In this document: positions 1 through 64,000 of the stretch, in pieces | How positions within the stretch are numbered: position 1 is the stretch's first letter | How the letters are laid out: the number at the start of each line of letters is the position of its first letter | NCBI GenBank assembly: GCA_963726195.1 | Contig: CAVSBO010000005.1 | Coordinates: forward strand, 168,646-232,645 | Length of the DNA: 64,000 nucleotides | DNA from: Candidatus Thorarchaeota archaeon | Lineage (GTDB): Archaea > Asgardarchaeota > Thorarchaeia > Thorarchaeales > Thorarchaeaceae | Direction: 5' to 3' | The notes under the pieces: model-generated | The model's database searches: none | Told to the model about the DNA's origin: nothing | The model's input: only the letters and a program-made list of their open reading frames with translations | Translations under genes and position numbers: made by a program

Positions 1-272
1 CAGCAGAGCTGAAAAAGACACTCGAACGTACTTCGATTGATGCTTGCCACTACTTGGATGTGCCCGATTTCGCAAGGATGGACTACCGCATGAATGATAA
101 GGCCGAGGTGTACTTCTTGGAGATTAACCCCTTGCCGGGAATGGATTTCGACATGGACCACAACGACTTTTCGTTCTTTCCATATATGGGTATGAAGGCG
201 GGATACTCCTACGACGAGCTCGTCCGTCGGCTCCTCGAATCTGCTTGCTACAGATACGGGCTGAAACTCTGA
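1..272 (+). CDS. ATP-grasp ligase, D-Ala-D-Ala ligase-like, C-terminal part (truncated by window edge)
   Basis: Frame is open from base 3. ARMDYRM...YFLEINPLPGM matches the Ddl-family RxDF...FLEVNxxPG motif. Confidence 0.8.
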   Translation, partial: AELKKTLERTSIDACHYLDVPDFARMDYRMNDKAEVYFLEINPLPGMDFDMDHNDFSFFPYMGMKAGYSYDELVRRLLESACYRYGLKL

Positions 273-345
273 ATGTCATGACATTCGACTTGGAAACGAA
301 GACGTGCTCCGAGGCCTCCCAATGGCTGACAGGGCAGGTGATTAG

Positions 346-909
346 ATGAAAAAGGCCGACGAATCACAGCTGATATGGAGAGGGCTCGAAGCAAATCTCT
401 CGAAGCTCCTTCAGAAGCAGGTGAAGCTCGTTTTTCCTTCGAAGTGGGACAAGACTTGCCATTCGTGGTACGAAGCGCTGGAGCAAGAGGCATTCAGGGA
501 AGAGCTGAGATATACTCCAGAGGAGGTCTTCGAAAGAATAGACAAGCCCGACCTTCTTCTCTTCTTTGCGATGAGCGGACAGCAGCCGTATGCAGTCTTG
601 CTCAGCTATACGATGGAGGGAGAATGGGAGAAGACTCTCTATGTTGATACGATTGCGGTGAGGGAGCAGGGAAAGGGCATTGGTCGAGCAATCATGAACG
701 CTATCATCGAATACGGTCATCTCAAGAACTACAGGGCGATAGTACTCGATACAGAGGAACAGAACGAAAAAGGTCTGCCTCTAAGAAGATTCTACGAGAA
801 ACTCGGATTCGTCTTAGATGATCTTGATGAACGCGGCAATCTGACCATGAGAACTTCGACTACATCCAGAACCACAATCCTAAGACGAACCAAAGCAGGG
901 CTGGTATAA
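346..909 (+). CDS. GNAT family N-acetyltransferase
   Basis: Acetyl-CoA motif QGKGIGRAIM and late motif RRFYEKLGF. The last ~20 aa may be frameshifted. Confidence 0.85.
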   Translation: MKKADESQLIWRGLEANLSKLLQKQVKLVFPSKWDKTCHSWYEALEQEAFREELRYTPEEVFERIDKPDLLLFFAMSGQQPYAVLLSYTMEGEWEKTLYVDTIAVREQGKGIGRAIMNAIIEYGHLKNYRAIVLDTEEQNEKGLPLRRFYEKLGFVLDDLDERGNLTMRTSTTSRTTILRRTKAGLV

Positions 910-913
910 TCAG

Positions 914-1989
914 CTACGTGAAGTCTCTTCCGGTCAGTATTGCAACGAACGTGCCCTTAATGGTCACTCTGGTGTCGGCCAAGTCGTGGAGCACAGCGAG
1001 AGTGCTTGCTGATGCAGGCAGTACGTTCAGACCTTCTTCTTCACGAAGCAGTCTGGAGAACTCTTGCATTCTTGTATCTGATGCATAATCGGCGAAGCCA
1101 TTCGTCTCATATATCGCATCAAGAGCTTCCTGCCCATCGAACGAGTGCCAGTTAGTTAACGGTTCGTTGAAGCGCGTCTCCTTGACCTCATTCCGCTCTA
1201 GGTCGAGTACTGTCCTGCTCTTCATAAGGAATGATTTGACTATCGGATTCCCACGTCTGGTACTTGTCGCGACCATTCTTGGAAGTTCATCGATTTTGTG
1301 GCCCTCATAGAGCTTTTGAACCCATGATAGACGCCTGCAAGTGTTGTGCCGTTCCCAACTGGACAGAAGACGTAATCCGGTTCTCGCCTCATGTCTCTGT
1401 ATATCTCGTATGCGATCTCCGCGTACGCTTCCAGAGAAACCTCTCTAACCCCATCAAGACCCGGGTTCGCATCGAACCATGAGCCTTTCTCCTTGCATAC
1501 TTTTGACGATAGAGCAACAACGTCTTCGTACTGGCCTTCCTCGAAATGAATCTCAGCGCCAGCGTCTGTCATTCGCTTTAGTCTGTCCTCAGGAAGATGG
1601 TAACCCGCAGGAATGTAGATGTGTGCAGGAATCTCGCAGAGTTTCGCGGCCCATCCAAGTGCGGTGCCAAAATTACCGCAGCTCCGGCGGCTATCTGCAG
1701 CTGCGCCTTGAGACTTGGCGAGAGATGCAAGTGCTAATGCAATCCGATCCTTCTGTGTACCAGTGGGATTGTTACCCTCAAACTTCAGAAAGAGGCGCTC
1801 GACTCCCGAGAAACGAGCGAGGTTGCGTGACTCGACAAAGGTTGTGGAGCCGACAAAATCCTTCCATTTTATCTTGACGCCATTCCTCTTGGGAACGGCC
1901 GCCTCAGGTGCCCCTTCATCACGGGGCGCATGTTTCCCTTCCTCGCCTGACTCCTTCGCCATCTTCTTTCCTGAGCCCAGCTTTTCCAT
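914..1989 (-). CDS. PLP-dependent fold-type II enzyme, threonine synthase-like (frameshifted near 1315; ORFs 1240-1989 and 914-1276)
   Basis: Motifs KFEGNNPTGTQKDR (PLP lysine), SCGNFG, PVGNGTT, and EEGLNVLPASAS...ILTGR in the downstream frame. Confidence 0.8.
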
Positions 1990-2227
1990 TCGGTACTTGC
2001 TTAGCGAGCTCGCGTCACCGCGAGCATCATCATAATTTACTATGTCTCAGTATGACAATCTGGCGGCATCACTATATATCTTATTCTATAACAACTCACA
2101 TCATTCGAACTCAGCTTTCTCTCTGTGAAGGCATCACAGAATGCAGCAGCAACGCAAAGCCGCCTCGTCATCTCGAAACGATATCGAACCGCTTCCACTC
2201 GAAAGGTATGCACAAAGCAATCAATCT

Positions 2228-3511
2228 CTAACCAAGTCTCTTCATCCTTGCAGAACATTCAACTGCCCTCGCATTATCGCCGTTCTGTTTGAAGAGAGAC
2301 GCCGCGATTTGCCATGTTCTCTTCGCTTCAGCGTTTCTTTTTAGCTTCTCAAGTATCAATCCACGTTGGTAGAGATGGTTAGGGTTGTTCGGTTCAACAG
2401 AGAAGGCGGCATCAAAATCAGTCAATGCCTCTTCGAGTTTGCCCATAGAGACCTTCAGAAGACCCCGTTGATGCGCGAACACAGGGTTCGAGGCGTCCAG
2501 ACCCAATGCTGTATCGAAGCAGTTCATGGCAGCAGCCGGCTCGCCCAACATCTGTAGCGCTTGGCCCCACTTGCTCCAAGCATCACCGCTATTGCCGTCC
2601 GCATTGGTCGCTTTTTCATAGGCGTCCGCCGCCACCACGTAGGACTTCATCATTCTATGAGCGTCGCCCTTACGAACCCACAGGCTAGCGTCATCGAGCT
2701 TGAGTTGGACGGCTCTGTCATAGTAGTAGAGCGCTCTGTCATACTCTTTGCGGGCATAATAAGCATCGCCCAGATAGGCTAGGGCGTAGGGTTGCTCGCG
2801 GTCGACATCAGTTGCCTTCTGAAGTGTGTCTATTGCGTTTTCATTCTGTCCTGCTAAGAAGTATGTCTTCCCAAGTTCTGTCAGGGCAGAAATCGAAATG
2901 GGGTTCGCTTTCAGAGCACTATTGAACCATGCTATGGCTCCTGCTCGATCACCCTTGCTCGCGAGATATACTCCCTTCGCGACCATTGCTTTGTCAAAAG
3001 CCGGGTTCTGTTTCAATGCATGTTCGATGCTTTGGGCGGCCTTATCGTTGTCTCCGAGCTCCAGCTGAGCCATTGCCAGGTCCACCAGTGCGTTGACATT
3101 GTCAGGCTGGATTGCTAGCGCGCTTGATACGCGGCCGATAGCGTCCTTTGGTTTGCGATCCATGAGATACGCCGAACCCATGTTTATCAGTGCATCAACC
3201 TGCTTGCCGTCTATCGTCAGAGCGAGTTCGTACAGCCTGAGTGCGTTCGGGAGGTCACCTTCTTTGAAATGAAGGTTTGCTAGTCCGGTCAGCAAGCCAG
3301 GAAGCCTCGTATCGCTCTTGGCTGATTCCATAACTCCCTTCAGCTCTTCTTCAAGCTCCTCTAGGGCCCTTCGCTCCCTTGAATCGACGGTCGGCTTTTT
3401 CACCTTATCAGGGTCCACTAAGCCTTTCGGCCCTATTGCCTCCAGCTTCGTCTCAATTGCAGAGAGGATTTCATCTGCCTGCACAGCCCTTTGCCCCTCG
3501 AGTATTCCCAT
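2228..3511 (-). CDS. Tetratricopeptide repeat protein (~10 TPRs)
   Basis: Repeated ~34-aa units such as ALAYLGDAYYARKEYDRALYYYDRAVQL. Confidence 0.9.
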   Translation of the reverse strand: MGILEGQRAVQADEILSAIETKLEAIGPKGLVDPDKVKKPTVDSRERRALEELEEELKGVMESAKSDTRLPGLLTGLANLHFKEGDLPNALRLYELALTIDGKQVDALINMGSAYLMDRKPKDAIGRVSSALAIQPDNVNALVDLAMAQLELGDNDKAAQSIEHALKQNPAFDKAMVAKGVYLASKGDRAGAIAWFNSALKANPISISALTELGKTYFLAGQNENAIDTLQKATDVDREQPYALAYLGDAYYARKEYDRALYYYDRAVQLKLDDASLWVRKGDAHRMMKSYVVAADAYEKATNADGNSGDAWSKWGQALQMLGEPAAAMNCFDTALGLDASNPVFAHQRGLLKVSMGKLEEALTDFDAAFSVEPNNPNHLYQRGLILEKLKRNAEAKRTWQIAASLFKQNGDNARAVECSARMKRLG

Positions 3512-3626
3512 CTATGTCTTATCAACTCTATGACATGTGCTATAGCACTACGAGGACGTCGTACGATAACCTTTGGTTGTCGAGAGGAGGAACCCGGTGA
3601 GTTTGATGTTCTCGCCCGAGTTCTCT

Positions 3627-6600
3627 CTACGCGACTATTTTTACTGGCTTAAGGTTCACAACACGGTGTTCGCCGTCTGCGGTATCGTACTCCATGAGCC
3701 CCACCAATTCACCCTGAGCACCAGGCTCAAGCTCGAACTCGATCTCTGCGACACTTCCGAGGCCTGACTCAATGGTGCCGACGTTTTGGCTCTTTATGGC
3801 CTCGGTGAGATCGGGTATCCCTAGTACGATTTGGACATTCTGCATAGGTGTATGCGAATCATTCCTAACGACTACACCGAATACAACCTTCCCCTCACGT
3901 ATCTTGTATTCAACGAGTACGTCCATGCCGGGCTCGAGTCCTGGGCTTGTTGGCTCTGCTGCTGTAAGAGGAGCTGCTTCGCCGTGCATCTTACGATATC
4001 GCCTAACGGCAATCCCCGCAACAGATGCGACGAGTCCAATGCCGACTACTGGATACGCCCAGTGCGTGTGAGGGTCGAAATCGATGTTGTCCGGCAGTCC
4101 GTCGTAGTCGGTGTCCGGATTCAGGGGGTTGGTGTGGGAGACGAATATCTCATAGTAATCAGACAAGGTGTCTCCGTCAAAATCCCAGTTGAGCGGGTCG
4201 GTGTGGTAAATGAGTACCTCCTGACCATCACTGAGGCCGTCAGCGTCTGTATCATTGAGCAGCGGGTTGGTGTGCCAGGTCATGACTTCTGCAGAGTCGG
4301 TCAGCATATCATGGTCGGTGTCCTTTTCCTTTGGATTCGTACCGTATACCATGATTTCCTGATAGTCAGAGAGTCCGTCACTGTCCGTATCGGCCTTCAG
4401 TGGATCAGTATAGTACACCATTACTTCGTCGTAGTCACTGAGATGATCTGCGTCAGTATCGTTTGAAAGTGGGTTAGTGTGGTAAACCATGACTTCCGCA
4501 TAGTCTGATAGTTGGTCAAGGTCCGTGTCATTGCTCAAGGGGTTGGTATGGTAGGTAAACACTTCTGCACCGTCAAGCAACCCGTCATTGTCTGAGTCGG
4601 GCCTGAGAGGATCCGTGCCGTACACATGAACCTCCAGACCGTCATTGAGACCATCATTGTCAGTGTCGGGGTTCATCGGGCTAGTGTGGTAGACACGCAG
4701 TTCCTCCAGATTGGTCAGTCCATCATTGTCAGAGTCCCACTGCGAGTCCAATACGCCAGGATGGGTCATGTTCTTCAATGGGTCGGTGTTAGTAAGGAAA
4801 ACCTCTTCCCAGTCGCTCAGGAGGTCTCGGTCGGTATCGTTCGACAAGGGGCTGGTGTGATACTTCTTCACTTCGTCTGCGTCGTTGAGACCATCCGAAT
4901 CAGTGTCCTTGACCAACGGGTTTGTTCCATATGTCTTCACTTCATCGAAGTCGGACAAGCCGTCATTGTCTGTATCCTTCACTAGAGGGTCCGTATGGTA
5001 GATGTGACATTCCTCTCCGTTAGTTAGGCCGTCGCCGTCTTGGTCGTCATTCAAATCGGTGATTCCGTTACCATTGGTATCTCTGTTTCTCGGGTCTGTC
5101 TTTGTCAACCAGCACTCTTCGTAGTTCGTTAGCAGGTCGTGGTCCTCGTCGTCGGCACCGTCCAGAACACCGTTATGGTTGCTGTCGGAGTTGCGCGGGT
5201 CCGTCTTTGTCAGGTGAATCTCCTGCCAGTTAGTGAGGCCATCCGAATCCATATCCCAGTTGGCATCCGATGTTCCATCGCCCTTCGTGCTGTAACGCAA
5301 TGGGTCGGTGAGAGTGATGTTGGCTTCCTCGTAATCGCTAAGCGCATCGTGATCTGTGTCATTGTTCAAGGGGTTCGTATGCAAGATTATCTCTTGCCCA
5401 TCGAGTAGATTATCGTTGTCGCTGTCCTGTTTGAGAGGATCGGTATTGTAGACATACAATTCCTGCCCATCCGATAGTCCGTCGGAGTCAGTATCAGGAT
5501 TCAATGGGTCAGTTCCAAAAACCTTGAGCTCGTCATAGTCTGTGACACCGTCAGAATCGCTGTCAGGGTTGGTCGCATTTGTATGGTAAGTTAGAATTTC
5601 TTCGCCGTCAGTGAGGCCCTCACCATCAGTATCTATCTTGTTCGGATTCGTGCCATAGCTGAACACTTCGTCGAAATCGCTCAATCCGTCTGAGTCGGAG
5701 TCAGTCTTCAGCGGGTTGGTATGGCTTGTGAAGACCTCATAGCCATCTGAGAGTCGATCCCCGTCGGTATCGATGTTCGTGCAGTTCGTCTGGTATTGGT
5801 ATATCTCAAGGTAGTTGCTCAGGCCATCAGCGTCTTCGTCATCCTGCCCATCCGAAACCCCGTTTCCGTTCGTGTCAGGGTTGTTCGGATCAGTGAAGCT
5901 CTTGGAAATCTCGTCATAATCGGTCAATCCGTCATTATCAGTGTCTGGAGCAAGAGGGTTGGTGTGATACTTGTGGACTTCGTCACCATCCGTCAGAGCG
6001 TCAAAGTCAGTGTCGTTATTCTTGGGGTCTGTCCCATAGTATATCTCATCGCCATCGAGCAAACCATCGCTGTCCGTGTCATTCTTGGTGGGGTCGGTAT
6101 GGTAAACTTTCCATTCTTGCCAGTCAGTCAAGTGGTCTGAATCTGTGTCGTTCAAGTTAGGGTCGGTTCCGAGCTGAATCTCGATCTTGTCACTGATGCC
6201 GTCGCCGTCAGAATCTGCCTTGTTCGGGTTGGTCTTGTATTTGTTCACTTCATCCGCGTCGCTGAGGCCGTCTGCATCGCTATCCCATCTATTGGGGTCT
6301 GTGTGCGATGTGAACACTTCATAGCTGTCCGTGAGGCCGTCGAAGTCAGTGTCATTCTGCCTAGGATTCGTATGGTAGATCATGTACTCTTCGTAGTCAG
6401 TCAGGTTGTCCTTGTCTGTGTCCATGCTGTTGGGATTGGAGCCAACCGTGTAGACCTCTAAGCCATCAGGCAGGCCGTCCATGTCAGTGTCTGGGTTAGT
6501 GGCATTAGTGTGATATCCGTATATCTCAAGACCGTTCGATAGCCCATCGGCGTCGTTGTCTAGAGCGAAGTCTGAGGTTCCGTTCATGTACGTTGAGTAG

Positions 6601-9600
6601 CGTGTTGCGTTGGTGTGAAGAACAAAGACCTCCGTGTAGTCGTCGATGCCGTCTCTGTCTGTGTCCTGTCGGCGGGGGTCGGTACCGTACTGGTATTCTT
6701 GGCCGTCGTTTAGCAAATCGTTATCGGTGTCATTCTTTAGAGGATTAGATGTGATGCCTATTGTCTCTAGTTGGCCAGTGCGATTGTAGAATGACACGGT
6801 CCACCCATTCACTTCTAATCCATCGAAGATGTTGTCATTGTCCGTATCCTTGTCACCGGGTGACGTCTTGTAGACATATATCTCGAGTCCATTCGATAGG
6901 CCATCAGCGTCTGAATCCCAATCATAATCGTTTACGCCCGGATGAGTCATTGGATTGAGCGGATTGGTGTTCGTAACATGAACCTCGATACCGTCGCTTA
7001 ACCTATCGCTGTCAGTATCGTTTGAAAGAGGATTTGTCCCGTAAGTATTCACTTCCTCTCCATCCGCCAACTCGTCGCTATCTGTATCATTCAGCTTTGG
7101 ATTGGTGTGCCATGTGATGACCTCGCTGTAATCTGACAAGCCATCAGAGTCGCTGTCGGCCTTGTTGGGGTCTGTCTTCCACGTGAATACTTCAGCCCCG
7201 TCCAAGAGGCCATCATGATCCGTATCAGAAATAGTGGCGTTTGTACTGTAGACCCGAATCTCATCATAATCGTTTAGACCGTCATGATCGGTGTCAGGAT
7301 CTGTTGCGTTGGTATGGTAGGTCCTGATTTCTTGAACATTGGTTAGCCCGTCATGGTCTTGGTCGTCGTTGTTGTCCGGAATGCCGTTATCGTTTGAGTC
7401 AGCCTTCAATGGATTGGTGTGTGTCTGAAAGACTTCCTCGTAGTCGGTCAACCCATCGTTATCAGTATCAGCGACAAGTGGGTCTGTTCCTGCAAGCTGC
7501 TCGTGAACGTTATCTAACTTATCGTTGTCTGGGTCCTCTTGTCCGTCAAGTATGCCATTGTCATTTGTATCATTGTACAGAGGGTCGGTCTGGCTCATCT
7601 TTGCTTCGAACCAGTTTGTCAATCCGTCGCTATCGCTATCATAATAGTCATCCCGAGGCTGCCCTAGGCCATGGGTGTGTGAGTTGTTCGGGTCCGTGTG
7701 CGTGACATAGAGCTCAATACCATTGGAAAGCCGGTCACCGTCAAAGTCCTCGTCATAATCTGACACCCCGTTATCATTGGTGTCCGCCTTCAGGGGATCA
7801 GTGTGCAGGGTTTTTACTTCGTCCCCGTCTTTGACCTTGTCCCCGTCGGTATCTGGATATCTTGGGTTCGTCCCAGCAATCAGTTCCTCGGCGTTTGTTA
7901 ATCCATCGAGGTCAGAATCTTCTTGCCCATCCTTTATGCCGTTGCCATCAGTGTCTGCCAAGACAGGGTTGGTTTTGCTCATGTATATCTCGAATCCATT
8001 CGATAACCCGTCCCCATCGTAGTCATAATTGTAGTCATTGACTGTCGAGTTGAAAGTGTGTGCATTAGTAGCATTGAATATCGGATAACGGTCAACCTCA
8101 TCTTTGTCCTTTATCCCATCAGAGTCGGTGTCCGCAGAATTCGGATTCGTGTGATAGGTTATGACTTCTAGCCCGTCACCGATTCCGTCGGCGTCGGTGT
8201 CAGCATTGGTGGCATTTGTGTGCCAGACCATCACTTCTGCATAGTCCGTTAAGTCTGTCGAGGTCCGTATCGTTGCTGTTAGGGTCTGTCTTCCATGTGT
8301 GTACTTCAACGCCGTCAGAGAGACCATCCGCGTCTGTATCTGGGTTCGTCGCATTCGTCTTGTAGACACTGACTTCCTGATAATCGCTCAAACCATCGTG
8401 GTCTGTATCAGGATCCGAGCAGTTTGTGTGATAAGTGACGTACTCCTGATAATCCGTGAGATTATCATTGTCTGTGTCAGCTGCCCTCGGGTTGGAGTGA
8501 ACTATCATTACTTCTTCATAATCGGTCAATTGATCTTGGTCAGTATCTGTGCTCAAAGGATTGGTCTTCCATGTTTTCACTTCTGCCCCGTCGGTGAGAC
8601 CATCCCCGTCAGAATCTGGATTGAGAGGATCGGTTCCGACAGCAATCTCCTTCCCGTTTGAGAGATTGTCGTGGTCCTGGTCATCGTAATAGTCTGAGAT
8701 TCCGTTGTGATTAGTATCGGCGTCGTTCGGGTCTGTGTGAGTCTGTCTCACTTCTTGGATATTCGTTAACCCGTCCCCGTCGTTGTCATCCTGGGCGTCA
8801 TTTATGCCGTTGCCATTGCTATCCGCAACCTTCGGATCGGTGTAAGTGATGTTGTTCTCTTCGTAGTCGGTAAGCTGATCTCCGTCTGTATCGGCTCGGT
8901 TCGGGTTCGTTCCAAGATAGATTTCCTGCCAGTCAGTGAGTTTGTCTGAATCAGTATCAGGACTGTTGGGATTCGTTCCGTACGTGATGACTTCCGCATA
9001 ATCTGAAAGGCCGTCACTATCAGAATCGACCTTGAGAGGGTTCGTGCCGTAAGTGAGCACTTCTTGCCCGTCAGTCAACCTGTCTCCGTCGGTGTCTGGG
9101 TTGTTCCAAAGAGTACCAACGATGAGAGTTTCCCTTGCATCGCTGAGTTCGTCTTTGTCGTAGTCAAGCCCGTATATGTCTATGAGTCCGGTGTTAGTGC
9201 CTGCGCCACACTCGGCCTTCCCGTTTCCGTCTAGGTCGCCTTTGCCCATTACGCCACTGAACGCCGTGATTGCAGTCTGGTTGATCAGGTACCCTGATGC
9301 ATTGTACAGAGTAAGCGCACCGTTGTTGGAACCCGCCAGCACTTGACTGTCAGTTAGCCCTGCCACATTAGGGAGTAGCACAGCGGAGACCTGTCCTCCC
9401 AAGGTCTTATTCCACATAAGGTACCCGGAGGAATTGTAGAACCTGAGCTGGTTGCCTGAGGTCCCAATTGCATATTCATCAAATCCGCCGCTTACCACTT
9501 GTCCAACCGCTAATGAAGCAATACTGCTGCCGACGGTCACTGAATATGCTAATGTGCCATTCCTATAATAGACCTCAACTGTTCCGCCGCTGTTTGCTGC

Positions 9601-10395
9601 TAACGCTTCCTTTTGGGTGTTGCCAACTAGATTTCCTGAACCAATAGCGGTGATCGAGTTCGAAATGAGTTTCTCGAAAGCAACACCCCCATTTGTCTCC
9701 AGCAGTGTCAGTCTCCTGCTGTCTGAAGCAGCCAATACCTCCAGCTTTCCATCGAGGTCGAAATCACTAGCGATGATCCTTCGGACGCGGCCATTGCTCG
9801 TGTAATTCCAAAGCCGAGTCGAGCTTGCGGAATACGCATAGACTTGGTTGTCATCAGAGCCTACAACAAGCTCGTCCCTTGAGTCTCCCGACAAGTCCGC
9901 TGCGGCGACCGTCCTCACAGCGTTAGGAAGTGTAACATTCGCGACTATTGTCTGGTCGCCTGCGATTACGAGAAAGCCCTTGGATGTGCCTATCAGCAGT
10001 TGCTTTTTTCCATCGAGGGTTGTTGCCACCGGCTGCATGGCATAAGGCGTGGCTCCGAGGCTCTTCTGCCACAGTTTTGTGCCGTTCTCAGCAAAGAGGA
10101 AGAGTGAACCGTTCTGAGTGACTACGGACACCTCGTCTCTCGAATCTGCGTCAACATCTGCGAAGGATAGAGCAATCACTTGTGAGCCCGTAGCGTTCGA
10201 CCACACCAAGGCAGTCTGGAAGGGTGGCAGCGCCGCAACTATAGCAGATGACCGAGGCATATCCGTGCCCTCGGGCTGGGTTCGTAGGTCTGATGTGGGA
10301 GCTTGGACAGCCAGCACGATACATACAAATGTTACTAACAATACTAGGTGAGTTATCTTCAAGATGGCGTGCCTCCGTTCAAGTTCGCTCTCCAC
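3627..10395 (-). CDS. Giant single-pass surface protein (~2250 aa): signal peptide, FG-GAP/BBS2-like beta-propeller, ~70 Ca-binding DTDxDGLxDxxE repeats, TM helix, cytoplasmic Ig-like domain (one frameshift near 8250)
   Basis: ORFs 8200-10395 and 3627-8369 continue the same repeat register across a single extra base. Hydrophobic N-terminus; ADLSGDSRDELVVGSDD-type blades; TM WAYPVVGIGLVASVAGIAV followed by RRYRK. Confidence 0.85.
4070..9170 (-). repeat. Coding tandem repeat array of ~23-aa TSP3-like/binary-toxin-type Ca-binding units, interspersed with ~37-aa variants
   Basis: Consensus DTDxDGLxDxxEVxxYxTNPxxx recurs through ~1700 aa. Copies are degenerate at the DNA level. Confidence 0.9.
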
Positions 10396-11339
10396 GGCTT
10401 GACTTGGAAGTAGTCGAAGAAATCTGCCTCGACGATTGAAATCTCGTCAAAGGGCAGTTTCATCTCGTTGAGCCTCTGGACAATGTATATCATCTTTTCT
10501 CTTGGGTCATCGACAAAGAGCTTCACTGCATTTCTGCCAGCTCTCGCCCAGTACTTTACGTGTTCGAGGGAAGCTATTTTTTCGATTATGACGGGTGATA
10601 GTCTCGGCATCACAAGCCTGATGCTTTCACCCTTCCCCGGCAGGCTTGAGATCAATTCAGCCGGAGTTCCGAATTGGCTGACCATTCCGCCTTCGAGGAG
10701 ACACACCCGTGTGCAGTAGTCGACGATTTCAAGATCGTGGCTGATGATTACCATTGTTGTGCCAAGTTGGTAATTCAGCATCTTCAGGTAGTTCAGCGTC
10801 TCATGTCGAAGGTGTGCATCGAGGCCCGTTGTCGGCTCATCCAGTAGCAGTACAGGAGGATTGTGTATCATCCCGAGACAGATAGACACCCTCTTCCTTT
10901 CTCCCCCGGAAAGCTTCTCGACCTTTTTGGTCATCAAGTCTTCGTCAAAACCCAAGATTGTCAGGATGTTGCGAGCGCGCTCCTCGATTTCCTTCGGTCT
11001 CATTCCAAAGCAGCGACCAAAGAACTGAGCATTCCCCAGAGCGGAGAAATCGTAATAGAGGCTCAGATGCTCGAGCTGAGGAACATACCCAACTAGGAGG
11101 CTGATGAGCCTCCTTTTCTTCGTGACATCGTAGCCGCTCACGAAGGCTTTCCCCGCTGTCGGCTGTATCTGTCCTGTTAGGATTCTAAGCACAGTCGTCT
11201 TGCCCGCGCCGCTTGCGCCGATGACTCCGAGAAAGTCCCTCTTGTTTGCGAAGAACGAGACGCCCTTCAGAGCAAAGAGCTTCTTGAATGCGACCTTCAA
11301 ATCAACGATGTCTATTTCGCGCTCGGCCGCCGTGCTCAT
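10359..11339 (-). CDS. ABC transporter ATP-binding protein (ABC-2/DrrA type)
   Basis: GASGAGKT, LSGGE, LLLDEPT and ISH motifs are all intact. Confidence 0.95.
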   Translation of the reverse strand: MSTAAEREIDIVDLKVAFKKLFALKGVSFFANKRDFLGVIGASGAGKTTVLRILTGQIQPTAGKAFVSGYDVTKKRRLISLLVGYVPQLEHLSLYYDFSALGNAQFFGRCFGMRPKEIEERARNILTILGFDEDLMTKKVEKLSGGERKRVSICLGMIHNPPVLLLDEPTTGLDAHLRHETLNYLKMLNYQLGTTMVIISHDLEIVDYCTRVCLLEGGMVSQFGTPAELISSLPGKGESIRLVMPRLSPVIIEKIASLEHVKYWARAGRNAVKLFVDDPREKMIYIVQRLNEMKLPFDEISIVEADFFDYFQVKPWRANLNGGTPS

Positions 11340-11340
11340 C

Positions 11341-21483: not shown

Positions 21484-22152
21484 ATGCCAACCGATCCAGA
21501 ACAGCTACTTCAGAAAGCAGTTCAGCTCTTCAGTGCTACAAAGTTCAAAGAAGCCTTCAAGTCTTCAGAACAAGCGAGGGCTCTGTTCCAGAAAGCAGGC
21601 AAGAGAGACAGAGCCATGGAGGCTCTTCGCGTAATGGCCGACAGTGCTCTCAATTCTAGAGACACATCTCAGGCCGCAAAGCTCTATCAGGACCTCAATA
21701 AGGAAGGCACGTCCGCCTCGAGTGGCTTCTACCAATCTGCAGCACAATGGGGTACGGGACAGATCGCCCTGCGCAAGATGGATTATGCATCTGCAGCAGG
21801 GTCCTTCAAGGTGGGTCTCGACCTATCCAAGAAGACAGGAGACAAGTGGTACGCGGCATGGAATTCCATGGGTCTTGCCACTGCATATAGAGGGATGGGA
21901 CGGACAATCGATGCCCGTGGCTTGCTCCAAGGAGCCGCTTCTGACTTTCGTTCGATTGGTCAGTCGAACTATGCTGCATGGGCCGAAAAGGCCTTGTCAG
22001 AGATTGGTGGAACCGCCGTGCAGCAATCGCCAAGAGACTCGAAACCTTGGTTGTGCCCCATGTGCGGTTCAAGCTTTCCGCCAGCGCAGGCAGAATCCCT
22101 GAAAAAAGGAAGTCTCGTAACCTGCGAATACTGTGGGACATCAGTAGGTTAA
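21484..22152 (+). CDS. TPR-like helical protein with C-terminal zinc ribbon
   Basis: TPR-like helices (AAQWGTGQIA, AAWNSMGLA) and CPMCG...CEYCG. Confidence 0.75.
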   Translation: MPTDPEQLLQKAVQLFSATKFKEAFKSSEQARALFQKAGKRDRAMEALRVMADSALNSRDTSQAAKLYQDLNKEGTSASSGFYQSAAQWGTGQIALRKMDYASAAGSFKVGLDLSKKTGDKWYAAWNSMGLATAYRGMGRTIDARGLLQGAASDFRSIGQSNYAAWAEKALSEIGGTAVQQSPRDSKPWLCPMCGSSFPPAQAESLKKGSLVTCEYCGTSVG

Positions 22153-22296
22153 CTGTCGATACATGGTTTGGAAATACGGCGACACGAGATTCGCTTACGA
22201 AACATAACTGACATTCTCCCTGGTATCAAATCATCTGTAAGGAGAAACGCTTTCAGGTTCTGTCTACATTTCGTAATCGCGGAGAGGTTGGGTGCA

Positions 22297-22985
22297 GTGG
22301 CAATCGATGAATCGCATCGCAATACTGAGTTCCAACAGGAATCGTCCCTGAACACAGTGGCAAATTACTTCCTGCACGGATTGCTGTATTCGCTGTTGAT
22401 GACTATGCTTTTGCAGTCTGTCTGGGCGTTTCTCTTGTTCTCTTGGTGTTGATAGGGTCGATGCATCGGCATTATGTTAGGGTTTGCATTGTTCCTCATG
22501 GGTATGGGGTTGGTGAACAAGGCTATTGCCGTTGATGGATATGGGGTATTCACGCGAGAAGTGCATGGACGAGCCTTCTAGGACACGGATTCTACCTCTT
22601 CCTCGCATTGTTTGTGGTGCAACTGCCGTGGATGTTCGCCGACCTGATTCTTGTGTACACTGGGACAGAAATCGCATTATCTATGAAGCAGTCCAGTTCC
22701 TAGTCATGGCAATTGTAGATGGCCTAATCGGCAAAAAAGTGGCCTCCGTCATTCGAGGAAAACCGTCATACCATTACTACATTGCCTCGGACACAGCAGA
22801 GATTCGCCTCTGCAACCAAAGGCCCTTCATTCTGCCCTGCATGCGGCGCACCCTTCCCGTATAGGGATACAGACATCGGCCCTGATGGCATGGCCGTCTG
22901 TCGTCATTGTGGCGCAGCATTGCATGATCCAAGATACAAACGTGGAGACAGTTCAGACACAGGGGCAATTCCACCGCGCCCCTAA
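22297..22985 (+). CDS. Multi-pass membrane protein with C-terminal zinc ribbon (multiple frameshifts)
   Basis: Hydrophobic segments continue across frames (YFLHGLLYSLL, GIMLGFALFLMG, SLLGHGFYLFLAL, AIVDGLIGKKVA) and end in CPACG...CRHCG. Confidence 0.55.
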
Positions 22986-23253
22986 GAAGAGTCGACAGAG
23001 TCCCGTGCCATCGATAGCCTTGAAACTGGTTAGCGAAAGCACTTTGTGAATTGGAGTTGCCCAGGGGCCGTGTGAGAATCAAGGGAGACAATCTCCGCTC
23101 CGAGTACCGACATCCTTACATTCTTCACGTCTTTTGATTCGAAAGCTGTAGTAGCATGCTGCTGTAGTAAGTCTGGGAAGCAGCTGACGACCTTTGGTTC
23201 CAATAGGCCCTTTTGCGGCGCTCGGGCTGCCAAGGACTTCGTTTCAAGAGGCG

Positions 23254-24846
23254 ATGGTATTGGATAATGACCTGCATTCCTCGGATTTCCTTGTCATTGG
23301 CAGTGGAATCTCGGGCTTGCTCTTCTCATTGAAGGTGTCAAAGCGCGGCAGTGTGAACCTCATTACGAAGCGTTCATTGACGGACTCTGCAACATACCTA
23401 GCTCAAGGCGGGATTGCATCTGTTGTATCGCCCACAGATTCCTTCGAGAAGCATATCGAGGACACGATACGCGCTGGAGCGGGCCTATGCCACCCAGATG
23501 TCGTAGATAGCTTCGTCAGAGCGGCTCCACAAGAATCGCTGAGCTGGTGAAGCTAGGGGTCAAGTTCAACAAAGTAACCGACAGAGACGACTATGACCTA
23601 GGTCTAGAAGGTGGACACAGCGCCCGCAGAGTGCTGCACGTGAAGGACCACACGGGACAAGACATTGAAACCATCTTGGCTCAGAGAGTTCGTGAGGAGC
23701 CGAGAATCAAGAAGTGGGAGCACCACATGGCCGTCAACCTCTTTGTCCGGGACGCCCGAGTCCTCGGCGCTTATGTCTTGAACGTTGAGACGAGCGAGGT
23801 GAAGAGGTTTGCCGCGAAAGTGACGATTCTGGCGACTGGCGGAGCGGGGAAGGTATTCCTGTACACGAGCAACCCCGAGCATTCGACAGGCGATGGACTA
23901 GCCATGGCGTACCGCGCCGGCGCGACGATAACCAACATGGAATTCATTCAGTTTCATCCCACTCTCTTGTACCACCCGAAGATTCGTTCATTTCTGATAT
24001 CAGAAGCATTGAGAGGAGAGGGGGCCGTGTTGCTTGGCCCTGACGGCAAGAGATTCATGCAGAACTATCATCCGGACGCAGAGCTGGCTCCACGAGACGT
24101 GGTCGCACGTGCTATTGACGCTGAGCTGAAACGGACCGGTGCGGAGTTTGTGTACCTTGATATCTCATTCAAGGAAGCCGACTTCATCAAGGAGCGATTC
24201 CCGGTGATTTACGAAACCTGTCTGAAAGCTGACATAGACATGACGAAGGAACCCATCCCGGTGGTTCCCGCCGCCCACTTTGTCTGTGGAGGTATTCGTG
24301 CTGACAAGAACGGCCGGTCCGATGTCGATGGTCTCTATGCGATTGGGGAAAATGCTGGTACAGGGTTCCACGGTGCAAATCGTCTGGCTTCTAACTCGTT
24401 GCTTGAGGGTGCCGTTCTGAGCTCATAATGCGTCCAGCGCGGCTTCAGAGGAGGCTGCAAGGCTTCAGTTGAACACGGACATTCCACCTTGGGATCCTGG
24501 ACGCGCGACTGATAGTGACGAGCTTGTTGTGATATCGCATATGTGGGATGAGGTCAGGCGTCTAATGCAGAATTACGTCGGTGTCGTTCGCTCCAACAAA
24601 AGGTTGCTTCGAGCCAGGAACAGAATCGAGTTTCTATCAAAGGAAATCAACGAGTTCTACTGGGACTTTCGTATCACGCCTGACTTGGTTGAGCTCAGAA
24701 ACATCGCGACAGTGGCAGAGCTCATAATAAGAAGTGCCCGGATGCGAAGAGAAAGTCGCGGGGCACACTTCAACAAGGACTTTCCCAATCAATCGAATGA
24801 GGCAGTAGATACCATAATCAAGAAGGGCTACGCCAGAATAGGATAG
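23254..24846 (+). CDS. nadB: L-aspartate oxidase (two frameshifts, near 23535 and 24420)
   Basis: [67 protein letters not shown]. Confidence 0.93.
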
Positions 24847-24877
24847 TTGGCTCCATCAGGCAGAGATGAAGCATTCA

Positions 24878-25544
24878 ATGAGGACGTTCATAACTCTGAG
24901 AAGAACAAACCGGCGAGAACTTCCTCCCAAGTTCCAGTCGGATGACAACCGGTACGCCGATGAGCTGAGTTGAATACTTTCTCGACAAATACACTCAACC
25001 GGGAGAAAAGGTACTCGACATCTTTGCCGGCTATGGCACGACACTTGTCGTTGCTGAGGACATGGGGCGAGTCCCATTCGGAATAGAGTATGACGAAAGC
25101 CGATTCGAGTACATGAAATCCCAAGTTCGCCACAAGGCGAATGTGATTCATGGAGATTCATCGAGGCTGTCCTCGTACAAGCTGCCAGTCGTCGACTTCG
25201 TCATGACTTCGCCGTACTACATGGCTCAGGACTACGAACTCAACCCTCTTGATTGTTGCAGAACGGCGGGAGACTATAAGAGTTATCTGAAGGACTTACG
25301 TGAAATTTTCGCGCAGCTGATGCAGATTCTAAAGGTGGATGGTCATCTCGTAATAGAGGCCTCAAATCTGAAGACAAGCGGAGTTACAACATTCGCGTGG
25401 GATCTCGCCAAAGAGGTCTCCAGCGTTTTCTACTTCGAGGGAGAGGTTGTCATCGGATGGGAAGGCGAAGATACGGGCTGCGGAACCTACGGATACGGCT
25501 ACGATCACAGTTACTGCTTGGTCTTCAGGAACCTAGCTGAATAA
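24878..25544 (+). CDS. N4-C/N6-A DNA methyltransferase-like (or Trm11-like) protein, frameshift near 24968
   Basis: Upstream of the listed ORF the frame reads VLDIFAGYGTT (SAM motif I). Catalytic-type motif MTSPYY follows. Confidence 0.7.
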
Positions 25545-25575
25545 CGCATGCGGAGGCGGGGCTCCATTTGAGCAC

Positions 25576-28500
25576 CTACCGACAATCCAAAAGAACAGTC
25601 ACAATCCTCTTCGGCTGGATGTCAACCTCTAGTGTCTGCGGGTCAATCATCGACACCTTCAGCTCTCTGCTTGGAGTCTCGTCTGCTCGTGCCGCAGTTG
25701 CCGACTTGACCGGGAATCCCAACCGCATGCGGCATCTTTCTGTCTTGTCGGATATGTTCCATAGACGCAGTGCCAGGAATCTGCCGTCCTGTGATTCCTT
25801 GAATGCTGAAAGCTTAATCGTGCTCGGTTGAACTGTCAGGTAGCCCTGACTGTAGATACCAGCCTTGTCTTCGGATGCAGGCAGGAACTTGGTGATCATT
25901 GGCATGAGGTACGACTCAGATTCGCCATAAGCCCCGCCTACAAGCCAGTTCCCCTTGTGGGGTGTGATTGCATAATCGAACCGATGTTCCCCGGGACACT
26001 GTCCTCCCGGAGTTTCAAGGACTGGCCCTGCGGCCTCCGGCCTCGTCAACATCCCAACTGTCGAGAGCCAACCAACACATCTGAGCAGTGTGACTGCGAT
26101 ATTTCCTCCTCGCTCCTCGAGTATCTCGAACTCCAAGTTCCCTGTTGTGGTGACCGTCATTCCCCTCTTGTCTGACGCCATCGTGACAAAGTTTCGCATA
26201 GGATATGTGGGCGCAACCGGTTGCACCCAGCCCTCAGAGGCTTTCGGCCTGATTGGTCGTTCGATGACATCGAATGAGCCGTCCGCTTGACATGTTCTCG
26301 ATCCCGTGTCTGTTGGGAATAGCACACGAAGGCGATGGTCCTCAGCCAGGTTGTTGAATTCCGTCACCACACGTACAGTGGGGCTACCAGCGTGGAGAGT
26401 GACTTCGGTTGTGAAGTCACAGCTGACGCTCTCTTCTGAGCGCTGCACTGTGTCCGGGGCCATTGATGAGGGCAGCTCCAACTCGCCAGTTATACGGATG
26501 GAACCAACGAGAGGACCAGAGGTGACAGGCTCTATTGTACAATCAACGTCTGCAGACCCGATGCTACGGTGTACATGTGCTGGACAGTAGTCGTATTCGT
26601 CCCCTACGTCCTCGCTGTCCTCGAACTCAAGTAGTCCTTTGTACTCCTCTCCTGTTCTCTTGTCTAAGAGATTCATTGTTCCATTCTTCAGTATCGTAAC
26701 TTTGATTTGGTCGTTTTCGATTACGTTACCCGTGCAGCGAACCGCGCCGGGCACTTTGACTGGAACGTCTTTCTCGGATGCAAAGAGGTCGTACCGCTTC
26801 ACTCCCAGCCCTTCAACGTTGTCTGCCCAAACTGCAATCTTGACGAACTCCTCATCGTCCGCCAATAGCTGCGCCTTGTCGTCTCTGTGCACTTGTGAGC
26901 CTACTTCTTGTACCGAGACCGCCTTACCGTGTTCGTCCTTCACCGCCAAGGTGCCCTTCATCAGATCCTGGGCGTCAAACTTCTTTGCCCAAACCTCTAC
27001 GACCTCATTCTTCGAATTGACACGAACCCTGTACGCCGTTGACAGATGGCGGAGCATGCCTTTGACCTGAGGAAACAACGATAGCAGTCCGCCGAAGTCA
27101 TACTCGAACTCTGTCAGAGTTCCTGTGCTCGTTTTTATTTCACGGGAGTTGACAGGCGTTGGATCGAAGCCGTGGTTTTTTACGAATGAAATATGGAGTT
27201 CATTCTTGGAAGCGTCAAGTGCGCTCTGAGGTTTGAAAGATGGGTCAAAGAGGCGGACCTCTGCAAGTCTAGAGTAGCGGAAGTCAGAGATTGGCATTTC
27301 CAACACTGCGACGCCTGACCTGCTATAGGGCAGGGAATTGTAGACGACAAGCCCCGGCGTGGATGTCTGGCATTTTGATGCAATTGTGTCAAGGGCTCTG
27401 TCGAGCACCGTTTCACCGATTTCTGTTATCCAACGGAATCTCTGCATCATGTCCTCGTGGACCTGATCAATGCTGCAGCCGCATATGTCGTCATGAGGAT
27501 GATTCTTGAGCAGGTACTTCCACGCTAGTGTAATCTCCTCGAGTGGGTAATCCGCACGTAGCACAGAGGCCGCGCTGCTCCATGGCTCCACCCATCTCTC
27601 AAGCAATCGCTGGCACCGATCATTTGCTTGTTTGAGGTAGACTCTTGATGAATACACACCCGATAGAAGATTCTGATGCTTGGAGCGTCGGAACTCCCCG
27701 CGGAAACTCTTGAGTTCATTCTTGTGCTTACGCATCTGTTCTACAAACTGCGGGAAGAGTTCCTAACACTATCTTGCGCTCGTGTGCAGCATTGTACGCT
27801 GCAATAACCTTTGGAAGATGCGGCTGGGCTTCGAGGTGGTCAGAACCGTTCATCAACAGACATAGCCCGATTCTGGACCATGGACGCAGTTTTTCCATCA
27901 CCTGTTCGATGGTTGATACTGCATCTTCTATTTCGTCGGGCAGTCCGGCTATGTTGCCATAAGAGAGCGGTAGCCAGTGAGCCAGCACGCGGCTTCCATC
28001 GGAGCTTTCCCAAACGAATTCGGAACCGAGATTATCTGTTTCATCCCCGGTGCCCCGAGCGAAAATCACAGAATCATAACCAAACTGGGATAGAATCTGC
28101 GGCAGTTGGCTAATCTGCCCGAAGGGGTCTGGAATGTAACCTACATCAGTGACTTTTCCAAACTGTCGTGCTATCTGACCGCCAACCATGAGGTTTCTTA
28201 TCAATGCCTCCCCCGAGACAAGGAACACGTCTGGGAGAACGTACCATGGTCCGACCCCAATTCTGTCCTCTCGAACTAGCTTCTCAAGCTCGGTTCTTTT
28301 GTCCGGCTTGACTTCGAGATAGTCCTCCAGTACTACTGTTTGGCCGTCAAATGTGAAATGGGTGAAGTCAGGGTCTGTTTCCAGTAGTTGTAACAGATTG
28401 TCGACGAGCTTCACCAGTTTCAGTCGGAACTGCTGGAATGTTAGATACCATGCGCGGTCCCAGTGTGTTTCGCTAATGACGATTGCTTCGAGTTCGTCGG

Positions 28501-28576
28501 GTGCCAATACTCTGCAGCTCCACTCAGCTAGGTAAGCACTTCTGCTAAGAAGGGAGATATGAATAGCTACCTTCAT
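25576..28576 (-). CDS. GH38 alpha-mannosidase / mannosylglycerate hydrolase-like (frameshift near 27750)
   Basis: ETHWDRAWY, FDGQ, GPWYVLPD, PDPFGQ, NGSDH, HPHDDICGCSID, DHRLRVLF, TLLRCVGWL. Confidence 0.92.
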
Positions 28577-29745
28577 CGAGTTCCGTACTCAGACTCTGTT
28601 ATGACTCCTCCGGGTATACGACAGGGAAGGACTCTGGGAATCACGCCAGTCTCCTTCTCATAGGCAGATGCTATCGAACGAGTGAACGAGTCAACGTGCT
28701 TCGTCGCGACGACGCTGATGACTGCGCCTCCGAATCCAGCACCGGTCATCCTGCTGCCTAGGACTCCTTTCAGTTTGCGTGCGGTCTCTACAAGGAAATC
28801 CAGCCGGGGATGCGATACTTCGTACAGATCACGTGAGCTCTTGTGTGACTGGTACATTATCTGGCCAAAATCCTTGATTCTCCCGTCTCTGAGGGCCTGT
28901 ATTCCTAAAAACACGCGTTGGTTTTCCAACACTACATGATGCACCCGTTTTGCCAACCTATCTTCCAGCAGACTATCCGAGTCCGCGAGTTGCTCCGGGC
29001 GTATCTCGCTCAGATTTGAGATGCTCCACCCTGCATCTCTGAGCATCTTGAGGGCGGTCTGGCATTCAGACATTCTCTGGTTCAAGGCCTCACCTGCGGC
29101 TCTCGAGACCATAGAGTCCGTAATCACGAGACTAGCATCAGCGTTGAATGGCATATCCTCCGTCACATACGTGGAGCAGTATATGGCGAGGAGCGAATCA
29201 GGTTTTCCAAGCTGAGCTGTGAACTGGTCCATTATTCCGCAAGATACTCCGCAATAGAGTCGTTCTGCATCGAAGGCAACGAGGGCTATTTCCTTTGGGA
29301 GTAGACTGAGATGGCTGAGATTCACAAGGGCATTTGCTACTGATACCTCAAGTGCCGCAGAAGAGCTCAGCCCCGCACCCTGTGGAACGTCTCCGTGGAT
29401 TGCAGCATCGATTCCAATCACCTCAAGTCCCCGCCTTTCAAGTGCCCAATACACTCCCTTCACGTAGTCATACCATCTTCTCGACCCCGATGGAAGCAGA
29501 CCCTTTGAAGAGAAAGATGTCGACTGGTCATAGTCGATAGAATGAATTCTCACGTCATTTGATGTACCTGCGACAGTCCAAACGTGCCTGTCTATCGTTG
29601 CAGAGAGTACCATTCCGCCGTTGTAGTCAGTATGGTTTCCGAGTACTTCCACTCTCCCCGGGGCACAGGAAATCACTACTCGGGCCTTTCCACCGTTGCT
29701 GATTCTTTCGAGGTGTGCTTTCATGCAGTCGGGTGTGGATATCAT
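28573..29745 (-). CDS. galK: Galactokinase
   Basis: APGRVEVLGNHTDYNGG, GAGLSSSAALE, CGIMDQ, GSRMTGAGFGG. Confidence 0.95.
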   Translation of the reverse strand: MISTPDCMKAHLERISNGGKARVVISCAPGRVEVLGNHTDYNGGMVLSATIDRHVWTVAGTSNDVRIHSIDYDQSTSFSSKGLLPSGSRRWYDYVKGVYWALERRGLEVIGIDAAIHGDVPQGAGLSSSAALEVSVANALVNLSHLSLLPKEIALVAFDAERLYCGVSCGIMDQFTAQLGKPDSLLAIYCSTYVTEDMPFNADASLVITDSMVSRAAGEALNQRMSECQTALKMLRDAGWSISNLSEIRPEQLADSDSLLEDRLAKRVHHVVLENQRVFLGIQALRDGRIKDFGQIMYQSHKSSRDLYEVSHPRLDFLVETARKLKGVLGSRMTGAGFGGAVISVVATKHVDSFTRSIASAYEKETGVIPRVLPCRIPGGVITESEYGTR

Positions 29746-30683
29746 TTGAGGGCATCCCTCAGTTCAGATGCTTTCTCCTCCGGCGTAGAATCGTTGGTGT
29801 AGGTCCAGGAACCGGTCTCTATGCCGGCAAGGTACTTGATCTGTGCCCTGCTGCGCCAAGGTGGATACATCTCGATGTGGAAATGCCAATAGGGGTGTTC
29901 TCCCCGAGAGGGACGTGTATGAAATGCCATCACGTAAGCAACCTCATCGAACACCACTGAGTACCGTTTGACAACATCCTTCACGACCTGCCCCAGTTCG
30001 GTCAAGTTTGCCTCGAGTTCAGCTAAACTCGCAACATGCGCCCTTGGACAGATATGGACTTCGTATGGTAGTCTGGCCGCATATGGCACGAAAGATACGA
30101 AGTTCTCGGTCTCGTTGAGTATTCTCTTCCCGTACTTGATTTCCCCATGGAGGGTCTCGCACACAAGGCACGAATCGTCGTTCTCCCACACGCTTCTGAA
30201 TTGTTCAATCTCCTTCTCAATGCGTGGCGGCACAAACGGCAGTGCATAAACCTGAGCGTGAGGATGGTCCAAGCTCACGCCAATTGCTCTGCCTCTGTTC
30301 TCGAATTCCATTACGTATTCGATGCCCTTTTGTCGATCCAACTCGTTGAACACCCTGAGGTACTCTCTGAACACGATGCCTAGCTGCTTGTCGTCCATGC
30401 TTTCGATCTGTTTGTCATGATCACGGGATAGCAGAATTACCTTGCAGAAGCCGTACGCAGGCGCTCCAATAACCACGCCCGGATGAAGGCTCACTGGGCC
30501 GCCGTCAGGGCTCAATGCAGGGAATTTGTTGTCAATAGTGAGTACATCCCATTGACGGGTTGTGTCATGCTTGCCAGGACAAAAAGGACACTCTCCACCC
30601 TTCTCCTGAAAAGGTCTCGCCGCCCTCTTGGGCGTGACAATGATCCATTCGCCAAGCATGGAGTTCCAGCGGAGTTCGCTCAT
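29742..30683 (-). CDS. galT: Galactose-1-phosphate uridylyltransferase
   Basis: RAARP, CPFCPG, NKFPAL, FENRG, HPHAQ. Confidence 0.95.
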   Translation of the reverse strand: MSELRWNSMLGEWIIVTPKRAARPFQEKGGECPFCPGKHDTTRQWDVLTIDNKFPALSPDGGPVSLHPGVVIGAPAYGFCKVILLSRDHDKQIESMDDKQLGIVFREYLRVFNELDRQKGIEYVMEFENRGRAIGVSLDHPHAQVYALPFVPPRIEKEIEQFRSVWENDDSCLVCETLHGEIKYGKRILNETENFVSFVPYAARLPYEVHICPRAHVASLAELEANLTELGQVVKDVVKRYSVVFDEVAYVMAFHTRPSRGEHPYWHFHIEMYPPWRSRAQIKYLAGIETGSWTYTNDSTPEEKASELRDALK

Positions 30684-30798
30684 TAGTGATTCATCATTGG
30701 CAGAATGGAAGTGACTAGTTGATTAACGTGACGCACAGGCGCTCAGATATCGGCTGCTATATATGGAGAACCACATGCGGCGCAAGTGAGTGTTGCCC

Positions 30799-31564
30799 CA
30801 TGAACGCGCACAGGAGAATCTCCGAATTGGAAGAGGTGTCTTCCAACGGATGGCCTGCTCGCGAAATTGACCACATTGGGGGCTGGAAACTCAGAGCAAA
30901 CGATGGGATTACGCGCAGAGCAAATAGTGTTCTCCCGTTGGGTAATCCAAAGATGCGCCTCGACGATGCGATAGATGCTGTTGAACGATTCTATAGCGAA
31001 CGAGGAATTGAACCAAGATTCCAAATGACCGAGGCCAGTGTTCCTAAGAACCTAGACGCAAGACTGGTCGAGCGATTTTACTTCACAGATATCACCGTAA
31101 GAGTTCAGACAACCCCGATTCAGAACCTAGCTACAATCAAGGCTTCCCACAGCATCGAGATAAGCGGAGAATTGACCTCCGACTGGCTGATGACCTATGC
31201 CGCGGCAGGACAGTATGACGAAAAGGCAATCGAGAGCCGAAGAGGCATACTTGAGCGGATCAGCGCACAGCGGGCTTTCGCACTGTGTAGAGAGTCCGAC
31301 AGAGTTGTGGGAGTGGGCTTGGGGGTAGTGGAGCATGGATGGGTGGGTCTCTTTGCAATTGAAACTCTGTCCACTCATCGACGCCTCGGTGTTGCCACAT
31401 CAGTCATTCATTCTCTAGCAGTATGGGGAAAAGAGCAAGACGCGCGCGACGCGTACTTGCAGGTAGAAGCGAAGAACGAGCCGGCCCTTGCGCTCTATGA
31501 GAGAATCGGATTCAAAGATGTGTACCAATACTGGAGCCGAACGGGAACCACGAAAGGCCCTTAG
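30799..31564 (+). CDS. GNAT family acetyltransferase
   Basis: RRANSV, HRRLGVAT, AYLQVEAKNEPALALYERIGF. Confidence 0.88.
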
Positions 31565-31682
31565 GGATGTCTCATGTCTTCGGTCCTTTCTCTGTGAGTT
31601 CGAGAATGACAAAAGACTTCTGGGCCGGGATTATTCATCTCGGCCCTAGATTTGATTACAAGTACTGTGAGAAGAACTGAAT

Positions 31683-32456
31683 CTACCTGCTGGTCAAAGA
31701 CTCGTATTCAGCCCTTATTCGTGCAGCGGCTTCCGATCCTCCGAAGTCTGGTGGCGTGACTCTGACCGTACTACCATCGACCACTGCCTCGAACACAACA
31801 ACACCTGGTGCTTCAATCTTGATACCGAGTTTGCCGTCTCGAATGAATCTCTCAGTGTAAACAACGTCTGCATGCTTCACTGCAGAAAGAAGCAGGAAGG
31901 CCAGCTTCTGTTCGACGTTTCTGTCGAGTTTCTGCGATGCTGACTGAGACTTGGAAACTGCAGGAGCTGCCGCGGGTCTCATTGGAGGCGGAGCCGGCTT
32001 CGTTGGCTGGGGTCTTGGTGATGGAGCTACGGTCTCGGCGGTCAACGTCGGCGGCCCTTCGGTCCTGCGAGTCAAAGGCGCTCCTCCAGTCGGCATCCGA
32101 CTTTCATCGAATGCTAGGATTTCATCCTCGAAACTCCACCTTGATCTCATGGCATTTCTGAAATTGGACATGGAGGCTGCAACTTCGGGGTCTGAGTCGT
32201 TCTTTTCATTCATCTCCACAACGCGCGACATCGCCATCCCAACAGTGGTGTTTCCCACCTTGTGTCCCGATTTCTGGACGCTCTTCCCCATTCGTATCGC
32301 GTGCATCCTGGTCGGCATGGCCACATTACGGCCGATCCAAACCCAGCATGTGTCATTATACTCATCGAGCACTATGACTGCGTCGTCGCTAGTTACAAGA
32401 TTGGGATCAAACTTGACTGCCTTGATTTCCCCCGAATTGTCTAGTAGCATAAGCAT
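31683..32456 (-). CDS. Gelsolin-like domain protein with Pro-rich linker and unknown C-terminal domain
   Basis: LVTSDDAVIVLDEYNDTCWVWIG matches the gelsolin L.S.D.FILD....YxWxG core. Confidence 0.65.
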   Translation of the reverse strand: MLMLLDNSGEIKAVKFDPNLVTSDDAVIVLDEYNDTCWVWIGRNVAMPTRMHAIRMGKSVQKSGHKVGNTTVGMAMSRVVEMNEKNDSDPEVAASMSNFRNAMRSRWSFEDEILAFDESRMPTGGAPLTRRTEGPPTLTAETVAPSPRPQPTKPAPPPMRPAAAPAVSKSQSASQKLDRNVEQKLAFLLLSAVKHADVVYTERFIRDGKLGIKIEAPGVVVFEAVVDGSTVRVTPPDFGGSEAAARIRAEYESLTSR

Positions 32457-32603
32457 GAAGGGTTTTCGCGATAGAGTTTTCCCGGGAATCCCTGTTACCT
32501 CCTTGGGGTTGGTCCCTTTATGTCGTCTGCCTCTCGGTTTCTTTTAACCGATTCTCGGACATACTCTTGCGAAACTCATGCGCATGCAGACATCGAACAA
32601 TAC

Positions 32604-32870
32604 TCAAGATGCAAGGCTAGAAGATGTGAGGTCGAGTTCAGGGTCGATGACCAGAAGTGATTGCGTTTCAGAAAGACCTTTGATTCTCCTGATGCGCCCG
32701 GTTATTATTTCCACAAGTGCCTCTATGTCTCTGCCGCGGACTTCAGCCACGATATCATACGGGCCGAACACTTTGTGCGCCTCTTCAACAATCGAGAGGC
32801 TGAGGATATTCCTTAGGACTTCGTCCTCTGCTCCGCTTGCAGTCTTGATCAGAATGTAGGCCTTGACCAT
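32604..32870 (-). CDS. Lrp/AsnC ligand-binding (RAM) domain protein, stand-alone
   Basis: KAYILIK...EAHKVFGPYDIVAEV...IRRIKGLSETQSL. Confidence 0.9.
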   Translation of the reverse strand: MVKAYILIKTASGAEDEVLRNILSLSIVEEAHKVFGPYDIVAEVRGRDIEALVEIITGRIRRIKGLSETQSLLVIDPELDLTSSSLAS

Positions 32871-33092
32871 CTTGGCGCACCACCAACAGGTTGATGCGGT
32901 CCGAGGCCGTAGATAACTCTTGCTGCTTTTTGAACGAAGAGATGCTTCTCATCGATTCTCTTGCTGCTTCTCTCGGCCGTGAAGGAATCTTGCCTCAGAA
33001 GGTTTGGCATGTCTTTCGATTCGCTCTGCGAACACCAAAACCTGAGGCTTTTGCTCTTAGCACATGCTCTGATGTCTTCGTGTTGCCCACTC

Positions 33093-33126
33093 AGAGCTGG
33101 GGACTACGTTCAGTCCCAGCAGCTCT
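33093..33126. other. GC-rich stem-loop (13 bp, 2-nt bulge, 6-nt loop) in an intergenic region
   Basis: AGAGCTG-GGGACT-acgttc-AGTCCC-ag-CAGCTCT. Confidence 0.5.
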
Positions 33127-33162
33127 AGGCCCAGGCTCCAAAAGGAAACCTACACAAGCGCT

Positions 33163-33294
33163 TTACTTCATCACAAGTCTGGGACACTTCTCGCGCTTGG
33201 GCACATAGTCACAGGGCTTGTTCATCCCCTGATAGAACTTGAAGCCATCCACCTTGCACTTGTTGTCTGCTTTGACATACTCAGGACATGTCAT
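33163..33294 (-). CDS. Small 43-aa four-cysteine protein (putative metal-binding microprotein)
   Basis: MTCPEY...CKVD...PCDY...KCPR, in the same orientation as the por operon. Confidence 0.5.
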   Translation of the reverse strand: MTCPEYVKADNKCKVDGFKFYQGMNKPCDYVPKREKCPRLVMK

Positions 33295-33520
33295 CGGTCC
33301 ATTCTCCGGCTCTTGTATCGACCAAGCCCCACTGCCTATTTCAGGAGCAGGGCTCGGACTTAGAGGATTTTCCCAGACAGTACATATTAACATATTCTGT
33401 TGGTTGCCGCTACTCCCTCGAGCTAGAGAAACTGTGCACCTGTGACACCAACTCCCTGATGGAGTCGCCGTTTGGAGTCAGGGCGGTAAAATCACAATGC
33501 CGTTGTCATCGAGTCCGAAC

Positions 33521-34462
33521 TCACGCGATGCCGCACTTCTTCTTCAGCCGTTCCCAGTCAGCAGTAACCTGCTCCTGGACTTGCTTTCTGAAACCCTCCC
33601 ATTGAGGACTGAAGAGATGCTTGAATTGTCCTTGCAGCTTCATATACTCGTCCACAGGCTTGAGCTCGGTGAGATTCTTGCTGGGCGCTGACATAATGTA
33701 TTCTTCGCCGTTTATTATCTCATACAATGGGTGTATGCCCGTCTCTACAGCGAGCTTTGCGAGTTCCATGGTCTTGGATGACTCTGATCTCCATCCTCTT
33801 GGGCATGGCGAGAATGCATGAATGAATGCTGGTCCCTCGACTTCCAACGCCTTTCGGAACTTGGTAATGAAGTCACGGTAGTGGAACGGATCGACGGTGG
33901 CAACATACGGTATCTTGTGGGCTGCTACGATTTCGGCTATCGGTTTCTTGCGCTCCCTCTTTCCGGGTTCGGCCTTTCCCGCCCATGACGTTGTCGTCTC
34001 CTGTCCAGTAATTGTGGCACCCGACCTCTGAATGCCGGTGTTCTGGTATGCACCGTTGTCATAGCACATATAGACGAAGTCGTGTCCGCGTTCGAGTGCG
34101 CCGCTGAGTGAGCCAAAGCCTATGTCGAAGGTGCTACCATCTCCCCCGATGGCGATAACATCAACATGCTCATGCTTGTAGCGTCCCTTTTCCTTCATTG
34201 CGTTGATGCCCTCAACAATGCCTGCTGCAACCGCTGCAACGTTCTCGAATGCCACATGTATCCATGGGACTTTCCAAGCCGTATACGGATAGATAGTGGT
34301 CGCTACCTCAAGACAGCCAGTTGCGTTGCAAATGATGGTTGGGCCTCTCAGGGCGAACCCCATCAGCTTGATTACGGGCGGAGCTCCACACCCCGCACAC
34401 ATTCGGTGGCCAGAGCTAAGAATCTCTGGTGCCTGAAGCATGTCCTTGAGTTTCACTGACAT
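33521..34462 (-). CDS. porB: Pyruvate/2-ketoisovalerate:ferredoxin oxidoreductase beta subunit
   Basis: GHRMCAGCG, ATGCLEV, GGDG...DNGAYQNTG (TPP binding), SPCPRGW. Confidence 0.93.
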   Translation of the reverse strand: MSVKLKDMLQAPEILSSGHRMCAGCGAPPVIKLMGFALRGPTIICNATGCLEVATTIYPYTAWKVPWIHVAFENVAAVAAGIVEGINAMKEKGRYKHEHVDVIAIGGDGSTFDIGFGSLSGALERGHDFVYMCYDNGAYQNTGIQRSGATITGQETTTSWAGKAEPGKRERKKPIAEIVAAHKIPYVATVDPFHYRDFITKFRKALEVEGPAFIHAFSPCPRGWRSESSKTMELAKLAVETGIHPLYEIINGEEYIMSAPSKNLTELKPVDEYMKLQGQFKHLFSPQWEGFRKQVQEQVTADWERLKKKCGIA

Positions 34463-35676
34463 TACTTGCGCACCCCCAGGGTTTCATAGAGAGGCGCCTT
34501 GCCTTTCTCTAGATACTGCTTTGTCTTGTTGTAACCATCAACAAGAGTGGAAGGCGGAACATCGCGTCCTCCAAGGCCAATGACGAAGTCTGTGACCAAT
34601 GGTCTCTTTGGCTGGTCGTACAATGCCGCCCTTACTTCCAGAGCCAGAGGATTTGTGGCCGCTCCGAATGAAAGGCACTTCTCGAAAACAGCTACGGCTT
34701 TTGCAGATGCAAGTTCCTTACCGACCTCTGCCGCCGGGAAGGGCCTGAATAGCTTCAGTCTGAGCAGGCCAACTTTCTCACCTTGACCACGAAGCGCATC
34801 AACGACCGCCTTAGCAGTTCCTGCTGGACTGCTGTGCGTTAGTATGATTGTATCAGCGTCCTTTGTCTTGTAGGTTTCGTACATACCGTAGGAGCGACCG
34901 GAAATCTTCTGAAACTCCGACTCGACTTCCTTGTAGACCTTGAAGACCTCTTTCATCGCTCTATCTTCCTGTTCCTTCATTTCAAAGTAATAATCTGTAA
35001 GGCACAGGGGTCCTATTGTGGTAGGCTTGTCCGGATCTAGAGGCATGACTGGGTCCCTGACTCCGACGAAATCACGGACTACATCATCTGAAAGGAGCTC
35101 CACTCGCTCAACATTATGACTAAGAATGAAACCATCGATACAGACCATTGCAGGGAGCAGCACATTGTGGTTTTCAGCAATCCTGAATGACATTATGGTT
35201 GTATCATACGCTTCCTGAGAACTTTGGCAGTACATCTGAATGAAACCACTGTCGCGGGCACCATAGGAATCGCTCCAGTCGTTGTGGATGTTAATTGGGG
35301 CTGAGAGCGCACGATTGGCCACGGCCAAGATTATCGGCAGTCGCAAGCCGCTTGCACAATAGAGTACTTCCCACATCAAAGCGAGCCCTGCTGATGCAGA
35401 GGCCGTGGCGACCCTAGCTCCGGCCGCGGATGCTCCGATACATGCAGACATTGCACTGTGTTCTGACTCCACGGGTATGACCTTTGTTTTCACTTCGCCG
35501 TCCGCGAAGAAGTGCTGGTAATCTTCAACAATAATCGTCTGAGGTGTTATCGGATAGGCCGAAAGAACGTCGATATCACACTGCTTCAACGCACGTGCTA
35601 TCGCGGCGTCACCAGTAAGTCCCTCAACATTGCTGCTAATATGTGCAGTCTTTGAGCTTTTCGCTACTGCTGTCAT
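34462..35676 (-). CDS. porA: Pyruvate/2-ketoisovalerate:ferredoxin oxidoreductase alpha subunit
   Basis: AYPITPQT, VESEHSAMS, NRALSAPINI, DGFILSH, GLGGRD. Likely start at 35676. Confidence 0.93.
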   Translation of the reverse strand: MTAVAKSSKTAHISSNVEGLTGDAAIARALKQCDIDVLSAYPITPQTIIVEDYQHFFADGEVKTKVIPVESEHSAMSACIGASAAGARVATASASAGLALMWEVLYCASGLRLPIILAVANRALSAPINIHNDWSDSYGARDSGFIQMYCQSSQEAYDTTIMSFRIAENHNVLLPAMVCIDGFILSHNVERVELLSDDVVRDFVGVRDPVMPLDPDKPTTIGPLCLTDYYFEMKEQEDRAMKEVFKVYKEVESEFQKISGRSYGMYETYKTKDADTIILTHSSPAGTAKAVVDALRGQGEKVGLLRLKLFRPFPAAEVGKELASAKAVAVFEKCLSFGAATNPLALEVRAALYDQPKRPLVTDFVIGLGGRDVPPSTLVDGYNKTKQYLEKGKAPLYETLGVRK

Positions 35677-35680
35677 TCCA

Positions 35681-35977
35681 TCATTCACTCTCCATTTCGA
35701 TGCAGGAATTGGGACATACATTTGAGCAGATTCCACAACCCTTGCAGTAGTCATAGTCAAAGTCATAGAGGTACTTGCCGTCCTTCTCGGTGAGCTTGAC
35801 GGCGTTGTCTGGGCAGTATATCCAGCACAGCCCACAAGTCCCATTCTTCAACCATAGACAGTTGTCAGGAGTGTGCTTCGGGCGCTCGGCTCTCCACCCA
35901 CCGGTTTTGTACTCCATTGCATTGCCGGGCTCAATTATGTTGCCGCCCATTGGTATCTCGCTGAACTTCTTACTCAA
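35681..35977 (-). CDS. porD: 2-oxoacid:ferredoxin oxidoreductase delta subunit (2x[4Fe-4S])
   Basis: KTGGWR...CGLCWIYCPD...DYDYCKGCGICSNVCP. Confidence 0.93.
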   Translation of the reverse strand: MSKKFSEIPMGGNIIEPGNAMEYKTGGWRAERPKHTPDNCLWLKNGTCGLCWIYCPDNAVKLTEKDGKYLYDFDYDYCKGCGICSNVCPNSCIEMESE

Positions 35978-36549
35978 CCGACTTTCGCCTCCGAAGCTGC
36001 TCTTTCCATTGCTGTCTTATTCAGGTCTCCAACTTTGCCGGGATATCGATTCAGCACTTCGCCAATTACCGTCTCAAGCTTGACTGCACCTGTCATCTTT
36101 ACCGCTGCGGCAAGCATTGGCATATTATAGAAAGGCCGACCGAGAATCTGCATAGCGATTGTACTCGCATCGACTGTTACGACCTTTCCTGTCTTCAGAC
36201 CAAGCTTCTTCCTCGTCTGGTCTGGCGTCATCGAGGTGTTCAGCACTAGTATACCATCCTTCTTTAGTCCCTCACCTGGATTAACCACATCGACAAGTGT
36301 TGGATCAATACATACGACGATGTCAGGTTGGTACACCTGTGCATAAATCGTGATGGGCTTCTTGCTAATCCTGAGAAAAGCCCTGACCGGAGCTCCAGTG
36401 CGCTCGGGTCCGAACTCGGGAAAGGCCTGAATGTAGTTTCCTTCTGACAGAGCTGCCTTACCGAGCATCTGATTGCTCGTGACGACACCTTGGCCGCCAC
36501 GACCATGCCACCGTACCTCAGTGATTCCTTTAGTAAAATCAAGGGCCAT
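35974..36549 (-). CDS. porG: 2-oxoacid:ferredoxin oxidoreductase gamma subunit
   Basis: EVRWHGRGGQG, FPEFGPERTGAPV. Confidence 0.93.
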   Translation of the reverse strand: MALDFTKGITEVRWHGRGGQGVVTSNQMLGKAALSEGNYIQAFPEFGPERTGAPVRAFLRISKKPITIYAQVYQPDIVVCIDPTLVDVVNPGEGLKKDGILVLNTSMTPDQTRKKLGLKTGKVVTVDASTIAMQILGRPFYNMPMLAAAVKMTGAVKLETVIGEVLNRYPGKVGDLNKTAMERAASEAKVG

Positions 36550-36701
36550 AGCCTACATCACTACCTACGGGAGAGAAGCGACTGGCCCGGCTCCCTTGGT
36601 ATGCTTATGTATCTTATTATTAGCCCACATCTCTAGGCTATCATTCTTGGCCAATCTGGGAATCAGGCCTTGAGGACTGCTTCAGTCAGTTTTCTCAGGC
36701 A

Positions 36702-37076
36702 CTAGGATGACGGGGGCATGACAACAATCTGGACGCTCGTTATCGTCTTGCCCTCCTTGTCGCTCGCGTCAAAAGTATCGAACGCCATCTCATACCTGAA
36801 GCGTTGTTCGCGCACCTTGAGCTCGTGTGCGACTCGAACGGCGAGACCGATACCCTTGAATCCGTATCCCCTAATCGCGACGATTCTCTTGTCATTCCTC
36901 ACAAGACCATGTACTGTCAAAGCTACCTTCGGTACGTTGACCTTCTCAGCTGTAGGTGAAATCTCCAAAAGGACGTACTCGCTTGTGGGAAAGACGCTAA
37001 TATCCTCGTTCAGAGTGATGCCGATTATCCTGTCTCCAAGTCTCAGCTGTTCAGGTATTCTCTCTTGGAGGGACAT
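36702..37076 (-). CDS. Divergent Alba-superfamily nucleic-acid-binding protein
   Basis: IVAIRGYGFKGIGLAVRVAHEL and DKEGKTITSVQIVV parallel the Alba motifs VxIKARGRAISRAVDVAE and GRxxxVSxIEIxL. Confidence 0.55.
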   Translation of the reverse strand: MSLQERIPEQLRLGDRIIGITLNEDISVFPTSEYVLLEISPTAEKVNVPKVALTVHGLVRNDKRIVAIRGYGFKGIGLAVRVAHELKVREQRFRYEMAFDTFDASDKEGKTITSVQIVVMPPSS

Positions 37077-37217
37077 GATTGGGAGCGTTCCAGCAGGGGT
37101 CTAAAGTACTTGCCGTTTGTTGCCACTCGAATGCCATGCTTAATAGCCTGTCTCGCAATCATTAAATCTCGGGAGCCACGAATTGCGGCAGAAGCTCTGA
37201 AAGGAAGAAGTTCCACA

Positions 37218-38210
37218 ATGGAGTCCAAGAAACCCCTTGCAGTCATTCTTGCGATTTTTGCGGTGACATCTCTGGCAGCCGTTGCGATTTGGTACCCTAG
37301 ACCTGCGGCAGGAGTTAACATTAGGATAGGTTACCTCAGTCAGGATTTGCATCAGCTGGCTCTAAGAGTCGCCATCGAGAAGGGATGGTTTGCAGAAGAG
37401 GGTATCAACGTTACACTCTTTCAGTACCAGAATGGTGCCTATGAGATGGATGGTTTTCTTGGCGGGCAAATCGACGTTGGGTACTTGGGCATAGCACCTG
37501 CACTTACCAAGAGCATTAACCAAGGAATCAATATCACCGTTTTAGCGACCGCCAATCTTGAGGGTTCGTCAATCATGGCGCTTAAGTCCGAGTATGATGC
37601 CGGACGAATAACTAACATGACCGGTCTTGTCAATAAGACAATCCTCGAGCCGGGGCCATCAAGTGTTCAGACCTTCCTCCTCAGACTAGCATTGAACCAG
37701 TCTGGGCTCTCGGTTTCGCAGGTAACTCTTGAGCAAGCTACTCCTCAAAACATGGGCATGTCACTTACAGCGGACAAGCCTGCGTTCATCGCTTGGGAAC
37801 CATACTGTGCGCTGGCGCAGTACAACGGTCAGGCTGTTCCAATCTTGTCCTCACATGACATATGGGCGAGGCATCCGTGCTGCGTACTCGCAGTGTCGAA
37901 CGCATTTCTCAAGGCAAGTCCCGACATCGTACAGAAGATCGTTGATATTCACAAACGGGCTGAACAGTGGATTGTGGCAAATCCAGTTGACGCAGTAAAC
38001 GTTGCCGTGCAGTGGCTGCAGATTGCGACCACACCGGTACAGAACGCTTTCAATGGTATCATATACGAGTACGCCCTGAACCGCACCGCTTTCGAGAAGT
38101 ACCTGAGCTTCCTCATTAGTCAGCACTATGCTACCATGGATCCCTCTGGAATCAGCGCTTTCTTGAATCGTTTCATTAATAGCACCTTCATTGAACATAC
38201 TACTACTTAG
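37218..38210 (+). CDS. NitT/TauT/SsuA-family ABC substrate-binding protein
   Basis: N-terminal TM anchor, IRIGYL, GQIDVGYLGIAP, AWEPY, HPCCVL. Confidence 0.88.
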   Translation: MESKKPLAVILAIFAVTSLAAVAIWYPRPAAGVNIRIGYLSQDLHQLALRVAIEKGWFAEEGINVTLFQYQNGAYEMDGFLGGQIDVGYLGIAPALTKSINQGINITVLATANLEGSSIMALKSEYDAGRITNMTGLVNKTILEPGPSSVQTFLLRLALNQSGLSVSQVTLEQATPQNMGMSLTADKPAFIAWEPYCALAQYNGQAVPILSSHDIWARHPCCVLAVSNAFLKASPDIVQKIVDIHKRAEQWIVANPVDAVNVAVQWLQIATTPVQNAFNGIIYEYALNRTAFEKYLSFLISQHYATMDPSGISAFLNRFINSTFIEHTTT

Positions 38211-38305
38211 TGTCACGTCCAAAAAGGAGAACACAATCAGTGGAGCGGCTTTGTGAAGCTATCAAGTGCTCCAATTCCGAAACATGATTGAGCGGGTGAA
38301 GAGAC

Positions 38306-39103
38306 GTGGATGGCTCGCACAGAAAGGGACACAAAGTGAGATTTTCTGACATTCTGCTCAAGGCGGTGCTTCCCCTCCTAATCCTTCTGGCCATCTGGCA
38401 GTTCATCGCATATGTTTCTCAAGGCATAAATCTCTTCGACATTACATCTTCCTTCATTAAGCTGGTTGTCCAAGGCGATGCGGATGGAACCACGCTTGCC
38501 CAGCATACCGCAATCAGTATGCTCCGGGTCACGTTGGGGTTTGGCGCTGCCGCCGTCACGGCAATTCCACTCGGCGTCATCGTCGGCCGCTACCGTGCTC
38601 TGAACATGGTTCTGGGTCCCGTCGTTGATGCCATGCGCCCTATTCCTCCTATTGCGTGGATTCCTCTCTCGATTCTGATGTTCAGGACGAATATCCTTGG
38701 TGCTCAGGTTTTCATAATCTGGGTGGGTGCATTCTTTCCCATATTGCTCAACACTATTGCTGGAGTGAAGAGAACTAGCATCGTTCATCTTGAAGTAGCT
38801 CAGACATTCGGAGCGAAGGAAGGGCAGGTGCTTTCGAAAGTCATCCTGCCATCCGCTGCGCCAGAGATAATGGCTGGTCTTCGAATCGGCTTCGGTATTG
38901 GCTGGATGTGTCTCGTTGCAGCTGAAATGATAGGAGGAGGTCTTGGTCTCGGTTATCTCGTAATCCTCGCAGAGCAACTTGGTAGGACCGGCGAAACGAT
39001 TTCCGCCATGCTCATGATTGGTTTCATTGGTTTCGCAATCAGCTACGTACTACTTCGACTTGAGAAATCGCTGCTCAGATGGAGAGTGGAGGTTGCCATC
39101 TAG
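38306..39103 (+). CDS. NitT/TauT-family ABC permease
   Basis: RPIPPIAWIPL, EAA-like loop VAQTFGA, LVAAEM. Confidence 0.92.
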   Translation: MDGSHRKGHKVRFSDILLKAVLPLLILLAIWQFIAYVSQGINLFDITSSFIKLVVQGDADGTTLAQHTAISMLRVTLGFGAAAVTAIPLGVIVGRYRALNMVLGPVVDAMRPIPPIAWIPLSILMFRTNILGAQVFIIWVGAFFPILLNTIAGVKRTSIVHLEVAQTFGAKEGQVLSKVILPSAAPEIMAGLRIGFGIGWMCLVAAEMIGGGLGLGYLVILAEQLGRTGETISAMLMIGFIGFAISYVLLRLEKSLLRWRVEVAI

Positions 39104-39900
39104 GGTCTTCTTATGTGCATTGCTTTTTCTTGCTCTACTCTAAGTAGCTCTAGTATTCTCGCCCGGTAGGAGAGACACTCTGTTGAGGTTCTGTCCCGTG
39201 GCCTAGGCAGATCGATAACGAACTCTTCGATTATGTGAGCAGGTATGTTGCTCAAAAGTATAACCCGGTCCGACATGAATACGGCTTCGTCAACGTTGTG
39301 GGACACGAATATGATTGTGGAACCTGTCTCTTGCCATATTCTGAGGAACTCCTCCTGCAAGTAGTTCCTCGTCTGAGCGTCAAGATTTGAAAAGCACTCG
39401 TCAGAGACTAGAATGTCGGGAGACGTAACGAGGCTGCGTGCCATTTCGGTTTTTCGAGCTTGCCCTCCTGAGATTTCGTGAGGCAGATTCTTTTCGAATT
39501 CTTTCATTCCGACTAGGCTCAGCATTTGGTCAACTAGGCGCTTCCTCTCCTCAGGATTATGATGTTCGACTTCAAGGCCAAATTCAATGTTCTTTCGGAC
39601 GGTTCTCCAAGGAAAGAGGCTTTCTTGCTGAAAGATGAAGCCAACGCGATGATGTCCAGTCGCGGCTGGGACGCCATCAAACAAGACTTCGCCACTATCA
39701 GCTTGGAGGAGTCCCGCTATGATCTTCAAAAGAGTAGTCTTACCGCACCCCGACGGGCCCAGTATACTCAGGAATTCCCCCTTCTGAACGTCAAACGAAA
39801 TCTCGTCTAGAACCTTGGTCTCTTCCAGGTTGTCGCTGAAGTATGACTTCTTGAGATTTCGGACCGAGAGTTTCGGCAATTCCACACCAGCCACAATCAT
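39100..39900 (-). CDS. NitT/TauT-family ABC ATP-binding protein
   Basis: GPSGCGKTT, LFPWRTV, ISGGQ, SDECFSNLDAQTR, SHNVDEA. Confidence 0.92.
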   Translation of the reverse strand: MIVAGVELPKLSVRNLKKSYFSDNLEETKVLDEISFDVQKGEFLSILGPSGCGKTTLLKIIAGLLQADSGEVLFDGVPAATGHHRVGFIFQQESLFPWRTVRKNIEFGLEVEHHNPEERKRLVDQMLSLVGMKEFEKNLPHEISGGQARKTEMARSLVTSPDILVSDECFSNLDAQTRNYLQEEFLRIWQETGSTIIFVSHNVDEAVFMSDRVILLSNIPAHIIEEFVIDLPRPRDRTSTECLSYRARILELLRVEQEKAMHIRRP

Positions 39901-40032
39901 GTTGGTCCCGTTAAATAGTGTATTGCAGCATGCGCAAATCCTGCTTCAACCGCGCAAAGTAGAAAAGGACACCAGACGCCCATGATACAATAATCATTCA
40001 GTTCGCTTTGATGTTCAGCCGCTCTAAGCGAA

Positions 40033-42399
40033 GTGCCAGCCGCGAATGGAAGGCGAAATCAGTTGGATTCACCAAGAGTTCTGTTTGAGATCAAGGATGA
40101 CGTGAGCACAAGTGCTATCGCTGTGGGGGACCTTGCAGGCTCGCCACTGCCTGAGTTATGCACTGGTGGTCGTGATGGAGTGCTCCGCGTCTATAGCGCA
40201 GACAAGACTGGGGTTGAGTTCCTAGCCCAGCACAACGTCGAGGGAAGCATCCTATCAATTGAAATCGCCGACGCAAACAACGACAACCAAAACGAACTAG
40301 TAGTTGGCAGAAGTCTGGGTCCTCACGACGTTGCTGGCGAAGCCGGGACACTCCAGATTTATCGAATTACGTCCGCGAATGCATTCGAGCTTCTGGCTGA
40401 ATACCCTGTCGACCGCTTTGTGACAACTGTTCACGTTACGGATGTCACGGGTGACGAGAAGAACAAGATACTCGCGGGCGGGAGCGACTCCACTTTGAGA
40501 GTCTTTGAAATGGACGGCGAGAATAACCTGCGTGAGTTTGCTCGTTACCAACTTGAAGACATGCCAATCACGATTGGCACCTGTGACGTCGATGGTGACG
40601 AAATCGACGAGATAGTCACAGGTAACCGCGACAAGACGCTACGCGTGTTCAGGGTTAAGGACAACTCCATCGAGCAGATGGACGTCATGAATTTGCCCAG
40701 CCCTGTCGTGTCCATTGCTTCCGGTGACTTGCTTGGAGATCGCAAGATGGAGCTTGCAGTTGTGACCTACGATGGATCAATCAGGGTCTATCGCAACGAA
40801 GAGAACAAGCTTGAGCTCTTTTCTATGCTTGAAAAGGTCAAGGCTCTCTCTGTGAGGATTGAGGAGCTGAATGCTGACCACTTGGATGAATTGGTTGTTG
40901 CTACTTCAGACGCAAGAATCGTCTTCTATAATGTCCAAGCGGCGGAGCTGCAAGAATTGGCAGTAGTCAACATTGGAACTAAGATTCTTGCAATCAGCGT
41001 GGGTGATGCTAACGGGAATGGCCGCAAGGAGGTCTTGGTCGGCGTATCCAACGCCCCATTGAAGGTGGTCGATGGTCTGTACACCATCATACCGAAGTTT
41101 GAGGTCAGTACTGAGGCAATGGCTGGCAGCCAACTCACCGGCATGTTCACGATAACAAACGTTTCAGACAAGCAGGTGAGTGGAATCTCAGGGAAGGTTT
41201 ACTGGTTCCCGAAGAGCGACATGGAAATCACTCCTCAGCAACTTCGGTTTGACTTGGAACCGCATGAGACAAAAGCGACTGAGTTGCAGCTCACGCCCAA
41301 TGTTGAAGGAACTATCATCGTGAGACCCATAGTTATGATGTGGACTGATATCACTGGCCAAGTTAGACAGGCCACCACGCCTGAGACACCGATACTGGTA
41401 CAGGGCGGTAGTGCAATTGCAGTACCTGTTGCTAGCACTCGGATTGTCGCCGCTTCTGAGCCTGAGCCTGTGGCACCTGAAATTGAGGATGAGTTATCGT
41501 ATGAACCGATGGTTGGCACCGGTTTTGGTGCGGTACACGCAGCCGAAGCTGAGATGCCATCAGATGAGGCGGCTGTTTCAGCTAGCACCGAAGAGACGCT
41601 CAAAGCTGCAGAAGAGCTTCTGGAGAGGATCTTCGACGAGTCTCCAAGACAGGTGGAACTGAGCAGAATAACGACCGAGTCTATTAGTGAAGAAGAGACA
41701 GAAGAACTGACGGTGGCGCCCTCCGTTGCAGGCCTGAATGAGAGTGCGATTGTTGCAGAGATACGTGGGCGCAAAGCGAAGCCGCCGAAACCAGGTATGA
41801 CATCGGATGGCTATAGCTATCTCTTCAAGACAATGGTGATTGGCGAGGGTGCTGTCGGCAAGACCGCCCTTGTAAGCCGATTTACCACTGGGCAATTTGA
41901 GAAGGATTACAAGACTACCATAGGTTCGCAGTTTGCAGTGAAGCTGACATACATCTCGCCGACTGATTCTGAGTATGCCGTAGGAATCAAGATTCAGGCG
42001 TGGGATGTTGCTGGGCAGGCGCGCTTCAAGGCCGTTCGCAAGATGTACTACAGCGGGGCAGCTGGGGTTATTCTCGTCTTCGATGTCACCCGACGGAGAT
42101 CATTCACTGAGCTCGTCAAATGGGTCGAGGAATCTGATGATTCAGTTGGCGGACGTGTTCCGATGGTCTGTGTTGGCAACAAGATTGACTTGCCAGACAG
42201 GGCGGTTCCCGGTGATGAGGCCAAGCAATGGGCCGAGTCGCAAGGGTTCATCTACATGGAGAGCAGCGCCAAGACCGGAGAAGGAGTGGCCGATATGTTC
42301 TCAGTGCTGGCAGAGCTTATGTGGACAGAGACCCGCAAAATGACTGATTCAAAGAAGTCTGGCGATAGCAAGAAGAGTGGAGAAGGCAAGAAGCGCTAG
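40033..42399 (+). CDS. Fusion of FG-GAP/BBS2-like beta-propeller, Ig-like domain, acidic linker and Rab-like small GTPase
   Basis: About seven blades (e.g. CDVDGDEIDEIVTGNRDKTLRVF). GTPase motifs GEGAVGKT, TIG, WDVAGQ, NKID, ESSAK. RabF-like motifs IGSQF, KIQAW, RFKAVR, YYSGA, LVFDVT. No signal peptide. Confidence 0.9.
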   Translation: MPAANGRRNQLDSPRVLFEIKDDVSTSAIAVGDLAGSPLPELCTGGRDGVLRVYSADKTGVEFLAQHNVEGSILSIEIADANNDNQNELVVGRSLGPHDVAGEAGTLQIYRITSANAFELLAEYPVDRFVTTVHVTDVTGDEKNKILAGGSDSTLRVFEMDGENNLREFARYQLEDMPITIGTCDVDGDEIDEIVTGNRDKTLRVFRVKDNSIEQMDVMNLPSPVVSIASGDLLGDRKMELAVVTYDGSIRVYRNEENKLELFSMLEKVKALSVRIEELNADHLDELVVATSDARIVFYNVQAAELQELAVVNIGTKILAISVGDANGNGRKEVLVGVSNAPLKVVDGLYTIIPKFEVSTEAMAGSQLTGMFTITNVSDKQVSGISGKVYWFPKSDMEITPQQLRFDLEPHETKATELQLTPNVEGTIIVRPIVMMWTDITGQVRQATTPETPILVQGGSAIAVPVASTRIVAASEPEPVAPEIEDELSYEPMVGTGFGAVHAAEAEMPSDEAAVSASTEETLKAAEELLERIFDESPRQVELSRITTESISEEETEELTVAPSVAGLNESAIVAEIRGRKAKPPKPGMTSDGYSYLFKTMVIGEGAVGKTALVSRFTTGQFEKDYKTTIGSQFAVKLTYISPTDSEYAVGIKIQAWDVAGQARFKAVRKMYYSGAAGVILVFDVTRRRSFTELVKWVEESDDSVGGRVPMVCVGNKIDLPDRAVPGDEAKQWAESQGFIYMESSAKTGEGVADMFSVLAELMWTETRKMTDSKKSGDSKKSGEGKKR

Positions 42400-42422
42400 T
42401 CGCTTGCTCTGCACGAAAGTCC

Positions 42423-43022
42423 TCAGTGTTTCACGGCTTCGAACCCGGCGTCGAACGCGGTCAGGTTGGCTTCCTTAGGCGTCATGAGCTTGCCCACGGA
42501 CTCCCTGATTTGAGCATCTTTGATTGGCAGCTTCTCGACTGCAGCTCCTGCACCCAGCACGAAGGAGTTCAGGGCGCGTGAACCGCTTGATTCCTGAAAA
42601 GCCCTCGACAACTCAACAGGATGAATTGCGGAACATATGGAGGATAGAGCTTCGATAATGTCATCTACGGACGGATACTTGCTCTGACCCGATAGAGACT
42701 GCAAGGTCTGTACGGGACTGAGACTCACAATAATAGCTGTGGTTCTTCCAGCGTATGATACCGCAGCTCGCAGAGATTCCATGGGTTCGAGCCCTAGTAT
42801 TAAGTCTGCCATGCCTGCCGGTATCAGGGGTCCGACATCATCAGTTGCTATTCGAACGTGAGTGAAGACCGTGCCGCCCCTACGAGATGCGCCAAAGGTT
42901 TCTCCTATGACCGGCCTGTACCCTGCTGAGAATGCAGCGTCTGCTAGTACTCGGCCGGAGAGAAGGTTACCCTGTCCCCCTACTCCAGCTATGATCACAT
43001 TACAGGGTCTTTGCAGATTCAT
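42423..43022 (-). CDS. iorB: Indolepyruvate:ferredoxin oxidoreductase beta subunit
   Basis: AGVGGQG, GETFGASRRGGTVFTHVR, LEPMESLR. Confidence 0.9.
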   Translation of the reverse strand: MNLQRPCNVIIAGVGGQGNLLSGRVLADAAFSAGYRPVIGETFGASRRGGTVFTHVRIATDDVGPLIPAGMADLILGLEPMESLRAAVSYAGRTTAIIVSLSPVQTLQSLSGQSKYPSVDDIIEALSSICSAIHPVELSRAFQESSGSRALNSFVLGAGAAVEKLPIKDAQIRESVGKLMTPKEANLTAFDAGFEAVKH

Positions 43023-44897
43023 TCACCCCCGGATATGGCACCATGAGGACAGACGTCGATGCAGGCACCGCAGCGCACACACAGCTCATCAGAGATAATG
43101 GGTAGACCCCGTTCGAGATCCCAGCCGATTGCAGGGCAGCCGTACTGCGAGGCGCAGATTTTGCAGCTCTCACCATGACATAGTTGGTCGTTGATTACAA
43201 CAGGCCCCTCGCTTTTCTTGGTCGCACCGTGACGCTCCTCCTCGAGCCTGCAAACGCTGTTCAGGATGAGGACATTAAGTCCGCGTTTCTCTACAGTTGA
43301 CCCGATGAGATTCATCACAGACTCGATATCTATGGCGTCACCTGTCGCCATGAAGTCGGGCTCGACTGCCTCGACCAGCTTGGCGATACTGACCCTTCGG
43401 TGGCCCTTCTCCTGCAACGCTGATCCCGGATGTGTCTGAAAACCGGTCATTGCAGTGGTTCCGTTGTCGAGTACTAGGAATGTGATGTCAGCATTCTTGT
43501 GCCTAGCGTTGACGAGAGCGGGCATACAAGCGTGAAAGAAAGTAGAGTCTCCAGCAACAGCGACAACTCGCGAGTCAAAGCCGAAACGACCCAGTTGTCC
43601 CAGCCCGCACGCTGTTCCGATACCTGAGCCCATAGCCTGCATCGTCTGCATTGCCTCATCGTAGAACACGCCCATCGAATAGCAGCCTATGTCTCCAGCC
43701 ACCACAAGCCGGTCGCCGAGTCTTTTCCTTATTTTGCGGAGTACCCAGTATACGTTCCTGTGTGTACATCCTGCGCAGAACGTAAGAGGTCGAGGGATGA
43801 GCAACCTTCTCTGCCTTCTCGATTGCACTTAGTTCTGGCCGATGGCCTTTGCTGCTTCTTACCAGTCGCGTGTCCTTGAGCGCATGAAGGACGGTGTCAA
43901 CGTTCATCTCGCCCCAACTTGGAATGGCGCCTGTCCGCTTGCCTAGGAACTGTGGGAGTGTCCCTCGTGCGAGGCTAGTAGCCAGTGCACGCGTTTCGTC
44001 TTCGATGAATGGGTCGGTCTCCTCAACAAATAGGACCTTCTTGGCTTTGAAGAGGGCCTTAGTAACCATGTGCATTGGGAGGGGATTAGTAGTAGTCAGT
44101 CCTAGGAATCCTATGTCAGAGGCTTCAGCAAGAGCAAGTGCTTCCTTAGCATAAAGACCGCAGATTCCTGAAGCGATCACGAGACCCTCCATATTCTTTG
44201 GTAGACTGTGCACATTCAGAGGCGATTTCTCAAACTCCGCCGCGATGAATGTGAGCTTGTCGAGAAGTTCTTTGTGCTTTACGGATGGTTGGGGCACGTT
44301 GTAGAGACCTTTTGGCAGAGGCCTCACAACGACTGGCGGTCGTTGAGATATGTCTCCAATCGTTACCACTCCTCGAGAGTGGCTTAGGCGTGTCGTGCTT
44401 CTAACAAGAACGGGTATCTCGTACTTCCTAGAGATATCGAGAGCGCTAAGCATGACGTCCCTTGCCTGCTGACAGCTACTTGGTTCCAGCATCGGGAGCA
44501 TTGCGGCCTTGGAGTAGAACCTTGAATCCTGTTCATTGCTCGAACTGTGCCCTTGGGGGTCATCACAGACAACAATGACTAAACCACCTTTTCCCGTGCC
44601 CGACAGGTTTACATTCAGCAGAAAGTCAGCCGCCACATTCAGGCCCAGCGACTTCATGGGGCAGATTGCCGGCACCCCTGCCCAGCTTGCCCCGGCCGCC
44701 GCCTCGAGAGCAACCTTCTCATTGGCGCTCCACTCCACATAGAGGTTCAGCTTCTCGGCGCTGTCCATTATGCTCTCGGTTATCTCCGTAGAAGGAGTCC
44801 CCGGATAGGAAGCGCAGAAAGTTACTCCTGCCTCCATAGCCCCTCGAGCCATGGCCTCATTGCCGCTCATGACGATGGAAGAACCGGAATTCGCCAT
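43019..44897 (-). CDS. iorA: Indolepyruvate:ferredoxin oxidoreductase alpha subunit (frameshift near 43805)
   Basis: GNEAMARG, YPGTPSTE, NEKVALE; then FCAGCTHR, GDIGCY, GDSTFFH, DNGTTAMTG and a C-terminal ferredoxin CVRCGACIDVCP. Confidence 0.9.
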
Positions 44898-45018
44898 CTG
44901 CTCAAGCTCTGTCCAGTGAGGTTGAGTACCAAAGAAAACGATTTCGGAATGTCTCGGATTGGCAGACACACGACGGAAACAATGAAAAGCCGAAGTCCGC
45001 GTCCACACTTGAGTCAAG

Positions 45019-46102
45019 ATGACAGAACCGGGCGAGCTCGGGGCCTCGAGGATCAGCTCAGTATTCTCAATTTCCCACGAGAAGGATGTCGATGGTTTGC
45101 TCTCTGCAGTAATCGTCTCGCGATACGCCAATTCCAAGAACCTCAAGTATGGCTTTACTCTCACTGACTACGGTCAGTTCGAGGCAGTGTTCCCGAGAGC
45201 CGCGAGCATGAGGAATAGTCTAATCGTTGTCACTGATCTAGGCCTCGATGACCATTCGATTGACATCGTCACAGCTTCTCTGAGCAAGGCCGTAGCCCAA
45301 GGTTGTCGCGTAGTCTGGCTCGATCATCATGACTGGACAGACAGGGCGGTGAAATCCATTCTAACGCTCGGAGGCGGCCCTCGACTAACAGTTAATCATG
45401 AGTTCTGTGCCTCCGAGATAGCGTTCAAGGTTCTCATGCCTAGAGACGATATGTCGAGAGAACTAGCAAGGATAGCTCATGACACTGACTTCAACATCAG
45501 AGAAATCGAGTCAGCGAATTCGTTGACTGATGCGATGTCTCTCATCAGGTTTGGAGTAGTCGACAAGGGTCAGGATTTCACAGAAGCAATAACCCCGATT
45601 CTGAAGAGCTTGGCTGAAGATGGAATAGCAGGCGTATGGGATGAGAGTGCAAAGAGGTTCCGGGACAATCTGCTAAACCAGCGAGTCGACAGCTGATAGG
45701 AAAGAAAAGATCAAGAAAATGAGGAAAGCGCTTGCTGGACGTTCCGACCTAGAGGTGCGTGGCTGTCTTGTCAGGATTGTCGAGATACCAAACGGTGTGA
45801 CTACCACAGACATGGGCACATGGGCCGCAGACGAGCGAAACCTCAAGGTGGGCGACGAGCAGTTACGGGTCGCCGACATGCTTGTCACGTTAAGCCCAAA
45901 CGGATTACTTGGCTTTAGGCGTGGCCAAGACAGGATTCTGTGCAATGTTGCAGCAAGGTTGTTCAAGGGAGGCGGTCATCCCTATGCGGCCGGAGGTGAA
46001 TACGGTATGTATCACGACTTCCAGGCCGCGTGCGATGACATCTTTACGACGCTTTCGACAACTAAGGACTGGATTTCGGCAGAAGAAAACGGTCTGTCGT
46101 AG
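45019..46102 (+). CDS. DHH/DHHA1 family phosphoesterase (frameshift near 45695)
   Basis: HEKDVDG, TDLG, LDHH, GGGHPYAAG. Confidence 0.88.
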
Positions 46103-47083
46103 GGACTTGCCTATCTAGTCCTGCGCTTTCCGTCATCCCAGTTTCTCCAGTGCAGTCACGAGCAGTCTGTCCTGCGTCAATTGATTCATTGTACAATCGG
46201 TCGAAGGTCTGAATGGCATTGTCAACGAGTACCGGATACTCGTCTCTGTTGAACATTACGACCGTATCGGGCCTATATGCGTGCGTGAGTATCATCATCA
46301 TTTTGTCGTTGTTCAGCGCAAGCAATCTATATGTCTGTATGTCAAAAGGATACAATTTGAACATGACATGCTTGCCCTTCACGGCTTCTAGCATCATATC
46401 CTGATGGCCGAACATGTTTTCAGACATGGGTGACATGTCGGACGCCATCGCAGAAGGTATGAGAAGTACGCGCATGTCAACGCCCTTCAATATGACAGAA
46501 ACGAGTTTCCAGGTCGATTAGGCTCATCTTTTCGTTGACTCCGACGAGATTGTCAAGTCGCTGTGTTAGTCTCAACGTGTCCCCGGCCGATGACTTCTCC
46601 AAGAATTCCCTTCTAATGAGTTGGCGAACGTTGTCAACTCCTCTTACAACGCTCGTTGTGCGTTGCTTCTCCCCCGCCAGTTGCGATTTCATATACATAG
46701 GCCGACATGGCTTGGGCACTGGTATCTTCAAGCACCCGTATCGCCTCTGTAAACACGCGAACGTCCTCTTGAAGAGCTGCGACGCGACTCCTGCAAGCAC
46801 GCCCGAGACCGGCCAGAATCGTCATGCGCGTGGCGGAGTACGCACTCGGTCTCCGCAACTTGTCAACGGCTATGAAACCCTCTTCTTCTAGTTCGTCAAG
46901 ACATCTGTAAACCCATGCTCTTTTCGGCCTGAATCCTTTGGGTTCTCTGATTTCCCGACATATCTTGTCGAACGTAGGGCGCTCCGAACCCAGTCCTATT
47001 CTCAAGACACTCTGAAGAACGCGCATCTTCGTGGCACTCATGCGAACGCCGATTGATTCCAGAGTATCCAGTGTTTCCTTCAT
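46062..47083 (-). CDS. TrmB-like regulator, copy 4 (wHTH, coiled coil, PLD-like effector domain; frameshifted)
   Basis: RAWVYRCLDELEEEGFI; GDTLRL; YPVLVDNAIQTFDRLY, spread over three ORF pieces. Confidence 0.6.
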
Positions 47084-48060
47084 TTTCGAGCACGCTCCGA
47101 AGGCAGTGGAAGCAGACTCTCGGCTTTGTCGAATTCCGCGTCGAAGCTCGCTATGGCATCATCCACTAGTGGCTCATTGACAGACCTTGGAATGTAGATG
47201 GCCTCCGGAGGCTCCTCGGAGACTATGAGCATAATGCCTTCATTGTTTCTTGCTGCAAATTGGTAAGTCGAGTCCTTTGTCCTACGAATCCTGACTGAGA
47301 TATCCCGTTTCTCCTGAAGAAGCGACTTGTAGGTATTGGTCAGCAGTCGAACGGTCGAGCCATTTTCTACCCACTGTTCACTAAGTAGCACCTTGGTCTT
47401 GGCGCCTCGCTTGATGACTTCGGCCAAGGCATCTATTCGCGTTCGTGTAACGCTCGGGGTTAAGCGCGACCATCCCATTGAAACTCTGAGAGTATCTCCC
47501 TCACACACAGCGGAATAGACTTCGCTGGTAGTGAGTTCCTGCATCTGATCGTATCCATCGGCGAAACTGGTCGAGGCACTGGACGGAACTCCGGTCACCG
47601 TCTCGATGGTGTCTGTTGTAAGTCGGGTAAGATTCAGGCCAGTCAATCTTACAATCTCTGAGTTAAGTTCAGAACGTTTCTGTTCAAGTCCCCTGAGGGC
47701 TTCGCTTTGTGCGTCGCCAAATGCAGCTTGCAGCGTTTCTGGAGTCGCAGTATAGTAAAACGGGTGCGAAGTCCTGTCACATTGGATGTAACCATCGGTT
47801 TCCAGAGACGATCAGACAACGATAGACTTCAGGTCGACGGATGCCTTTCCTGCTGCTTTCCGTTCTCAGTTGCTCATAGATGTCGGCGAAGTTGATGGGT
47901 ATCCCTTGGTTGTGGTGTTTCTGGAGAGCGATTCGGAGAACAGAAAATCGCTGTTCGTTTTGGCTGAAACCGATTAATCCGAGAGCCTTTGTCAACTGCC
48001 GGTCTTCGGTTTGTCCTTCGTTGTCCTCTCTGGTTGCCGCAGTAGTTCGGCCCGTGGCCT
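47080..48060 (-). CDS. TrmB-like regulator, copy 3 (frameshifted; N-terminus in frame with copy 2 as sequenced)
   Basis: FADIYEQL...RPEVYRCL; GDTLRV; NEPLVDDAIASFDAEF. Confidence 0.55.
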
Positions 48061-48089
48061 CATCCCGCTCTCGTGGTTCAGCAAATGTC

Positions 48090-49056
48090 AAGTCTACTCT
48101 CAATTCACCTTTGACCCCGGGCTTCGCCAAGCTTCTGGCATCTTGCCACAAATCGTCAAAGACCGAAATTGACTGATCAATAATATCGGGGTTGAAATCT
48201 CGCGTAATCCAAGTGACGGTCACTGGATCTTCTGATACGACGAGCGCCATGCATTGGTTCCCATAAGTAACAGCGTGGTATGGGTTCGGTCCGTCGTACG
48301 CCCTAACCTCGATGCCCAGTTCTTGTTCTTCTGTGGATTTCAGACCTCCCGTGCGTTTGCCCTTGTGTCTCAGAGCGGCAGCATTGAATAGGGCTCTTTC
48401 AAGACGGGCCACTATAAGGCAACGCACTTCTGCCCCGTTGTGCGCCGCGCGAGCGATTTCATCAATGACCTCATCCTGTTCATCAAGAAATGGGCTTGAG
48501 GATACTATGGTCACACGAACAAGATCGCCTTTGTGTGCAACGTCCCCCATATTATAGCCGATTGCTCTGGTGATGTCATCGGCACCAGTGATAAGCCTAG
48601 AGCTGAATTCTGTGTCTATGTCCCGTCAGCTCCTCGACGAGGTCCTGTGCAAGAACTCCGCAGTCGATGTTTGAGACAGCCTTCCTCTCGGATTCAACTA
48701 GGCTAATCTCCCGTGTGATTTGGCTGTTTGCCTGTTCTGCAAGTTTCTTCAGGCCGTTTTCCACTGTTAATGCGGTTGTGAAATAGCCCGGTCCTTCGAG
48801 TGCCACCTGCTTTCGCCTCGACTAACCCGGCCTCGACAAGCATCCTGAGAGTCTTCTTCGCTGCAGCCTCCGAGACCCTATCGCTAGGTCCGAATCGGGC
48901 CAGCAATCTCCGGACTTCGGAAGAGTCTAAGGGGGTCTCATAGTCTCTCTTGGTTTTCAGAATAGCGTTCAGCAGTGATATCATCACCGGAGCTTGGACC
49001 GAGTCCAAGCGCAATCCAAGAGATTTCAGAGTGGAGGCTAGCAAGTTCTCTCCCAA
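48090..49056 (-). CDS. TrmB-like regulator, copy 2 (frameshifted)
   Basis: EAAAKKTLRMLVEAGLV; GDLVRV; NPDIIDQSISVFDDLW. Confidence 0.55.
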
Positions 49057-49059
49057 AGA

Positions 49060-50127
49060 TTAGGTTCCTCCACTCGCCACTTTTGTCGCGGCTGCCCTCA
49101 ATGCTGTAAGGAATAGCGAAGGCTCGGTTGTTGGGACACCAAGCTCTGGATGTTTCGGATCCTCAAGGAGAGGTGTTAATCCTCGCCAAGTCTGGTCGAA
49201 TGATGAAATCGCTGTTTCGGTCAGGTCGGGGTTGAAGTTTCTGCTGACCCACATGGCCGCCATTGGATCCGCAGAAACCAGAATCACCATGCTGTCCGTA
49301 TTGAGACTGGAGAAGTTATACGTGGGGACATGCCCTCTGCATATTCTAAGGTCCAGCTTCAGTCCTCTCTGCCGAGCATCATAGGCCCTAAGGAAGAACT
49401 CAGCCAGCGTGGCTTTGGGGAAGCTATCGGCAAGAAAGCCGTCTGCACTTAGAAGATCCGAAGTGATAAGGCCCCGCACATCTGCTCCATTCTCAGCCGC
49501 CCTGAGGACTTGATTGGTCCTCTCGCCAACTACTCCTCTGAACGGCCTGAGCTGCATATGGGCAATTCTCATGACGTCTCCCTGCCCTGCCCTTGAGTAT
49601 ATCTCGGCGTTTGCGAACTCGCGATATGATTCGAGCCCCTTCAGGAGCCTTGACGTTGGCTGCGGGGTTTCACTGGCAGTCTCTCCCATAACAGCCTTAG
49701 CTACGTCACCGAGGTCGATAACTGGTAATCGATTCAACTGCGCTTGAAGTATTCCTGTGCGTTCTTCCAAAACCGAGAGAGTCCGACCCTTCAGCTGCTC
49801 CAATCCCGCGACAATCGTGTTGATATCTGAAACATACTTCCTGCGTGGTTCGCTCTCGTTTTCGATCCTAATCATCTGCATATCTGAAAGCTGATTCAGC
49901 ACCTTGCGGACCCATGCCTTGCTGAGTGACGTGCCAGGCTCAACCCGCATGAGCGAGTCGTGTATATCGGAGACTCCAAGAGATAGTGATGGTGTTGACT
50001 GTATCCTCATCATGGCACGAAGCACACTAAGGGCGCGCGTATCATGACCGAACCCAAGTTGCGTCAATGACCTCTCAAGCTTCTGGTGCGAAGAAAGCGC
50101 CGGAGATTCCTGCATTTTGGATTCCAT
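49060..50127 (-). CDS. TrmB-like regulator, copy 1 (intact)
   Basis: KAWVRKVLNQLSDMQMIRIE wHTH, coiled coil, GDVMRI, GADVRGLI, NPDLTETAISSFDQTW. Confidence 0.65.
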   Translation of the reverse strand: MESKMQESPALSSHQKLERSLTQLGFGHDTRALSVLRAMMRIQSTPSLSLGVSDIHDSLMRVEPGTSLSKAWVRKVLNQLSDMQMIRIENESEPRRKYVSDINTIVAGLEQLKGRTLSVLEERTGILQAQLNRLPVIDLGDVAKAVMGETASETPQPTSRLLKGLESYREFANAEIYSRAGQGDVMRIAHMQLRPFRGVVGERTNQVLRAAENGADVRGLITSDLLSADGFLADSFPKATLAEFFLRAYDARQRGLKLDLRICRGHVPTYNFSSLNTDSMVILVSADPMAAMWVSRNFNPDLTETAISSFDQTWRGLTPLLEDPKHPELGVPTTEPSLFLTALRAAATKVASGGT

Positions 50128-50151
50128 AAAACCGCCGTCTAATAGATTAGA

Positions 50152-50159
50152 TGTTTAAG
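50152..50159 (-). promoter_or_regulatory. Candidate TATA box (CTTAAACA) for the TrmB-like operon
   Basis: Lies 24 nt upstream of the ATG at 50127. Confidence 0.35.
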
Positions 50160-50358
50160 CATGCCTTTGTCAGCTAGTAGCTTTGGTGTTATAGACAAAA
50201 CTCCAACCTTTAAGCAGCATTGTTCTTGTGAAACGTGCGTGGTGAGCAAAGAACAAAGTTGCTTTTGCGACTAGGCCGGTATTGCGCCACCATTGGGTAG
50301 GAGCAGGGGAGACCTGTCCCTCAGTGATCAGCGCCTCTTGTTCGGGCAGACTTTTCAC

Positions 50359-51585
50359 CTAAGGCCCGACTACAGTTATGCTTCTGATGTATCCAACGCC
50401 CAACCGAGCTACGAGGGGAAGGAAATCTGTCAACAGAGACATTGCGGTCGCAGGACTGACATGCCCCTGAATGACATCATTTAGAGTCTCCGCGTTAAGC
50501 TGACCAAGAACCTTCTCAGCAGCGGCTATCGGATCGTTCAACATAGCATACTTCGAGACCCCCCACATAGCTCTGGCCGTTGTCTGTATGCTATGGGCGA
50601 GCTTCGTCTTTCGGTATTCTTTCTCGTATAGTGAAGTGCTGCGCGCAGAAAAGTCGTTTTCATCAACCATGCGCTTCCCGTGACGGGCAACAAGCGAGCC
50701 TGCGTGGAGGCATGTGCTCACGCCGCCGCCCACAATGGACGAGACCTGTCCGGCTGAATTCCCGCAGAGTACCACGCCGGGACCAGTGAACCTTGGAATC
50801 AATCCGGCACATGGTACCACTCCGCCATTGACATTCGCAATTCTAGCGCTGGGCCCCAAGTGTTCTTTCATGTATTTCTGGAGCACATCCTTCATGGGCG
50901 GCAAGGCGTTCCACTTCTCCCTAGAAGATGGCACTCTCCCGATTCCCAAGTTCGTCTCTGTCCTGCTCCTGGGATAGAGCCACAGATAGCCGAGGCCAAC
51001 ATCGCGCCCGACACAATAATGTGCGGTGCCGGGATCGTCTATTTTGCAGTTTTCGACTTTGTACCGATACCCGTACGAAAGCAACCACTTCGGATGAGTG
51101 AATCCGGCGGTCGCAGAGATGCGACTGAAGGACCCATCGGCTCCGACAATGAGGTTTGCCCGGACATCTTGATCTTGGTTGTAGCGCAAACCGACAATCT
51201 GATCGTGGTCCTTGACCACTGAGTCTACTCTTGCTTTGAACTTGAATTGTGCTCCATTTGCCATGGCACGATTAGATAGAAGAAGTTGCACTCTGTCTTC
51301 GTCGAGAAGATATGAGTTGCCGAGAAGAGTGCGGTCAACCGTGATGCGTGCGCCAGTGTCTAGGCTCTCGCCGACAATGGCAGTGAATTTGTTGCTTACG
51401 CATTCAGAATCTGGTTTGATATGCAGCATTCTCAGAGCCTTGTCAGTGACCAGTTCGCCCATCAGCGAATCCGTAACAGATTCGTGTTTCTCAAGCAGCA
51501 CTACTTTCAGACCGTGCTGCGATGCCTGTTCTGCAGTAATCAATCCTGCTGGCCCTGCACCTGCAATCGCAATATCAAAACTCAT
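50359..51585 (-). CDS. Geranylgeranyl reductase family FAD oxidoreductase (DGGGPL reductase-like)
   Basis: GAGPAG, VGADG, GYLWLYP, NLGIG, GQVSSIVGGGV. Confidence 0.88.
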   Translation of the reverse strand: MSFDIAIAGAGPAGLITAEQASQHGLKVVLLEKHESVTDSLMGELVTDKALRMLHIKPDSECVSNKFTAIVGESLDTGARITVDRTLLGNSYLLDEDRVQLLLSNRAMANGAQFKFKARVDSVVKDHDQIVGLRYNQDQDVRANLIVGADGSFSRISATAGFTHPKWLLSYGYRYKVENCKIDDPGTAHYCVGRDVGLGYLWLYPRSRTETNLGIGRVPSSREKWNALPPMKDVLQKYMKEHLGPSARIANVNGGVVPCAGLIPRFTGPGVVLCGNSAGQVSSIVGGGVSTCLHAGSLVARHGKRMVDENDFSARSTSLYEKEYRKTKLAHSIQTTARAMWGVSKYAMLNDPIAAAEKVLGQLNAETLNDVIQGHVSPATAMSLLTDFLPLVARLGVGYIRSITVVGP

Positions 51586-51742
51586 GTTTAGACACCAGAG
51601 ACTCGAAGGGATGCTTCAGGCGACGCGAGTGGCAAGTCTATATGATTTTCTCAGTGACCGATATATGGCGCAAGCCCGTGGATACGTTAAAAGGCGTGTC
51701 TATCGTGGAACGTCCAGAGAGCCAACAAGGGCGCGTTCGTCG

Positions 51743-52627
51743 ATGAAGGCAAAATCGGTTGCATGGTCAATCTACATGGCGCTGTCAGTTCTGATTAGCG
51801 TCACGGTGGCGTCCGTTCCTGCTATTGGCCTCTTTCTATTCTTCTTTCAGAAAACGGAGAGAGTGTTTGCCCTGATTGGTTTTCCTTTCAACCTGTTCAA
51901 GGAATTCGTCCAAGGACTTCTTGGTTCTATTCTACCATCGTTTTTCTTCCAGCATTTCTGGTTCATACTGCTAATAGTCCCGATTGGGCTCTTCTGTTAC
52001 ATCATTTTCCTAGGATTCCTGTTCGTGATGTTTAGGGTGTCACGACGCGGAATTCCCCGATTGAAGGACGGTTATTATCCAATAGAAACTGGGCGATGGC
52101 TTCTGCACGAGTACTATGAGATCTACTACGTGCTAACCCCTTATTTTGCGTGGTTCTTCTCAGTCTTCCTAAACACAAAGCCTCGACACACATGGTTCGG
52201 AGCAAAGATTGGAAAGAACTCAATCGTCGGTAATGGTCTTCTGTTTAACCCTGAGCGAATCATAATCGGTGACAACTGTTGGTTCGGATACAATGCCATT
52301 GTGAGTGGGCATGTCTACGAGGGCAGCAAACTGTACATGAAGACCGTACGAATCGGCAACAATGTGACTGTGGGCGCCAACTCCTGTTTGATGCCTGGCG
52401 TAGATGTAGGAGACAATGTCATCATTGGAGCGAATTCAACGGTTCCCAAAGACAGGGCCATACCTCCAGATTCCGTTTGGGTCAATGGAAAGGTGACTAC
52501 CAGAAAGCCACGGACTGCCGAAGCCAATGAATCAGGCGTACGTGTGGGTCGGCTCAAAGTCCAAAGCGCGGCAGATACAAATCCGCAAGACGACCCGGAT
52601 ACTGAGAGAGCCGATGAAAACAGCTGA
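51743..52627 (+). CDS. Membrane protein with left-handed beta-helix (hexapeptide) acyltransferase domain
   Basis: Hydrophobic N-terminal helices, then GAKIGKNS, IIIGDNCWFG, VRIGNNVTVGANSCLMPGVDVGDNVIIGANS. Confidence 0.8.
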   Translation: MKAKSVAWSIYMALSVLISVTVASVPAIGLFLFFFQKTERVFALIGFPFNLFKEFVQGLLGSILPSFFFQHFWFILLIVPIGLFCYIIFLGFLFVMFRVSRRGIPRLKDGYYPIETGRWLLHEYYEIYYVLTPYFAWFFSVFLNTKPRHTWFGAKIGKNSIVGNGLLFNPERIIIGDNCWFGYNAIVSGHVYEGSKLYMKTVRIGNNVTVGANSCLMPGVDVGDNVIIGANSTVPKDRAIPPDSVWVNGKVTTRKPRTAEANESGVRVGRLKVQSAADTNPQDDPDTERADENS

Positions 52628-52661
52628 GATCCTATTGTCTCCATGCAACCAAGGAATCTAT

Positions 52662-54092
52662 ATGTCCGCACCAAAGCCCAAGTACTCGCCTAGGGGCTAC
52701 CAAACCTACATCCTAGACAGAATATCCGAACTCCGAGGCACCAATGTGCTCCTCGAACTCGATTGCGGTCTGGGCAAGAGATACATAACGCACCAGATTG
52801 TGGCGAACCGATTCCCTGAATCAAAAGCATTGATTGTTGTGCATTCCTCTTCGTCCTTGGCAGAGACAGTGGACTACCTCAGAGGCGAGTACGGCGGTCT
52901 TGAGGAGGAGCTGGGAGAGCTTTCTTCGAGGATTCCCTCGGGTCAGAGACGGCGCGAGCTGAAAGAGAAGCGTGTGATAGTTGCAACTCCGCAGGTTCTT
53001 GCCTCGCTGGCAAGTTCTGATATTGATTTGTTTCAGTCCTTCGAGATTCTCCTCATCAACGAAGTGGATACGCTTGTGAGAAGAACGGGCGAGGCCTCAA
53101 CATTGGTATATCCTTGGTCGACATTGCTGACCCTCTTCAAAGACAAGTGGCTGATAGGCATGAGTGGCACCCTCCGGGATGATCACGCTGTCTTCACTGA
53201 GGACCAGCTGGAAATCAGGAACGAGCTTATGACACTCAAGGAGCACATGCCTGGCGCTGTCGTAATCACTATGGAGGAGCTTTACGGGACTGACGTGGAG
53301 GACTTTCTGGAGGAGACCTTTCTAGGCGTCAGTCTGGTGAACGACACGAGAATCAAGTCGCTATCTGCAGTACTTGACGAACTGATTCGAAGCACTCGAG
53401 CCGAAATCATGAAGGATCTCTCAGAGTCCGACAACGTTCGGCTCGTAGAGGGCGACTCCAGAAGAGTGCATCTCCTTCTTGACCGGTTGCCCATCACGGA
53501 TGAGCTCAAGGGACGTTATTCGTCTCTCCTGCTGCTGCGTAAGTATGTCTATGCTATGCCACCCAAGCAGTTCCTGAAGTCTTTCCGCGGGGATTACGTC
53601 AAACACTACTTCAACGCCAGCGAAATCAGCCGGATTCTTCCAACTGTGTCTGCTAAGGCGCTTCGTGCCCTCGAACTCGCCGCAAGACGCAGCAAGACAG
53701 TTGTGCTGACCTCCTATCTTGAAATGGTGGAACAGGTCAGGGATGTCCTTGAGAATTCTGGCATCTCTGTCTTGACTGTGACTGGCGCGACCAGAGACAA
53801 GGGCGAGATACTCAAGCAGTTCAGAGAAGACGGAGAGAAGCAGGTTCTCGTGATGTCACCGGTTGGCGAACGAGATCTTGACATTCCTCAAGCCGAATTA
53901 ATGGTCGTCTGCGACACGATCAACACAACCAAGACGATGTATCAGAAGTTCAAGCGAACAAGAGGCGGGCTGGTTTTGCTTCTTGCTTACGCCGATACCT
54001 CGGAAGAGCGCAAGGTGCGAAGACTGATGAAATCAGTCCTCGAGAGATACCCTTGGTCCACTGCGGTCGTTGAGCCCAACAGTGCTGGATGA
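52662..54092 (+). CDS. Hef/ERCC4-helicase-like SF2 protein with degenerate ATPase motifs and no nuclease domain
   Basis: PRGYQ, LDCGLGKR, VATPQV, INEVD, GMSGT, VGERDLDIP, YQKFKRTRG. Confidence 0.75.
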   Translation: MSAPKPKYSPRGYQTYILDRISELRGTNVLLELDCGLGKRYITHQIVANRFPESKALIVVHSSSSLAETVDYLRGEYGGLEEELGELSSRIPSGQRRRELKEKRVIVATPQVLASLASSDIDLFQSFEILLINEVDTLVRRTGEASTLVYPWSTLLTLFKDKWLIGMSGTLRDDHAVFTEDQLEIRNELMTLKEHMPGAVVITMEELYGTDVEDFLEETFLGVSLVNDTRIKSLSAVLDELIRSTRAEIMKDLSESDNVRLVEGDSRRVHLLLDRLPITDELKGRYSSLLLLRKYVYAMPPKQFLKSFRGDYVKHYFNASEISRILPTVSAKALRALELAARRSKTVVLTSYLEMVEQVRDVLENSGISVLTVTGATRDKGEILKQFREDGEKQVLVMSPVGERDLDIPQAELMVVCDTINTTKTMYQKFKRTRGGLVLLLAYADTSEERKVRRLMKSVLERYPWSTAVVEPNSAG

Positions 54093-54213
54093 ATCGCCGA
54101 ATCTGTAGCAGCCGCGAGTCCCATGCATGTTGAGTCGAGATATGCCGAATCCTTGTCAAGAAAAGAAGAAAGCCGCAGGCCATCATTGTATTGCGACCTG
54201 CGCTATCTACTCT

Positions 54214-55134
54214 CTATTCCGGCCCGCCTGTGAACACATAGGTCTGAGTGATCAGGTTGAACAGAGGCTCGTAGAACTTGGGCTCGACAGTCGAGTACAC
54301 GTATTTGCACATCTCGATGAATTCCTTAGTGCGCGCGTCAGCATCCGAGCCAGATCCAAGAATCTTCTCAGCCGACCTCGTTAGTGATCTGATAATGCCT
54401 TTGGCCCTCTTTTCCTGTTCGAGGATCTTCGTCGCGTCCTGCTCCAATCTCTGCACCACGCTCTTTACTCTGATGTCTGCAATCTTGTCAGAGCCCATCG
54501 ACTTGACCAAGTCCATGAGAACATCGAGCGTGGAATTGTGAAGTCCGTTGACCAGAGCCTCTATCTCATACGCGGTGTACTTCAGCTTATCATCATCGAC
54601 AGACAATTCCCATTTTAGATCGCTTGTTCTCTGCAATGCGATTCTGCGGTCTCCAATCACAATGTCTTCTTGATAGAACCTGCTGTCAAGACTTGTGACT
54701 ACCGCGGTCTTGAGCAGAGCAGCCTCGTAAAGCTTGAGCCTTAATGGCTTGCCACCGCTCTTCACAGTTAGGCAATACCCGTCATCTGGCTCAATCTTCT
54801 GAGCATAATCACTAGATGGAACCGCCTGTACTGGTGGAAGATGCCTCAGTACTTCCGCAACCTCATTCACCTCCTCCTCAGTACAGCTGTAGGAGTGACC
54901 GTCACCTGAAACCATTATGGCACCGTCAGGTGTTCTTTCAAAATCGATCTTATTGCCGCTTCCAACATCCGTGGTTTTGATGTAGCTCTGCTTATAGCTG
55001 CGTGCGGTCTGCGCCAGCTTCTCGAGCGCCGCAGCCACCATGTGAGCTTCTCCGTACCCCAGAGTAATCTCAGCAGTACCTTCAGAGCCGCGTCCTAGAC
55101 CTACTGCACCATCCTTTCTCATCTTGACGTACAA
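54214..55134 (-). CDS. Hypothetical protein with four beta-beta-alpha repeats and a helical C-terminus
   Basis: Long clean ORF with internal repeats ending in ..E...(L/V)...L helices. Confidence 0.6.
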   Translation of the reverse strand: MYVKMRKDGAVGLGRGSEGTAEITLGYGEAHMVAAALEKLAQTARSYKQSYIKTTDVGSGNKIDFERTPDGAIMVSGDGHSYSCTEEEVNEVAEVLRHLPPVQAVPSSDYAQKIEPDDGYCLTVKSGGKPLRLKLYEAALLKTAVVTSLDSRFYQEDIVIGDRRIALQRTSDLKWELSVDDDKLKYTAYEIEALVNGLHNSTLDVLMDLVKSMGSDKIADIRVKSVVQRLEQDATKILEQEKRAKGIIRSLTRSAEKILGSGSDADARTKEFIEMCKYVYSTVEPKFYEPLFNLITQTYVFTGGPE

Positions 55135-55237
55135 ACAAAAGCACCCATGTTTTAGCATGAGTGGATGCAGAAAACTATTGCGGGGAGGGATAGTTCGAGG
55201 TGATTACATCCAATCTGCTGCCCCGAAAATGGCGTTT

Positions 55238-56351
55238 TCACGGAACAGGCTTCGCAGCCTCCAAGGGTTGGCTCCAGTAACCTTCCCTGATTTCATGTAT
55301 CTTCTGAACATCACCTAGCGGATGTATCATCGATGCCAATGAGCCAGCACGAAAGAATCTCGCATGCCGACAGGCTTGAAGCGTCGCACTGTCACGGGGG
55401 TCAACTAGGATGCTCGCCACAGCACAGTCTAATCGATTTGCCGCGAACTCTCTCAACTTCATCAGGACTTCTGCAAGATTCACTGAATCCCGTCTGCCCT
55501 CAGCGATAAGAGGGTTAGCGATGCTGGCCATGTGCATCGTCTTGCCCCACACCATTGTCCTAATCGACGACATGGTCACAACGCCGGCCATCTGTCGTGA
55601 GCTCGCAACCTCGAACACACCAACCGCTTCCTCTGGTCTTGAACTGCAATACCACTTCGCATACTTCTCTCCCATCACCAGAGAACCGTTCCTCTGTTTC
55701 TTAGTCTCGCTATTCACGAGTAATGAGACTTGGGCGTCTGCATTACCAACTACCCTCAACTTAGTATTGCCGCTGAAGCGTCTGGTGCTCCTCATGCTGA
55801 GAATAGAGTCCAAGACAAGGACGGGAATCGAAAGCGCAAGACCAGCTGCAGAGGTACCGTTTTCTTTGCGGAGTGGTGAAACCATGGCTATGGGCTTGAC
55901 GAAGGTCCTGAAGCCAAGTGAGTGATAGATTCGGATTGCCTTTCCATACGGATTTGCGGTAAGGTGGATTGCCCAGCAGCCACGCTTCTTCGCTAACTCA
56001 ACTGCTCGCTTCATCAAATCTGTGGCATAACCTTGGCGACGGTAGTGAGGGTGAGTTGACACATCGCCAACCAGCGCGATTAAGCTTGGGCGATCCGTTG
56101 ACGGTCATCGTGACATATGTCATCACGATTGAAGAGATAATTCTGCCCGAATCTTCGACGACGAATACTGACTCTGGGACAAAACCTGGGCGAAGCAAAT
56201 ACCTCCATGTCCAGAGCTCTGGTGTATACGGGGTGTATCCGCCGCTCTGGCCAAAGCAGATATTGAAGAGGCGTGCTATCGCAAACTCGTCGCCCTTTTT
56301 GTACGTACGTACAAGCGATTTACTTTCACCGTATTGCTCCAAAGCATTCAC
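55238..56351 (-). CDS. GNAT family acetyltransferase (Eis-like, frameshift near 56075)
   Basis: VRTYKKGDE, VSTHPHYRRQGYA, AIRIYHSLGF. Confidence 0.8.
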
Positions 56352-56400
56352 CCGGTTCTTTCACCAGACTTTAAGTACTGGGTGCTGATGCATTCGTCTC

Positions 56401-57978
56401 GTGCACTGGCATCCAACGAATAGGACTATCTCTTTGATTGCATTTTTGCTGATGGTTCTGGCACCTTATTCTTTTGCCTTAGGTTCGTCTCAATGTCCGA
56501 TACCATGCATGAGTGTCAATTTCTCTGCGTTGTCGTCCTTGACAGGCACGTCTCGTGGCCCCTTGATGTATGATGTGACGAATCACTCAGCAGGAGTGTT
56601 CTGGCGGACATCAGGTCCTGCCAACGCGAGCGTTCAATACGGATTGAACAGCAGTCTTCTAGAAACAGTCAGCAATTCCACGCTAGATAGTAGCCACAGA
56701 ATCATACTCTCCGGGCTTGCGTCCGGCACTACGTACTACTACAAAGTTGTTTCAGACGGAAATGCAAGTCTCACCTACCACTTCAAGACGGCACCCCTTG
56801 ACGGGCAGGCATTCAAGGTGTTAATCTTCGGTGACAACAGGCCTGCATTTGATGTGTCTACCGAGCCCGCAGAATTCGTGAAGATTGTCAATTTGACAAT
56901 TGCCGAAGAGCCGAGTATTGTGATTCTAGTCGGAGATTATGTCTACAGCGTAACCACGGATGATGCAAGCAACAACGCCAAGTGGTCTGCGTTCGAGGCC
57001 ATCATCGACAAGCTTGGTCACTATGCTCCGGTTTACGGCGCGATCGGCAATCATGACGCGGCGCTTTCGACCGGAACAGTCAGGATAGAGTACTTCCTTC
57101 ACGCATTCGAGCAGGATAACATGCCATCGCCCTACTATTGTTTCGACTATGCTGGGGTACGCTTCGTGATTCTCGACACAGAGGCCTCCGGTCCTGTGGG
57201 TCGTATCACTGGTGCACAGCTCACATGGCTGAAAAGCACACTGGAGACCGCAGGATCCCACATGGAGTTCGTGGTCGCTCACGAACCCATGTACCCAATC
57301 AGCCATATCGGCAGCTCGTTGGATACGAACATTACAGAGCGCGATGCGCTTCAGCAGCTGTTCGAGTCAACAAACGTAACTGTGTTTGCTGCTGGTCATG
57401 ACCATTTGTTCAATCGCATGACTGTGAATGGAATGGTCCATGTGATAACCGGCGGTGGAGGTGCTCCGCTCTACCCTTCTGCTTGGGGTGGTGCATTTTT
57501 CCATTACACGAGATTCGACGTTAGCAAAGACTCGGTCAACATATCTGCAATCGGGCTGGATTCACAGGTCAAAGAGAACTACAAGTTGCCATATACTGGG
57601 CCTATTGAGATATTCCTGAGAGTTGTTGCGAACACTTCACAGAGCGTTGCAGGGACATTGCCGTCTATCTACTTCAGCCATGTGCCAGCACAGAAATTCT
57701 ACTCATGGGACGGCGGTTCTAACGCGACTGTTCTGACAGGATTCCCCGGCGCTCCCGGACAGCACATACTCGATGTCTATGCAAGAAACAGCACCGGAGC
57801 TTGGAGTCATGCGCGCTTCGTGTTCACAACTGCGGGTACCACCAGCTCGACAACAACCACGACCACCCCAAGTCAACCCTCAGGTATGCTGGCTGAGTCG
57901 ATATTGCTGGTCAGTGTCGCAGGGGTTGTCACAGTCGCAATCCTATGGCTCTGGCTGCGCTCGCGCAAACCGAGGTAA
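56401..57978 (+). CDS. Secreted, membrane-anchored purple-acid-phosphatase-like metallophosphoesterase
   Basis: Signal peptide, FN3-like LSGLASGTTYYYKV, GDNR, GDYV, GNHD, AHEP, GHDH, TGGGGAP, Thr-rich linker and C-terminal TM. Confidence 0.9.
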   Translation: MHWHPTNRTISLIAFLLMVLAPYSFALGSSQCPIPCMSVNFSALSSLTGTSRGPLMYDVTNHSAGVFWRTSGPANASVQYGLNSSLLETVSNSTLDSSHRIILSGLASGTTYYYKVVSDGNASLTYHFKTAPLDGQAFKVLIFGDNRPAFDVSTEPAEFVKIVNLTIAEEPSIVILVGDYVYSVTTDDASNNAKWSAFEAIIDKLGHYAPVYGAIGNHDAALSTGTVRIEYFLHAFEQDNMPSPYYCFDYAGVRFVILDTEASGPVGRITGAQLTWLKSTLETAGSHMEFVVAHEPMYPISHIGSSLDTNITERDALQQLFESTNVTVFAAGHDHLFNRMTVNGMVHVITGGGGAPLYPSAWGGAFFHYTRFDVSKDSVNISAIGLDSQVKENYKLPYTGPIEIFLRVVANTSQSVAGTLPSIYFSHVPAQKFYSWDGGSNATVLTGFPGAPGQHILDVYARNSTGAWSHARFVFTTAGTTSSTTTTTTPSQPSGMLAESILLVSVAGVVTVAILWLWLRSRKPR

Positions 57979-58128
57979 TCCAACCAAACCCTGTTCAAGC
58001 TACCTAAACGGCTCTGAATGAAAAAAGCACAGGCCCTTCAGACATTGTTCTCGATAGTGCCCATCGACTAAAGGAGCTATCAAAGATGTGTGCAGAAGGT
58101 CACAGGGACCTCCTGTCACTCTGTTCAA

Positions 58129-58491
58129 CTACACTGGTGTGTCCTTGACGTCAAACGCGAGGTTTCCTGCTTCTTTGGTCTTGATGGAGATGTCAATCTT
58201 GTGCTCAGCTTTGGCTAGAGGCTTACCCTTGCAGTGAATTGCTATCTCCACGCCGACCTTGATTGGAAAGCCCTTGGCCTCACTGATATCGGATGCCTTG
58301 ATCTTCGTGGCTTCCGAGGATATCAATGTGTCAGCCAGCGGGTACTCTACGTTGTCCACTTTGATAGGTGACATCCCAATGGCTGTGCCCGGTGAAAGTG
58401 TGTTCTTGATTTTGAAATCGAAACCATCGCCGACGTTCTTGAGGCTCCCTTTAATGTATAGCTTCCTGAGAAGGAATGCTGGTATCTGCAT
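58129..58491 (-). CDS. Small beta-rich protein resembling the N-terminal module of some HMG-CoA reductases (DUF6379-like)
   Basis: IPAFLLRKLYIKGSLKN..GF.F.IKN pattern, recalled from that family. Confidence 0.5.
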   Translation of the reverse strand: MQIPAFLLRKLYIKGSLKNVGDGFDFKIKNTLSPGTAIGMSPIKVDNVEYPLADTLISSEATKIKASDISEAKGFPIKVGVEIAIHCKGKPLAKAEHKIDISIKTKEAGNLAFDVKDTPV

Positions 58492-58726
58492 CTAACTTGT
58501 TTCCTCCAAGGAGGTTAGTACCTTCTGTTGTCAAGAGAACGATTACTTATACGTTCCGAACTCTGTCTAGAGGAAGGAATCGCTCAGTGGACCTCTTTGG
58601 CATAGTATCTGGGGCCAACCTAGGGCAGAATTGCCAAGAACCCCGCGCAGAAATCGCACGGGTTTGGCAAAGGTAATAAAGCTCCGCCCTTACGCGCTAA
58701 CCTAGACAAGCCCAAGGGGATTGGTC

Positions 58727-59081
58727 ATGCAGTTCACTATATTCGACCCATTTCAGATGTTTGGGATGTTCAATGTCCTGTTCATTGTCATTACGGCTTT
58801 CGTCATGGTCATCATAATCATCGTCTTCGTGACCGTATGCCGGGTAGGCGCCCAGGCAGCAAGAGGCATTCTTGTGAACGTACCCCAGTCAGCTGATTCC
58901 AGAACAATACCGGGGTGTGACTGGACCTGGCGGGACCGAGATCCGGACAGTCCGATTGCCTGAGCGATGCCCAACCTGTGGTGCCGCAATTGCGTCCGAG
59001 GGCATTGACTGGGTCGGTCCTCTTGAAGCAAAATGCAACTACTGCGGCGGTACGGTTAAGGCTCAGCTGGAAAGAGTGTAG
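58727..59081 (+). CDS. Single-TM protein with C-terminal zinc ribbon (frameshifted)
   Basis: TM LFIVITAFVMVIIIIVFV; the downstream frames give LPERCP.CGA...DWVGPLEAKCNYCGG. Confidence 0.6.
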
Positions 59082-59103
59082 TCGCTCGTGCACGTAACGC
59101 CAG

Positions 59104-59111
59104 CTTAAGAA
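59104..59111 (+). promoter_or_regulatory. Candidate TATA box (CTTAAGAA) for the gelsolin-domain gene
   Basis: Lies 22 nt upstream of the ATG at 59134. Confidence 0.35.
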
Positions 59112-59133
59112 GGAATGGAGGCACGGCTGTCTT

Positions 59134-59460
59134 ATGGCCAGAGGAGTCGAGCTACTTGAAGACGGAACACATCTTGCCACAGAGGTGAAGAAAGAGAGCC
59201 TCCAACCTACAAAGGTCTTCTGTATCGTGGACGACTCGACTCGCAGTGTATTCTTATGGAAGGGCAGTCAATCCGGAATGAGGAAGCAACTCGCTGGCGC
59301 ACTTGCAGCGACGGAGATTAGGCTTGAGTATGGCGAGAGGTTTAGGGTTCAGGCAATAGATCAAGGCGAAGAGCCGGCCAGCTTTCTTAGTCTCTTCGAG
59401 GTCGAGGCCGCACGAACCGGTGCCCCGAAGCAACCTACAAGAAAGGACAGAAGAGAATGA
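59134..59460 (+). CDS. Single-domain gelsolin-like protein
   Basis: VFCIVDDSTRSVFLWKG...IDQGEEPASFLSLF is a gelsolin-domain signature. Confidence 0.8.
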   Translation: MARGVELLEDGTHLATEVKKESLQPTKVFCIVDDSTRSVFLWKGSQSGMRKQLAGALAATEIRLEYGERFRVQAIDQGEEPASFLSLFEVEAARTGAPKQPTRKDRRE

Positions 59461-59829
59461 GTTGCCGGTGGAAGAGGGAGGTTTCCACCGGCGGAGCAGA
59501 TGTCGGATTTCGAGGCTTGACACAAGTAATCCAAGCCGCTCATTGTGTCTTGGACAAAGTTGTACACAGGAGTCTTTGTCCGCCCAGAAGCGGCACTGGG
59601 TTTCAACTCCTTGAGGTCAAGTTCGTGTCGGTCCAACCTCGAGAGTTAGATTCCTCGCTCCAGCTTATATGCTCCTACAAAAGACTACCGACATTGTCCC
59701 AGTTTCCTTCCGCCGCTGAAGAAACATATCGACACTTAATCCACTTCTGATGGTACAGGGCAACCAAGAATATCAAAGGGTAATGCTGTGATTGCTTTCG
59801 GCAGGTATTTCCCGCTCGACTCATTATGA

Positions 59830-60637
59830 GTGCTTGGGTGTCGCCACTTGAGCAAGCAGCCGCCAGACGAACAGGAAATCGGGCCGGGTTACGAGGGAAT
59901 AGGAGAGTTCTTTGACCTCTTTGCTGGGACCGCGGACTTACCCTTCTATGTTCAGTATGCAAGGCAACAGGGATCTCCCATACTCGACATTGCTGCAGGT
60001 GCTGGCCGAGTCACCTTGGCATTGGCTCGAGAGGGATTTGAGGTAACTGCTCTTGAGAAGTCACCATCCATGCTTGCAGAGATGAGAAAAAGGCTTCAGA
60101 CATCACCCAAAGAGATTTCGCAGCGCGTGAAGGTTGTGGAGGGCGACATGACACATTTCGCGATTGGTCGCAAATATCGCCTCGCAATCATACCGGCGTC
60201 ATTCGCTCATGCAATGACGACTGATAAGCAGCTGGCAACGCTCACATGTATCCGGAAGCATCTAGTGCCGGGCGGCCTGTTCATTCTCGATTTGCACGTC
60301 GGAGCACTACTGCCCGAAGAACTAAAGTTCGAAGAACCGCAGGCAACTCTTCCCGATGGCAGGATTGTGACTCGGTCCGGAGTGATTCATACTGATATGG
60401 TCCGACAAATCATGAAAGTGGATCTCAAATACACAGTGAGTCGAACGTCAGAAGGCCGGGTCCGGGACGAACACTCAGTAGACGTTACTTCGGGAGCTGC
60501 GGTGATCTATAACAGAGAGGCAGATCTCCTCATCAAAATGGCCGGTTTCACCGTTGAGGACGAGCTGAGGAGGTTTTGACGGCCGCCCGTATGCCCCTGA
60601 ATGTGACAGACGCGTTCTATTACTCAGAGCCCGATAA
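59830..60637 (+). CDS. Class I SAM-dependent methyltransferase (C-terminal frameshift near 60570)
   Basis: ILDIAAGAGRV, EKSPSML, EGDM, HLVPGGLFILD. Confidence 0.88.
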
Positions 60638-60691
60638 GGATTCTCAAAACGCACGAGTTGGCGAGAACTGTCTGCTCAGGTGTTTACGTGC

Positions 60692-61939
60692 TTAACTGGT
60701 GCCCAATAGCTGGTCAGGCGAAGGAAGAGCGTCCACTTTTCTGGGTTGAGTTCTCAGAGTAACGCGGTCTTCGACTTGACAGCTTTCGGTGTAGAGAATC
60801 TCTCCTTCGACCGTGGCTTCCCTCTCTATGTATATGACCCGGCCGTATAGGTTCTTCACTCTGCCCCTTTCCTCAACGCGAATGTCATCGCCGTAGAGAG
60901 TGTCAGCTCTCGCCCGCTCCCTAATCAGAATGCTCTTGCCCTCCACGAAACCTTGGACCTCACCCCTCTTGCCAATCCGGAGCGTATTCGTCACCTTCGC
61001 ATGCTCAGTAACGATTCTGCCGCCCACATCAATTGTGTCACCGTCGATCCTGCCTTTGACCGTCAGACTGCCGCCCACATCGATTCTTGAACATTGAAGG
61101 TTCTCCTCGATATCGACCGCGCCACCTACATCAAGCATTTCCTTCAAGAATAGCGATTTCTCAACATGCAGACTCCCGCCGACATCGACTGAAGTTCCCC
61201 TAGCAGGGCCTTGAATTCTCACTGTTCCCCCAACGTCGATGTCACCGAAATCGAAGTTCCCAGTTGACCTGAACGAGCCGCCAACATCGATTGAGGCCAC
61301 TCTGGAGCCTGGGCCCACCACCACAGATCCCCCGACATCAATCTTCTCTATTTCGACAGCGCCTTCGGCCTTGAATGAGCCTCCTATGGTAATCTTACCT
61401 ATTCTGCCGTAGTTACACTTCCCACTACCGCCTACGTCGAACTCCTGTGCATCAATCCTTCCGTGTACACTAATCGACCCGCCAGCCTCTAGTCTTTCGA
61501 CTTCTGCATCTTTTTCTATGGCAATAGACCCACCGGCTGACAGCCTCATGGATTTCGCACTGCCTCTCACTCTTATGGAGTCGCCAGCCTTGGCATTGGA
61601 ACAATCGAGGTTGCCATCTACTGTCAGGTGGCCATCTACGCTGATTTGCCTAGCCGTAAGAGTTCCTCTAATCTCAATACTTCCTCTTTCTACAACAAGC
61701 GATGTCTCAATGGTGAGGTCGCCCCCAATCTCTAGAAGCTCGCAGCCCTTTGCTTCTAATCCATGAGCCCTGAGCGACCCTTGCACTGCACAGTCTCCTT
61801 TTATTCGGAGTATTCCTCCGACCACAATCTCAGTACCCTGTTCAGGGGTCATGGACCGACAGTCGCGGACCTCAACATCACCCTGTACTGTACCGAGCTC
61901 GATGCTGTCTCGGTTCTTGAATACCAGAGCATCTGTCAT
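60692..61939 (-). CDS. Extended bactofilin-like (polymer-forming) beta-helix protein
   Basis: Many ~15-16-aa rungs with DVGGS/AGGS turns; C-terminal GDDIRVE...LYGRVIYIEREATVEGEILY. Confidence 0.7.
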   Translation of the reverse strand: MTDALVFKNRDSIELGTVQGDVEVRDCRSMTPEQGTEIVVGGILRIKGDCAVQGSLRAHGLEAKGCELLEIGGDLTIETSLVVERGSIEIRGTLTARQISVDGHLTVDGNLDCSNAKAGDSIRVRGSAKSMRLSAGGSIAIEKDAEVERLEAGGSISVHGRIDAQEFDVGGSGKCNYGRIGKITIGGSFKAEGAVEIEKIDVGGSVVVGPGSRVASIDVGGSFRSTGNFDFGDIDVGGTVRIQGPARGTSVDVGGSLHVEKSLFLKEMLDVGGAVDIEENLQCSRIDVGGSLTVKGRIDGDTIDVGGRIVTEHAKVTNTLRIGKRGEVQGFVEGKSILIRERARADTLYGDDIRVEERGRVKNLYGRVIYIEREATVEGEILYTESCQVEDRVTLRTQPRKVDALPSPDQLLGTS

Positions 61940-62028
61940 TCGTCTTCTACCTCACATTTTCGAGTATTGTCAGCTTTCGTTCCATTATAAACCGGAGCCA
62001 CGCCAAAGGGTCACAATATGTTACTAGG

Positions 62029-62334
62029 CTACATTCCCATTATAGGTTCTGGAACTGGAATTCCAACTAGCCCCGCCATTCTCTTGTATATCTCAAGGTA
62101 TTGATTTCCTCGGACAGTTACTTTGTAGACGCGTTTGCCCTCGTCGTCTTCCGTTTCAAGAAGGCCCCTAGCACAGAGGTAATCTATGGCCTCCTTCGCC
62201 CGGTCGACAGGCATATTGGTTGATCTTGCGGCACGCGTTAACGGACAATAGCCGTATACATATACCACTCTGATTATCTCAGCGAAGATGTCATACCGGG
62301 TCCGCTTTAGGAGGTCGCTTTTTCTGCTAGGCAT
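62029..62334 (-). CDS. Archaeal winged-helix transcriptional regulator (HTH_45-like)
   Basis: RTRYDIFAEII...TRAARSTNM...YKVTVRGNQYL. Confidence 0.85.
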   Translation of the reverse strand: MPSRKSDLLKRTRYDIFAEIIRVVYVYGYCPLTRAARSTNMPVDRAKEAIDYLCARGLLETEDDEGKRVYKVTVRGNQYLEIYKRMAGLVGIPVPEPIMGM

Positions 62335-62464
62335 ACCTTTGCACTCGACGCTACACACTTACCCGTGTGATAAAAAGGCAGTGTCGCGAATGGAGCACAC
62401 CAACAAAGAATGCTTATGTTCAGAGTCCGCGAACACTCGGCCTCTCAGGAGCTGATACACGAGA

Positions 62465-63247
62465 ATGATACGGCGGGCATTCCTGGTGAGGATTGACGGG
62501 GAGGTACTGTACGCTAAATCATATGGCGAGAGCGACTCTCCGTCGGAACACTCAATTCCTCCACATGCGCGCGCCTGTGTCATGCTCTTCGGTTCCAGCA
62601 GTAGTACCGTCCCTGAGGAGTTATACACTCAGGACCAAGAAGAAACCCGTTGGGCATACATGTTCTTCAACTCCTTCGCAGTCGTCTTGTGGGCAACATC
62701 TGATGAGAAGAGTCCTCATCTCAAGAAGCGCATGATATCACTCGGACGAGCAGTATCCGTAGCTTACGGAGCAGTAATGGCTTCTTGGTCGGGCGATATG
62801 AGCCAGATTGAAGACATGGATCGTCTGGTTAGCAGCTACATGACGATGGAAATCGGCCGCCCGTCTCAGGAGCTGATTGCAGGAATCGAGTCACTTGTTG
62901 ATGCTACTCTTGAGTCGCACACTGTTGCGTACGCAGGAGTGTTCGATGCTGCGGGCGATTTGATTCATGGGACTGTGCCGGAGAGACACGCAGCCATCAT
63001 CCAGTCTGAGATTGCTCGAGGGGCTGCTAAGCCGGACGTGGATTTTGTTCCTACCGGAATCACAATCGAGGGACACCAAGTCTTTTTGCTTAGAGTCCAG
63101 TCCTTCACAGTTGTCGCTGCTTCCTACAGAGATGAGGGCAGACTGACTGCTACAGAAGCAGTGAGCGAGATTGCGCACGCTCTGGATGCGCGTCTGCGTG
63201 AGGGGCCAAAAGCATCCAAGAAAGGGCGCGGGCGACGGAAGACTTAG
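62465..63247 (+). CDS. Longin-like plus roadblock/profilin-like two-domain protein
   Basis: N-terminus MIRRAFLVRIDGEVLYAKSY resembles a longin/sigma-adaptin start. The C-terminal alpha-beta-beta-alpha-beta-beta-beta-alpha unit contains AGVFDAAGDLI. Confidence 0.6.
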   Translation: MIRRAFLVRIDGEVLYAKSYGESDSPSEHSIPPHARACVMLFGSSSSTVPEELYTQDQEETRWAYMFFNSFAVVLWATSDEKSPHLKKRMISLGRAVSVAYGAVMASWSGDMSQIEDMDRLVSSYMTMEIGRPSQELIAGIESLVDATLESHTVAYAGVFDAAGDLIHGTVPERHAAIIQSEIARGAAKPDVDFVPTGITIEGHQVFLLRVQSFTVVAASYRDEGRLTATEAVSEIAHALDARLREGPKASKKGRGRRKT

Positions 63248-63335
63248 CGACAATCTCTGATCACTTTGCCCTCGGCGAAATACAGAAGTACCCCAAACCA
63301 TCGTGGGACTATGCGTACGAAATGGAGGATTCGCT

Positions 63336-63980
63336 ATGTTTGTTCTAGGCATTTCTGGTTCCCCCCGAGGGGAGAAATCCAGCACGCGTTTCTTGCTGAC
63401 CAAAGCTCTCGAGGCCGCTGCCAGCGTCCTATCGACAACCGGGAAAGAGAGAACCACAGAGCTGCTCGATTTGACTGCATATCAAATCCGTAGATGCACT
63501 GGGTGCGACGCGTGCGTTAGGAAGAAACCGTGTCCTGAGAGCGAGAAGGATGACATGTCGATGATCGAGGAGAAGCTACGCCGGGCAGACGGCATCATCA
63601 TTGGAGCTCCCTCGTATTTCACATCCGTCCCAGGAATTCTAAAGGACTTCATGGACCGTTCCAGACCACTAAAGATGCTGGACAACCAGCTGAAGGACAA
63701 AGTGTTTGGTGCCATAACCTACGGTGGTCTGCGATATGGAGGACAAGAGCCAGTTGTGGACTTGCTCAACAGGTTTGCTCTAGTACATGGCATGATAGTT
63801 GTTGGGGCCATCGGTAACCCCGCGAAAGATGGCACATTCGGTTCAGGTTGCATGCAGACAGACGATGGGAAGTGGAGATCTTCGAAGGATGACCAGATGG
63901 CAATAGACAGCAGTGTATTAGTGGGATTGCGAGTTGCTAAAGTCGTGAAACAGCTAAGAGGCGCGGCGGGCCAACGTTGA
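63336..63980 (+). CDS. Iron-sulfur flavoprotein / NADPH-dependent FMN reductase family
   Basis: GISGSPR, CTGCDAC....C, ADGIIIGAPSYF, KDFMDR, GGQE. Confidence 0.9.
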   Translation: MFVLGISGSPRGEKSSTRFLLTKALEAAASVLSTTGKERTTELLDLTAYQIRRCTGCDACVRKKPCPESEKDDMSMIEEKLRRADGIIIGAPSYFTSVPGILKDFMDRSRPLKMLDNQLKDKVFGAITYGGLRYGGQEPVVDLLNRFALVHGMIVVGAIGNPAKDGTFGSGCMQTDDGKWRSSKDDQMAIDSSVLVGLRVAKVVKQLRGAAGQR

Positions 63981-64000
63981 AACGACCAGTGACTGCGGGC

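What the first reader, a model, noticed from the sequence alone, without database searches (positions are those of the whole stretch)
40033..42399. Beta-propeller, Ig and Rab in one polypeptide: a BBSome/coat-like module fused to its GTPase
Seen: one uninterrupted 788-aa ORF with no signal peptide. It has ~7 blades of the DxxGDxxxE(L/I)xxGxxDxxLRVF type (~40070-41075), an Ig-like sandwich (~41080-41400), an acidic linker and a GTPase with intact G1-G5 and five RabF-like motifs (~41815-42330). Known: BBS2-type BBSome subunits have a propeller with DFDGDGxxELLVGSED-like blades followed by a GAE Ig domain, and the BBSome works with small GTPases (Arl6, Rab8). ITFG2 and kaptin of KICSTOR have similar propellers. 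Inference: a Rosetta-stone fusion linking a proto-coat/adaptor fold to a Rab-like switch before eukaryogenesis.
Basis: partly seen in the sequence, partly recalled or inferred. Interest (0 to 1): 0.8.

Follow-up and report, generated by a model that had tools for sequence, protein, structure and literature searches.

The report
Thorarchaeal propeller-tethered Rab-like GTPase
This is a real, strongly conserved gene of Thorarchaeota (Asgard archaea) that ties a complete Rab-type GTP switch by a long acidic linker to a cytoplasmic seven-bladed propeller and an Ig-like domain. Its likeness to the eukaryotic BBSome and KICSTOR propellers is a likeness of propeller class and does not show shared ancestry.

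Summary
Window 40033-42399 (+) is one open frame of 788 aa; the start is more likely TTG 40063, giving 778 aa. It encodes a 7-bladed FG-GAP-class beta-propeller, an Ig-like sandwich, an acidic disordered linker of about 135 aa with three conserved motifs, and an intact Rab-like GTPase. There is no signal peptide, no TM helix and no prenylation Cys.

The fusion is not an assembly artefact. It is single-copy and colinear in 80 of 85 genomes of the same GTDB family, in a sister family, and in more than 120 independent database clusters.

BBS2 and ITFG2 are the top structural matches, and ITFG2 is the top profile match. Two unrelated FG-GAP-class propellers hit ITFG2 and BBS2 as well or better, and WD40 propellers lie within 2 Z units. 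No BBSome-type platform or helical domains are present.

Across eight genera the gene sits alone, between opposite-strand ABC-transporter and oxidoreductase genes.

My best reading is a self-contained GTP switch tethered to a protein-binding platform. The mechanism is inferred, not shown.

I found no paper describing the fusion. This scan has already reported orthologues in other genomes several times.

The parts
40033..42399 (+). Whole ORF as listed: GTG start, 788 aa plus stop. The likely true start is TTG at 40063 (778 aa).
   Evidence: Orthologue N-termini align to residue 11. A GGAAGG lies about 10 nt upstream of the TTG (read by eye).
40078..41070 (+). Seven-bladed FG-GAP-class beta-propeller (residues ~16-346). 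Each blade carries a D-x-x-x-D-x-x-x-E loop followed by a G..D..LRV(F/Y)-type strand.
41086..41403 (+). Ig-like beta-sandwich (residues ~352-457); subtype undetermined.
   Evidence: Strands at model positions 341-446. Only non-significant sequence hits: ASH 0.049, fn3_6 0.055, Transglut_C 0.07. In the divergent orthologue P0124: Transglut_C 1e-4 and GAE_BBS1 0.17.
41404..41808 (+). Acidic, disordered linker (residues ~458-592, net charge -17) with three conserved islands: GTGF (495-498; nt ~41515-41526), an amphipathic helix of the type (S/T)LKAAE.LL(D/E).(L/I)F (518-534; nt ~41584-41634), and ES..V.EIR.R..KPP.PG (570-588; nt ~41740-41796).
   Evidence: pLDDT below 50 for 465-567. Invariant or nearly invariant residues T496 G497 F498, A526 E527 L529 L530 D531 L533 F534, S571 I577 R580 P587 in 28 orthologues. 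Composition.
41809..42327 (+). Rab-like small GTPase domain (residues ~593-765) with intact G1-G5, the catalytic Gln (Q662) and five RabF-like motifs.
   Evidence: Pfam Ras 1.3e-45, Roc 3e-29. NCBIfam small_GTP 6e-25. Best solved relatives are 'Thorarchaeota Rab' 7EZB at 1.7e-44, then Rab14, Rab11, Rab25 and Rab2. Mean column identity is 80% among orthologues.
42328..42396 (+). Basic C-terminal tail (DSKKSG twice, then GEGKKR) without Cys. Only a KK pair is conserved in the family.

Best explanation
The gene encodes a cytoplasmic, single-chain 'switch plus platform' protein specific to Thorarchaeales.

Its parts:
- The C-terminal domain is a catalytically competent Rab-like GTPase. It arose from the lineage's own Rab-like paralogues.
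- A ~135-residue acidic, disordered linker carries three conserved short motifs.
- The linker joins the GTPase to a seven-bladed FG-GAP-class propeller and an Ig-like sandwich. These two domains are protein-protein interaction modules.

Most likely mechanism (inferred, not shown): the G domain cycles between GTP and GDP states. Its switch regions, or the conserved linker motifs, bind or release the propeller/Ig platform or an outside partner. Nucleotide state would then decide whether the platform is available and where it sits. The weakly basic tail may add electrostatic affinity for membranes.

The propeller belongs to the same broad repeat class as BBS1/2/7/9, ITFG2 and integrin alpha. It is not shown to be their specific relative.
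For: Shown:
- The ORF is intact and its domains are as described.
- All GTPase motifs are intact, and the best hits are Thor-Rab 7EZB and eukaryotic Rabs.
- There is no signal peptide, no TM helix and no prenylation Cys.
- The protein is a single-copy orthologue with the same length and order of parts in 80 of 85 genomes of the same GTDB family. In the sister-family genome G311 it is split only by contig ends. More than 120 database clusters at 60-83% identity have the same architecture, almost all labelled Candidatus Thorarchaeota.
- Purifying selection is visible on every part: mean column identity is 78% for propeller plus Ig and 80% for the G domain, with three conserved islands in an otherwise variable linker.
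- The fused G domains form one clade that includes the 42%-identical member P0124. A stand-alone own-genome paralogue is the nearest neighbour, with weak support.
- The gene stands alone between opposite-strand genes in eight genera, so its partners are not encoded beside it.

Inferred: the switch-and-platform mechanism. It rests on established knowledge that small GTPases act through nucleotide-dependent binding via their switch regions, and that propellers and Ig domains are binding platforms.
Against: - No direct evidence exists for any binding event, for membrane association or for GTP hydrolysis.
- The full-length AlphaFold model gives no confident placement of the G domain relative to the propeller (pTM 0.56).
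- The basic tail is poorly conserved apart from a KK pair.
- Tran et al. 2024 (PMC10933270) saw no membrane targeting of Asgard GTPases expressed in HeLa cells.
- No neighbouring gene hints at a pathway.
Confidence: 0.5

Rival explanations
1. First reader's reading. The propeller-Ig module is a specific pre-eukaryotic relative of BBSome (BBS1/2/7/9) or KICSTOR (ITFG2/KPTN) subunits. The fusion would record an ancestral working pair of a proto-coat or adaptor with its small GTPase.
For: - BBS2, BBS9, BBS7, BBS1 and ITFG2 head the Foldseek list.
- BBS2 and ITFG2 are ranks 1 and 2 of 48,161 chains by VIA-align.
- ITFG2 is the only significant profile hit in the PDB, at 1e-6.
- Pfam BBS7, BBS2_Mid, Itfg2 and PHTB1_N all score above their gathering cut-offs.
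- The order propeller-then-sandwich resembles BBS1.
- A preprint lists one Asgard-eukaryote-only structural cluster labelled BBS7/ITFG2 (10.64898/2026.10.28.762692).
- Established knowledge: ARL6-GTP binds the BBS1 propeller.
Against: - The structural margin over WD40 propellers is only 1-2 Z units.
- The BBS2 and BBS7 profile E-values are no better than those for RACK1 or a bacterial FG-GAP protein.
- Unrelated FG-GAP-class propellers reach ITFG2 at 5e-7 and 2e-8, and BBS2 at 8e-7.
- The nearest sequence relatives outside the family are giant FG-GAP_3 proteins.
- There are no platform, helical or coiled-coil domains, and a GAE identity is unproven.
- The fused GTPase is Rab-like, not Arf/Arl-like.
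- The fusion is confined to one order of Asgard archaea.
Confidence: 0.1
2. A cytosolic signalling scaffold unrelated to membranes, working like ROCO or other prokaryotic multidomain Ras-like GTPases. The G domain would control assembly or activity of a soluble complex built on the propeller, for example in cytoskeleton or protein-turnover control.
For: - Pfam Roc matches at 3e-29.
- There is no lipid anchor or TM segment.
- Other Asgard genomes join the same class of propeller to winged-helix, PCI, DDRGK or UFL1-like modules, which points to soluble scaffolds.
- Liu et al. (10.1101/2020.10.19.343400) describe extensive lineage-specific domain shuffling of Asgard signature proteins.
Against: - No COR domain, kinase or other output domain is present.
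- The best G-domain hits are Rabs, not Roc.
- Nothing here distinguishes this rival from the best explanation except where the protein acts.
Confidence: 0.25
3. The fusion is an artefact: two genes joined by an indel or a misassembly in this genome.
For: Two neighbouring genes in this window do show frame breaks relative to the closest relative: the oxidoreductase near 43794-43816 and the DHH gene near 45692. This assembly therefore contains indels or pseudogenes.
Against: The same uninterrupted ~760-830-aa frame occurs in over 70 other genomes and more than 120 independent protein clusters from several sources. The alignment is colinear throughout.
Confidence: 0.01

Closest known systems
Thor-Rab (PDB 7EZB/7EZD/7EZE; Tran et al. 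2024, PMC10933270) and the stand-alone Rab-like GTPases of Thorarchaeota
   Same: It is the best solved relative of the G domain (E 1.7e-44). Shared features include GxGAVGKT, DYKxTIGS.FAVK, WD.AGQ.RF and DVTRRR(S/T)F. Neither carries a prenylation Cys.
   Different: Thor-Rab is a ~180-aa single-domain protein. Here the G domain is the C-terminal quarter of a ~780-aa chain and forms its own clade.
BBSome subunits BBS1/BBS2/BBS7/BBS9 (PDB 6VBU, 6VOA, 4V0M)
   Same: - Both have an N-terminal seven-bladed propeller of the FG-GAP class followed by a beta-sandwich.
- Both are cytoplasmic.
- The BBSome is steered by a small GTPase (ARL6) that binds a propeller (established knowledge).
   Different: - This protein has no coiled coil, platform or helical domains.
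- The GTPase is covalently attached and is Rab-like, not Arf-like.
- The sequence affinity is no greater than for generic propellers.
ITFG2 of KICSTOR (PDB 9O5A chain G, 9V6E chain B)
   Different: - ITFG2 is a propeller-only protein that works with KPTN, SZT2 and C12orf66.
- Unrelated prokaryotic FG-GAP-class propellers match it equally well.
- Its partners were not searched for here.
Prokaryotic FG-GAP/VCBS repeat proteins
   Same: They are the nearest non-family sequence relatives (E 1e-32 to 1e-13, 25-30% identity). Both match Pfam FG-GAP_3.
   Different: - Those proteins are mostly very long multi-propeller proteins. I take them to be mostly extracellular, but that was not checked here.
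- This protein is a single cytoplasmic propeller with a weak FG-GAP_3 score (70 bits against 230-435 bits) and no signal peptide.
ROCO proteins (e.g. LRRK2) and Asgard longin- or roadblock-fused Rag-like GTPases
   Same: In both, a Ras-superfamily G domain is built into one chain with repeat or adaptor domains. LRRK2 also carries a C-terminal propeller. Tran et al. 2024 and Liu et al. describe Asgard GTPase fusions with longin and roadblock domains.
   Different: This protein has no COR domain, kinase, longin or roadblock domain. The propeller is N-terminal and joined by a long disordered linker.

Membership tests
Ras superfamily small GTPase | G1-G5 nucleotide-binding motifs and the catalytic Gln in switch II | tested here: met
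   GEGAVGKT, T628/T629, WDVAGQ (Q662), GNKID and SSAK, all invariant in 28-29 orthologues. Pfam Ras 155 bits against a cut-off of 21.6.
Rab family | Five RabF motifs (IGVDF, KLQIW, RFrsiT, YYRGA, LVYDIT; recalled from Pereira-Leal and Seabra 2000) | tested here: inconclusive
   IGSQF, KIQAW, RFKAVR, YYSGA and LVFDVT are present at the expected places, each with one to three substitutions (read by eye). No formal Rab classifier was run.
Rab family | C-terminal Cys motif for geranylgeranylation | tested here: not met
   The last Cys is residue 713 and the tail is basic and Cys-free. No Cys is seen in the tails of any of the 28 orthologues aligned.
Rab family | Closest solved relatives are Rabs rather than Ras, Rho, Arf or Ran | tested here: met
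   After Thor-Rab, the next 59 hits listed are Rab14, 11, 25, 2, 30, 1, Sec4 and Ypt, at 1e-38 to 1e-32.
Rab family | Phylogenetic placement inside the eukaryotic Rab clade | not tested
   No eukaryotic sequences were available by reference. Only own-genome paralogues were put in the tree.
BBSome BBS2/7/9-type subunit | N-terminal seven-bladed propeller | tested here: met
BBSome BBS2/7/9-type subunit | GAE (gamma-adaptin-ear) domain after the propeller | tested here: inconclusive
   An Ig-like sandwich is present. Sequence searches give only non-significant hits (ASH, fn3_6, Transglut_C; GAE_BBS1 E 0.17 in P0124).
BBSome BBS2/7/9-type subunit | Coiled coil, platform and C-terminal helical domains | tested here: not met
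   After the sandwich come a disordered acidic linker and a GTPase.
BBSome / ITFG2 propeller lineage | Sequence affinity that exceeds that of other propellers of the FG-GAP class | tested here: not met
   - Family profile: ITFG2 1e-6, BBS7 4e-3, BBS2 0.04, RACK1 1.4e-3, Vibrio FG-GAP protein 0.04.
- Controls: the propeller of a CHAT-TPR protein hits ITFG2 at 5e-7. An Asgard FG-GAP/PQQ-like propeller hits ITFG2 at 2e-8 and BBS2 at 8e-7.
KICSTOR ITFG2 | Pfam Itfg2 above the gathering score | tested here: met
   30.7 bits against a cut-off of 27, a marginal pass covering about 90 of 330 profile positions.
KICSTOR ITFG2 | Presence of the partners KPTN, SZT2 and C12orf66 | not tested
   No search was made.
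Extracellular FG-GAP/VCBS proteins | Secretion signal or membrane anchor, with tandem propellers | tested here: not met
   There is no hydrophobic N-terminus or TM segment. The protein has a single propeller fused to a GTPase, a domain that normally works in the cytoplasm.
ROCO proteins | COR domain following the Roc GTPase | tested here: not met
   The Roc model matches the G domain (102 bits), but no COR or other domain follows it. The protein ends 26 residues after the G domain.

The most novel reading that the evidence does not exclude
The propeller-Ig module is a true pre-eukaryotic member of the lineage that gave BBS1/2/7/9 and ITFG2/KPTN. Its covalent tie to a Rab-like switch would preserve an ancestral direct partnership between propeller and small GTPase, as ARL6-BBS1 does today. 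That would make this protein a living model of a proto-coat or adaptor with a built-in GTPase.
Probability: 0.1. Interest if true: 0.8.

Novelty: new variant of a known kind. Interest (0 to 1): 0.45.

Why it matters
Asgard archaea carry many small GTPases whose effectors are unknown. Here a Rab-like switch is physically tied to a likely effector platform. The fusion is kept in single copy across a whole order, which gives a defined and expressible test case. It could show what an archaeal Rab-like GTPase binds and whether nucleotide state controls a propeller scaffold.

It does not by itself bear on the origin of the BBSome, KICSTOR or vesicle coats. The controls show that the resemblance belongs to the whole FG-GAP propeller class.

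The architecture appears undescribed in the papers I could search. The only trace is a one-line 'BBS7/ITFG2' cluster in a 2026 preprint, and I could not tell whether that cluster contains this family.

Tried and rejected
- **Complex prediction.** I ran complex prediction with propeller+Ig (A2) against the G domain (A3). The score was 0.01 against a mark of 0.32, which gives no verdict. It is not evidence either way.
- **Ig-like domain.** A family profile against the PDB and a Pfam scan at E up to 10 gave only non-significant hits. The subtype (GAE, ASH, thigh or transglutaminase-like) stays open.
- **Linker 465-600.** It has no Pfam match.
- **Operon partner.** The neighbours are an NMT1-type ABC transporter and 2-oxoacid:ferredoxin oxidoreductase genes on the opposite strand. 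The same block recurs in eight genera. I read this as general synteny rather than a functional link.
- **Mu-homology partner.** Earlier notes of this scan report such a partner in Lokiarchaeia. PF00928 was not found in this 89%-complete genome, but the control genomes did not ring either, so absence is not shown.
- **Propeller-GTPase fusions elsewhere in Asgard.** Ten related propeller proteins from other families carry no Ras domain. This was a sample, not an exhaustive search.
- **Literature.** The term sets were: Asgard+BBSome+GTPase; Thorarchaeota+beta-propeller+small GTPase; Asgard+FG-GAP; Asgard+ITFG2; Asgard+Bardet-Biedl; Thorarchaeota+Rab+WD40+fused. I also searched the text of PMC10933270, PMC12962969 and 10.1101/2020.10.19.343400. 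None describes this fusion. Supplementary tables of the two catalogue papers are not held.
- **Assembly artefact.** Considered and rejected (see rival explanations).
Full report
**What is there**

Window 40033-42399 (+) is a single open frame of 788 codons. The first ten residues are not conserved. All orthologues begin at the residue matching TTG 40063, which is preceded by GGAAGG about 10 nt upstream. The product is therefore probably 778 aa.

- **Propeller and sandwich.** An AlphaFold2 model of residues 12-470, built on 28 orthologues, is confident (mean pLDDT 89.9, pTM 0.83). It shows seven four-stranded blades (residues ~16-346) followed by a beta-sandwich (~352-457).
- **Linker.** In the full-length model, residues 465-567 have pLDDT below 50. 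This stretch is acidic (net charge -17).
- **GTPase.** Residues 599-762 match Pfam Ras at 1.3e-45. G1-G5 and the catalytic Gln are intact and invariant in the family. Five RabF-like motifs are present with small deviations.
- **Closest solved G domains.** The best is the 'Thorarchaeota Rab' 7EZB (1.7e-44), followed only by eukaryotic Rabs.
- **Localisation.** No segment reaches TM hydrophobicity, and no Cys lies in the C-terminal tail. The protein is thus cytoplasmic and cannot be prenylated like a eukaryotic Rab.

**Is it real and conserved?**

Yes.

- More than 120 database clusters of 757-826 aa share 60-83% identity over 94-98% of the length. Almost all are labelled Candidatus Thorarchaeota and are named only 'GTP-binding protein'.
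- In a search of 400 genomes of the phylum, 80 of 85 genomes of the same GTDB family have a match. In most it is the full-length orthologue on an open frame of ~760-830 aa. In several fragmented assemblies it is cut by a contig end, and in a few only a weaker paralogue-level hit was found. Some genomes carry a second, weaker propeller match.
- The one genome of the sister family (G311) has the gene split only by two contig ends.
- A 42%-identical member (P0124) keeps the whole architecture.
- Named records confirm Thorarchaeota. The closest is isolate OWC5 at 83%.
- No orthologue was found in other Asgard families.
- Every part is under selection. Mean column identity is 78% for propeller plus sandwich and 80% for the G domain.
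- The linker varies except for three islands: GTGF, an amphipathic helix of the type SLKAAE.LLD.LF, and ES..V.EIR.R.PKPP.PG just before the G domain.

Two neighbouring genes in this window show frame breaks relative to the closest relative, so this assembly does contain indels or pseudogenes. The target frame is colinear with all orthologues, so the fusion is not an artefact.

**Surroundings**

- The gene lies between a divergently oriented ABC-transporter ATPase and a convergently oriented 2-oxoacid:ferredoxin oxidoreductase gamma subunit.
- The same block, in the same orientations, recurs in eight genera. I read this as general synteny. There is no co-oriented partner gene.
- The genome has about eleven strong stand-alone Ras/Rab-like genes.
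- The fused G domains form one clade. A stand-alone paralogue (L045) is the nearest neighbour, with weak support.

**How close is the propeller to BBSome and KICSTOR propellers?**

Four measures put them first.

- Pfam Beta-prop_BBS7 (59.5 bits), BBS2_Mid (56.9), Itfg2 (30.7) and PHTB1_N (29.7) all pass their cut-offs, next to FG-GAP_3 at 70 bits.
- Foldseek ranks BBS2, BBS9, BBS7, BBS1 and ITFG2 (2e-18 to 8e-14) above integrin alpha chains (3e-13 and weaker).
- The family profile finds ITFG2 at 1e-6.

The affinity is nevertheless not specific.

- In the profile search, BBS7 (4e-3) and BBS2 (0.04) do no better than RACK1 (1.4e-3) or a Vibrio FG-GAP protein (0.04).
- Notes from earlier follow-ups in this scan prompted controls. 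The FG-GAP-class propeller of an unrelated CHAT-TPR protein hits ITFG2 at 5e-7 as a single sequence.
- A 644-aa Asgard FG-GAP/PQQ-like propeller hits ITFG2 at 2e-8 and BBS2 at 8e-7.
- A classical FG-GAP_3 protein hits neither.
- P0001 alone reaches only 3e-3 for ITFG2.
- The nearest sequence relatives outside the family are very long FG-GAP_3 repeat proteins (E 1e-32 to 1e-13).

The likeness is therefore that of a sub-class of FG-GAP propellers, not evidence of special kinship.

The BBSome-type coiled coil, platform and helical domains are absent. The sandwich could not be assigned to the GAE type.

Other Asgard lineages carry the same class of propeller, alone or joined to winged-helix, PCI, DDRGK or UFL1-like modules. 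None of the ten examined is joined to a GTPase.

**How it most likely works**

Shown:
- an intact, conserved Rab-like G domain;
- a conserved cytoplasmic propeller and sandwich;
- a disordered acidic tether with three conserved motifs;
- no lipid anchor.

Inferred:
- The G domain acts as a nucleotide switch.
- Its switch regions, or the linker motifs, engage the protein's own platform or an outside partner in one nucleotide state. GTP or GDP would then control whether the platform is available and where it sits.
- The basic tail might add weak membrane affinity, but only a KK pair is conserved.
- Tran et al. saw no membrane targeting of Asgard GTPases in HeLa cells.

A prediction of propeller/Ig with the G domain gave no verdict.

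**Rivals**

- A specific proto-BBSome or proto-coat relationship: about 0.1.
- A soluble ROCO-like scaffold: about 0.25. It differs from the best reading mainly in where the protein acts.
- An assembly artefact: about 0.01.

**Novelty**

- I found no paper describing this fusion.
- One 2026 preprint lists an Asgard-eukaryote-only structural cluster annotated 'BBS7/ITFG2', which it says matches a published ESP catalogue. It gives no discussion, and I could not see whether that cluster contains this family.
- Liu et al. note in general that Asgard signature proteins show lineage-specific domain shuffling.
- This scan has already reported and followed up orthologues of this gene in several other genomes, with the same conclusion. 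My controls agree with it.

I class it as a new variant of a known kind: an Asgard Rab-like GTPase in an undescribed multidomain setting. It is of moderate interest as a tractable test case for archaeal GTPase effectors.

Noticed in passing
window 43019-45164 (-), break near 43794-43816: The 2-oxoacid:ferredoxin oxidoreductase gene is a single ~620-690-aa frame in eight relatives. Here it is split into overlapping 269-aa and 502-aa ORFs by a frame change. It is either an assembly indel or a pseudogene.
   Followed up: partly
window 45019-46102 (+), break near 45692: The DHH-family gene is a single 363-408-aa frame in relatives. Here it is split into 225-aa and 127-aa ORFs by a +1 frame change.
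   Followed up: partly
window ~36700-46100, compared with L036-L043: A block of about ten genes keeps order and orientation in eight Thorarchaeal genera. The block runs: 132-aa ORF, NMT1-type binding protein, permease, ABC ATPase, the propeller-Rab gene, oxidoreductase subunits, DHH protein.
   Followed up: yes
L054 (G000:C3:522212-525697), ORF 844-2028 (-): A 395-aa open frame has an N-terminal Ras/Rab-like domain (Pfam Ras 128 bits) and ends in a hydrophobic stretch that looks like a TM anchor. It may be a membrane-anchored small GTPase.
   Followed up: no
L029 (G123:C152), ORF 1-2988 (-), open at the contig end: This Asgard protein of at least 996 aa joins an FG-GAP/BBS7-like propeller to DDRGK, PCI and E3_UFM1_ligase-like winged-helix regions. 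The C-terminal part resembles UFMylation machinery.
   Followed up: no
L024 583-2826 (-) and L025 605-2947 (-), with neighbours L024 2894-3925 and L025 2972-4012: In another Asgard family, 748-853-aa proteins carry the same class of propeller plus a conserved C-terminal ...YSRS.PRGY... tail. In two genomes they lie directly downstream of a TFIIB-like gene.
   Followed up: no
L003 (G000:C11:37168-40488), ORF 664-2610 (-): The own genome's other weak propeller match is a 649-aa frame with hydrophobic N- and C-terminal segments. It is probably a surface FG-GAP protein and unrelated to the cytoplasmic fusion.
   Followed up: no
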